Positions 1-64,000 of a DNA stretch of 64,000 nucleotides are shown in pieces (position 1 is the first letter of the stretch; each line of letters begins with the position of its first letter). Under the pieces are notes generated by a model that saw nothing but the letters and a program-made list of their open reading frames with translations, ran no database searches and had not been told where the DNA came from. Location of the stretch: the NCBI GenBank assembly GCA_976551045.1, contig CDPCPM010000037.1:34224001-34288000 (forward strand), written 5' to 3'. The stretch comes from Glaucostegus cemiculus (taxonomy: Eukaryota). The position numbers and the translations under genes were made by a program.

Positions 1-170
1 TTCTCTGCTACCTAGACTAATTTGCTTTCTCTCTTCCTCAATTCTGATGAAGGGTCTTCAACCCAAAAGATTAACTATTTCTCTTTCCACAGATGCTGCC
101 TGACCTGCTGAGTTTTTCCAGCATTTTCTCTTTTTATTTTAGATTTCCAGCATCTGCAGTTTTTTTAAAT
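1..170 (+). mobile_element. Penelope-like element terminal repeat fragment with a degenerate hammerhead core
   Basis: CTGATGA at 44-50 followed by AGGGTCTTCAACCC-AAAA, then the family block ccacagatgctgcctgacctgctgag...ttccagcatctgcag. Confidence 0.7.
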
Positions 171-1187
171 TTCAGTTACTTAAAACAGTTAACAGTAGAG
201 GTCATTTGGCCCTGGCGATATAGTTTTCAGATTACTGAGAGAAGGATGGAAATTGCAGAAGCTCCAGTCACATTCTTTCAGTTCACCTTAAGATGAGGAG
301 GATTGCAAATGTTACACTTCTTGTTTTTAAGAAAAACAGAGAGGGATAAACCCAGAAACCATCAGCTAATCAGAGTAACTTTGATGGTGGGGAATTTTTA
401 GAGAGAATAATCAGACAAATAAAGCATAGATTTGTTTAAAAACATGCTTGATGAACTTGACTGACTTTCTTGATAACGTAAGTGGGAGGGGTTCTTTATA
501 TAGGATTTTATAATAGTAAATAAAAATTAAAATAAAAAGGGTTGCTGGGTCTTCAGCCTAAAACCTTAACTGTTTCTCTCTCCACAGATGCTGTCTGAAA
601 GTTCCCAACAATTTTTTGTGTTTGTTTAGAATTTTATAACATTCTGGTAGTTTCCCAGTCACCATTTGTAATTGAATTATTTTTGATTCCAGATAACTTA
701 AATTCCCCATTTGTTGAGTGTCTAGATCTTCACCACAGACCTCTGGACTATGAATCGAGTAAGTTAGCCACTTGCTAAATGAAGCTGCCACTTTACAGTG
801 GTTGATGCTGTTGTATGTGGGTTTTCAAACTGCATTTGGCAATGTGCCAGAAAAGAGGGTTGGTAGCAAAATTAAAGCCCGTAGGTTTAAAGGCACAGTG
901 GCAGCATGGATACAGAAAAGGCTACGGAATAAAAAGTGTAGTATTGAACGGCTAGTTTTTAAGCCAAAGTAAGTACAGTGATTTTCTATAGAAATCAGTA
1001 CAAGGGCAACTGCTCTTTCTTATATATTAATGTCCTAGCCTTAGAGCAGTGTACGGTCTTACTATAAAGTACAGAGAGAGAGAGAGTGACTCATGCTTCT
1101 AAGGCAGAAGGTTGTAAGTTTGAGCCTTTGAAGAGTGATCACAAAACTCCAGACTATTGCTCCACTCTGGAGGTACTGTTTTTTGTT

Positions 1188-1360
1188 ATTGGTGTTGGTT
1201 TATTATTGTTACGTGTACTGAGATACAGTGGAAAAACTTTTGTGTGCCATCCAGGCAGATCATGCTGTACTTAAGTACATCGAGGTAGTAAAAAGAAAAC
1301 AGAATGCAAAATATAGTGAAGCAGCTACAGAGAAAGTGCAGTGCAGGTAAACAAATAAGT
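1188..1360 (-). mobile_element. Rex-Babar-type LINE 3' UTR fragment
   Basis: Minus strand ends ...ttttccactgtatctcagtacacgtaacaataataaacc, the same tail type that follows Rex ORF remnants at 10945-11415. Confidence 0.65.
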
Positions 1361-1444
1361 ATCATGTTTATCATGTTGTCAGACTCTTGAATGGACCTCA
1401 TATACTAAAGATGAATTCTTGATCTCCCAATCCACCTCGTCGTG

Positions 1445-1620
1445 GCCCTTCTGCTTTATTTGTCTACCTTCACTGCATTCTTACAGTAATTGCAACACAC
1501 TATATTGTGCATTCTGTTTTGTTCACCTTTTATGTTACCTCAATGGAATGATCTGTCTGGATGGTATGCAAACAAAACTTTTCACGTATTTCTGTACCTA
1601 TGACAATAATAAACTAATTA
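1445..1620 (+). mobile_element. Rex-Babar-type LINE 3' UTR fragment, inverted relative to 1188-1360
   Basis: atgatctgtctggatggtatgcaaacaaaacttttcac...tgacaataataaac. Confidence 0.65.
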
Positions 1621-1629
1621 CCCACAGCA

Positions 1630-1901
1630 GGACAGAACCTCTTCTTGTGTCTGGAGATAAATGCTTTCAAGCTTTTGTATCTTCTGCCTGACAGGAGGGG
1701 GGGGAGAAGAGAATGCCCAGGGTGGGTGGGATCTTTGATATTCTGGCTGCTTTCCCAAGGCAGTGGGAAGTGTAGATGGAGTCGATGGAGGGGAGGCTAG
1801 TTTGTGTGATGGAGTGGACCGAGCACACAATTCTCTGTGGTCTTGGGCAGGGCAGTTGCCATGCCAAGCTATGATGCATCTGGATAGGCTACATTCTATG
1901 G
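1630..1901 (-). mobile_element. Rex1/Babar LINE, C-terminal ORF remnant
   Basis: Minus translation ...SITQTSLPSIDSIYTSHCLGKAARI..., the same region as the ORF at 52740-53108. Confidence 0.8.
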
Positions 1902-1904
1902 CGA

Positions 1905-2190
1905 AGGCACTGTAGCATAGTGGTTAGCACAATGCTTTACAGCGCCAGCAACCTGGGTTCAAATCCAGCCACTGTCTGTAAGGAGTTTGTACGTTCTCCC
2001 CATGTCTGCGTGGGTTTCCTCCGGGTGCTCCAGTTTCCTCCCACATTCCAAAGACGTACAGGTTAGGAAGTTATGGGCAATGCTATGTTGGCGCCAGAAG
2101 CGTGGCGACACTTGCGGGCTGCCCCCCAAAACCACTATGCAAAAAATGTATTTCACTGTGTGTTTCAATGTACATGTGACTAATAAAGAT
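1905..2190 (+). mobile_element. tRNA-derived V-SINE (HE1-like head) with Rex-type 3' tail
   Basis: A-box-like tagcatagtgg and B-box gggttcaaatcc. V-domain gttctcccc...tgggtttcctccgggtgctccagtttcctcccaca. Tail tttcactgtgtgtttcaatgtacatgtgactaataaa. Confidence 0.85.
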
Positions 2191-2353
2191 CATATCATTG
2201 GGATGTGCTGAATTACTGAGCCCCTGGCTTCTTCAGGTGGACACCCAAGAGTCCTTGGAACTACTCTTAGGAAATGTTGGGTTGGTTTCCATCCCTGCAG
2301 GTGATTTCTAAAGGAACATCAGTGGAAGTGTCGACATTGGTATTGGTTTATTA

Positions 2354-2706
2354 GAACACAGAAACAGAAAAACTACATCACAATTCAGGCCCTTTGGCCC
2401 ACAAAGCTGTGCCGAACATGTCCCTACACTAGAAATTACTGGGCATTCCCATAGCCCTCTATTTTACCTAGCTCCATGTACCTATCTAACAGTCTCTTGA
2501 AAGACCCTATCGTATCCACCTCCACCACTGCCTCTGGCAGCCCATTCCACGCACTCACCACTCTCTGAGTAAAAAACTTTCCCCTGACATCTCCTCCATA
2601 TCTACTCCCCAGCACCTTAAACCTATGTCCTCTTGTGGCCACCATTTCAACCCTGGGGAAAAGCCTCTGACTATCTACCCGATCTATACTCTCATCATCT
2701 TATATA
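2354..2706 (-). mobile_element. CR1 LINE 3' end
   Basis: ORF 2436-2645 TRGHRFKVLG...GKFFTQRVVSAWNGLPEAVVEVDTIGSFKRLLD is the CR1 ORF2 C-terminus. Confidence 0.9.
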
Positions 2707-2707
2707 A

Positions 2708-2950
2708 TTTATTTACAGCGCGGTAACAGGCCCTTTCAGCCCAACAAGTCCACGCTGCCCATTTTCCACCCCCAAGTTAACCTACCCGCACGTCTTTTTA
2801 GAACGTGGGAGGAAACCGGAGCACCCGGAGGAAACCCACGCAGACACGGGGAGAACGTACAAACTCCTTACAGACAGCGGCGGGAATCAAACCCCGATCG
2901 CTGGCGCCGTAACAGCGTCGCGCTAACCGCAACGCTGTCGTGCCGCCCCA
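2708..2950 (-). mobile_element. HE1-like V-SINE with CR1-type 3' tail, CpG-rich copy
   Basis: Minus strand shows a tRNA-like head (ggggcggcacgacagcgttgcggttagc...ggtttgattccc), the V-domain, and tail ttgggctgaaagggcctgttaccgcgctgt. Confidence 0.85.
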
Positions 2951-3383
2951 ATACCTCATTATTGTCACTTGTGCCGAGGTCCAGTGAAAAACTTGCCTTG
3001 CAAGCCGATGGTACAGGTCAGTTCATTACGCAGTGCGGTTCCACAGAGTTGGTACAGAGTGCATTGAGGTAGTACATGGGCAATATCACATGGCCGTTTC
3101 TGACAGCTTGCTGTGGGCAAGAGTGGTGTCTGCATTGCATTGGTGGACATATTTTGAGGCGATCTGACCAAAACAACCCCCCCCCCCCACCACCACCCCA
3201 CCCCACCCCACCCCTTCAGTCACATACACTTTCAAAGTCTGGAGACGGCTGGCGAACGCGATGAACAAGAGTTACCGGACCCTCGGGCTGGCGGCGTGCG
3301 ATGGATCTGACGGACGGGGAGAGTTGACCGGCCTGACAGGCCCGACCCCCTCCCTCGGATGGCGGGTTGGTTGGGTGGGAGGG

Positions 3384-3590
3384 GGCGCGCGGCGGGACGG
3401 TTGGCCGCGGGGGGCGCGCGGCGGCGGGACGGTTGGCCGCGGGGGGCGCGCGGCGGCGGGACGGTTGGTCGCGTGGAGCGGGGCGCGCGGCGGCGGGACG
3501 GTTGGCCGCGGGGGGCGCGCGGCGGCGGGACGGTTGGCCGCGGGGGGCGCGCGGCGGCGGGACGGTTGGTCGCGTGGAGCGGGGCGCGCG
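3384..3590. repeat. GC-rich minisatellite of six units (32,32,37,32,32,37 pattern; 101-bp higher-order repeat)
   Basis: Core ACGGTTGG starts at 3397, 3429, 3461, 3498, 3530 and 3562. Units 3 and 6 carry the variant TCGCGTGGAGC. Confidence 0.95.
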
Positions 3591-3636
3591 CTCCCGCCCG
3601 CGTTTCCTTCCCTGTTGTTGGACGGTGCGTCCGTCC

Positions 3637-3661
3637 GTGTGTGTGTGTGAGAGAGAGAGAG
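3637..3661. repeat. (GT)n(GA)n compound microsatellite in the probable 5'UTR
   Basis: gtgtgtgtgtgtgagagagagagag. Confidence 0.85.
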
Positions 3662-3785
3662 GGCGGCAGCGGGCAGTCTGCCGGCGCTCCTGACTCGGGG
3701 AGGCTCCCTCTCCTCCTATTATTAATATATTTTTAAAAAATCGTTATCGCTTTATTTGCCAAGGGGTCTGGAAAGGAAAATAAAA

Positions 3786-3911
3786 ATGCCGGAGGTGATC
3801 ACGGTGCAGGAATTTATCCACGAGACCCTGGAGGATCACAGCTCGCCGACGACCTCCTCGTTCACCACCAGAATGGGAAACTGCAGGAACACGGTGGCTG
3901 CACTGGAGGAG
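3786..3911 (+). CDS. ASAP1-like: ASAP-family Arf-GAP, coding exon 1 (MPEVITVQEFIHETLEDHSSPTTSSFTTRMGNCRNTVAALEE)
   Basis: ATG at 3786 (aaaATG) inside a CpG island. 126 nt ending GAG|gtaaag. Peptide matches the ASAP N-terminus (ASAP1 MPDQISVSEFIAETTEDYNSPTTSSFTTRLHNCRNTVTLLEE, from memory). Confidence 0.95.
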
Positions 3912-4068
3912 GTAAAGCCCGGGACTCCCGCTCTGCCCGGCAGCCACCCGCCCGCGCTTTAAATGTCCCTCTCGTCTCTTCCCTCCCGCCTCCTGTCACC
4001 TCGACCGTCTCTCCCCACCACCCCACCCCTCCCCTCCCCTCGGCTCGGTGGGTGACCCCCTCCCTCCC

Positions 4069-4915
4069 NNNNNNNNNNNNNNNNNNNNNNNNNNNNNNNN
4101 NNNNNNNNNNNNNNNNNNNNNNNNNNNNNNNNNNNNNNNNNNNNNNNNNNNNNNNNNNNNNNNNNNNNNNNNNNNNNNNNNNNNNNNNNNNNNNNNNNNN
4201 NNNNNNNNNNNNNNNNNNNNNNNNNNNNNNNNNNNNNNNNNNNNNNNNNNNNNNNNNNNNNNNNNNNNNNNNNNNNNNNNNNNNNNNNNNNNNNNNNNNN
4301 NNNNNNNNNNNNNNNNNNNNNNNNNNNNNNNNNNNNNNNNNNNNNNNNNNNNNNNNNNNNNNNNNNNNNNNNNNNNNNNNNNNNNNNNNNNNNNNNNNNN
4401 NNNNNNNNNNNNNNNNNNNNNNNNNNNNNNNNNNNNNNNNNNNNNNNNNNNNNNNNNNNNNNNNNNNNNNNNNNNNNNNNNNNNNNNNNNNNNNNNNNNN
4501 NNNNNNNNNNNNNNNNNNNNNNNNNNNNNNNNNNNNNNNNNNNNNNNNNNNNNNNNNNNNNNNNNNNNNNNNNNNNNNNNNNNNNNNCACCCCTCCCTCC
4601 CNNNNNNNNNNNNNNNNNNNNNNNNNNNNNNNNNNNNNNNNNNNNNNNNNNNNNNNNNNNNNNNNNNNNNNNNNNNNNNNNNNNNNNNNNNNNNNNNNNN
4701 NNNNNNNNNNNNNNNNNNNNNNNNNNNNNNNNNNNNNNNNNNNNNNNNNNNNNNNNNNNNNNNNNNNNNNNNNNNNNNNNNNNNNNNNNNNNNNNNNNNN
4801 NNNNNNNNNNNNNNNNNNNNNNNNNNNNNNNNNNNNNNNNNNNNNNNNNNNNNNNNNNNNNNNNNNNNNNNNNNNNNNNNNNNNNNNNNNNNNNNNNNNN
4901 NNNNNNNNNNNNNNN
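4069..4915. other. Assembly gaps or masked runs (N 4069-4587 and 4602-4915) flanked by C-rich low-complexity sequence
   Basis: N runs separated by a 14-nt island CACCCCTCCCTCCC. Confidence 0.95.
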
Positions 4916-5099
4916 CCCACCCCTGCAAAAGGACCGTCCGCCGCAGCACTGAGGGAGCGCCGCACCGTCGCCGGCGCCGTCTGTCAGGCGAGGGACGCGG
5001 CGGCCCACGGGTGAATTTAAAAGGTGCGAAGCCGTCGCGACCTGTAGGATCGAACCAACAACTCTGAAGATGGATTTTATCCCGTTGTACAGCAAGGAA

Positions 5100-5915
5100 A
5101 CGGGCCGTTCGGCCCATCTCTTCCCTGCTGCCCAAGCTACTTTCCTTTGCCCGAGTTTGGCCCATATCCCATAAATATTATCTATCCACATAACTGTTGA
5201 AATGTCTTTTAAATGTCATAATTGTACTCGGCTCTACTTCCTCTGGCAGGTCGTTCCTTATACCCACCATCCTCTGTGTAAAAAAACTTGCACTTCAGGT
5301 CCTCTTTAAATCTTTCCCCCTCACCTTAAATCTGTGCCCTTTAGTTTTATACTCCCCTACCCTGGGGATAAAGACAATGACTGTGCACCTTATCTATGCC
5401 CCTTGTGATTTTATATACTTCAGCCACCTCTGCTCCAGGGAAAAATGTCCCAGCCTATCCGTATAACCTAAGCCCTCCAGTACTGGTAACATCCTCATGA
5501 ATCTTTTCTGCATTCTTTCTAGCTTAATGACATTCTTCTTTTAGCTGGGTGAGCTGCACACAATATTCCAAGTGCAGTCTCACCAGTCACTAGTACAATT
5601 GCAACATGATGTCCGAAGTTCTGTATTCAGTGTCCTGACCAATGAAGGCAAGGGTGCCAAATGCCTTCTTTCACCACCCTGTGTACCCGAGTCACCACTT
5701 TCAGGGAACTATGTACCTGCATCCTAGGTCCCTGTGTTACACAGTAAGTGGTAGGGCCTTGGAGAATGTTGTAGATCCTGCCCTGGTTTAACTGACCAAA
5801 ATGCAACACCTTGCAATTGTCCAAGTTAAATTCAGTCTGCCATTCCTTGGCGCACTTCCCCAGTTCATGTAGATCCTGTTGTAATCTTAGATAATCTTCT
5901 TCACTGTCCTGTGGC
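5100..5915 (-). mobile_element. CR1 LINE RT/3' fragment
   Basis: ORF 5627-5932 DSEEDYLRLQQDLHELGKCAKEWQTEFNLDNCKVLHFG. Confidence 0.85.
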
Positions 5916-6029
5916 AATACTCTATACAGCATTTACCATTACTGACTGGGGGTGATTTTCTGGACACCTATAGCATTGTAATAGAGAAGAACATGGGTTT
6001 TATTCCATAATGTGTATTGTCTCATCATG

Positions 6030-6360
6030 GTTAACTTATCATCCAGAAGCTTGGACAATTCAGCTGGAGGCAGTCTTACTACACTGACATGAGTTTTAAC
6101 CAAATAAATGAAAAGCTGTTATCGGTAGTCATGAAATTGCTAGGTTGCTGTAAAACCCCATCTGGTCCAGTAACTTGCTTGATAGAAAATCTGTATCTCC
6201 TATCCATTCTGGTAGATTTGTAACTCCAGATGTACTGATGTGATTGGCTCTTAATACCGACTGTAATGACCCAGCTGGGGAGCAATTACATTTGGACAAT
6301 AAGTGCCAGGCTTGCCATCAAAGTCAAGATCTGGGATTTATGATATTTCATGTTAATGAC
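6030..6360 (+). mobile_element. Old elasmobranch SINE (same family as 47050-47575)
   Basis: Shared blocks gtaaaaccccatctgg...gaaaatctg...actccaga and a tail resembling ggacaataagtgccaggcttgcca. Confidence 0.55.
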
Positions 6361-6589
6361 CTATCATCACAACTGTTTTACTTCACGTTTCCAGCATCTG
6401 CTGTATTTTGCTTTCTAGATTACTAAAGCCTTACAGAATTTTGAATGCTGAAAATCAGGATATGGGAATTGGGTAGTAAAATGGAACTGAGATTCATAAG
6501 AAACCCAAGGCATAAAAGCAGCTGGAGGCTGTTAAACTGTTTTTACTTGCAGTCACTTTCCTGCACTGACCCCATATCCCTTGCATCAG

Positions 6590-6900
6590 AAAGTCATACA
6601 GAACAGAAATCTGCCCTTTAGCACACTGAGTCTGCACTGATCATCAAGTACACACACTAATACCATTTTATTCTTTCCACATTTCCATCAATTCCCCCAG
6701 ACTCTACCATTCACCTACACACTAGAGGTGGTTTACAGTGGCCAATTAACTTACCAACCTGCACATCTTTGGGATGTGGGAGGAAATCCATGAAGTCACA
6801 GGGTGATTGTGCAAACTCCATACAGGCACACTGGAAGTCAGGATCAAACCCAGGCCACTGGAGTTAAGAGGTAGCAGCTCCATAAACTGGGCTACCCTGT
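6590..6900 (-). mobile_element. Older HE1-like V-SINE
   Basis: gggatgtgggaggaaa...tgcaaactccatacag...ggatcaaacccagg (V-domain and B-box on the minus strand). Confidence 0.75.
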
Positions 6901-6909
6901 AATATCTAA

Positions 6910-8620
6910 TAATCTCTGCCTGGATATACTCATTTACTAAACCTCCCATAGGCTAGAGAATTCTAATGATTCACTACCTCCTGAGCGAAGAAATTTATTC
7001 TCATCAGTCCTGAATGGCTGACCCCTAGTTTTGAGTCTTTTACTTTGGTTCTGCAAGAATTTTATATGTTTCAATAAGATCACTCCTCATTCTTCTAAAC
7101 AAGAATATAGACCCAGTCTGCCCAATCTGTCCCTATAGGACAACTGCAGCTCCTGCCTCTCCCACCATTTCAGAAATCTGGTAAACCTTTGTTGCTTTCT
7201 TTCCTTATTATACAGTATTCCAGGTGTGGTCTGACCAAACCTCTTTCAATAAAGACCAACATATTTGATGTTCCTGCACATTAACTCTCTGATCCATGTA
7301 CAAGGACACCTAGGTCCCTTTGAACTTTTCTGTCCCTTGCCATTTACGTAATAAAGAAATACCTTGGATTTCTATTTATCCTACTGGTGTATAACAGCTG
7401 CTGTGTCCTTTCCATTCATTTAACCTATTTATACCCCCTTGAAGTCCCTCTGCATCTTCTTCATAGCTAACACTACTGCTTAGCTTTATCTAATCAGTAA
7501 AATCGAATATGTCACATCGGTCAGATTGTCAACAGCTGGGGTCTCAGCACCAATCCCTGTGGCACCCCATGAGTCATGGCGTCTCAAATAATGACCCATT
7601 TCTTCCTACTCTCTCTCTCTTTTCTCTTCATTATTCAACCCCCAATCCATACCAGTTTATTACCCTCAGTCCTATCAGCTCTAATTTACATTAATATCAT
7701 ATTTGTGGTACCTTTTAGAAAACCTTTTGAAAACCTGAATGCACCATATCCATTGGCTTCCCCTTATCTACTTTGCTAGTAACAACCTAAAAAACTCAGA
7801 TTTGTCAATCACTATTTCCCATTCACAAATCCATGTTGGCTCTGACCAATCTTATTATTTTCTTTAAGTACCCTTCTACCATTTCCTTAGTAATAGACTT
7901 TAGTATTTTCCTTGCTATTGATCTCAGACTAACAGATCTGTAATTTCCTGCGTTTTCTCTCTTAAATAGTGCGGCTACATTTGCCAGTTTGTGGGAGTTA
8001 TTTTGGACTCTGGAATTTTGGAAGATGACAGACTGTCCCATTATCTTCATTGCTCCCTCTTTCAAAACCTTGGGGTGCAATAATCAGGTCCTGAGAATTT
8101 GTCTGCTTTTGATTGTGTTAATTTCTCCAGTTTTTTTTCACTCCTTGCTTTTCTCACGTCTGCCAATTGCTTTTGCACTCCTCATTCTGTCTTGACCTGT
8201 TGTTCACTATTTCCAGGAGTTTTTCTTTGTTCTCATGAAGACAGCGGCACATTATTTGATTTATTTTGTCTGCTACTTCCTTATTCCCCAATATAATTTC
8301 TCCGTTCTCTGTCTGTAAGGAACCCACATCAAGTTTTGCTAATCTTTTCCTGTTTATGTGTCTGTAGAAACTTTTGTGCTCTTTCATTCCTCACTAGATT
8401 ACTCATGTTCTGCTTTATTTTTCCTTATCAAATTCTTGGTTCTTCTTTTGGTCACTTTTGAACATTTCCAAACCTTTGGGTTTATTGCTCTGTTTGGCAA
8501 TATTGTAAGTCTTTTCCTTTGATCTATTACAATCTTTGAATTCTTTAGTTAAGGCATGACCGTACCATTTTTCCTGCTGGATATTTGAGCCTTAAAGGGA
8601 TGTATAATTTCTGTAAGCCA
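6910..8620 (-). mobile_element. Degenerate CR1 LINE ORF2 fragments
   Basis: ORFs 7823-8080 (HPKVLKE...GNYRSVSL) and 8154-8387 (KSFYRHINRKR). Confidence 0.8.
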
Positions 8621-8629
8621 CGATTTATA

Positions 8630-10240
8630 TTACCACAGTCTTTACAGTAAAAGATACATACCATTAATACCGAATACTATTGGGGAGGAACTAAATACCA
8701 TCATGAGAGAATTGGTATTGGGCAAAGGCTGAAAAGTATCCTGGCCTGGGTGGCTTGTATCCTAGGTGTCTAGAAGAAGTAGCTACAGAGAGAGTGGTTG
8801 CATTAGTTGTAATCTTCCTAAAATCTTTAGCTTCTAAAGTGTGCCAGAAGATTGGAATGTGACATCCATTTTCAAAAAAGGAGGGAGGCAACAAGCGGGA
8901 AACTATGAGTTGATTAGCCTGACATCCATTGTTGAAAAAATGTTAGAATCAATTATTAAGGAAAAAATGGCAGCACATTTGGAAAATCCTAATCTAATCA
9001 AACAGAGTCACAAGGCTTCATGAAGGGGAAATCATGCCAAACAAATTTATGAGAATTTACCAAGGAAGTCTCAACAAAGTGGATAATAGATGTATTATAT
9101 CTGGACTTTAAGAAGGCATTTGACAAGATGTCTCACAAAAGGTTAAGTCACAAGATAAGAGTTCATTGTGTCAGAGTTAATATATTGGCTTGCAGGCAAG
9201 AAGCAATGAGTAGGTATAAGGAGTTAGTTTCAGGTTGGGAAATTGTGACCAGTGAGGTATCACAGTGATCAGTGCATGGACCACAACTGTTTATAATACA
9301 TGTTAATGACTCAGAAGAAGAAAGCAAGTGTGCCAAATTTGCAAATGACACCGAAAATAGGTTGGGAGACAAGTTGCAAGTAACAAATAGTTTACAGAGA
9401 CATAATGATAGATGGGGTGAGTGGGCATGAAGTTGGCAAATGGAATATAAAGTGATAAATTGTGCTGTTCATTTTGGAAGGAGGGGAAAATATTAGCTAT
9501 TATTTAAATGGAGAGAACGTGCAGAAAGATGCAGCACAAAGGAATTGGGGGGGGGTGCCTTGTGTATGAAACACAGAAAACTATTATGCAAGTGCAGCAG
9601 TAAATAGGAAAGACTAAGAATGTTGGGCCTAGCTTTAAGGGGGTTGGAATGTAAATGTAGGGAAGTTTTACTTCAACTAAAAAATATGCTAGTAAGACCA
9701 CATCTAGAGTATTGTGAACAATTTTGGTCCCCTTATTTAAGGAAAGATTTCATTGGAGGCGATTCAGAGAAGGCCCACTAGAATGATCTGTGCTACGGAA
9801 GGGTTGTCTGATGAGGAAAGGTTAAACAGACTGGGGCTGTACTCATTGGAATTTACAAGAATAAGAAGTGATCTTATTGAAACATAAGGTTCTTAAGAGG
9901 CTAGACAGAGTAAATACTGGTGAATGTTTCCTTTCATGAGTCCAGAATCAGAGGGCATGGTCTCAGAATAAGGGGCCACTTGCTCAAGACTGAAATGAGG
10001 AAGAATTTCTCTCAGGGGGTTATGAGTCCTTGGAACTGCTTGCTACAGAGAGCTGTGAGGGCAGAGTCCTTGAGTACCTATTTTTCAGGCTAAGGTAGAT
10101 AGATATCTACTCAGTAAGAGAATCACAGGTTGAGGAAGGAGCAGGCAAGTGAACTTGAGGAACGTCAGATCATCCATGATCTATTGAATGGTAGAGTTGG
10201 CTTAAGCATTTGTATGACCTATTCTTGTTCCTACTTATGG
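8630..10240 (+). mobile_element. Degenerate CR1 LINE (RT to 3' end)
   Basis: PEDWNVTSIFKKGGRQQAGNYELISLTSIVEKMLESIIKE. Downstream DFKKAFDK, FANDT and [13 protein letters not shown] remnants. Confidence 0.85.
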
Positions 10241-10549
10241 TATTAATACTTTAAAAGTTAGCTATTGCTTTATTTAACATCAGAACTTTTTAACATATCC
10301 TCAGTCTACCATAGCCAATTCATACATCATATTTTTATATTTTTTTTAGATTGCACTATCTTTATACACAAGTTATATCATATGATAAATTTGCTGTCAA
10401 GGCCCCTTAAATACTAGATAGCTAATTAATCTTTTCTTGTAACAATATTAAATCTATAATGGTCTGCAATGACATGCTGATTGGAAAATCATTTCTTTTA
10501 CACTCCATGAGTTTGTCCTCTGTACTACTACTGTTCATATTGTTGCCCA

Positions 10550-10870
10550 GTCATAGAATTATACAGCACGGAAGCAGGCCCTTTGGCCCAACTGGTCCAT
10601 ACCAACCAAGATTCCCATCAAAGCTAGTCCCATTTGCCCACATTTGTCCCATAACCTTCTAAACATTTCCTATCCATGTACCTGTCCAAGTACCTTTTAA
10701 ATGTTGTTAATATACCTGCCTCAACCATTTCCTCTGGCAGCTCATTCCATATACTGACCACCTTGTGTGTGAAAATTTGCCCCTCGGGTTCCTATTAAAT
10801 CTCTCCCCTCTCACCTTAAATCTATGCCCTCTAGTTCTTGATTCTCCAACCCTGGGAGAAAGACTGTATA
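10550..10870 (-). mobile_element. CR1 LINE 3' end
   Basis: SPRVGESRTRGHRFKVRGERF and a typical tail on the minus strand. Confidence 0.85.
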
Positions 10871-10944
10871 ACCCTGGAAAAAGGTGTATATGTAGATTAA
10901 TGTCTCCCATAATAATTGCATTTCCTGATCTATACAATTAAAAA

Positions 10945-11415
10945 CTTGTCTTGTATACCATTCATACAGATCAATTCATTACACAGTGAATCAGGGTAGT
11001 GCATGGTAAAACAGTAACAGATTGCAGAAAAAAGTGTATCAGCTACAGAGAAAGTGCAATACAAGTAGACAATAAGGTGCAAGGTCATAATGAGGTAGAT
11101 TGTGAGGTCAAGAGTCCATCTTATCGTACTAGGGAACTGTTCAATAGTCTTATAACAGTGGGATAGAAGCTGTCCTTGAGCCTGGTGGTATGTGCTTTCA
11201 GGCGTTTGTATATTCTGCCCAATGAGAGAAGAGAGAATGTCCGGGGTTGGTGGGTTCTTTGATTATGCTGGCTGCTTTACTGAGGCAGCAGGAAGTGTAG
11301 ACAGAATCAATGGAAGGGGGGCTGGTTTTCATGATGTGCTGAGCTGTGCCCACAACTCTCTGCCATTCTTGCAGTCACGGGCAGAGCAGTTGCCATACCA
11401 AGCCATGATGCATCA
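10945..11415 (-). mobile_element. Rex1/Babar LINE 3' fragment
   Basis: Minus strand encodes CIMAWYGNCSARDCK...AQHIMKTSPPSIDSVYTSCCLSKAASIIKEPTNPGHS, followed by the Rex 3'UTR. Confidence 0.8.
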
Positions 11416-12204
11416 GTGACGCAGCCGTGACACATTGCCACTACTGTTTGGGGATGTATGGACAACTCCCATCCTTTGCAGTTTTGTTCAAGCTCACCCA
11501 AACCCAGTCTACATCTTAATTTTCTGAGCTAAGATCCTCTCATTTATTATTACAGCTGTCTCCTTTTCCATTAACCTAGTTTTTTCTAAAAGTTAAGTGT
11601 CCTGAAATATTTAATCCCCAGCCTTGGTCACTTTGTAGCCATATCTTGTAGTGGCTTTCAGATCATATTCATTAATAGTTGTGCCATTAATTCATCTACC
11701 TTGCTTTGAATGCAATGTGTATTCCAAATAAAGAGCTTTCAATTTCGCCTTTGATTCTTTTTTTTCCTTGCTTTTACACTAATTAGAGGCATATTTTTAT
11801 GTCTGTATCCTTTGTCCCTTCCTGACAGATTCTTGTTATCACTGCCCATTTCACTATCCTAACTACCATTCTGTCCTTTAACTTTGGAAAGTTAACCTCA
11901 ACAGGACTGCCCCTCCCTCCTATCCCTAGCCATTTAACTTTATGTCTTATCTACAGTCCTAGTTATTCAATTCCTGAGGACACTGGTCCCAGCCCAATTC
12001 ATCTGAAGCCCTTTACAACACAACAGCTCCTTTTACCAATATTGATGTCTGTACTCTGTAAATTAAAAGCTCTTTCTCCCACACCAGTTTTTGAGCCACA
12101 CATGCAACTATTTGATTTTATTAATCTAATGCCAATTTGCACATGGTTTGGGTAGTAATCCAGAAATTATAACTTTTTTGAAAATTGAAATTACAATCTG
12201 CAAA

Positions 12205-12440
12205 TACTATAAATCTGAAATAAAAACAGAAAATGCTGGGAAAACTTAGCAGGTTCAGCAGCATCTTTGGAATGAGAAGCTATTAATGTTTCTGTTGTAA
12301 GGATTCCCAGATGTGAATTGTATGGAAAGGGAAACCATTAATGTTTCAGGTCTGGGACCCTTCATCAGAACTGAGTGTAAAGAGAAAGAGTTGACATTTC
12401 AAAACAGTTAACACTTTCCCAGTTCTGATGAAGGTTCCCA
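12205..12440 (-). mobile_element. Penelope-derived fold-back element with hammerhead core
   Basis: Minus strand CAGTT-CTGATGA-AGGGTCCCAGACCT-GAAAC-ATT (12373 to 12340). Inverted copy at 12420-12439 with a 19/20 match. Confidence 0.75.
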
Positions 12441-13034
12441 GTAGCCAAGAATTCATTCAGTGTATTGACAGCAAATAGCCTCTAAATTATTAGATAAACA
12501 AATCCTTGAAACCTTAAAATAGAATTGAGGCTGTGTGAAGTAGGGAAGGTGCTCAGCTATTTCACATAATGAAGTAATAATCCATTACAATTATTGCCTT
12601 CCCAGCACACTTAAGTTTGAAAGTTAAAATGTCAGCAATACCAAATAAAGTTTTTTGTTATGCTGCAGCTAAGATAGAAATGATAGACATTCTTTAAAAT
12701 TCTAAGCTAATATACTGTTGGATTCCTTCAGATGCTGGCAATTTTACCCAAAGAGTCAAGCCAGCTGCACACCACCCAACCCTTCCATTCACTATATACC
12801 CACAGCAGCACTGGTGAAGACTTAAATTTGACATCACTCTATGTGACAGTTGATATCAGGAGCACAAAAGTAATTATAAAATTGAATCAGAATCTGTGTC
12901 ATATGGTAATTGTTGGTGTGTATGTAACATGTTATTGAAAAATTCCTTTCTAAATTGCAAAATTATTGAAATATCAATATTTGTTGCTATTATCTTAATT
13001 ATTGAGGTAAAAAGAAAACTGGGAACACTGAATA

Positions 13035-13350
13035 TCATAGAAGGATACAGCACAGAAACAAATCTTATGGCCCGCCAAGTCCGTGCTGATCATCAAACTC
13101 CCATTTACACTAATCCCATGCTTATTCCACTCCATTCTCCCCTCTTTCCCTTCAAATGTCCTCACATTCTGTTACTTACCTACACACTAGAGGCAATTTG
13201 CAGTGATCAATTAACCTACCGACCCCACATGGCTTTGAAATGTAGGTGGAAATGAGAACCCCTTGGAAATTCATGCAGTCACAGGGCGAATGAGCAAACT
13301 CCACACAGACAGCAAGATTGACTCCAGGTACTGCTAGCTGTGCCACTCTG
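13035..13350 (-). mobile_element. Older HE1-like V-SINE
   Basis: gaaatgtaggtggaaa...gcaaactccacacagacagca, plus the CR1-type tail end catagaaggatacagcacagaaac. Confidence 0.7.
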
Positions 13351-16139
13351 CTGGAAGTCTAAAATTAAATAACATTTATGGAATTTTAGCTTAGATGGGA
13401 ATCTTAGTTGGCATGGACCAGATGGGCTGAAGGAGCTGTTTCTGTGCTGCATCACTCTATGAATCGCACAGCAAGCTCATCAGAATTAGAAAATCTAAAG
13501 ATCAGGTAGAAACTGAACTTGATATCGATATAAAAAAAATTGGGAAATGTGCTGCTCCAGAGTAGCCAACAAATCTGGAAACATTTTCAATGTCAGGTGA
13601 TCTGTAGCTCCAGAATTTTCAATAAATTGGCGAGAGTGCTCTAGTCTGGTCCTCAGTTCTCCCTCATGGCAATGCACCTTTGTATTTGCACAAATCCGAG
13701 GTAGTACAATTTCAAATGATTGAACTAATTACTATCACTACATAATAATCCTATTGTGTTTCCATTGTTCGTTTTGTAGTGTGAACGTCACTGCATGTGA
13801 TAGTTGACATCAGCAGCACAGTGCAATAGATTTCAAATATTTCTTTACTTCCTATCTTTTCATCCCCTCTCCTTTTACCAGGATGTGTATAGATATTTTT
13901 TAAAACATGCATTCACGGAGAGTGACATTTAGCAGACAGCTCCATTGAAGGTTTAGCATTTAAATACTTCTTTTATACAAATTGCTTAGTCCGACTCTGC
14001 TCGGTAACTAAGGAATGTCACATAAGGAGAAACTACAAGTACCATTGAAATATCCTTTCTTCTATTTGTGCTATTGAGATGTAATTTATTGCAGTAGAAT
14101 GAACACCTACTTTCACTGGTTATTGCAAGTTGCTGTGCTCTTTTTCATTAGTTTTATTTTTCTTCTGTAATTAATTGACACTGGCAGCCAAAACAGAGCA
14201 TTATCAGTTCAGATATCACACTTTGTGAATTAGACAGATTTGAATACTCCCTGCTTCCAGCAATTCCATAGGGAGCCTATTTCTATTGATTCATCAATTA
14301 CTTGGTAAAATCATATTTCCAATAACTATAGTGAGGGCAGGGACAAGTATGGATGTGAGGAGCTGTGCATAAAATCATTGGTGCTCCTGTTGAATTTAAT
14401 ATCAGGACTTTGTTAAGTATGTTGTTATTTCCTTTCTCTAGATGATCAGATAGGCTAGCAGCTGGGAGGAAAAGTCAGTGGTTTTTAGCTATAGTCAACT
14501 GGGGATGCTCCCCAGAAGCTGGAAAAGATAGCAGCTTAGTGGGTGAGTATGGGGAGGGGGCTTTCACATGGAAATCAAGGAGGAAGGGAGGGAGAACTAC
14601 TTTTGAAAACAGGACAGAGACCTGCATATCAACCATTGCTGGAAAATTTGTGGTTAACATTTTTTTGCAATGCATTATGATCACATATTGCAAATTTTAT
14701 TATTTAGTTTACTTTTCAATATGCAGGTTAGAATCCTATAATGTACCAAAGACCCTGATTTCTTTTTCAAGATCAAATTGGATGGTATACCTCGGGCTGA
14801 TGTATCATCAGCTGGATGAATGACTGAATACTACAGTTTACATCAATGTTGCAGTCTCTTTGTTACATACTAATTGCCTACCACGTTCCCATATTTATTG
14901 TAAACCATAACTAGTTTAAATCGCCTATTCTTTATATTTGCCCAATCAACAGTGTATTTATAAAAAAAAATTCTGCAGCTACTGAAATATATAACCATTA
15001 ATTGCTCTCAAATGAAATTGGGGTTTGCAAAATATGTTGCAGATTTTTTTTAAAGACGTTGCATTTAAAGTGATTATTGTTAGCATGCAGGTGGCTGATC
15101 AAGTGAATGGAGAAAGTTGCCTTTTGGGATCATAAGGTTGATTGATTCCACAAGGTAAATAGCTACTAGAACAACATCAACATTATTCCTGTAGCAATGC
15201 AAGTAGAAAACAATAATATTTTCCAGTTTCATCATTAAAATGTTTAAACATTAGGAAAAATAAAACATGTATTTCCATGGCATATTTCATAATCTTAGTA
15301 TATTTAGCTATACTTTACAGCCACTTTAAAAAGATCGACACTATTTTAAAGGAGGTAACACACTAGATACTTTGTACAGAGCAAAGTCCTACAACTATAA
15401 TGAAATAATTTTTTTAATTTTGAATTTAGTATAGGACTTGAACCCAAGTTCTGGCTCAGAGACTAGGATACCAGAATGACCAAGTGTAGCACATAAGTTA
15501 TGTATAAAACCAGGATTTTGTGTATGAGACTTGGTGATAGACAATGTTGTGAAAATTAATTATATGATCATATGTTTGTGGACCCTGCTATGTGCAAATA
15601 CACTGTTTACATTGCACCCCAACAGTGACTACACTTCAAAAATACTTTAGCTGTAAAGTGTTCCAAAATCATGAAAAGTTTTTATTAGATGTCACAACAA
15701 CACTCCTCCACTCTCTTTTAGTATTGTTGATCTGAGCCTTAACCAGCCTGCTGCGAGGTTAATTGAATAGCTTTACATCACAGGTGTCTCTGTGGGAGAA
15801 TTGGCCTTCTGAGACACATCTGCTTGTTAGGATGGCTATTGTCTTGTAGGTTGCTTCTCTGTCATTTGTTCAGGCTAGCCCAGGTATGCGAACTACTTGG
15901 CATTGGTAGCAAATAAAGAGGGGCCTAGCCTTGCAGTTGAAGTCTTGAAAAGGAATATTACTACATAAATACAATCTCTTTTTGTTTCTTGTCTCTTTAC
16001 ACCATTCAAAAGCAATTAGTTATTTTTGATTAATTCTCTGATTTTTGTTTTCCGATAGTGATTCTGCAAACAACATTTTCTTCTCGTAGGTACACAAAAA
16101 ACCCCTCAAAAACTTGTTTGTTTGTTGGCTATATTGGAA

Positions 16140-17500
16140 CAGTTCTTATTTCAAGCCTATTCTGGCAGAGCCCGTAATTCTTTCTCTGCTACATCAATGA
16201 GTACAATGATGCTGCCTGCGGCACTTGTGCAGAACTCATCAATTTCAACATCTTTGCCACCATCTTCCACTCTCCGCTCAAATTAACCTAGACTATCTCT
16301 GGCCCTTCTTTTTCTGGATCTCTTTCTCCTTCTCAGGAGACAGACCTGCCACTGACTTCCACAACAACTTTAACTATACCTCTTTCCACCCTGCCTCCTG
16401 TAAAGATGCCATCCCTTTTTCTCACATGCATTTCCTGCACATCTGCTGTGAGCCCACCCCCCCTCCACCCAACCTCATCCTATACCCAGCAGGGCAGAGT
16501 TCCCTTGGTCCTCACCTTTCACTCCACCACCTTCCACATCCAACACGTTATCCTTGCCATTTCTGCCAACTTCAACATGATCCCACCACCAGTCTTCCCC
16601 TCTCAACCCCCTGCCCCAATCCTTTGGCTTTCCACTCCCTTCAGGGCTCCCTGGTCTGCTCGTCCATCCCCTGGCACTTTCTCCTGAATTCAAAGAAGAT
16701 ATAGCACGTGTCCCTTCATCTCCTCCCTCATCATCCAGGGACCTCAACACCCTGCACCTCTTCCACACTGTTCTGCTGCATTTGGTACTTACGATGTGGC
16801 CTCTCAACATTGGTAAAACCAAGCGTAGACAAGACAACGGTTTTATAGGGCACCTTGAGCTTCCAGTCGTATGTTATTTTAACTCTCCTTTCCACTTCCA
16901 TGCTGACTTGTCTGTCCTCCACCTTCTCCATTGCTAAACAGAGGCCAAACACAATTTGGAAGAACAACATATTCCGTTTGAATAACTTGCAGCCCAGTGG
17001 TCTGAATATCAAATTTTCCAATTTTGGGTAACCCGCACACCCCAGTTCTCTCCTCCCACACTCACTCGCCTGTTCATCTACTTTTCTTCTCCCTTTGTTC
17101 ACTTTTCCCATCCCCTGCCTCTACTTAGTTCCATTTGTCCATCATCTCTTCCCCATCCCGTTCCACTTATCACCCACCCGTCTATATCCCAATCCCCCTA
17201 GTATTAGTATTGGTTTATTATTGTCACTTATATCGCAGTACAGTGAAAAATCGTCTTGCATACTGATCATACAGGTCAATTCATTACACAGTGCAGTTAC
17301 ATCGAGTTAGTACAGAGTGCTTTGAGGGAGTACAGGTAAAAACAATAACAATACAGAATAAAGTGTCACAGCCACAGAGAAACAAGTACTGCTACGAACT
17401 GTCAATCTTTCCTGTTTCTTCTCAGTCCTGATGCACCTTATGTCACCTTACACCTTTTGCCTCCACAGTTGCTGCTTGACCCACTGTGTCCTTCCAATGT
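16140..17500 (+). mobile_element. Decayed Penelope-like retroelement (RT C-terminus, GIY-YIG, 3' terminal repeat), interrupted by a Rex tail at ~17205-17385 (-)
   Basis: FHPASCKDAIPFSH..HIC, RVPLVLTFHSTTFHIQHVI, CCIWYLRCGL.NIGKTKRR (GIY-YIG-like) and LEEQHI.FRLNNLQPSGLNIKFSNF. Confidence 0.85.
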
Positions 17501-18129
17501 TCCAAAAAAAACACACACTGGATTATTGAAGGTCAATTTTCATTCCTAAGTAAAAACAGAAAATGCTTTAAACACTCATCATTGTAGAAAGAGAAACAAA
17601 GTGAATGTTCCAAACCAAAACCCCTTCATCAGAGAAAATGGTGGACAAGAACACAAAAGGAATTAAAACACATAAACAATATGGGAACTCCATATTGTTA
17701 CAAATGTTTACAGATTTCTCCTAAATTTGTTAAATTTTCCAATGCAGATTTTCTTTGCTGATTCTGTGATGTTTATTGGCTAGCAGTTGCCTCTAGAGCA
17801 GAAAAATACAGATCAATATTATTTCTGTTGATGCATTTACTGATGTGTAAAAAGAAAATAAAAGATTTCTTCAGTTTGTCAACAACCTACTTAAAGCTAA
17901 AAGGAGCAGATATGTTTCCACCTCGCCCATTATACTGTATTCTTTTGTTTCAAGATAAGAATATTTGTTGCATCAATATCACCATTTTTGATTATCTGAA
18001 ATTTATCACTATCAAATTTCTAATTAAAATTGATGTAATATCACTTGCTGAATTGGAACTTACTTCTATAACCTTTTTTTCTATCTATTCTATTGCAGAA
18101 ATGTTAGTTAATTCCACTCCAGAAAAACA

Positions 18130-18275
18130 AGGTTTTTTTAGGTTGTGTCCTCTAGTCCTAGAATTTCTAAGCAGCAGAAATAGTTTCCCTCCACATGTTC
18201 CCTCAATAACTTGAAAACTTTGATTATGTCTCCACTTAACCTTCTTACTCCCAAATAATACATCCTGGTTTGTAT
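18130..18275 (-). mobile_element. Older CR1 3' fragment, continuing at ~20825-20950, split by the young CR1
   Basis: RRLSGDIIKVFKLL and NSRTRGHNLK on the minus strand. The other side resumes with gtaatttgtc...ctggtaagtttatgttgcac...ggtgtggtgcatggaact. Confidence 0.7.
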
Positions 18276-18279
18276 GTTC

Positions 18280-20822
18280 CATAGAACCATAGAACAATAC
18301 AGCACAAAACAGGCCCTTCGGCCTACCAAGTTGTGCCGTCCTTCAAACGTCTCACAATCTAGCTCTTTCCTCCCCAATATCCTACTATTCCACATCCTTC
18401 CATGTGCCTATCTAACAATGTCTTGAACCTGTCCAACGTATCTGCCTCTACTACCACCCCAGGCAGCGCATTCCATGCGCCAATCACTCTCTGGGTGAAA
18501 AACTTCCCTCTGACATCTCCCCTAAACTTTCCACCCAATATCTTAAAGCCATGCCCTCTTGTCTTGTGCATCTGTGCTCTGGGAAAGAGGCGCTGGCTGT
18601 CAACTCTATCCATTCCTCTCAATATCTTATACACCTCTATCAAGTCCCCTCTCATCCTCCTCCTCTCCAACGAGTAGAGCCCTAGCACCTTAAGCCTCTC
18701 CTCATATTCCATACCCTCTAATCCAGGCATCATCCTGGTAAATCGCCTCTGTATCCTCTCCAACGCCTCCACATCCTTCCTATAATGCGGCGACCAGAAC
18801 TGAACACAATATTCTAAATGCGGCCTAACTAGAGATTTGTAAAGAAGCCTCATCACCTCTCTGCTCTTGAACTCAATCCCACAATTTATAAAAGCTAACA
18901 TCCCATAAGCCTTCTTAACTGCCCTATCCACCTGCAAGGCAACTTTGAGTGAACTGTGGATATGAACCCCTAGACCCCTCTGCTCCTCTACACTGCCAAG
19001 TACCTTGCCATTTACCTCATACTCTGCCCTGGAGTTCGTCCTACCAAAGTGCACCACCTCACACTTCTCCGGATTAAACTCCATCTGCCACCTGTCCGCC
19101 CAGCTCTGCATCTTATCAATATCCCTCTGTAAGCTCCGACAGTCCTCCACACTATCCACCACACTGCCGATCTTGGTGTCATCCGCAAACTTACCAGCCC
19201 ATCCTTCCACTCCTTCATCTAACTCATCTATAAATATAACAAAGAGTAGAGGTCCCAGAACTGATCCCTGTGGGACACCACTAGTCACAGCCCTCCAATC
19301 CGAGAGCATTCCCTCCACCACAACCCTCTGCTTTCTACAGCCAAGCCAATTCCTGATCCACACAGCCAATCTCCCCTGTATGCCTCGACCTCTGACCTTC
19401 TGAAGAAGCCTGCCATGAGGAACCTTATTGAACGCCTTACTAAAATCCATATAAACTACATCCACCACACTGCCCTCATCAAGCTTCCTCGTCACCTCCT
19501 CAAAGAATTCTATCAGGCTTGTGAGGCAAGATCTTCCCTTCACAAAGCCATGCTGACTGTCCCTAATCAGTCCATGATTCTCCAGGTGTTCATAGATCCT
19601 ATCCCTCAGAATCCTTTCTAACAGCTTACCCACCACAGATGTGAGACTCACCGGTCTGTAATTTCCCGGACTATCCCTACTACCTTTCTTAAACAAGGGA
19701 ACAACATCTGCTACCCGCCAATCCTCCGGCACCATCCCCGTGGACAACGAGGACTCAAAGATCCTCACCAGCGGATCAACAATCTCCTCCCTCGCCTCTT
19801 GAAGCAGCCTGGGGAATATTCTGTCAAGCCCCGGAGACTTACCCGTCTTGATATTATTTAACAATTTCAACACCTCCTCCCTCTCGATAGCTACGTACTC
19901 AAGAACATTATCCTTACCAGCACTCTCTGTCGTGTCATCCAGACCCCTCTCCTTGGTGAATACGGAAGAGAAGTATTCATTCAGTACCTCTCCTACTTCT
20001 GCCGCCTCCAGGCACATCCTCCTACCTTTATCCTTAATCGGACCTACCTTCACCCTAGCCATCCTTCTGCTCTTCACATACGAGAAAAAAGCCTCGGGAT
20101 TTTCCTTAACCCTACTAGCCAACATCTTTTCATGTCCCCTTCTAGCTCTCCTCAGCCCTTTCTTAAGTTCCTTCCTCACTATACTATATTCCTCACGGGC
20201 CACGTCCGAGCCTTGCCGCTTACACCTTACGTAAGCCGCCTTCTTCCTCCTAACCAGATGTTCCACCTCTTTCGTCACCCACGGTTCCTTCACCCTGCCA
20301 TTCTTCCTCTGTCTTGCCGGGACATATTTATCTCTAACATCCTGTAAAACATCCCTGAACATTGTCCACATCTCCACAGTACACTTCCCCTCAAAAAGGA
20401 CTTCCCAATTTACACTCCCAAGTTCTCTCTTTATAGCCTCATAGTCTGCCCTTCCCCAATTAAATATCTTCCTGTCCTCCCTGCACCTATCCCTGTCTAT
20501 GACAATTCTAAAGCTTATCGAGCAATGATCACTGTCCCCCAAATGCTCACCCACCAGTAGATCTCTCACCTGTCCCGGATCATTTCCTAAAACCAGATTC
20601 AACACTGCATTCCCTCTAGTTGGCCTGTCAACATACTGCGTCAGGAATCCATCCTGGACACACTTAACAAACTTGTTCCCATCTAAACCTTTGGCACTGA
20701 GCATGTCCCAGTCTATATTCGGGAAGTTGAAATCCCCCATTATTACAACCCTGTTATTTTTGCTTCTGTCCAAACACTGCCTGCCAATCTGCTCCTCTAT
20801 ATCTCTACTGCTACCCGGGGGG
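18280..20822 (-). mobile_element. Young 5'-truncated CR1 LINE with an uninterrupted ORF2 remnant (partial APE endonuclease + RT)
   Basis: ORF 18359-20896 (845 aa) has IMGDFNFP, GDSDH, GNYRPVSLTS, GVPQGSVLGPLLF, KFADDTK, RPHLEYCVQFWSP and TRGH. The 3' tail is a (ctatggtt)-type repeat. Element homology begins near PPGSSRD. Confidence 0.97.
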
Positions 20823-21419
20823 TGTAATTTGTCTTTCCTTGTAATTTGACCATTTGTCCAGTAGTACTCTGGTAAGTTTATGTTGCACTCAGTCAAAGAC
20901 CAATATTTCTCCCCTTGGTGTGGTGCATGGAACTACTTGTAGTATTATAGGTACATTTTAACCTGTACATTACATACCCATAGCATAACTTCTGCTGAAC
21001 TTCACGTTAATCTTGTGAATTTAAATGGCACTACCCAGAGGAGAATCAGCAGCAAAAATTGAAATAGGTTTACTATTGAGTCTGCCACTATAAAAGTTCC
21101 TACAATGGTGATTCACCTTACTTTAAACTTTGTAGTTTTTACATGACTTTGCCAGTAACAGTTTCTTCATAGATTTAATGCATAAGATCTAGGATTCATG
21201 ATATTACGTAATGCATTGTGAGGCATCAGAAAATCTTTCCTCCACAATCCAAAGTTCAAAAAAAAATCACAGGATTCTTGTGTAATGTTTCTTGAGCTCC
21301 AGTTTTACAAGTGGTTTTGTTTCACTTCCAGAAGGTTTGGAAACTAGTGATTTCCTTGATGCTGGAGAGAGTCAATTGTAGAGTAACCTACTGTAATTTT
21401 TGTTTCCTAAGTTCATTTA

Positions 21420-22270
21420 CAGGACCTCAGCATTGCAAGAAAGCCTAGCATTTATTAAGCATCCCTAATTGTCCTGGTGGTGATGAGCTGCCTTCTTGAA
21501 CTGCTATAGTCCTGGTAAGATACTCCCATAGTGCTGTTGGTTAGGGAGTTCTAGGATTTAGACCCTGTGACGATAAAGGACTGGGCAATACTTTCTATGT
21601 CAGGATAATATACAACTTGGAGGGGAGCCTACAGGTGGTATGATTCCCATACGCTTGCTACTTTTGCACTGCTTATTGGTAGAGGCCATGGTTTTGGAGG
21701 TGCTGGAGGAGTACTGCAGTGCATATTAAATACAGTGCATATTGCAATGAATGCTTACAGTGGTTGATAGGGTACCTACCTAGCATGTCACCTTGTCCTG
21801 GATGGTTTTGAGCTTCCTGAGAGTTGTTGGCACTGTACTTAGCTAAGCAAGTGAAGAGTATTCCATCATGTCCTGATCTTGGGCCTTGTAGATGTTGGAA
21901 AATACTTGGGAGTTTCAAGAGTTGAATCACCCAAAGCAAGGTATCTAGTCTCTGACCTCCTTGTATAGCCATAATATTTGTGTGACTAGTTCAGTTGAGT
22001 TTTTTGTCATTGGTGACCCCCATAATATTGGTGGGGAGGGACTTGGCTTCAGTAAATCCATTGAATGTCAATGGTAGGCAGCCAGATTATCTCCAATTAG
22101 AGATGGTCACTACCTGGCACTTTTATGGTGTGAATGCTGCTTACCACATATTAGCCCATGCCTGAATGTTGTCTACATGCAGGCGTGGGTTGCTTCATTT
22201 GCTGAGAAGTTACAAATGGAAATTAATATTGTGCAACTTCCCCACTTCTGATCTTGTGATTAAAGGAAGT
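21420..22270 (-). mobile_element. Old LINE fragment (CR1/L2 superfamily; related to 31480-32330 and 53410-54010)
   Basis: Minus strand ...FQHLQGPRSGHDGILFTCL...SQEAQNHPGQG corresponds to the frameshifted YKAQVR..MEYS..AW region. Long 3'UTR. Confidence 0.65.
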
Positions 22271-22605
22271 GGGGTTGATCCCCTAGCTGAAGAGTAATAG
22301 TTTCCAGGAGTCATTGAGGATGTAACACTTTGCAGAATCTTTGAGCAAATCATCAAATCTTTTTCTCTTTTCAGCCTAGTAATCTTGTCTCACAACAGGG
22401 TACAGAATAGGGTATCAGTTTTAGGAGTCTGCAGTCACTCATAAAAATGATTTTGCCTGCCCAGCATAGCTTTAGTTTTGGTTTTGGTATTAGTTTGCTT
22501 TTCCCTCCAGTGAATTTGGAGAATTTTGCAAAGACGGTGTTGATGGTAATTTTCCAGTGCCTTGAAATGCCTGCTGTTGGTAGTCCAGGTCTGGACCACA
22601 TTTAA
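22270..22605 (-). mobile_element. RTE-clade LINE fragment
   Basis: TWTTNSRHFKALENYHQHRLCKILQIHWREKQT (ORF 22435-22641). Confidence 0.8.
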
Positions 22606-24289
22606 ATAGTTGCTGATGTTTTTTGGTAAATGAAAGCACAAATGCTAGATTTTATTAATAGCCTAGAATCTGTTCAGGTTACTATCAAAGTCAGCGGCTA
22701 TCACGTGAAGAGAATTATGACAGGTATTTTTGTATTTAACAGCATAATTTGGATGAATTGATTTGCAGTCTTTAATGGTCCTGGACACTCAGAAACTGGT
22801 GTAATCAGAGGATTTTGCTATTATCTGATTATCCTCTACTTTTAATAGTTATTTCTGACCACACCAGGTCTTTCTACTCCAGCTCTACAAATGCCACAAA
22901 ATGAGCATTGTCAGTCTCTTGCTTGGCAACTGAGTAGCATCCAGGTGGTAGACAGTAGGATGGTCACCAGTTGCCTGCTTCATATTGGCAGATAAAGTTT
23001 TGAATACAAAATTTGAATGTGGAGTGTGTTGTCAGGAGCACCAAAACTACATAGTATATAATAAAAAATAATAGCTCCATCCCTTGCACAAAAGTGAAGA
23101 GGAAGAAACAAACCAAGTTTAATTAATGATAAAGATGACAATATTAACTGAGCAAGTTGGCGTTCAGCATTATGAAGTTAGGGCAGGTTCTATAAAATAG
23201 TGCTTACCTTTAGGTTGCACTATTTTCCAACGTATTGAAGGGATGTTGTATATCACATCTTAAATTACAAACCACTAGTCATAAGAGCTTGTTTCAAATA
23301 TTATGGCCATTGCATTTCAAATTTGCAAGTTCCTTCCAATTTTTCCCCCTTTTAAGATGGTTCTTCTGCCTGCTGTTCATGTTGCTGTTTGATATACTGT
23401 ACATACTGTGTCCATGTTGTCTCCCTCCCTCTGCTCCTCAGTATTTCTCAGTTATCCTTGGTTAACTGTCCTTCCTCACTGTTGTATTGCTGGTTGCACA
23501 GCCTATGATTCCATATGGCTTTATTTAGCCTTAGCTGCTTGTTTAAACAGCACTGCCGATTCCCCTAGTCATGTTGTGACCTGTTAAAGTACAGGCATCT
23601 TGATCTTTACTCAGATCTGGTTTGTGTAATTTTAGCTATTGGGTAGAACAGAGGTTTAAAGTGTAGTCTTGATGTCCATGAACTTTGAATCCAAAGTTGG
23701 GAGAAGACTGTGTGCTTATTTAAATTTTGTAATAAAGCAAAATCACAGTAGCTGTGCTTTATAGTGCAAGATAGTGCTTTGTAATCCTGATTTATGAAGT
23801 AATCTACCAGGAGTGATTTTGTTTTATAAGAAAAGCGTACACTGAAAAGTAGAAAATAAGCAATCCCCAGGGATCCGCAGGGGGTTTTGCATAGATAGCT
23901 TTAAAGTTGTAATTTAGGCTGAACCGCAGTCTACATCAGAGTGAAGAGACCTAAAGCAGTGGAAGAAGGGAGATCGAGAGAGAGGACAATGGATGGATAA
24001 ACTGCATCTCAGTCAGGAGCTTGCTTCTTGTTGCAAGACGCGTGTCTATGTAGTATTTGCTCACTTGCAAAAATTCTCTGTTGCAATTAACAAGAATGGT
24101 GTATACAAAGTGTTCTTTACTATTCTGTGAGGGAATTAAAGCAAACATCCAATATGAAAATGAAACAATCTCAAAGAATAACATCAATACTTATATAAAG
24201 AAAGACTGCTGCTTTGTATTAACTGTTTTTGGCTTCTTCTCTATTATCCTCATGTACATCTTTTAAAAACAATCAATCTGCATACCAGT

Positions 24290-24505
24290 TGAATTGAAGA
24301 TGAACAACTTGTTCAACATCATACCATTATGGAACAAAATAGATGCATCATCTAGCTCACTTTGTGCATTCTACTCTTCATAGATGATGCTACATTCACA
24401 TTTAACACATATGATGAATTGCAGAGTATGATGGACAAGTTCTCTTATGCATACATCAAGTTAGGCTTGGCAATCAGTATCGAGAAAATGATTGTCATGT
24501 TGTAT
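24290..24505 (+). mobile_element. RTE-clade RT fragment
   Basis: ILLFIDDATFTFNTYDELQSMMDKFSYAYIKLGLAISIEKMIVM corresponds to the LFADD...LQ..MD.FS....GL.IS..KT.VM region. Confidence 0.75.
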
Positions 24506-24589
24506 AGCTGTACATACTGTGTCCATGTTAGCATCATATCACCTAAAATCTGTGTTGGTAATGAAGCTATGTCTATATGGATAACATAA

Positions 24590-24875
24590 GATATCTTCAT
24601 TAGTCACATGCACATTGAAACGCACAGTGAAATATATCTTTTTGCGTAGTGTTCTGGGGGCAGCCTGCAAGTGTTGCCACACTTCCGGCGCCAACATAAC
24701 ATGCCCACATCTTCCTAACCTGTACACATCTTTGGAATCTGGGAGGAAACCTGAGCACCTGGAGGAAACCCACATAGACACGGGGAGAACATACAAACTC
24801 CCTACAGACAGTGACCGGAATTGAACCTTGGGTCGCTGGCACTGTAAAGTGTTATGCTAACCGCTACACTATCAT
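24590..24875 (-). mobile_element. V-SINE with Rex-type tail (same subfamily as 1905-2190)
   Basis: ORF-track translations are near-identical to those of the 1905 copy (MYVLPVSMWVSSRCSGFLPDSKDV vs MYVLPMSAWVSSGCSSFLPHSKDV). Confidence 0.85.
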
Positions 24876-25477
24876 TTCTACTATCTCAGCTCATTTTTTA
24901 TCTGGTCACTTAGACTTAATAGACTATTTGATGAGAAAACCAGTAAAATCTTTACCAAGATTTTTATATTGTTATGTATTCTCAAACACGAGACGAGAAC
25001 AAATACCTTCAATCTTTAGTATTTCTCAAAAAATTCCTAGAGTCTAGTGTAGTCAGTGCAAACCATGCTAAATTTTCTCAGCCTTTGCTGTTGAGACACA
25101 TGGATTGCACACTTTAATATCATCCAACAAACCTTGCACTCTGTGACCATCTTGAGAACTGTTCACTGCACAAAGGAAAGCCAAAACTCAGATATAACAG
25201 CAAGATCCAAAGATATTCCCTCTGATAGCTGGGAAAACTCTTGCCCGCTACTGCTTAGTGTGGAGTCACCATGAAGAACCCAGACTGAGACCCGCAAGTG
25301 AGTCAGCAAGAGAGTATGCTTCAACCTGCATAAAGGCAATGGACCTGAAGCCACAGTGGAAAGGTTTGCTGATTATATATCAAGAACTTGCCCACAGCAC
25401 TGCTAAGAAATACTTACCCACTAACTTGTATCTCCTTCCCTCATCTCAAAAAATTCACTCCGGTTTATCTTTCTGTT

Positions 25478-26050
25478 TTAAAGACAGAAAATGTTGGAAA
25501 CACTCAGCAGGTCAGGCAGGATCTGTGCAAAGACAAACAGTTAATTTTTCAGATCAAAAATTCTTCGTAAGAACTGAGAAAGAGAGGGAAAAATTAGTTG
25601 CAGAGAAGATGGGGAGAAGGATGGATGGGACATAGGGAATATGTGTGATAGATTAAGGCTAGGGTTACTTCCAATAATTAGCTTTCTCTATCAATATTTG
25701 AACAACAATTTTTGCTTTGTCATCTGTCTGAGCTTATTAGGATATTTTTATTTCTTCCCCTGTATGTTAGCACACCATGACCTGTTCTTTGTGACACATG
25801 ACACTTCTCTGTCACTCTGTAACTGCTCATTCCCATAAGGTCCTCAATCTTTCGCACATCCTTCCTTTGTCCTATCCATCCCTCTCTTCTCTGCAACTTA
25901 AAACTAACAATTTTCCCTCTTTCACAGATCTGATGAAGTGCCTTTGACCTGAAATGTTAACTCTGTTTCTCTTTCCACAGATGCTGCCTGATCAGCTGAA
26001 TCTTTCCAGCATTTTCTGTTTTTGTTTCAGATTTCCAATTTCTGCAAATA
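25478..26050. mobile_element. Penelope-derived fold-back element: minus arm ~25478-25650, plus arm ~25845-26050 with a degenerate hammerhead core
   Basis: The two arms are reverse-complement homologues. CTGATGA at 25930-25936 and GAAA at 25951-25954. Confidence 0.75.
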
Positions 26051-27374
26051 TTATTGATTTTCCTCCATCTCCCTCTGCTTATGATTCCCCTTAAAAATAA
26101 CACCTTCTGCCCCTTAACTGAACATGTTCTTTTTTTGCACGTTACAGTTCTTTAAAGTATTTTGGGACCCTTTCCTACATTAATTCTATAACTGTAATAT
26201 ATTGTGCTTGTGTTTTGCCCCAACAGCTATCCAACAATTAATAACAAATAGGATGTAATATGTATTTGTTTTCACATGCTTTGAGGCCGTTCTTGACCTG
26301 CCAGTTTCTATGGGGTGAAGGACAGTATATCTGCTTTTTTGAGTTTATTGTCTAGCTTTAGTTAATTTCTAGGTTGCATTCTTGAATCTGAATATTATGA
26401 GTCTGAGGCAGAAACTTCTGTGTGTGAGCATTCTTATTTTCTTATGTATATTAACTGTTTTGAAAGGCCTGGAAGCAAGATAATATACAAAATAAACTGT
26501 TGTACTTGATTAAGTTTTTAACTCTTCTCTCTGGAAGCCGGTGATTTAACCCTCTGATTCTACTGTCATCCCATAGTATTAACTTGCTCTTCCGAGTCAT
26601 CATGAAATTGGTGGCCCTCTTTTAAAATTAGAGATCAGGATCTGTTGATGTTGTCAGGGTTCAATCTGCAGTTTTAATGAATGGGTTGCTATTGGAATGG
26701 AGCAGTTATTGAACTAGAAGAGTCCAAAGTTGTTGAGTCACTGTATTAAATTTTATGTTTCTTTGATTTGGAGAAGTAGGAAGTCTTAGGCTTGGCCTTG
26801 GGTTCCGCATGCCCAACCCAGATTGTGCCCTGATCCTAACTAGGCACTAAATTTCTAGCTGAGGGTTCACTACTGAATTGTAGTTCCTAGTCACTGAGTA
26901 TTTTTAATGAAAAATGATAAGGAGGTATGGGACAAAGATTGGCTGGATTTCGTATCCTAAAGTCTAATAATAATCAATTTTGAGATTCGTGCAGACCACT
27001 CCTTCAAAATTATATGAAATCAGGTCCATTGTATTTTTTAATATAATAAGTACATGTAATGAAATATTAGTTCTTGTATGAAGAATATTCTACATTTAGA
27101 TTTCACTACTGGAACTGATTCGATCCCAGCCTGCAAACTATCATCTAATTTCAGTTATGGAATACTGAAATGAATTTCCTTTCATCGTTTTGGTGACTAA
27201 TTAGAACATCTGAGAGTGAGGTGTTTTCTTCATCACATTAATTATTTCCCTTTCATTTTCATATATCTTTGCACTTTTCACCAGTTAGTACAGTTTGTTT
27301 GTAAATGGTGTTTACTATTGAGTGATTTTACCTGCCATTAAATAGAATACTATACATCATGTGTTGGTGTTTTG

Positions 27375-28295
27375 TTTTCAGTGCCTTGAGATGTCTGTTT
27401 TAAGTAGTCCAGATCTCAGAAACCTATAGGAGGGCCAGGTCTCAGAAGCCTATAGCAGGGCCAGGATCACTGAAGTCAGGTTGACCATGAGTTTTGTGCC
27501 AGATCCGAGGACTTGGTCTTCAAGTGTCTTTTTACTCAATTAGTAAAACGCTGTCCTGGTAGATTGAAAGTGATGGTGAATTTTGCATCAGTGTTTGTCT
27601 TTGCCAAGTGGTGCCTCCTGAGATGTGGAAAGTGGTCTACAGTTTCCATAGTCTTGGCATGGGTCTTCATTGTCAGAGGGCAATGTGGTGTAGCAGGGCG
27701 AGGTTGGTAGAAGATTTTGATCTCGCAGATGTTGACGTATTACCAATGCTGTCTCTGCAACATCCTCCAAAGGAAGGCTAAGCAAACCAATGCCGGCATC
27801 TTTTCTGAGGCTGACTTCCACAACAGTGAGGCCCTAGTTATTCTCAGTGAGCTAAGTTGGGCTGGCTATATGATTTGTGTGCCTGACACCAGACTCCCGA
27901 TACAGTCACTCTATTCAGAAGTCTGTTGTAGTAGGATATAATTAGGTGAACAGAGAAGAAGATTCAAGGATGTGCTAAAAGCTTTCTTGAAGAAGTGCAA
28001 TATCCCCATTGATTTATGAGAATCTCTAGCTCCTGATTACTCAAAGTGGAGAAGGAATATTCGTTATTGGGAACTTCGAGGCCATGCTTCAGGAGCATCC
28101 AGAAACCCTGCACAAGCAGCAGACAGAGCACATAACCTCACTAACTACCCGTCCACCTCACCCATCAACCACCTCCTGTTCCTTCTGAATAAAAGCTTAC
28201 AGTTCCAACATTGTCCTCATTAGCCACCTCAGAACTCAAAACCAGAGTGGAAGTAAATTATCCTTGAACCTGAAGAACTGCCCAAGGAGGAAGAT
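27375..28295. mobile_element. RTE-clade LINE with 5' inversion (minus ~27375-27737, plus ~27738-28295)
   Basis: The minus part runs from the ETVDHFPHL region to LL..SE.WTT..RHLKAL. The plus part continues YYQCCLCNILQ...LSWAGYMICVPDTRLPIQSLYSE...RFKDVLKA and ends in a purine-rich tail. Confidence 0.85.
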
Positions 28296-29076
28296 GAGGA
28301 CAAATAGTGTGGAAAACTGTAGGAAAAGAAAGGTCTATTTCAAATCCATCAAAATCCTAAAATGAGCATCTGCTTGTATACTCATACAGTATTGTTGATT
28401 CCATTGATGGTACAATGCCAAATAGGCTCTAACAGTTTGTGAACTTTGACTTAAAAAGCTGTTTAGATCAGGACTTAAAGTCTAAGTTTAGCAATGGTGT
28501 AGGAGTATATTCATTTATTCTTACTGACATAAAAAGTAATATAGTTTGAGGATTTAATGACATCTGGATAGTCAGTTAAATGGATTATAGAAGTGAAAAA
28601 TAAAGAATTGTAGAGATCATTGCATGGATTGAAAGCTGAAACTTAATCATAATGAAGATGCAAGCTTCTAAAAACAAAAGAAATAAGGCATACACCAAAA
28701 TATTGCTTCAAAATAGTTGGGAAGTAACCCATTGTTACCAAGAATAAGGATTAGATCAAATTTACATTACACTATTTTAAACCTTTCAAATTCTGTAAAA
28801 TTAAGATTATCCAAAACACACAAAAGTCTACTATCAACTTACTTTTAAATGTGAAGTTCCCACAGATATAGGTATTTTGAAGATTGTATTGAGATAAAAC
28901 ATTTTATGAATTTCACCATTTTATACTTTGTTTTTCATAGTTGCATTTTTAAAATAATTTTAGGTAAAGTATTATACAATTTGTTATCGGTTTCTTCAAA
29001 GTTCAAAGAATTTATTAAATATTAGTATGGTTGCATTTTCTCAAGGTTGCTCATTGAGTTTTCTCTTAGCTACTAT

Positions 29077-31280
29077 TATAGAACATAACAGCACGGTACA
29101 GGCCCTTCGGCCCACGTTATTGTACCGACATTTTATCCTGCCCTAAGATCTATCTAATCCTTCCCTCCCACATAGCTCTATATTTCTCTATCATTCATGT
29201 GTCTTTCTAAGGGTCTCTTAAATGTCCATATTGTATCTGCTCCCCACAACCTCTGCCAACAGTGCGTTCCATGCATTCACCTCTGTGTAAAAAAAAGACT
29301 TACCTTTGACATCCTCCTTATACTTTCCTCCAACCACTGTAGAATTATGCCCCTTCATATTAGCCATTTTCATCCTGGGAGAAAGTCTCTGACTGTCCAC
29401 TCAATCTATGCCTCTTATCATCCTGTACACCTCTACCAAGTCACCTCTCATCCTCCTTTGCTCCAAAGAGAAAAGCCCTAATTCACTCAACCTACCTTCA
29501 TAAGACATGCTCTCCGATCCAGGCAGCATCCTGGTAAATTTCCTCTGCACCCTCTCTAAAGCTTCCACATCCTTCCTATAATGAGGTGACCAGAACTGAA
29601 CACAATATTCCAAGTGTGGTCTAACCAGAGTTCTATAGAGCTGCAACATTACCTCACGGCTCTTGAACTCAATACCCCGACTAATGAAGGCCAATACACC
29701 ATATGTCTTCTCAACAACCCTATCAACCTGCACAGCAACCTTGAGGGATCTGTGGACGTGGACTCCAAGATCCTTCTGTTCCTCCACGGTTCTAAGAGTC
29801 CTGCCATTAACCTTGTATTCTGCCTTCAAATTCAATCACTTCCCACTTTTCTGGGTTGAATTTCATCTGCCACTTCTCCGCCTAGGTCTGCATCCTATCA
29901 ATGTCCTGTTATAATCTACAGCAACCTTCTACACTATCCACAACACCACCAATCTTCAGTCATCAGCAAACTTACTAACCCACCCTTCCACTTGCTCATC
30001 CAAGTCACTTATAAAAATCACAAAGAGCAGGGGTCCCAAAACATATTCCTGCTGAACACCACTGGTCACTGACCTCCAGGCAAAATATGCTCCATCTACC
30101 ACCACCCTCTGTGTTCTATGGGTGAGCCAATTCTGAATCCACACGGCCAGTTTTTCCCTGGATTCCATGCCTCCTGACTTTCTGAATGAGCCTTCCATGA
30201 GGAACCTTACTAAACGCCTTACTGAAAGCCATATACACCACATCCACTGCCCTATCTTCAATGTGTTTTATCCCCAGAAGAGATCCCAATGATCAACAAA
30301 TCTGAAACCCTGCCCCCTGCACCAACTCCTCAGCCGCACATCCATCTGCCAAATCAACCTATTCTTACCCTCACTGGTGCATGGGACAGGCAGCAATCCA
30401 GAGATTACTACTCTTGAGGTCCTGCTTTTCAGCTTCCTACCTAGCTCCCCATATTCCCTCTCCAGGACCTCATCTCTTTTCCCAGCTATGTCATTGGTAC
30501 CAATATTACCATGACCTCTCACTATTCGCCCTCCCCCTTCAGAATGCTGTGGACCCGATCCGAGACATCCCTGACCCTGGCACCTGGGAGGCAACATACC
30601 ATCCAGGAGTCTCTTTCATATCCACAGAATTTCCTATCTGCCCCCCCCCTTACTATAGAATTCCCTATCATTACTGTTCTTCTCTTCTACCCCCTTCTGC
30701 ACCACACAGCCAGGCTCTATGCCAGCGACCTGGTCATTGCAGCTTTTCTCTGGTAGGTTCTTCTTCCCTGCCCCCACCCCCCCAAACAGTATCCAAAGCG
30801 GTATACCTATTATTGAGGGGAACAGCCACAGGGGCACTCTGTACTACCTGCCTATTCCCCTTCCTTCTCCTGCCAGTCACCTGGTTCCCTGCCTCCTGCA
30901 GGTTAGGAGTGACTGCCTCCCTGTAGCTCTTATCTACGAACTCCTCATTCTCCCGTAGGAGCCAAAGGTCATCCAGCTGCATCTCCATTTCCCTAACACG
31001 GTCTGTAAGGTGCTGCAGCTGGATGCACCTCGTGCAGATGTAGCTATCAGCGGTCTCCCTGAACTCCCACATCTCATAAAATGAACACCACTCACCCCAG
31101 AGCCATTCTAACTACTCTGGCCTGGCACTAATGGAAAAACCAAAGTGAAGGAAAAAAACTTATCTCAGCCTCCACTAGCCAAAGCCTCAGTCCCACCACC
31201 CCACCCTGCAAGGTGAAACTCACAAGCACACGCAGAGTCTCACCTCTTTTCAAAGGTCCCACTCCAAATCTGGCTCCTTT
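29077..31280 (-). mobile_element. Internally deleted CR1 LINE: 5' region, ORF1 (Zn-finger/coiled coil, SGNH esterase) fused to the RT C-terminal half and 3' tail
   Basis: 30734-31072 YICTRCIQLQHLTDRVREMEMQLDDL; 30268-30597 NIGTNDIA...VVISGLLPVP...FVDHWDLFWG; 29956-30261 VTSGVQQEYVLGPLLF...KFADD; 29401-29835 RPHLEYCVQFWSP. Confidence 0.9.
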
Positions 31281-31479
31281 CTTTCTCCCACTATGTAGAG
31301 TGGGGTGAGGGTGGATGATGTGATTTTAACCAGTGTGTATTGATAAAATGGCTGAATCCATATAAATATATGACATATTGAAAGCACACTGTGAGCTTGC
31401 TAATTTCAGTGTATTAGGCTGCAATTGCCTGCCAATTAATCATCAGCATTGAGGACCCTGGTAAAAATGAAAAGAGTGA

Positions 31480-32330
31480 TTATTCATGGGATAACACTCC
31501 AATGATTGGAGTCATAACTCACAATGAAAGGTGATCATGATTGTGGGAGATCAATCATCCCATCCACAGGACATTACTGCAGAGGTTCCTAATGGCAATA
31601 TTCTAGGCCCAAACATCTTCAGTTGTTTCATCAAGATCAGACAAAGGGATGTTTACAGATTGTACCATGTTCAATATCATTCTCAACTCAGCAAAAAAAA
31701 CAATCCATGCTTGCTTGCAGTAGCCATCTCCCACAAGAGAATCTCACCACCTACTCAAGATTCAATGACATTTCCATCACTGAAACCACCAACCCCAACA
31801 TCCTGGTATCACCATGAACTCAACTGGACCACCTAAACAAGTACTGTATAGCAAGTTGGAAGCTGAGTATCCTGCTGAGAGTTACTCACCTCATGGCACA
31901 TCCAAAGCCTTTCCTCCATCTACAAGGCACAAATCAGGAGCGTGTAGAATCTCTCCACAGCCAGATGAGTGCAGCTCCACAACTCAAGAAACTCCACGCC
32001 ATCCAGGACAAATTAGCCTGCTTGATTATAACCTTGTCGGCCATCCTCCTAAATGTGCATTGCCTCTGCCACTGTTGTGTAATGTGTATCATCTACAAAA
32101 TTCACTGCACCTTGCAACTCCAGGTCTTCTCTCTCCAAGATGGACAAGGACAACAGATGCACGAGGGAACACCATCATCTGCAAATTTCCTTCCAAGTTG
32201 CCTATACCCTGATTTGAAAATATATTACTGGTTCTTCCTCATTGCTGGATCTAAGTGCCAGAGCCTCTAACTCCTTTGCACTGTGAGAGTACATTTATCA
32301 AAAAGAGTGCAGCAGTTCAGGAAGCAGCAG
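31480..32330 (+). mobile_element. Old LINE fragment (CR1/L2 superfamily)
   Basis: ITAEVPNGNILGPNIFSCFI is a degenerate GVPQGSVLGP motif. Confidence 0.7.
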
Positions 32331-32939
32331 ACTGTTCCTGTCACATGCTGCATAACAGGAGATGTCCAGGGTCTCTCAGTTGGCCAATCATAAATGCATC
32401 AGACAGGTGACAGATGTCTTATTTGCAAGGTATGGCAATTATATTGACTTCCTTACAGCTTCTCCCTATCACTCTGAGAAGGCACCCTAGTCGGCAGCTG
32501 TAGAATGTATTTAATTGCACTTGTGGCTTTGGAGACACTTTCTGATCATCCAAGACTTTGCATTAGTGTCCAGGTAGCCTATAAACTTAAGTGTGTGCAC
32601 ACGATATCCAACAACTGTCACGATTCATTTGCCTGGCAACAATTCAGTTTCTCTGATACATTCAGACCTTCAAGTAGATTTAAGGGCGGCAGGGACGATT
32701 AGTCCATCTGAGGAACCCAACATCCAGGAATGCTAAACAGTGCTAGCTGTCTATTAAAAATATCATTAAGCATGCTGTCAGAATATTGACAATGTATTCT
32801 GGGTGCCTTCAGTGCTATAGAGGTACTTTTCAATATGTTCAAGTCAAAATCTCAACTTCTGTAATGCTCTGCTGTGGACTCAATGACATTGTCCAGCAGG
32901 AAGGATAGGGAACATGTGTCAGAGATGATTTGGAAATAA

Positions 32940-33095
32940 TAGCAAAGTGCTAGGCACAACAGCAGGTCAGGCATTACCTGTGAAAGGAGACATGTCTGAG
33001 ATTGTTCGTCAGAACTAGGAAAGAGAGAAAACAAATTAGTTTTCAGTCGCAAAGGAGGATGGGTCAAACAAAGGGAATATCTCTGATAAAGTGAG
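32940..33095 (-). mobile_element. Penelope-derived terminal repeat fragment
   Basis: cagcaggtcaggca...gtcagaactaggaaagagag...caaagggaatatctctgata, homologous to 25500-25650. Confidence 0.6.
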
Positions 33096-33899
33096 GCAGT
33101 GAGAATCAGATTATGTTTCTTTGTCAGACTTATGTGTTGTCAGACTATGTCATTTTACTTTAAATGGAACCAATCAAATTCCTCAGTTCATCTCCTCCAA
33201 GTGTCATTTGCGTCTTCCTCTTGAGGTTTTGATATGGACCCTGTTCATTCTCTGTTAAAAATATCCACCTAAAATGATTGTGTTAATTTCTGTGTTAACA
33301 TTAATAGTGTAAATTTAGTTAGTCACCAAAACTGGATTGATGTGTAGAATGAGCTTTCATTTTTTCCCCAATTTTTCTTTCTCAGAAAGTTATCACAGTT
33401 TACCACATTGATTGCTGATATAATGATGTAGTTTATAGTGTTCAATAAAAACCCACTTTTATTTAAACTCTTCCCTGAAACTATAATGCAAAAGCCAATA
33501 ACAAGACATTTATTGTTTCTTCTTAATTTCACTGAGTATTTGTGATATTTTAAAAGCTTTGAAAATAACATTAATAAGTGCATATTCATAGTTTATTTTT
33601 GGTCTATATTCTTTAGTAGCTATGGTCTTTTCAAATGGAAGCAGAAGGTTGCAACCTATTGATTAGTAACTAAGCCAGTATACAAGAGCTATATACAATC
33701 TAAAGATGCATTTCAGTTCAAAAGATTGATGAACTGATTGTTTCTGGCGTTAAAGGACTAGGGCTAATGGGCTCAAATAAAGGTGGGTGGCCTTTCAGGC
33801 CACAGATGAGGAGAACTTCTTCCCCTAGAGGGTGGTGAATCATTGGAATTCCAAGTGGGGGCCGTTTTCCCTGGAGCAAAGAAGGCTGAGTAGTTTTAG

Positions 33900-35372
33900 A
33901 CATATTAACAAGAGGGTAACTAGGGAGAACTTGAATCACTCAAGGACAAAGGAGGGAATTTATGCCTGGAGACAGAGGAAGTGAGTGAAATATTAAATAA
34001 GTACTTCACATTGGTATTCACCATGGAGGGGGATGTTCAGGATCGTGAGATCAGGGAGGGGTATGGTGATATTCTAGGGCATGTTGATATCAAGAAGGAG
34101 GAGGTGTTGGGGCTCTTGAAGAACATTAAAGTGGATAAGTTCCCAGTGCCTGATGGGATCTATCCCAGATTACTAAGAGAGGCAAGAGAGGAGATTGCTG
34201 GGCACTTGACAAAGATTTTTATATCATCTTTAGCCACAAGCGAGGTCCCAGACGACTGGAGAGTTGCAATGTTGTTCCTTTGTTTAAGAAAGGCAACAGG
34301 GACAAACCAAGAAATCATAGGCCGGTGAGCCTTAGATTAATGGTAGGGAAACTATTGGAGAAGATTCTGTTTGGAAAAACATAGACTTATTAGGGATAGT
34401 CAGCATGGCTTTGACTCATAAATTTGTTTGTAATCTCCATTGTTTGTAATATATATAAATGATTTGGAGGAAAACATAGATGGGTTGATTAGTAACTTTG
34501 CAGACAATGTAAAAATTGGCAGAGTTATGTATGGTGAGAAAGGTTGTCAAAGATTTCAGCTGGATATAGACTAGTTAGAAATATGGGTAGAGAACTGGCA
34601 GATGGAATTTAATTCAGGTGTGTGGGGTGTTGCATTTTGGGAGGTCAAATGTAGGATGAAAGTATACAGCAAATGGCAGGGCCCTGAGAGGGATTGATGG
34701 ACAGAGGGATCTTGTGATGTAAGTCCATAGGTCCCTGGAAGTGGCAACACAAGTAGATAGGGTGGTGAAGAAGGTGTATGGCAGACTTGCCTTCTTCAGT
34801 CGAGTGTGGAGTATAAAAGTCAAGAAGTCATGTTGCAGCTGTATAAAAGTTTGTTTCAGCCACATTTGAAGTATTGTGTGCAGTTCTGGTTGACACATTA
34901 CAGGAAGGATGTAGAGGCTTTTGAGAGGATGCAGAAGAAGTTCACCTGGATGTTGCCTAGATTAGAGAGTATTAGCCATAAGGAGAGGTTGGAGAAACTA
35001 GGATTGTTTTCTCTGGAGTGTCGCAGGCTGAGGGGATGACTTGATAGAAGCATATAAAATTATAAGGGGCATAGATAGGATAGAGTATTTTTTCCCCCAG
35101 GGTAGCTTTAAAGTGAGAGGGGGAAAGTTTAAAGGTGATTTATGAGGCAAGGTTTTTTACACAGAGAGTGGTAGGTGCCTGGAATGCACTGCAGGGGAAA
35201 TGGTGGAAGCACATACAATAGCAACATTTGAGAGTTATTTAGACAGGCACATGAACAGACAGGGAATGGAAGGATACAGATCATGTGCAAATAGATGGGA
35301 TTATTTGGAGTAGCATCATGGTGGACACTTACATTGTGGGCCGAAGGTTCCTGTGCTGTACTGTTCTATGTT
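33900..35372 (+). mobile_element. CR1 LINE ORF2 fragment with internal deletions and 3' tail
   Basis: EILNKYFTLVFT...PDGIYPRLLREAREEIA and QPHLKYCVQFWLTHYRKDVEAFERMQKKFT. Confidence 0.9.
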
Positions 35373-35377
35373 ATATG

Positions 35378-35750
35378 ACTTCATGGAGGTTTATAAAATT
35401 GAAGGGCATAGATAATCTCAGTCTTTTTCCCAGGGTAGAGGAACCTAAAACTAGAGCACATAGGTTTAAGGTAAGAGGGGAAAGATTTAAAGCAAAACTG
35501 AGGGACAAGTTATTCACACAGAGAGCAGTAGATATCAGGAACAAGCTGTCAGAGAAGGTGGTAGAGGCTGGTACAATCACAATGTTTAAAGGATATTTGG
35601 ACAGGTAGGCAGGAAATGTTTAGAGGAATATGAGCTAAACACAGGCAAATGGGACTAGCTGAGGTTGGCAACCAGTATAGATAGGCATCTTGGTCATCAT
35701 AGATGAGTTGGGCCAAATGGCTTGTTTCTCTGCTGTATAGCTCTATGAAC
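35378..35750 (+). mobile_element. Second CR1 3' end in tandem
   Basis: SLFPRVEEPKTRAHRFKVRGERFK with tail ctgctgtatagctctatg. Confidence 0.85.
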
Positions 35751-36504
35751 CTATTATGACTGTCTAGACCGATCTTGGCTTCCAGATAACAAAATTGGGA
35801 GAAAATGAGAAAATGGCTTCAATTTTGGTTGGGAGTCAGGATGAAAGTTGCGATGAGATCAGTGGGAGGGATGGTGCATCACAGAAAAATGCGACTATCT
35901 CATTCTATGTACATTGATTAAGAAATTGGATCATCAGCTCAAACTGATAACTAGAGTACCTGGTTACATTTTCAAAGTTGCGCGATTTGACCACAAAATT
36001 GCTATAATTTATTTCCAGTCCAGAAATAGCAGCATTGTGCCGAAAAACACAACACTACACTGCAAGACTTTCAAGGCTTTTATTTTCATGCTTATTTCTT
36101 GTGAGGCCTATTACTGCATGGCCAAAACCAACACTGGCAAATCTCAATTTGAGATGTAACATTGAAATTGCTGCAAAGTATTCTTTCATTGTATTAAAGC
36201 TACATGACCTTTTGTTTTGCAAGAAAAACTGCCAATCAAGGAGCATCAATTCAATATTGACACTTGAAGTATGGAGTACTCCTTTACCGTTAGTGTTGCG
36301 GGAGGCTGGAGGTCCGATATCTGACATGCCCGCAACTAATAGTGCTTGAAGCTAATTGCATGATTGAAAACTGAGGAGTGTTCAGCAGTGTTCTTGCAAT
36401 GACACCCTTATCTGCTGGTGGCATATGTCCATCTGACATTTTCATCAGCAAGGAAAAATGAACAGTAAATAAAGGAACCATTGGCAAATAGACAAGGTTC
36501 TTTT

Positions 36505-36895
36505 TAAAGGTGTGTAATGGTTCAGTTAATAGGGTTCGCACCTCAGTGTCAGAAGATTCTTGGTTCATGCTCCAGGGATAATCACGCTTATCTGGACTGG
36601 TAATCCAGTGCCACGCTGAGGATGTGTTGAAAATCATGCTCTTTGCACAAGAAATTAAACAGATCTCTCAGATGGATACCAAAGATCCATGGCACTATCT
36701 AAGGACAAGCAGGGTAATTATCCAATGTTTATCCATCAGTGATAATGAAATAGATCTTGCAAATATATTCACATTAAAGTTTATGGGATCTTGTTGTCTG
36801 CAAATTGTTTATTATTTCCTGCATTGCAATAGTGACTGCACTTTAAAAGTACTTAATAAGGCTTAAAGCACCTTGGGACATCTTGAAAAGGAGCT
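36505..36895 (+). mobile_element. Ancient DeuSINE (SacSINE1-like)
   Basis: tRNA-like head (cgcacctcagtgtcagaagattcttggttc), Deu-domain-like aaagatccatggcacta...atgggatcttgttgtctgcaaattg, and L2-type tail gtgactgcactttaaaagtactt...aaagcaccttgggacatc. Related remnants at ~15560-15690 and ~62520-62800. Family assignment is from recalled consensus. Confidence 0.65.
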
Positions 36896-37489
36896 GCATT
36901 GGTTTATTGGTTTCCACTTTGATATCATTGTACATTTTGCTTGTTTGGGGCAAGAAGAAATGGCAACCAAATTTACAGACTGACAACATTGAAAGTATCA
37001 TTAATATTGAGTACCAACAAATTATGAGTAGTAATAAGTTGGAAGAACAGATGAAAAACATGGCATATGCAAATGTAAGATGGTATATTCTGGTTAGAAA
37101 ACATGCACAAAATAGTTGAATATTTAGGCCTACATTTTATGGCTAGTGCTATGGAAAACTATAATCAAAATTAATTGTAAATCCACATAAAAATTCAGTC
37201 AGAACATACTTAAAGTAGTATATTCAGACGTGGGTTGCAGTCAAGAAGAAAGATATTGAGGCGACTGATGGTGCAGGCCAGATTGGCAAGTATAACCTAC
37301 ATTCCCAATAAACCTACACTAGAAGAAAGCTATGTGGAAATTTGGAACTAATGTTTTTTCACTATAAACCATAACATGTCTTCAAATGATTGTGCAAATT
37401 CTCAGACTTTTGGTCACTTTTATTTACTATCATACTTGTAAAGGGTGATTGATGTTTTAACAGACTGGTGTTTTCATTTCTTTCTCTAG

Positions 37490-37562
37490 ACTTTAGACAA
37501 GGACAGGTCTGTACTCCAGAAAATGAAGAAGGCAGTCAAAATGAGATATACCTCAGGTCAAG
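37490..37562 (+). CDS. ASAP1-like: ASAP-family coding exon 2 (TLDKDRSVLQKMKKAVKMRYTSGQ +1 nt), BAR domain
   Basis: tttctttctctag| acceptor and G|gtaaag donor. 73 nt, in frame with exon 1. Similar to ASAP1 ALDQDRTALQKVKKSVKAIYNSGQ. Confidence 0.95.
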
Positions 37563-37689
37563 GTAAAGAGCATGAGCACATCTTTAAATTTAATAACTTT
37601 TAAAAATGCTTTCAAGAATGGTTATTTTGTTATATAGATAATATGGATATATAGATCTTACAGTGCACTTTAATTCTTCCTTGAACAGA

Positions 37690-38018
37690 AGCCAATTTCT
37701 TCCCTTCATCACTTGCCTGAACTCCTTCTTACAATGGACAACTTTTCCTTCAACTCAGCTCACTGCCTTTTAGTCAAAGGTGCAGTTGCCTTCGTGGATT
37801 GTTGGATATATGGAACAGTCCATGCTGTAGAGCTGTTCAGGCCCTCTTCCTCAACTGTTTTCCATCTGTTCTCTGCAACTTAAAACATGGTTGTTTTCTT
37901 ACTTTTCCAGTTCTGATGAAGGATCTTTGACCTGAAATGTCAACTCTGTTTCTGCCAAATGCTTCCAGCACTTTCTGTTTTTGTCTTGGATTTCCTGCAT
38001 CTGCAGTTTTTTGTTCCA
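37690..38018 (+). mobile_element. Penelope RT remnant joined to a terminal repeat carrying the best-preserved hammerhead core
   Basis: ...ttagtcaaaggtgcag...gttggatatatggaacagtcc...ggccctcttcctcaactgttt, then AGTT-CTGATGA(37913-37919)-AGGATCTTTGACCT-GAAA-T-GTC-AACT. Confidence 0.75.
37909..37945 (+). ncRNA. Minimal type-I hammerhead ribozyme motif (probably inactivated by CpG decay)
   Basis: Helix I AGUU/AACU, core CUGAUGA, helix II GGAUC/GACCU (one mismatch), GAAA, cleavage triplet GUC. The helix III palindrome ACGU appears as AUGU. Confidence 0.6.
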
Positions 38019-38544
38019 AACTTCTAAGATATAGTATTTATGTTCCTTCAATTCTAACCTCTTGAATAGTCCCACTTTTAAGCGTTCTACCATTGACCCC
38101 TCTGCATTTCAGCTATCAAGACCTTTAAGCTAATACTCCTATGACGCTCCTTGTTAAATCTGTTGCACAAACACAGATTGTTGTTTATTGTTGTGGAGCT
38201 TGACATACAAGGCACCCCATGTGTTTGATGTATGACCCTTTGTACATTAGGTCTACTATAACTATGACAAACCACATTTTTTTATTTGGAATTAATGTTG
38301 TAGGAGTCTGTCACATCATTGCATAACAATCCAAATTACAAGATCTGAATTAGTCACCACAATTAAAATGAACTATTTTACCCAATTTTAGGCAACTTGT
38401 ATCTCATATGACATAGCTACATGAGTGACTTATGAGAGGAATTTTTTAAAATCTAGATATAATATTCTGTTTAAACCCTTTGTTACCTGAAGAGAAATTA
38501 TGCAATAGAAATACCAGCTTGTTTGTATTCTATTCCCATTGAAT

Positions 38545-40868
38545 TCTCTGGGGGACGGTGATCAGCCATAGATCATTGTACATACTCGTACCAATGGCAT
38601 AGGTAGAAAAAAAGGATGAGGTCCTACAGAATGAATGTAAGTTAAAAAGCAGGACCTCAAGGGTAGTAATATCTGGATTACTACAGGTTCCATGTGCTAA
38701 TGAGGGTAGGAATAGGAGGATAGGGCAGATGAATGCACGGATGAAGATTCAGATGTTACAGATGCTATAGGAAGGATAGAGGTGGAGGTAAGTGAGGAGG
38801 GGGAGTTGTGGTTTTGATTAGAGAGAACATCATGACAGTACCTAGAGAGGATATTCCTGGAGGATTATCCAGTGAAATCATATGGATGGAACTGAGAAAT
38901 AACAAGAGGGTGATCACTTTGATGGGATTGTACTACAGGATGCCCAGTAGTCAGTGGGGAGGAGAGGAGTGTATATGTAGGGAGATCACAGACTGCTTTA
39001 AGAATAATAGGGTTGTAATTGTAGGGGATTTTATTTTTCTAAACATTAGCTTGGAATGCTGGAGTGTTAAGGGCTTGGATGGTGATGAGTTTGTTAAGTG
39101 TGTTCAGGAAAAATTTCTCAATCAACATATAGATGACCCTACTAGAGAAGGGGCAAAACTTGATATCCTCTTGGGAAACAAGGCAGGGCAAATGATTGAA
39201 GTGTTAGTGGTGGAGCACTTTGAGACCAGTGGCCATAATTCTATTAGTTTTAAAATAATTATGGAAAGGGATAGGACTGATCCACAAGTTTAAGTCCTAA
39301 ATTGGGGCAAGGCCAATTTAGATGTTTTTAGACAGGAACTTTCAAAAGTTGATTGGGGGAAACTGTTTTCAGGTAAAGGGATATCTGGCAAGTGAGAGGC
39401 TTTTAAAAGTGAGAGAGCACAAGCTCAGGGCTAGCACATTCCTGTTAGAGGAAAGGGTAAAGGTGACAGGAGTAAGGAACCTTTGATGATAAGAAATATT
39501 GAGGCTCCTGTGTAGAGAAAAAAGAGAGGAGGAATGTGTCAGGTATAGGTAGCTGGGATTATGAATTCCTTAAGGAGTTTAGTGGGTGTAAAAGTATGCT
39601 TAAGAGGGAAATTAACTCAGAACAAAGGGAATGAGACAGCTTTGGCAGATAAAGTAAAGAAGAATCCAAAGACATTGTATAAGTTAAGGGCACAAGAGTA
39701 ACTAGAGAGAGAATATGCCCCTTAATGATCAATGAGGTCATCTATTTGTGGAGCCACAGGAGATGGTGAGGTCCTTAACGAACATTTCTCAATTCTACTT
39801 ACCTTGGAGAAAGACATACATGCAAGGGCACTCAAGGAAGTTAATGGTGATGTCTTGAAGACAGTCAATGTTGCAGAAAAGGACGTGCTGCTGGTCTTAA
39901 AACACATAAGTCTCCAGGGCCTGATCAAGTATCCTAGGTATTGTGGGAAGCTAGAGAAGAAATTTCAGGGCCTCTTGTGGAGATATTTGTATCATCAATA
40001 GCTAATGGGTGAGGAGCCGGAAGACGGAAGGATGACTGACGTTGTGCCTCTATTTACGAAAGGCTGCAAGGAAAAGCCTGGGAACTACAGACCAGTGAGC
40101 CTAAAGTCAGTGCTGGGTAATGTATTGGAGAGGATTCTGAGAGACAGGTTGTACATACATTTGGAAAGGCAAGTACTGATTAGGGATAGTCAGCATGACT
40201 TTGAGTATGAGAAATTGTCTCTCATGATTTGGCTGAATTTTTTGAAGATAGATGAAGGAAGTGCAGTTAGATGTTGTCTAGATGGACTTTAGCAAGGTTT
40301 TTGACAAGGTACTGCATGGTAGGCTAATGTGGAAAGTTAGATCACCTAGGATACAGGGAAACAAAAGTGGTATGATGGTACGAGACGGAGTGTTTTTCAG
40401 ATTGGAGGCCTGCGTTCAGGGATTGGTGCTGAGTCCACTGTTGTTTGCTAGTTATATTTATATAGACTTTTTTCCTGGAGTGTAGGATACTGAGGGGGTG
40501 ACCTTATAGAGGTTTATAAAATCATGAGGAGCATAGATAAGGTAAATAGCCAAAGTCTTTTCCCCAGGGTAGGGAAGTACAAAACTAGAGGACATGGATT
40601 TAAGGTAGAAGCAAAAGATTAAAAAGGAACCTGAGGGACAACTTTTTCCACACAGAGGGTGGTCAGTGTATGGAACAAACTGCCAGAGGAAGTGGTAAAG
40701 GTGAGTACAATTACAACATTTAAAAGGGATTTGGATAGTGACATGAATAGGAAAGGTTTAGAGGGATATGGGCTAAACACAGAAAAGTGGTACTAGCTCA
40801 GTTAGGCAACTTGGTCAGCACAGAAGAGTTGGGCTGAAGGACCTGTTTCCATGCTCTATGACTCGATG
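38545..40868 (+). mobile_element. Degenerate CR1 LINE (ORF1 remnant, APE, RT, 3' end; deletions)
   Basis: EIIWMELRNNKRVITLMGLYYRMP...IVGDFIF...TSGHNSISF; PGNYRPVSLKSV; DFSKVFDKVLHGRL. Confidence 0.9.
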
Positions 40869-41945
40869 AATATTTCTAATGTAAACTGCCATCAAGTTCA
40901 TGTCAAAAAATAATCAAAGCTACAATGAGCATAATAGCTCTGATAGTCTTAATGCTTCTGCATTTAAAATGGTAAATATGTCAAACTAATTGAGGATTTC
41001 TGTGACTTGTTCTGAATTTTTGTAGCTATCCCAACAATAAAATTGATATTGCTGATTCATTGCTGGGCTTTCCTACAGTGAGTTTAGTGTTTGACACCGA
41101 ATTATGAAGGCATGCTTCTTTTAATTGCCTGCAGCCATTAAAGCAATTTTAGAACTTCAGAGCTCAATTAAAAAGGAATGCACTTTTAAGTCTCTTTGTT
41201 TATTTTATCATTTTTTCTCACATTCTGCTGTCACGGGAGTTGCTGAAAATAACACATATTCAAATAATCTGTATCATTAGAAATTAATTGATTTTGTAAT
41301 GATGCATGGGGCTCAAAATTACTTGGTATAAAAGTGCTGCTTTGTATTTTTGTAATTTTTAAAGAATCAAATTGGATTTCATATTTTCTATGAATTACAG
41401 GAAGTTTATACCGCATTGAATCTCTGCTATTAATTACAAGATCCTGCATTGGCGTCTTGCATTATATTAACACCAAACATCTGTTGAAAACGCAAAGTAA
41501 TGTATCACCACAGATGCCACTGTTTTTATTGGACTTAATTAATAAATACAAAGTGCTCTTTAATTGGTTTGGAAACTCTCATCTTGATTTTGAGTTCAAA
41601 AATAAAATCTTCAGCTTATCCATTATTGTTGTTTATTTTAATATATTCTTTAGTATTTGTCCTCCACCTCATACTAGAGAAAGGAATATTATTCTGTGTT
41701 TTGAAGAAATGGTGGATGATTCTTGTAAATGATCAGTTCTGGTAATTGGAGCTCAAGTCTCTTTTCCTCCATTGTAGGTTGCTCAGAGCTCAACTGCATA
41801 CCAGAGAATTTCATTTTACATCCATGGTTCTATGGTTCTATAAGCAAAGGAACTTGGCAACATTAGACTAGCCTATTATAGTAATAAGCAACATATATAT
41901 GTGCAAATGTTTTTTCTAGAAAATAACTTCTATTTACATTTGCAG

Positions 41946-42091
41946 AAGATATATCCCTTCAGGAAACATTCATTAATGAGCTGGAAAAACTTGTAGCTAA
42001 TTTCCAAAGTAATGAAGAGTTAGTCCTGGCTGAAGCTTTCAGTAAATTTGCGGAGTACTCCAGAGAGCTGCTGACGCCAATGAGAAACCTG
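41946..42091 (+). CDS. ASAP1-like: ASAP-family coding exon 3 (EDISLQETFINELEKLVANFQSNEELVLAEAFSKFAEYSRELLTPMRNL)
   Basis: tttgcag| acceptor and CTG|gtaagg donor. 146 nt, phase 1 to 0, with the AF.KF....EL....NL pattern of ASAP exon 3. Confidence 0.92.
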
Positions 42092-43261
42092 GTAAGGCCA
42101 GCAGTAGATGTGCAAAAATAAACTCTGAAGGAGTCATCAAGCCACAATTAAGCAAATACAATTCAATTTAGAGGACTTGTTTTGTGTTGCATTTCTTGAA
42201 TAAGTTTGTTTCAAAAGCTTACTTATATAGCACCATACACATATCTGCTTGGAATGTGTAGAACAAAACACTATTCTCACATGAGATTTACAGAAATGGA
42301 GTTTTCACAGAGCCTGCTAAGTTTTTTTTCTCTATTGTGGACATAATTTGCAATTTACTTAGTGCACAATTTTGCATTTGTTTGCAAAAACCTGGTAATA
42401 ATGTTTTAAGATAATGATGATGATTATGTCCAGTTAATTGGTTCTAGTTGCATAAATTTAAACTGATAATAAAATGAAACATCTTAATAAAATGTTTAGG
42501 ATAGGAAAGATTTGCAGGGATATGGGCCAAATGTGGGCAAATGGGACTAGCTTAGATGGTCAGCATGGACCAGTTGGGCCAAAAGGCCTGTTTCTGTGAT
42601 ATATAACTCTATAAAAATAGAATGAAGTACAAACTTTTAAGAGAAAATTTAAAAACTAAAATGAAATAACAACTATTGCAATATAAAAGAGTATGAAAAC
42701 CACCAACGTATTCAAATTTAATAGGAAGTGACTTTGACCTGAACATGAGCTATGTGCATCAAATCTGACAATTTGACAGTGGCATAGAATGGTCAGAGAG
42801 AGAGCTGTAGCTAGTGATATGGCTGATTTGCTGTGCAAGCTGCTTGTAATTCAGTAGTTCAAACTATGTAGTGACTCTAAAGTACCTACTTCTATTTGAA
42901 TTTATTGTTAATAAGAACTAAAACAAACTTAAGCACTCAACAGTTTAGGTAAATCTAAAGATAAAGCTGAAGTTAAAACTGGAAACTAAATAGCACTGGA
43001 TCAGACTTAAGATCAATTATGCTCAATATGACCCATTATGACCAACCTACTGTTGCCATCTGAAATAGCCTATAAATCTACTTTGCACTGTGACAGCATA
43101 TTGTACCATAAGAAGTATCATAATCCAAATATAAAACTTAATTCACCTTTGGAAAGTAGCAGTTTTTGGAGAATATTTTAAAGCATTAGTCTAGACTATC
43201 AGATTGGTGTCAATTTAACTAATTATGCCTGCAACTATTGAAAAAAAAATTAATATAATGT

Positions 43262-43425
43262 TGGAAGAGACACAAGACTGCAGATGCTGGAATTTGGAGC
43301 AACAAACAATCTGCGAGTGGGTCATCAATGATGTAGGGTTTCAAACTGAAACATTGACAATTTCTTTCCACCCACAAATATTGCATGATCCACTGAGTTC
43401 TTCCCGCACTTTGTTGCTCCATAAT
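43262..43425. mobile_element. Penelope-derived fold-back mini-element
   Basis: Perfect 12-bp inverted repeat TGGAGCAACAAA (43295-43306) / TTTGTTGCTCCA (43410-43421) around a degenerate TGATG..GGGTTTCAAACTGAAACATTGAC core. Confidence 0.65.
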
Positions 43426-44349
43426 AGTGGAAGACTTGGGCTTTGTTCAGTGCACTTAGTCAGCTTTAGCTCACCAGTTTTAGAGAAAAGTAGATTCTTA
43501 AAGGGGAGAAGGAAGACTTTATTATGGTTCTAATTTATGATTTTGATGCTTGTAAGCCATTTTGAATTAATAATTTTGCAAGTATGAATTCAAAGTTTTT
43601 CCAAAAGATTTTCAGTACTTCAATAATTAATATTGATGATTCACCAAGGCATTGTCCACCAACATTGTATATCATATAAAGTTGCCGATCCTATGCAGTT
43701 GATCCTTTTGACTGCCAGTGGCAATTGTTTTTGCTCATTATGGTAGTAAGTCGAAATGATCTGTCACAGTATCAGATTACCACTCCCCTGTGGAAGAACG
43801 GTGCATAATGCCAATTGAAAAAGCATGAATATTCGTGGATAGAATGGATAAGAGTCAGCTGACGTGCAGATCTAAATCTGCAATAGAACCTAAAGTAAAA
43901 CATCACCTTTTATGATTACCGTGTGCTTTTTTGGTTGGAATTTCTTTTATTGGAGACCTAATTTAACTCTATTTGACTGCCTGTATTTTACTACACTCAT
44001 TAGAAAATAAGAAAAGTAATTTGTATAACAAATGAGCTTTAAAGCATTTTTCTAGATTCCCTTTATTTGTTATTTTTAAGGTTTGTATTGATAAACAGAG
44101 TTTGAGTTTATATTGCTTTCTTTAACACCAGTAAAAACTGATGTCTTATACCGATGGCAGAATTTCAGATCCATTTTTTGGTATGTCTGTAGTTCCATCG
44201 TTAGAATTATGGGGTGGCCTTGGCAATTAAACTACAGAAAGATAGTGCAGTCGTGGGAACTTTATATCTTTATGTCTTTGACTTTCCTAGTCAGCCATGA
44301 GGCAACCAGAAATTCAAGAGAGTCAGGCAAAAGTGAGTGTAGTTGCTAT

Positions 44350-45980
44350 AAATAAGAAGAAGGTGCTTGGGAAACTGAAAGATCTAAAGGCAGATAAGTC
44401 ACCTGAAACAGATGGACCTACACCCCAGGGTTCTCAAAGAGGTAGCTGAAGAGATTGTGGGGGCATTAGTAGTAATCTTCCAAGAATCACTAGATTCAGG
44501 AATGGTGCTGGAGGACTGGAAAATCACAAATGTCACTCCACTCTTTAAGAAGGAAGGGAGGCAAAAGATACGAAATTATAGGCCAGTTAGCCTGTCTTCA
44601 GTGTTTAGTAAGTTGCTAGAGTCTATTATTAAGGATGAGGTTTTGGGGTACTTGGAAGCATGATAAAATAGGCCAAATTCAGAATGGTTTTCTTCAGGGG
44701 AAATCTTTCCTCACAAATCTATTGGAATTCTTTGAGGAAGTAACAGGCAGGACAGACAAAGAGTCAATGGATGTTGTTCACTCGGATTTTCAGAAGGCCT
44801 TTGACAAGTTACTGCACATGAGGCTGCTAAACAAGATAGGAGCCCTTGGTATTACAGGAAAGGTACTAGCATGGGTAGAAGATTGACTGACTGGCAGAAG
44901 GCAAAGAGTGAGAATAAAGGCAGCTGGTTGGTTGGTTGCCGGTGACTGGTGGTGTTCTGCAGGGGTTGGTGTTCGGTCTGCTACTTTTCATGTTATATGT
45001 TGATGATCTGGATGACGGAATTGAGGGCCTTGTGGCCAAGTTTGTGAATGATACAAAGATAAGTGGAGGGTCAGGTAGTGTTGAGGAAGTAGGGAGTCTG
45101 CAGAAGGACTTGGACAGGTTGGGGGAGAATGGGCAAAGAATTGGCAGATGGAATACAGCACAGGGAGGTGTACGGTCATGCACTTTGGTAGAAGGATTAA
45201 AGGCATGGGCTATTTTCTAAATGGGGAGTGAATTCAGAAATCAGAGATGCAAAGGGACTTGGGAGTCCCTAGTGCAGGATTCCCTAAAGGTTAACTTGCA
45301 GGTTGAGTCATTAGCAAGGAAGGCAAATACAATGTTAGCATTCATTTCGAGAGGACTAGAATATAAAAGCAAGGATGTGATGCTGAGGCTTTATAAGGTG
45401 TTGGTCAGACCACATTTGGAGTATTGTGAGCAGTTTTAGGCCCCATGTCTAAGGAAGGATGTGCTGGCATTGGAGAGGGTCCAGAGGAGGTTTACAAGAA
45501 TGATCCCAGGAATGAAAGGGTTAACATATGAGGAGCGTTTGATGGCTCTGGGCCTGTACTCACTGGAGTTTAGAAGGATGAGAGGGGATCTTATTGAAAC
45601 CTACTGAATATTGAAAGGCCTGGATAGAGCAGACGTGGAGAGGATGTTTGCAATAGTGGAAGAGTCTAGGACCAGAGGGCACAGCCTCAGAATAGAAGAA
45701 CGTCTCTTTAGAACAGAGATGAGGAGGAACTTCTTCAGCCGGAGGGTGGTGAATCTGTGGAATTCATTGCCACAGAGGGCTGTGGAGGCCAAGCCATTGG
45801 GTATATTTAAAGTGGAGGTTGATAGGTTCTTGATTAGTAAGGGTGTCAAAGGTTACGGGGAGAAGGCAGGAGAATGGGGTTGAGAGGGAAAAATAAATCA
45901 GCCATGATTGAATGGCGGAGCAGACTCAATGGGACGACTGGCCTAATTCTGCTCCAATATCTTAGGGTCTTATGGTCTAT
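44350..45980 (+). mobile_element. CR1 LINE RT to 3' end (different subfamily, moderately young)
   Basis: LHPRVLKEVAEEIV...NYRPVSLSS; DFQKAFDKLLH; KFVNDTKI; [10 protein letters not shown]; SRTRGHSLRI. Frameshifts and stops present. Confidence 0.92.
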
Positions 45981-47049
45981 TTCAGAAAACAGAAAATCTG
46001 CAATATCAACTGTGTTTTGAAATCTATTGAACTGAGCATGCATTTTTATATATGGATAGTGTCAGAGCAGGGAGTGAATGTTATTTAGTAATAAAGATCT
46101 TTTTGAGTAATATATTTAAAAGGAGATCATTTCTTTCAGTACTGTCACAGGGGAAGGTGATCCTTGCAATCACTTGGGAGGGAAGAGGTTAGAGGCGGGC
46201 CTTGTAGGCCCCAAGCGAAAGCTATCAGGTTCCCTTAAATGATAGAAAGCAGGCCTTATTAGCTTTGGGAAATCCTGCTTCTGAACAAATGGCCCACTCC
46301 GTCTAGGAACTACACATACATGGTCCAAAATCGTGGAAATGGTAACACCTGAATGTCACTACACATTCCTGGTCCGTTTCATTCATTAGTGCATTGGTGC
46401 CCAGGGTCCTAGAAGAATAATCACAATCTTTATAAAAAATCAAAGCAAGTGTCTGATTTTCCTTTATGGTCTTCTTTATTATAAGTGTATAGCATAGCAC
46501 ACATGAACATTGTATTACACAATTAAAATTCAAGGCTATTAACTTTCCCCGAATTCTCATATCCTTCTTCATAATGAGTCTTGAATTCATCCATGGTAAA
46601 AAGGTGATATATTTGTTGTAGTTGAATTAAAATATTCCAACATTTAAACCAGCCCCTATAGTTAGAGATTTAATAAAAAGATAATAGAATAAAATATTTA
46701 AAATAGCTTAGTTGAAGGAACAAGATGTTAATGGCAATTTTCTTTTCAGTTTGTGAGGGCAGGGGAACATAATTAAAGTGAGAATACACAGCTGGTGGAC
46801 AAATTTGGGACGTGGGAGGAATGGAGAAGAGAGCAATGTTTCTGACTTAATACTTTGGTTGTGGAGGTTTAAAACTATGATATCACCTTTTCCATTGTAA
46901 GGAGATGTCACACCTTAAAACTGTCTCCTATATTGCTTTCACTCTGCAAAAAAAGGTTTAAAGCTGTACACTCCATAACACACAAGCAATGTTTGCACTA
47001 TTATTGGTTAACCGAAAATATTTATGGTTCTGAACCAAGGTAGGGATGT

Positions 47050-47575
47050 TAGATATCTGTGCATAATATTGTGATATCATAGTGATTAAATGATACAAGT
47101 TTGAATTCCACCATGGATGCTGGAGATATTTAATTCAAGTAATTAAGTATATCTGGTATTTAAAAAAGGATGGTCTCAAAAGCAATAACATTCAAAATTG
47201 CTGGATTATCATTAAAACAAATCTGGTTCTCTCTAATGCCCAACAGGAAAGTAAATCTGGATCAGCAAACAATCTGCTGGAGGAACCCAGCGGGTCTACC
47301 AACATCCGTGGGAGGAAAGGAATTGCCGATGTTTTGGGTTGAAACTCTACCATGGATGTTGGTAGACCCACTGGGTTCCTCCAACAGGTCGCGTGTTGCT
47401 CCAGGTTCCAGTTTCTGCAGTCTCTTGTGTCTCCAGCAAAGGAAATGTACTGTCCATGCTCAATGTGGCCCTTTTGATTTCTGACAACCAATGAGGGTAA
47501 CTGTCATAAACCTCCTCAGTTTGTGCACGATTAGGGATGGACAGTAAATGACATCCATATCCCATGAATGAAAGT
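47050..47575 (+). mobile_element. Old SINE interrupted by a Penelope-derived hairpin element (~47251-47439)
   Basis: SINE blocks tttgaattccaccatgg...atctggttc.ctaatg continue at ggaaatgtactgtcc...ttagggatggacagtaaatg. AGGAAA flanks the insert on both sides. Confidence 0.65.
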
Positions 47576-48742
47576 ATATCATTTATCTTGTACATTCATT
47601 GATGTGTAACTGTTAATTAACACATTACTGGCCATGGTAAAATATCTCTAGTCTGATCCTGTTTCTCAAGTGTGATTCTGTTGAGGTTGATTTCTACAAT
47701 TGTTAATGTGTCTGTGACCTAAATATATAACAAAGACATATTTTACAAATACTGTTTCAAGTGAAATGGTACTTTGAAAACTTCATATATTACAAAATGT
47801 GTCTATTTAGTTGATGAACAGGATTTTGCAATTCTACCAGTTACTCTGTTCACAACTCCAATTCATTGATTTCTAAATTGATTAGAACTCTCTTTTTTTA
47901 ATATTTTTAACTTGTTCCAGAACTTGGCAAGGCCTGCTTTTGATTCTAATTTCCTAAAGACGAGCCAGAAACTATGTAAGAAAATAACTAATTCTTTGAG
48001 TAACTCCCCCTTGGAAGTCATTTAAAATGTTTGTCATCATTGAAATCTGTACCATGACTCACTTAAGGAGAATATGAAAAAACTACTCTATGTCAAAAAT
48101 AGAAACTTAAGATTAGGAATCAGTGTCCCATCTTGCTTCAACATTCAATTACAGCATGACTAATCTGTAGCATTATTACATGACTATGCGCCATGTCCTT
48201 TGGTAACTTATTGAAAAAAATCTGGAATCTTCATTGATTTAAATGAAGCACAGATTTTATTTCAAATAACATGTCAGCGATCACTTTTAGTGATTAATCT
48301 TTTCTGAAACTGCTATCTTCTATTGTTTAAAAGGCACCTGTTATTTTTTACAATTCAAAGAAATAAAAAGTAGTAAATCTTTGTGAGGTTTAGCAGTGAG
48401 GGCTGGCAGATAATTGACTGCAAAAGTCATTACCATGCCCAGTCTTGTCCTAACCTGCCATCCACATGAGCACACTTGCAGCACTGGCTGCTGAACATCT
48501 TTGAGGAGCAGTTTTCCTCACTAATTCTCCCATTTAGGTGACATACGCTACTCAGATTATTGATAGTTGAAGATTAAAGCCGGGTCCTGTTTTCACCTAA
48601 ACTCATTGGTCTTTTAGACAAGAAAATGATTTGCCATTACATTCACATAACTTAATTTTACATGTGCCATCCATGTTTTCCCTTTCATACCACATTATCA
48701 TTTAGTTCTTCCACAATTCTGACTGTAATTTTTCTCCTTCAG

Positions 48743-48814
48743 TTGCAGAGTGTGAACCATATTGTATTTTTCCTGAACTCTCTGCTGAGAGGAGAACTGA
48801 AAGGAGTCAAAGGG
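48743..48814 (+). CDS. ASAP1-like: ASAP-family coding exon 4 (LQSVNHIVFFLNSLLRGELKGVKG)
   Basis: tttttctccttcag| acceptor and GGG|gtaagg donor. 72 nt. Matches the ASAP motif LDSLLKGDLKGVKG. Confidence 0.93.
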
Positions 48815-49819
48815 GTAAGGAAGTATTGACTATGATTTTACAAAAATTGTTTGGCATTGTTATTAGAATAATTAATGATGAATAAATCCTTTGATTTTTA
48901 TGCTTCTTTGGAAGATCAGATGAAGCTTATTATTTATGTAGATACCATCTAATTTAAAACAAAGAACAATTGCAGATCCGAGCCATATAAACCATTGTGT
49001 CCTGAGCTTGATTCCCAGCTTACTCTGAGGTAACTAAGTTAAGTGAGGTACTCCTGAAGAGCATCTAGAGAAAAGTGCCATTAAAAATATTCCTAATTAA
49101 TTTTTGCTGGTTACTGCAAAATGACACCTGTGCAAAATGTACCAGGAAATATTATCTCTTGAAATCAATATGGGCTTTTAGCATTGGTAAAGATAAGATG
49201 GAGCTACAGTTGAGATATTTTAGCATTGATTGTAACTAACTTTGGTGATGAATACAATGTAGAATTTTGAAATTCAGCTCAAGAATGAACAAAAAGCTAG
49301 GTTTGTGAAAAGTTTGATTCATTATTTGACAGGTAATATTGATCATGAATTTGAAGCATTTGGCAAGACAGCCTTTGTTACTGTCCGTAAACATGGGAAC
49401 TTACTACATATCCATGAATAATGCTTAAAATAATAATGTTCATATTCCTAAGCACAAAGAATCATAATTTGAATAGATATCCACTGGTCATACGTGTTAA
49501 ACCATGGTTCAATGGTAATATCCACACCTTAGAAGAATGTGAGTTTAGCCCTATTCCAGAAGCTTGAACAGAAGTTACCTAGACTGAAACCCTGGTTCAG
49601 TACTATGTTGTCAGATATGTCTGCTTCGCAATAGCTGGTATATTTAGCCCATGTGTGCTCTTTCATGTGTACATAAAAGACTCCGTGGCTCATGTTAAAG
49701 GTGAAGGAAGCCATCATCAGTGTCTTGGCAAATACTTAAACTTAAAGTCACAATGTTTAAAAACAGATTATCAGGTCATTATTGTGTCTGTGGTGCTGTA
49801 AAAGAAGATGCCTTTTATG

Positions 49820-50000
49820 GCATCACAGAGGCACAGCATTGAAAGAGGCCCTTTGGCCCACCAAGTCCATGCCGACCATCAGCCACCCATTTACACTATT
49901 CCTACATTAATCCCTTTGTTTCATTCTCCCTACATTCTCATCAACTCCCCCCAGATCCTGTCATTCACCTGCACACCAGGGACAATTACAGTGGCCAATT
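49820..50000 (-). mobile_element. HE1-like SINE 3' fragment
   Basis: aggccctttggcccaccaagtccatgccgaccatc...acagtggccaatt, as in 6590-6900 and 13035-13350. Confidence 0.7.
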
Positions 50001-50619
50001 ACAGTTTGCCATCCAGGCTGACAATGGCTTCAATTCCAAGCAATCCTCTGTATCAGTCTCTTGTTAACCAGATATATGAACCACATGAGGGTCAGTCTGT
50101 GGAAGTGAATCAAACAGTGGTGGAAGACTTTGGAGTACCTAGCTGTGTCAAACACTATGAGGATGTTGAAGAAAAATGGCTCACCATTAGTATAATCATG
50201 AAAGATCTTGATGGTTACATTGATTGGAGCATCCTTAAAGAGTTTGACAGGTTGGAAGGTTTAAAAAACCTGGACTGGATGGTTTAAAAAAAAAGCTTTC
50301 AGGGGAGTGGAATGGCAACGTAATGCACCAAGGAGGGCAGATAAGGACAGTAAATGCTGAGTATTTGGCATAAGAACTACTCTGAATGGAAGCTAGATGA
50401 TACTGAAAAAGATGTTATAAAGATGAGATAAAGATTTTGTTGTTAAATAGAAACAATTATTGCAAATCTGTTTCGTGGAGATCTGCAAAGATTAAGATTA
50501 GTAAAGAAAGAGCAAGTCAAGTGTAATTTCTTACTTTTTATTGAGCCTAATTTATTCACAGATTTTGGAGTGCATGAAATATTCTTATATAACCCCAGAG
50601 AAGACAGGACATACAGCTA

Positions 50620-50812
50620 CAGTAAAACAAAACAGAAAATGCAGGAAACATTCAGCAGGTCAGGTGGAATTAGAGCATTGAAGAGTCTTCAAACTGAAAC
50701 ATTAACTCTGTTTCTCTTTCCACAGGTGCTGCCTGACCTGTTGAATGTCTTCAGTATTTCCTATTTATATTTTAGATGTCCATCACCTGCAGTTTTATTT
50801 TCATCTGCAGTT
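50620..50812. mobile_element. Penelope-derived fold-back mini-element
   Basis: ACATTCAGCAGGTCAGG (50648-50664) / CCTGACCTGTTGAATGT (50732-50748), 16/17 inverted match. Internal TGAAGAGTCTTCAAACTGAAACATTAACT. Confidence 0.7.
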
Positions 50813-51028
50813 GCAGGCATGATTGGGTCACAGAATGTGTTGGCCAGAAAGGAGTATGCAACGTACATAATTCATTGTAATGTGGCTTCTTAGCAGTTGA
50901 ACTTGCAACTTGAAATACTGTATACTAAGCCCAAGCACTGCAGCTAATACATTTCCAATTACACTATTGATCTGTGTAACACAGAGTACTAGTTACTGAT
51001 TCTTTTTACTTTTTATATTTTGTTGCAG

Positions 51029-51078
51029 GATATAAAGAAACCCTTTGAAAAAGCTTGGAAAGATTATGAAGGCAAATT
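51029..51078 (+). CDS. ASAP1-like: ASAP-family coding exon 5 (DIKKPFEKAWKDYEGK +2 nt)
   Basis: ttttgttgcag| acceptor and TT|gtaagt donor. 50 nt. Matches ASAP DLKKPFDKAWKDYETK. Confidence 0.96.
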
Positions 51079-52737
51079 GTAAGTATAAAAAATTTCATTT
51101 GATACACTATAAGTGTAGTGATGTATTTTCTTCTTTCTTCCTGGTTGCTTTGTGATAGCTACTACCAAAGATCATAGAATCTCACAGCACAAGCTTTATA
51201 GTCTATTCTGCCTATAGTGTCTCTTTGAAAGAGCTATCCAATTAGTCTTACTCACCTTTTCTCATATAGCTGCATAAATTTGTTTTGCTAATTATATTTC
51301 CAGTTATGCTTTGAAGTAGCCATTGAATCTACTTCCACCACAATTTGAGGCAATGCATTGGAGATGACTTCTTTAAAAGAAGATCACTAATTAACTAAAC
51401 AATAATGACATTTGGATAAACTTTGCCTTGAATTCAGTTTTGAAGAATTCTGCTGCTCATTTGCTGAACTTGCCTCACCTCTAACCTACCGCCACCCATT
51501 CTGCCTGCCCCTCCTTCCCTGACACTCTCCTCCCCTGCAGAAACCATTGAGCAATGCATATAAACTGAAGATTTTTAAGGAATTCTTCCCCCTTATTATG
51601 AGTAAAAAAGACTTGGATTTATGTTCATGTCTAGACTTTCCGATATGAAAGCATAATTTAACCATTTGCATAAATCTGACCAATTGTGTTATTAGCAGGA
51701 TTTCTGCATAATGTTGTTGGCAATGCATTTCAAACTGGATTGTGTAGTGGTATTGAGGGTTTATGTATCATATCAGAAATATATGACTCAAAATCGAAAG
51801 GTGCTTGTTTAGATATGTTTAAAAAAAAAATCAGTTTGTGGTAGGCCAACACTGAGTTTGAAGGGCTGACCCAGTTAATTCAGTAGTGCATGAAGCCTGA
51901 GCCACCTTGCAGTACTGAATAAATCTTACAGTGTACAGATTTAGTCAGCATGTTCATGGGTAAGCTGGGGAAGACAGTATCAGTCATATGCACCAAGGAC
52001 AGTGAAAACCTTTGTTTTGCATGCCATCCATACAGGTCATTTCCTCACATCAGCGCACTGAGGTAGCACAAGGGAAAAACAATAACAGAATGCAGAATAA
52101 AGTGTTATAGTTATAGAGAACGTGCAGTGCAGGGAGATAATAAGGTGCAAGGCCAAATACAAGATAGATTGTGAGGACTCACTAAGTTCTTCCAGCAGTT
52201 TGTTTTTTGCTCGAGATTCAAACATCTGCAATCTCTTGTGTCTTCACAAGTGGGTTTCTCAGTTCTGGGCTTCTCAGCTCTGCTTAGGAAGACCCCATCT
52301 AAATCACACAGCTGCAGAGCAAGCAATATTATGAAAACCTGTTTGAATTGTTAGTGCCTAGCAACCAGCAACTTAGATCAAGTTGACCTAATTTCTCAGA
52401 GTAATACCATTACATTTGAAACAACATTATTATGTTTCCATCCCACGCAGAAAAATGCTTGTCTGTAAAAGTTTGACTCATGACAGGAAGTGCCTGGATG
52501 AATTTCTATAGATTCTACCTGGAAAATAATGTAATCATATTGTACTTTGTGAACATCTATTTTCAAACTTATAGTGCTGCAGAAATGGGGGCTGGAATTT
52601 CCAGGCACAAAACTGAATGCAGTACTCTAGATGCAGTCTCACAAAGCCTTAGAATTACTTGTTACTGGATAATTACATCTGATTAGTCTGGTCTCAATGA
52701 TCAGTAAAATGGTGGAAGGTTTTATCGACAGTGCCAT

Positions 52738-53405
52738 GAGTGTCCTTCTACAGGGGGACCATTGAGAGCATCCTAACTCAATGTATCACTGTTTGGTTTG
52801 GAAGCTGCTCAGCTGCTGGGCGGAAGTCCCTCCAGAAGATAGTTAGGGCTGCGGAGTGGATCATAGGTGTCTCGCTTCCATCCCTCGCAGACATATACAA
52901 AGACCGTTGTGTGAGGAAGACAAAAAGCATAATGGCCGACCCTTCTCATCCCTCCCACCACCTCTTCACAATTTTGCCATCAGGGAGGAGGCTTAAATGT
53001 ATCAGGGCAAGAACGTCCAGGCTGAACAATAGTTTCTTTCTGCAAGCCATCAGAACTGCGAACTCACTCATCCCTCCATCTTCCTTTGTTAACACTAAGA
53101 GATGCTAGGTGTACAGAAATGCACCAGCACTTTAAATGCCGACACCAGCCCGTTCACTTTAAGATCTATTTATTTATTTACTGGCCACTTTTAATTTAAT
53201 CTGCGTAATAATTCAATTTCAATCTCAATAGCTTCTAATGTGTAATGTTCTGTACTGTGTATTCTGCCAAGTGTGTATGTGTCTCTCGGTTGGTTGTTAT
53301 GTTATTCTTTTTTTATGGGACGAGCACCTGAGGAGGACGGTATCTCGCTCCTATGCATACCATGTATGTGTATGGTTGTGACAATAAAACTGATTCTGAC
53401 TCTGA
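52738..53405 (+). mobile_element. 5'-truncated Rex1/Babar LINE with an intact C-terminal ORF (DUF1891-like region) and 3'UTR
   Basis: ORF 52740-53108 FYRGTIESILTQCITVWFGSCS...DPSHPSHHLFTILPSGRRL...TSRLNNSFFLQAIR. Tail gtgacaataaaactgattctgactctga. Confidence 0.9.
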
Positions 53406-53409
53406 GACA

Positions 53410-54010
53410 CTTTGTCGTCAACAAACTCCTCAACTGAGCTCATTTTAGATCTCCTCATCACAGCCTTGGTCCAAATGTGGACAAAAGAACTGAATTCCAG
53501 AAATGTGGGAGCAACTACCCTTGACATCAAGCAGGATTTGATGGTGATCCATTTGAAATCAGTTCAGTGGTTGGAGTCATACCTTGCATGGATGATTGTT
53601 AATCATCTCAGCTCCAGACCATTGCTGCAGAAGCTCATGGGGTAGTGTCCCAGGCCCAATCACCTTCAGCCACTTCATCAATGATTTTCCATCCATCATA
53701 AATTTAAAACTGAGGATGTTCATTGATTGCACAATGTTCAATTCCATTCACAGCTCCTGAACAAATGAAGCTGTCCATGACTGCATGCAGCTAAACCTAG
53801 ACATTAAAAGAAATCAGCCTGATTAATGGCACCCCCTCCAACACCCTAAATATTCATTCCCTTCATCATCACACTGCAGGTGCAGTGTGTGCCATCAGTA
53901 AAATGCACTAAAGTTATTCACTGAAACTATTCTGTCAGCACCTTCTAAACCTTGACCTCCAGCACCAAGATGGTCAAGAACTAAAGTCTCATGGAACTAC
54001 TACCACTTGT
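53410..54010 (+). mobile_element. Old LINE fragment (CR1/L2 superfamily)
   Basis: DLLITALVQMWTKELNSR...LDIKQ; ggtagtgtcccaggcccaatcaccttcagccacttcatcaatgat (GSVLGP..F...IND); atgttcattgattgc (degenerate FADD). Confidence 0.7.
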
Positions 54011-54070
54011 GAGTGAACTTCTAAAAAGAAGATAAGTTTGGCATTTGAATGCATTCTTTTTTCTTGACAG

Positions 54071-54200
54071 TACTAAAATTGAAAAAGAAAAAAGAGAACT
54101 TGCAAAGCAGTATGGAATGGTACGAATTGAGGTGACTGGAGGTGAAATAGCAGAGGAAATGGAAAAAGAACGGAGGATGTTTCAGCTACAGATGTGTGAG
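54071..54200 (+). CDS. ASAP1-like: ASAP-family coding exon 6 (TKIEKEKRELAKQYGMVRIEVTGGEIAEEMEKERRMFQLQMCE)
   Basis: ttttttcttgacag| acceptor and GAG|gttagt donor. 130 nt. Carries the highly conserved EIAEEMEKERR.FQLQMCE. Confidence 0.97.
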
Positions 54201-54474
54201 GTTAGTTAGAATTTCCGGTGCAGCTGCTTTCCATAATCCTCCTTCAGGTACTTTGTTAATAAATTTTAGAAAAAGGTTGTTGATTTATCATGTCAATGAT
54301 TACTTCTTGATGCATTTGTAATCATCAAGGTAAAGGACTCTGTTTTGGGAAATTGAACAATCTGACAGTTTTTCCCCGCTAGTGTTCATTAAGCACTCTT
54401 GGGTCTGCCATACCACTGGGCAAGCTAAAGGCTTTTTATGCCTCTGTTCTAATATTGCAGTCGTCAATCCATCC

Positions 54475-54750
54475 ATCACTCTCACCATCCGGGGCATGCG
54501 CTCTTCTCATGACTACCATCGGGGAGGAGGTACAGGAGCCTGAAATCAGTGATCTAGGAACAGCTTCTTTCTCCCCCTGCCATCAGATTTCTGAACTGAT
54601 GAACACTACTTTGTTATTCTGTTTTCTTTCGGCATTATTTATTTATTTTTAAATTTATAGTAATTTTATGTCTTTGCGCTTTACTGCTGCCGCAAACAAC
54701 AAATTTCACGACATACAAGTTAGTGACAATAAACCTGATTCTAATCTGAA
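54475..54750 (+). mobile_element. Rex1/Babar 3' fragment
   Basis: caccatccggggcatgcgctcttctcatgactaccatcggggaggaggtacaggagcctgaa (HHPGHALFS.LPSGRRYRSL) and tail gtgacaataaacctgattct. Confidence 0.8.
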
Positions 54751-57312
54751 TCAATGTCAGTTTCTTCTGCACCAATGTGACAGTTCTATGTTGTATCAGC
54801 AAATACAAAATGGAGAAAATGTTTTGTACATAAAATGGGAAACGTAATTCGTAATAAAAGTATAATTTTGTTCACTAGTGATTTTTGTTATGTAATCCCA
54901 CAACTGTTTGTAATTTACTGTAATTTAGCAGTTGAAGGCCCACATTTTAGTACTGGTTAAGAAGAATTAGAATAAACAAGATAATGCTAATTTTGGGAAT
55001 GTGAATAACTGAAGTAAAGTATCTCTAGTTGCTGCTAACGATTCAGAGAAAGTGACATTGAAATGGAAAGCTCACCTGCTATTTGCTGTGTTTAGATTAA
55101 GGCAGTGCTCAAGTAAGAAATCACTAACAGCATGTTGCTGATGTCAGAGTCATCATTTTGCCTTTACAATCAAAATGTGATTCCTAGGAGATTCACTTCA
55201 GCCAGTTCAACATCATCTTGATCTTTATGGAACTTTTCCTGATGAATTGTCTTTGAAATCTGTCAGCCATTCATTCAGAATACATAGAGGATGGAACAGC
55301 ACAGTACAGGCCCTTTGGCCCACAATGTTGTGCTGAACTATATATTAATAATCACTATCCGAAGTTACTTTTTCCAGACACAATATTATTTAAATTGTCC
55401 CTTCTGACATATTATGTGATATCAATTCTAGAACCACTTTTCAAATTAAAAGGGGATTCTTGATTTTTTTTCCCACTCTTTGATTCATGATCTTATAGAA
55501 CAGCTTTGTGTTTTATGACTAATGGCTCAAAATTTGGCAAAATAATAACAGTGAGTTTTGTAGCAACCATTGATTTTAATGCAGAAGCAGTTTGTGGTGA
55601 GGAAGTAAAGAGCACATCATCAAAAATTGCTAGACTATTTGTGCTGTTCACTGTTCATGTCACAAAAGCTGATCTTACTGCCTTAGTATGAGTTTCAAAA
55701 ATGTCCTGGTTGACATGATAAATATGAATATGACTTGCTGCAGAAAGTTGGGATTTGTATGCAATGACATATTGACCTTTTAATAACAAGATCTGTATTC
55801 CTGCAATGCCACTCAAATTTGGAAATCCTGAAAGGAACCAATTGGAATTATGAAGTCTCACTCCTGCAGGTAGTAAATTGTTCCTTGAGATTGCTTAAGT
55901 TTTACTATTTTATATCTTTTTGTACTTCTTATGTCTTTTGTTTTCTGTTTATTCATTCCTTATTTCTACTTTTGTACCCATTGACTCTAATTCACTATGT
56001 TTCTCATCATTCCTCTGCTGCTGCTGCTTCTGTTCTCAAATTTCATTGGTTATGGAGATGGAGTGTTCATGTGGTGTTCACCAAAATCCCAGATAATAGG
56101 CATACCATTAGTAGATTATACTTTAAAAAAAACATGGTGCAATGATCTTTCAAGCTGAAGAAAGAAAATATAATCCAGCTCAACAGACGCATGGTGAGAT
56201 CTCCCATTCCAGAAAACTCTGAAATATTGTGTTGATACAACATCATTTGTCTTTAAGGCTCGACCTGAACATCTGCATCAATATTTTCTTGTTTAGATAT
56301 TCAGCTGTTTGTATTGCCTGCGACTTACAATGTGCCTTGCTCAGCCAGTAATGCTAATTCCTCCGTGCCACTAATGTGCTTGTGTGCAGGAAATCCAATT
56401 ATTATTTGTGACGATGGTGACCCTGGCTGTTTTGATGAGTGCAGATTGAATTTGAATAGTGCAGATGTTTTTGGAACTGGTTGAAAGTTCTGTCTTGTGC
56501 CCAGTAGGTCCACATTTATCTGTAGACAGGAGAAATTAATGAAGCTGAAAGGATTTCATTGTGCCTTTTGAATTTTAATGTAATAATAAACATTTTACAA
56601 GATCACATTAATCGTTTTCTATTCTTTACGATCTCGTCAGGTTCTCGGAAGATCATTTCTGTTTCCATATGCATTGATCAAAAGCTGGACTTTTCTCTCC
56701 TTGATAATAACTTTTATTTATCCACTAGCTCGGTCTTCTGCTGATGACCAATTTTCCTTCACTGTTCTATCGTTATTGAAATTTTCCAGGAATCTTTGTG
56801 TGATAAATATAGCTTTTCACTGCCGGGTTTACTTTCCTGCCTGAAAATTTAATGATTCAGTGATCTGGCCTCCTTTCTCTCTATCTCCACAAGTCATTTT
56901 CATCTATGTGACTATTGATATCAAATTGTTTTTGATCTTTATCGAAATTTCTAATCACTTTGCTGCCAAAAACCACCTGGCATTTTTTGTAAAATTGGAT
57001 TTTCTAAACAATTGGATTTTCTGGCCTATTACAAAATACAAATGCAATGTAGATGTGCTGCAATGTGATTTGGGCTTCTTGGTTATAGTTACATAGTGAG
57101 AATTTTGGGCAGGTACTTTCCCCTAAAAATCAAAAAGTGCTATTCAGCCTACAACATCAATTGAATTTGTGGAAAGAATGTTAGTGTTTGTGGAGTTCCT
57201 TTAAAACACTTGTCTTGTACGAACCCTAAAACACAGCCACCAAAAAAAGTCATATATTTTTTGAAGGAAGGAAGGAAGTGCAATTGATGCTTTTTTTTTG
57301 GTTTATCTTTAG

Positions 57313-57398
57313 TATCTGATAAAAGTGAATGAAATAAAGACGAAAAAAGGAGTGGACTTACTGCAGAACTTCACCAACTATTGCCATGCACAGTTTAT
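57313..57398 (+). CDS. ASAP1-like: ASAP-family coding exon 7 (YLIKVNEIKTKKGVDLLQNFTNYCHAQF +2 nt)
   Basis: tttatctttag| acceptor and AT|gtaaga donor. 86 nt. YLIKVNEIKTKKGVDLLQN matches ASAP1 as recalled. Confidence 0.97.
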
Positions 57399-59761
57399 GT
57401 AAGAATCATCTGTTTTTATTTTCATAATGTTATCCTTTTCATAGGTACACTTCTGGACTGATTTAATTGTAAGTTTAGGCCATTACTGAAATTGGAGATG
57501 GATATGTGGGTCATACCTGAGACAAATCTGAGTTCCTGGTGGGCATGGACTAGTGCCACAAAGCTTACTCTATTTCAGCCCTAGTTACCAATGTCATCAA
57601 GGCAGGCCCAAGGAAAAGAAAAGGAAAATTGCTGCACCGCATTTTGTGAGTTTGGTAGAGGAGTTCATGGGTGCTTGTTCTGGGCTGAGAATTGAGGCTT
57701 ATTGTTGCACCACAGTGCAGCGAAACTTGCAGTTGGAAAGTGTATGCTGACACAGTGTAACTAAAATAACCTGTACTCCTTGTCCATTTCTGTGGATTTA
57801 AATGAATGCCACTGTCAACAAAGCAAGTGATTCAAGATTGTTCAATAGGAAATAAGTGAGGTATCTTGGGAAGTGCTTTAGGATTTAAATGATTCAAATG
57901 AGGTTGATAACATTGCTGATGACTTTCATTGATGTTAAAGTTTACACATGAGTTGTATGTAGCATTCTCTCTTTCCATTCAAAATAAATGGTACATGTGC
58001 ACACAAATGTATTTGTCACCATTTGGGGGAATAAACAAGCAATCTTGTTCAGCTGTAGTGGCCCTGGTAAAGCAATATGGTATTGCAAAATTACCACTTG
58101 GACAAAGACTTGGTCAAGAGGTAGAAGGGATTAGTTAGTTAGGTGTTATTAGCTTAATTAGTTTGGCAGAACATAGTGGGCTGAAGGGCCTGTTCCTGTG
58201 CTGTACCGTTCTGTGTTCTCAGTGCTAGAGGTGACATTGGTCCACCATTAACGGTGTTATATTAGATTGTTAAGGTTGGCTAGCGCAGCGTGCTGGCCCT
58301 AATTAAGCAGGATAAAAATGAATAGGACATCTTTGTATTATCTGAAAGATTTTGTACAACCTGTTGAAACAAGTACAAATTTAAATTGGGTCTTTTAAAT
58401 TAAAGTGATTTCAGCGGGTAAAAACATGAAATTGGATGGTCTGTGGTTTGCCTAGTTCACAGTTCATTTTATTCTCCTAAGTGATATCTGTGAGGCAGAG
58501 CTCTCAAGGGCCTACTGCCAAAGCTAAATCTCATTAGATATGACTGATGGTTTAGAGCTAGGTCTGTAATATTGTCAACCTGATTCTGTGCCAAGATATT
58601 ATACATACTAATCTGCAGCTGGAAGCTGCTGAAAGGAATGCAAGGCAGAGAGATCTAAATTTCATTGTCTATTCCAATGTCTCTTTCTTGCTACTACAAA
58701 TGCTGTTGATATTAGAGCATCCATTAAATTTTACTGTTGAAAGAGAGCAGACTGTCGATATGCCTGGAAACCAACATTTTTGTTGTGTTAAGTAAGAGGT
58801 ATACTTTGCCCCATTGTCAAATCAGAGGTCACTAAAATTTAAGTTGCTTTAAGAAATTGTTATTGAGGTTTCCTCCCTTTAACCATTAAAACTGAACCTG
58901 CAAGATTAAGCAGGCACTTGTACATCATTTGCACGTTGACTCATGGAAAATGAATAGTGCTATTAAGATACTCTGTCCAGGACAACCTCTGGCTGAGGGG
59001 AAAGTGGCAGTACTGGGGGGTTTTGGAATTCACGGAATGGTAACAACAGTAGGTGGAGATGGTGAAATCCCTCACCAATTTAATCTGTGTTATGGGTTGC
59101 ACAAGCCACTGTGATGGTAGCAACATTAAGGGCTTATGGATTAAGGCATTTATGCACACATGTTTTTAACTATCCTCAGAGCTAATGGCTATAAAATTTT
59201 TAATATCTTAAAATGACTGGTGGGGATTTAGAAAATATAGAACTATGTTCCAATGACACACTAAATCATTTGTGATTCACTGAATTTGGTGTGAGATATT
59301 CCTTGTTTTATTATAAATGAAGGTTATTAATTGCGGGCATTTGTTCCAATTATTTTTGGTAGGTAATTAACCAGTGCCATGAGCATTGATAACATTATTA
59401 TGTACACATTATCTATTAAATATGCTGAACATACCAAATAAGTTTAAAATAATCGTGTGTACATAATGAAGTTAATTGAAGAAATATAAATTCTTAACGT
59501 TAAATATAATAAGGTAGTAATTTGTCCTCATCCTGGATGTATTGTGGATTGTTCATATTGAAGACGCTTTGAAAATTTTGTTCCATGACTTCCTGTGCAG
59601 CTGTAATTATATGTTCAGCATATGCAACTGCGGACAGTTTTCTACCCAGGAAGTCTGCTACTGATGAAAATTGAAAGGAAGTGTGTTTATGTTGGACAGT
59701 CTAATGATATTGATCTAAAATGCAAAAATAATCATCATTATTTTACTGTACTTTGTTGTAG

Positions 59762-59837
59762 TTTCTTTCAAGAAGGTTTGAAAGCAGCTGAAAAGATTCG
59801 GCATTACATTGAAATGCTTGCAGCAGATTTACAGAAT
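59762..59837 (+). CDS. ASAP1-like: ASAP-family coding exon 8 (FFQEGLKAAEKIRHYIEMLAADLQN)
   Basis: ctttgttgtag| acceptor and AAT|gtgagt donor. 76 nt. Similar to ASAP1 FFQDGLKTADKLKQYIEKLAADLYN. Confidence 0.95.
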
Positions 59838-60789
59838 GTGAGTACAATACAGATTTTTCCAATTCACCTGAGGCCCTATATTACTTTGTGATCAGCCAGC
59901 TTTTATTTGTTTTGCAAGAAATTATAGTTTTGAATTGATTCCCATATAATTAGAGATGCTATTTTGCCTCGCATGGAATGAAAAACAGTATATTAAGTGA
60001 AGTCAGGAATAATCTTTTATAAAGAGAGAGAGTACAAGTGGGATGGTTGGTGACAAATAAAGGCCATTAATGTAAAGGGGTTAACGATGGATATGGTCCA
60101 GATATGTCTGCATCTGTCTTCACAGAAGAGGGGAAAGATGCAGACATTGTAGTTAAGGGGAGGATTGTGACAGATGTGAAAATTTGGAGAGTGGAAGTAT
60201 TAAAGGGTTTTCCATCTTTTAAAAAATAAATCATAAATCCCATATAAATTATATTATAGGCTTTAAGAAAATCAAAAATGGAAATGGTGGAGGCTTTGCC
60301 CATCATTTTGTGTGTTTGCGTATAATTACTTAAATAAGCAACGTGGTTAGAGAACATAGTGATGTCATCAAATATATATAGTAGCATCATGTGTAGGGAG
60401 TTCCTTGCTGTTAGAATAAATACCTTTGTTTGAAGGTCTAAGGTCATGCAACTGTTGTTGTAAATAGAACTTGCAATCAGAATCCCTGGCCCACCCTAGG
60501 ATATATTGCAATTGGTGGCGAGGATTGGCAAAGGTTAAAAAAAGAACCAAATAAAACTGAATAAATCAGCATCACATCTTCGAGAGCTGTATTCTTACCC
60601 TGTGCACTCTGAAAACATTACTAAAACAGCAGAAAATGTGCCTAGAATGTTCACTCTCCGACTATGGAATAATTTTGCATGGGTCAGATTAAAGGCAAAC
60701 ACAGAGAACAGCAGGCAGCGGTGTTTGCTTGCTAAGTAACCACACTCTACCTCATTCATGTACCCACTTCTTCCACTCCAGATATAATA

Positions 60790-62135
60790 GACCTAGCCTT
60801 TCCAGTCCCTCCTCCTAACTGAACTGCTCCATCCCAGAGGGCATCCTGGTGAATCTCCTTTCACCCTCTCCAGCACGATCACATCTTTCCTATAGTATGG
60901 GGACAGGAACTGCATTCTGTACTCCAGCTGAGGTCTGACCAATGTTTTATAAAATTGGAGCATAATCTTCCTGCTCTTGTATGCAATGCCCCGACTAATG
61001 AAGGCCGGTATCCCATATGCCTTCTTAACCACATTGTCATTGCCATCTTCACGGATCGTTGGACTTGTACACCAAGGTCTCTCAGTTCCTCAGTGCTCCC
61101 TAGGACCCTACCAATAGTGGTGTATGTCCCTTCCCCATTAATACTCTCGAAAGGCATCACCTCTCCTGTTTATCTGAATTTTTCTGGCATTTGGACAGGA
61201 ATAGGAGAGACATAGGGGGATATGGGCATAATGAAGGCAAATTAAATCAGCATTGTTAGGCATCACGGTTGGCATGGATGAGGTGGGCCAAAAGAGCCGG
61301 TACATTTCTATGATTCTATGACAAACTCCATCTGCCATTTCTGAGTCCATTTCACCAACACAACTATATTACCCTGTAGCCTAAGACTACCCTCCACACT
61401 ATCAACAAGTCCACCAATCTTTGTGTCATCTGCATCACGCACAGATTATCCATCTTGGGCCCTACTCTTTCCCTAGTTTTTCTTTTGCCATTTACTTGAA
61501 TCCTGTCTGCCAGTGATATTTTGGGATCCCTCCTTACCTTCCGAATTTCTTTGTTAAGTATCTCCTTACACTTTTTTTTTACTCTTGACAGGCCTCCCCC
61601 TTCTTTTGTTCTCTAGACCATTGTATCTGACCCCTGATATTCCTTGACATTTAGAGTTCCCAGTGCTTGTTGCCCTTGGCTTTCACCCTTGCAGGAACAT
61701 GATGGCCCTGAACTTCTGGTATTACTCCTTTGAATGCTTTCCACTGTGCTAATGTAGACTCACCTTCAAGTAGATACTTCTAGTTTACCTCTGCCAGGTC
61801 CTGTCTCATTTTAATGAAATTAGTCTTCTCCCAACTTAAGACCTTTTTTCCTGGTCCATCCTTTTTCTTCCATAACTGCTTTGAAACCTAAAGAATTAGG
61901 GTCACTTTCTCCAAAATGCTCCACTACTGATGCTCCCTCCACTTGACTGGCTTCATTCCCCAAGATAAGGTCCAGTGATGCCCCTTCCCATATTGATCTA
62001 TCCATGTACCATGTCAGAAAGCTCTCTGGGATGCACTGCAAAAATTCTGCCCCAACTGAGCCAGTTACACTAAGGTAATCTTAGTAATATTTGGGAAATT
62101 GAAATCCCTACTTTTATTACATCTCTCTTCTATTT
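60790..62135 (-). mobile_element. Degenerate CR1 LINE pieces, with a short + strand CR1 tail inserted at ~61180-61320
   Basis: VKKAYGIPAFISRGIAYKS...RPQLEYRMQFLSPYYRKDV and ASLDLILGNE...EHFGESDPN. Confidence 0.85.
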
Positions 62136-63364
62136 GCCTACATATTTGTTCCCTCTATGAACACTTGATATGCCTTAAGCAACGATAGAGGGAACAAATA
62201 CGTAGAATGGGAAAATGGAATTTATCCAAAATAGTTTTCTTTCAATAGCATGAACATGACGGACTGGATGGCCTTCTGTGCTATAAATTTCTATGGATAA
62301 TGTAATATATCCAGAAGAACTATAAATAACTTTCAAAGCTGCCCTCTTGAGATATGAGATTTTGATGGCCAGAATCATCTGCTGCGATAGTCCCAAGCAT
62401 GTGCTTAACACTTGATATATCCACATCTATCTTTTTAAGCTCTATTTGTGGTAGCTGACTCAACTGATTGTGTTTTCAATTATAGTGGGACAAAATATAC
62501 AAGCAATGCTTGAGCACATAATCCAATCTGACACTTGTCGACACAGTGCCAAGGAGATGTCGAATTGTCAGAGCTGCCATTTATCAGATAAGTCGTTAAA
62601 CCAAGGCCCCACTTGCTCAGATGAATCTAAAAGATAACAGTAATTAAAAAAAGGCTGGTATATCACTCAACTCTCCCTCAGTTAATATAAACAAAAAGAT
62701 ATTTTATGGTTATTCAGGATATTTTATTCATGCAGTTATTCTTTGTGGCATCTTGCTGTGCCCTACTGGACTATCCCATTTGTATTCATAACAGTGAATG
62801 TATTGTGTCCACACTTAAGAAAGATGTCAAGACTTGGAAGAGGGAACAAAAGATATTTACTAAAATATTATCAGAGTGACTGATTTCAATTATATAGCAA
62901 GATCAGAGTTACTATCCTTTGAGTGGACAAGGTTAAGAGGAGACTCAATGAAGGTGTTTAAAATCAGCAATAATTTTGACAGAGGAAAGAAGTAAAATTA
63001 CTTGTAATAACACTGAGCTTGGTAACCATAGGATACAGATTTCAGGTAATTGAACTGGAGCCAACGTTTGAAATGCACTACCTGAAAAGCTGGAGAAATT
63101 GTTGAAGGGTCTGAGGTCAGCATGTGTAAATTAATTTCCAGCAAGCTAGAAACTGAAGCACTGATAGGACACAAAGCACAACAAATGCAAGAAAGCCAAT
63201 TTTTATTGAGTTATTTTATCTTAGCTAAAGTCATTTAGTGTTGCTAAAGAATGAGCTTTGTTCAGGGAGGAACTATATGGAATTCCTTGTAAAATGTGTG
63301 GGATGTAAAGAACGACTTGCTGATGTGCAATTTTAATTAAAATATCTGCCTGTTGATGCTCTAG

Positions 63365-63451
63365 ATTAAACAGAACCAAGAAGAGGAAAAGAAGCAGCTA
63401 TGCAGTCTTCGAGATCAGCTCAAACCATCTTTACAATTAGACCACAAGGAG
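63365..63451 (+). CDS. ASAP1-like: ASAP-family coding exon 9 (IKQNQEEEKKQLCSLRDQLKPSLQLDHKE), end of BAR domain; gene continues past the window
   Basis: gctctag| acceptor and GAG|gttagt donor. 87 nt. Similar to ASAP1 IKQTQDEEKKQLTALRDLIKSSLQLDQKE. Confidence 0.95.
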
Positions 63452-63718
63452 GTTAGTCAAATCTGTTTTTGTTATTAAATTGCCATGATATAGATTTTTT
63501 AGCTATGGTATATTCATTGTCAACTTTGTACATTGAATATAAAGCTCAGAATATGTTTAATTAAATGTGCTATTTCAAAACCTAATGAGCAAAAGAAGTT
63601 GACACCCACTAGCCATGTTGGCCTACAAGTACTTTTTAAGTCAAATGTGTAGTAAATGTATTCAGAATATGCTGTAGACTGATAATGTATGTGTTATGTG
63701 CAACACTGCTTACCTGCT

Positions 63719-63772
63719 TAATAAATATTAATATTATAAAATATTACCTAATAAATATTAATATTATAAAAA
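63719..63772. repeat. AT-rich direct duplication, 30-bp period
   Basis: TAATAAATATTAATATTATAAAAT occurs twice, separated by ATTACC. Confidence 0.85.
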
Positions 63773-64000
63773 TTCCAGAGATCCTACCACTCAGAACAGT
63801 GACCCTTGAAACAGCAAAAATATTTCCAAAACTGATGAATAGCTTAAATGAGAATTTAATCTCGACGTTTTAAAGTATATCGCCTAGATATCTAATCTGT
63901 GATGGGCTGAATTAACTTATTTTTGGATTTTTTTTATCAACAGCTAAATTTGACAGAGGCATAACTTCCCCTACCATTTGAAAATTCCACTCTGGTTTGG

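Follow-up and report, generated by a model that had tools for sequence, protein, structure and literature searches.

Can a hammerhead-ribozyme motif on the transcribed strand of an intron act on its host pre-mRNA, or is it a remnant of the mobile element that carried it there? This question is raised by a motif at positions 37909-37945 (+ strand) of a 64-kb stretch of DNA (hereafter the window). A first-pass annotation described the motif as a minimal hammerhead in Penelope-derived ends, sense to an ASAP pre-mRNA and ~350 nt after an exon. On re-reading the sequence, we found the motif quoted exactly and located 347 nt from exon 2, which ends at 37562. Our analysis indicates that the motif very probably derives from an old Penelope-like element (PLE) that has suffered an internal deletion and lies in intron 2 of an ASAP-family gene; it would be the element's 3′ end, where the hammerhead is carried, and is predicted to be an inactive relic, likely without consequence for the host transcript.

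The focal copy is best described as a decayed minimal type-I hammerhead. No catalytic-core base is altered (C3-A9, 37913-37919; G12-A15.1, 37934-37937), helix I consists of four Watson-Crick pairs (37909-37912 with 37942-37945), and an extra A at 37920 lies between positions 9 and 10.1. The cleavage triplet occupies 37939-37941, with the nominal cut after 37941. Helix II (37921-37925 with 37929-37933) is damaged, its first pair (10.1-11.1) being G·U and 37923/37931 an A·C mismatch, and positions 15.2-16.2 are U-G (37938-37939), without a palindrome. The full hammerhead layout originally claimed for this copy is not confirmed, given these defects in helices II and III and a predicted fold no better than that of shuffled sequences.

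The host is a gene that we take to be of the ASAP family, its exons having been located with short motifs. The first coding exon lies at 3789..3911 (+ strand, ends approximate) and the 73-nt exon 2 at 37490..37562 (+ strand); further exons were placed at 54156 and past the window end, with an ArfGap exon downstream at G000:C37:34305560 on the + strand, and a Pfam search with the 24-aa exon gave no match. Exon 2 shows no differences in the contigs of four runs, all from other organisms, which cover exon 2 and the repeat and leave the unique intron uncovered. The identity of these contigs, from four differently coded organisms, extends over 37488-37562 at the DNA level; the RNA status of the runs is a guess.

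Origin of the focal copy

The motif is contained in a PLE 3′ end (pLTR/tail) at 37870..38015 (+ strand), which has a short deletion after ~37953. Adjoining this end, at 37665..37860 (+ strand), is a reverse-transcriptase (RT) relic of the same PLE that carries stop codons and one frameshift, covers the palm, and stops just before the catalytic-aspartate motif. The relic was missed by our DNA profile and recovered by protein searches, with a tblastn E value of 9.6e-9 against the whole window and an empty reversed control. Its position directly upstream identifies the focal copy as an internally deleted PLE, and we infer that a deletion of ~1.3 kb joined the two parts.

The same arrangement recurs across the family. 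Among the fetched loci, 55 of 61 ORF ends have a hammerhead within 900 nt downstream, as do 13 of 16 in unselected DNA, where the spacing is 242-411 nt (this second set overlaps the 61 fetched ends). Locus L064, reached via genome copies with an intact motif, preserves the order RT, GIY-YIG, stop, ~280 nt, hammerhead; its endonuclease frame returned 53,435 first-look candidates genome-wide, and two L064 frames had no match in Pfam. GIY-YIG relics also lie upstream of close relatives of the focal copy (L197, L200, L203 and L204). The nearest named proteins to the family ORF are ray and shark proteins, which makes an elasmobranch the likely source of the genome, and the related ray/shark protein P0004 scores above the cut-off for GIY-YIG and below it for RVT_1. 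A CX2-5CxxC linker precedes GIY-YIG in P0001, P0004, P0005 and L064 and has been deleted from the focal copy. At the family level, the hammerhead therefore lies within a terminal repeat, that of an element encoding RT and GIY-YIG, and the Penelope origin first proposed is borne out by the RT relic at the focal copy, the GIY-YIG relics in its relatives, and the 55 ORF ends.

One may postulate instead that the copies are not truncated PLE ends and that the short repeat represents a non-autonomous element in its own right, of SINE or retrozyme type. Most copies are only 70-160 nt long, and animal retrozymes have been described as PLE derivatives and reported from one chondrichthyan (bioRxiv 10.64898/2026.07.22.740005). 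The 5′ ends of family copies are ragged, however, and copies including the focal one continue into GIY-YIG and RT sequence; moreover, same-strand core copies within the gene lie 0.8-8.5 kb apart, unlike the tandem units with a hammerhead in each that define non-LTR retrozymes. We consider this reading hardly credible, and for the focal copy it is already largely refuted by the RT relic.

Truncated PLE ends of this kind are dispersed through the window, where 17 profile matches were found, compared with none in the reversed control of the 1.11-Mb search; the repeat is thus not a product of chance. The first-pass annotation listed five other copies, and related text is present at all of them, but each is more damaged than the focal copy. 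In the one at 6..163 (+ strand), G12 and the palindrome of helix III are gone; this copy precedes the first coding exon by 3.7 kb. Two antisense pieces at 12196..12386 (- strand) include the listed copy 12340, with helix III broken and helix I weakened; the sense copy at 25912..26048 (+ strand) has an intact core and a broken helix II. The copy at 43329..43416 (+ strand) is the closest same-strand neighbor of the focal motif and has a broken core with no intact 5′ half, and the last listed copy, at 50625..50794, belongs to a head-to-head inverted pair in which the + arm begins inside the core and the core 5′ half is not intact. Of the 17 window matches, 7 are on the minus strand, and most of these had been omitted from the first-pass list, including one at 25470..25593 (- strand). 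Another antisense copy lies at 32960..33045 (- strand), with the 3′ half of its hammerhead deleted, and a head-to-head inverted pair of 5′-truncated ends forms a hairpin at 47255..47425. A second, longer PLE relic at 16100..17500 (+ strand) retains RT, GIY-YIG to ~17030, and a hammerhead ~400 nt later that is partly deleted and belongs to a lineage with an A9-to-C change. An Rfam scan returned no hammerhead family at E<=5, a blank that is uninformative, as a motif lacking helix III may escape a model. We also observed a long imperfect inverted repeat at 1195-1617 that is unrelated to PLE ends and is possibly a DNA-transposon remnant.

The repeat family and its lineages

Beyond the window, the profile recovered 272 fragments in 1.11 Mb (~250 fragments/Mb; reversed control 0), as well as 111 matches in 45 arbitrary stretches taken from large contigs and totaling 450 kb (reversed control 0). 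Extrapolation gives a genome total of ~7 x 10^5 fragments when the two arms of an inverted pair are each counted, and the high copy number originally suggested is upheld. Head-to-head pairs, a known feature of PLE insertions, number 45 among the 272 matches.

We propose the following history for these ends. In the source elements the hammerhead lay ~240-410 nt past the stop of an RT + GIY-YIG ORF, as seen directly in the loci above. Published work on PLEs suggests that a tandem transcript of such an element would have been cut weakly after N17, either as a dimer or assisted by the element's protein, and that insertion would have started at the 3′ tail and in most cases stopped early or folded back. 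Reverse transcription from the 3′ end of the element, together with frequent truncation at the 5′ end and head-to-head inversion, would then have scattered what we extrapolate to be several hundred thousand ends, which would subsequently have decayed, chiefly at CpGs.

The hammerhead is apparent at the family level. The majority base at each core column (C3-A9, G12-A15.1, U16.1, H17) is that of the hammerhead core, and the majority consensus has the full core, an extra A after position 9 (present between 9 and 10.1 in 96% of 97 copies), helices of 4-5 bp, and a loopless helix III. In the focal lineage, positions 15.2-16.2 read CA in 22 copies, TG in 19 and CG in 7; this reciprocal CpG decay points to an ancestral C-G and hence to a palindromic helix III without loop 3. 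Decay of a loop CpG (TG 28, CA 16, CG 6) likewise fits the loop of the ancestor proposed in the first-pass annotation. These two parts of that ancestor stand, but its C11.1 does not in the focal lineage: here position 11.1 is skewed (TG 49 : CA 5, compared with 24 : 30 in the other lineage; p 3e-7), so that the source element of the focal lineage likely already had G10.1·U11.1. As a 28-letter pattern, the proposed ancestor had 0 exact matches in the genome, and a relaxed intact pattern had 23, none with the proposed loop.

Two main lineages can be distinguished by loop length and by the closing pair of helix I, which is U-A in 31 copies and C-G in 17 (n=58); this swap is a single event between lineages. 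Among 19 hand-picked copies, two helix I pairs and no helix II pair change on both sides, a score that 10 of 500 shuffles also attained, and the lack of two-sided change in helix II makes the covariation within the family thin. A genome-wide Pfam search for GIY-YIG revealed a second PLE family that has no blast match to the focal repeat. It has intact 740-aa ORFs with RT and GIY-YIG and its own minimal hammerhead ~880 nt past the stop, with the same core as the focal family and different helices, which speaks for the fold having been under selection in source elements. Together with the helix I pair swap, this second family argues that the source elements had a genuine minimal type-I hammerhead, as had been proposed. 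The second family is young and clustered, with members at L134:4229-6448 (-), L135:5331-7550 (-), L048 and L059; a tandem array with a period of ~189 nt lies at L134:850-2758, downstream of the young PLE ORF.

Other lineages of the focal family carry fixed core changes, A9-to-C in 21 of 108 copies and U4-to-A in 16 of 108, each tied to its own cluster; in the parts of the literature consulted we found no description of how either change affects cleavage. The A9-to-C, U4-to-A and U11.1 lineages have all amplified widely, an A9-to-C example being the hammerhead at window positions 17410-17497. A younger subfamily (L067-L069, L071-L078 and L083) is ~7% from its majority and has an intact core and helix II, with an A·C mismatch in helix I.

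Predicted activity and the host transcript

Folding predictions suggest that the focal copy neither folds nor cuts and is most likely inactive. Its helix II pairs have predicted probabilities of 0.00-0.01 at -0.1 kcal/mol, compared with 0.37-1.0 at -5.8 for four intact copies, and the stable helix II with a G10.1-C11.1 pair expected of a working copy is missing. Relative to shuffled sequence the focal fold has a z of +0.66, although two intact controls are likewise weak by this measure (-0.3 and -0.7). The U·G helix III has no loop, and a dimer partner would thus be needed; the palindrome for such pairing is absent, and the closest same-strand copy is 5456 nt away and itself broken. Of the 272 profile matches, 108 span the motif, the remainder being truncated; 14 of these have an intact core, three pass lax fold tests and one passes a strict test, while the focal copy fails both. 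Fully intact hammerheads thus amount to 1 of the 108 sampled copies. The focal copy presumably kept its core by chance, as these 14 did, and has lost the palindrome of helix III along with the stability of helix II.

This interpretation should be weighed against several observations. The core bases and the 4-bp helix I of the focal copy are all preserved, and natural hammerheads with a very weak or mismatched stem II are able to cleave, which counts against inactivity (PMC3088659). In addition, pooled conservation is higher in core columns than in tail columns (0.892 vs 0.859, p=0.002), an excess that may be explained by lineage differences and anchoring of the profile; within clusters, core conservation is above that of the tail in four of seven and below it in three (156 of 379 matches usable, partly core-selected). 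The published activity of intact relatives is itself low: intact PLE minimal hammerheads had no activity as monomers and low activity as dimers (PMC4209133), and that of an anole PLE cleaved only when protein was added, was not required for in vitro insertion, and gave no read ends at the position of its cut (PMC11167929). A hand count of 45 head-to-head pairs showed no pile of cleavage-defined 5′ ends at the cut, with 6 of 90 ends in columns 68-75 around it (three exactly after the cut) and 23 of 90 at the 5′ strand of helix I, near the acceptor-like site described below.

An alternative scenario is one in which the focal copy has been domesticated as an intronic ribozyme that cuts the ASAP pre-mRNA and tunes its splicing or output, in the manner of the conserved amniote intronic hammerheads, which are thought to be retroelement-derived (PMC6155905). 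The sense strand, the distance of 347 nt from an exon, and the intact core and helix I are all consistent with such a role. We nevertheless regard it as extremely unlikely, given that helix II is predicted to be unformed, that the loopless U·G helix III needs a partner whose closest candidate is broken and 5.4 kb off, and that an intact core is seen in 14 of 108 copies and sense placement is at chance level. Inside the ASAP-family gene, family matches are divided into 12 sense and 11 antisense; in a pooled set comprising this gene and forty 10-kb flanks of other genes' ArfGap exons, assumed to be intronic, we counted 51 sense and 55 antisense (p 0.77), with core-covering copies at 26:28. There is no sign at the present sample size of selection for or against sense copies, and the sense orientation to ASAP is uninformative because orientation is even. 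A strand bias suggested by the initial five arbitrary stretches, which were split 1:9 and lacked a gene reference, dissolved to 48 plus of 111 in 45 stretches. The significance for the host transcript implied by the first-pass annotation is accordingly not supported, in view of the even orientation, the unformed helix II predicted for this copy, and the lack of a nearby dimer partner. For the ASAP gene there is most likely no consequence, the focal copy being one among several hundred thousand decayed ends. A close relative (81%; L205) lies in the sense orientation in an intron further along this gene, at G000:C37:34309922-34310042, and likewise has a GIY-YIG relic upstream.

Intron-like layout and comparison with known systems

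A pyrimidine run common to the family ends in an acceptor-like AG within the 5′ strand of helix I (37895..37910, + strand, in the focal copy); this AG follows a 90% pyrimidine stretch in 46 of 59 copies. At the other side of the spacer, a donor-like GT is found at the ORF stop in 49 of 61 ends and in 14 of 16 unselected ends, where three different final codons all have G as the letter directly ahead of the stop. The two sites are 240-410 nt apart, with examples at window positions 17017-17030 and 17410-17430 and at L107, L020 and L072. Against an intron are the composition of the spacer, which is 80% pyrimidine throughout, the fact that the stop codon itself supplies part of the donor, and the absence of the donor from the second PLE family. 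No spliced genomic copies were present among 55 and 13 ORF-to-motif units (overlapping sets). A branch-point-like motif was considered and set aside, being present in one subfamily and absent from the closest relatives of the focal copy. On this sequence evidence, a spacer that is an intron, as in Drosophila virilis Penelope, is a serious possibility that falls somewhat short of an even case. The stingray gene model P0002, named for a host gene, consists of the family PLE ORF and continues, beyond the point where that ORF usually stops, with residues unrelated to it; the donor-like site may be in use there.

If the acceptor-like site were functional, the focal copy could act on its host solely as a cryptic 3′ splice site, through the pyrimidine run and the AG at 37909-37910. 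The frequency of this AG and the intron-bounded appearance of the family favor this scenario. An antisense excess, expected if such acceptors were harmful, is nevertheless absent, and none of the four joints listed for the contigs of the four runs is at 37910, weak evidence given that the contigs come from other organisms. We judge this role very unlikely, and the inactive relic remains our preferred reading of the focal copy.

A broader proposal would be that the shark/ray family keeps the spliceosomal intron of Drosophila Penelope, from stop codon to helix I, with spliced and unspliced RNAs bearing different hammerheads, and that the lineages with fixed changes at U4, A9 or 11.1 (jointly over half of the copies sampled) underwent their amplification once catalysis had weakened. 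We think this unlikely as a whole; if true, mobility would rest on the structure of helix I and the splice site, not on self-cleavage.

The focal motif is a real motif of an already published class, and the focal copy is most likely an inert relic of it. Minimal type-I hammerheads were described in the pLTRs of metazoan PLEs by Cervera and De la Peña in 2014 (PMC4209133), with examples from fish, coelacanth, Xenopus and reptiles; the supplement files of that paper that were searched contain no mention of shark, Callorhinchus or Leucoraja. We found no published description of this shark/ray family in listings of openly accessible papers. The present family shares with the published motifs a type-I topology, a helix I of 4-5 bp, an additional base separating 9 from 10.1, a palindrome without a loop at 15.2-16.2 in the ancestor of the lineage, a location in a PLE terminal repeat, and dispersed single copies by the thousand. 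It differs in having a helix II of 4-5 bp rather than 7-8 and, in the focal lineage, a likely G10.1·U11.1 in place of the conserved G-C, and the focal copy is decayed (PMC4209133).

Among PLEs more generally, the order of RT and then GIY-YIG at the C terminus, with a CX2-5CxxC linker as seen in P0004, recalls the Neptune-clade EN+ elements (Craig et al. 2021, PMC8557442), as do 5′ truncation, an inverted 5′-truncated partner, and a one-sided tail; the linker, the single feature that would suggest membership in the Neptune clade, is also found in Nematis (PMC8557442). In D. virilis Penelope the intron's 3′ end is at helix I of the hammerhead (PMC4209133), and the present family is similar in its acceptor-like AG in the 5′ strand of helix I and in its donor-like site at the ORF stop. 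Unlike in Penelope, the putative intron would be 240-410 nt rather than 75 bp and would begin at the stop codon (PMC8557442). A hammerhead in the pLTR and a two-position tail are also features of another vertebrate PLE, PAc from Anolis carolinensis (Frangieh et al. 2024, PMC11167929), which, unlike the focal family, is active, has been assayed, and belongs to the Poseidon clade. Whether PLE hammerheads are needed for mobility is an open question in both of these studies (PMC8557442, PMC11167929). The family described here constitutes a large natural mutation series bearing on this question, and its amplified lineages with altered cores, together with a possible intron ending at helix I, make the need for a hammerhead testable in a vertebrate.
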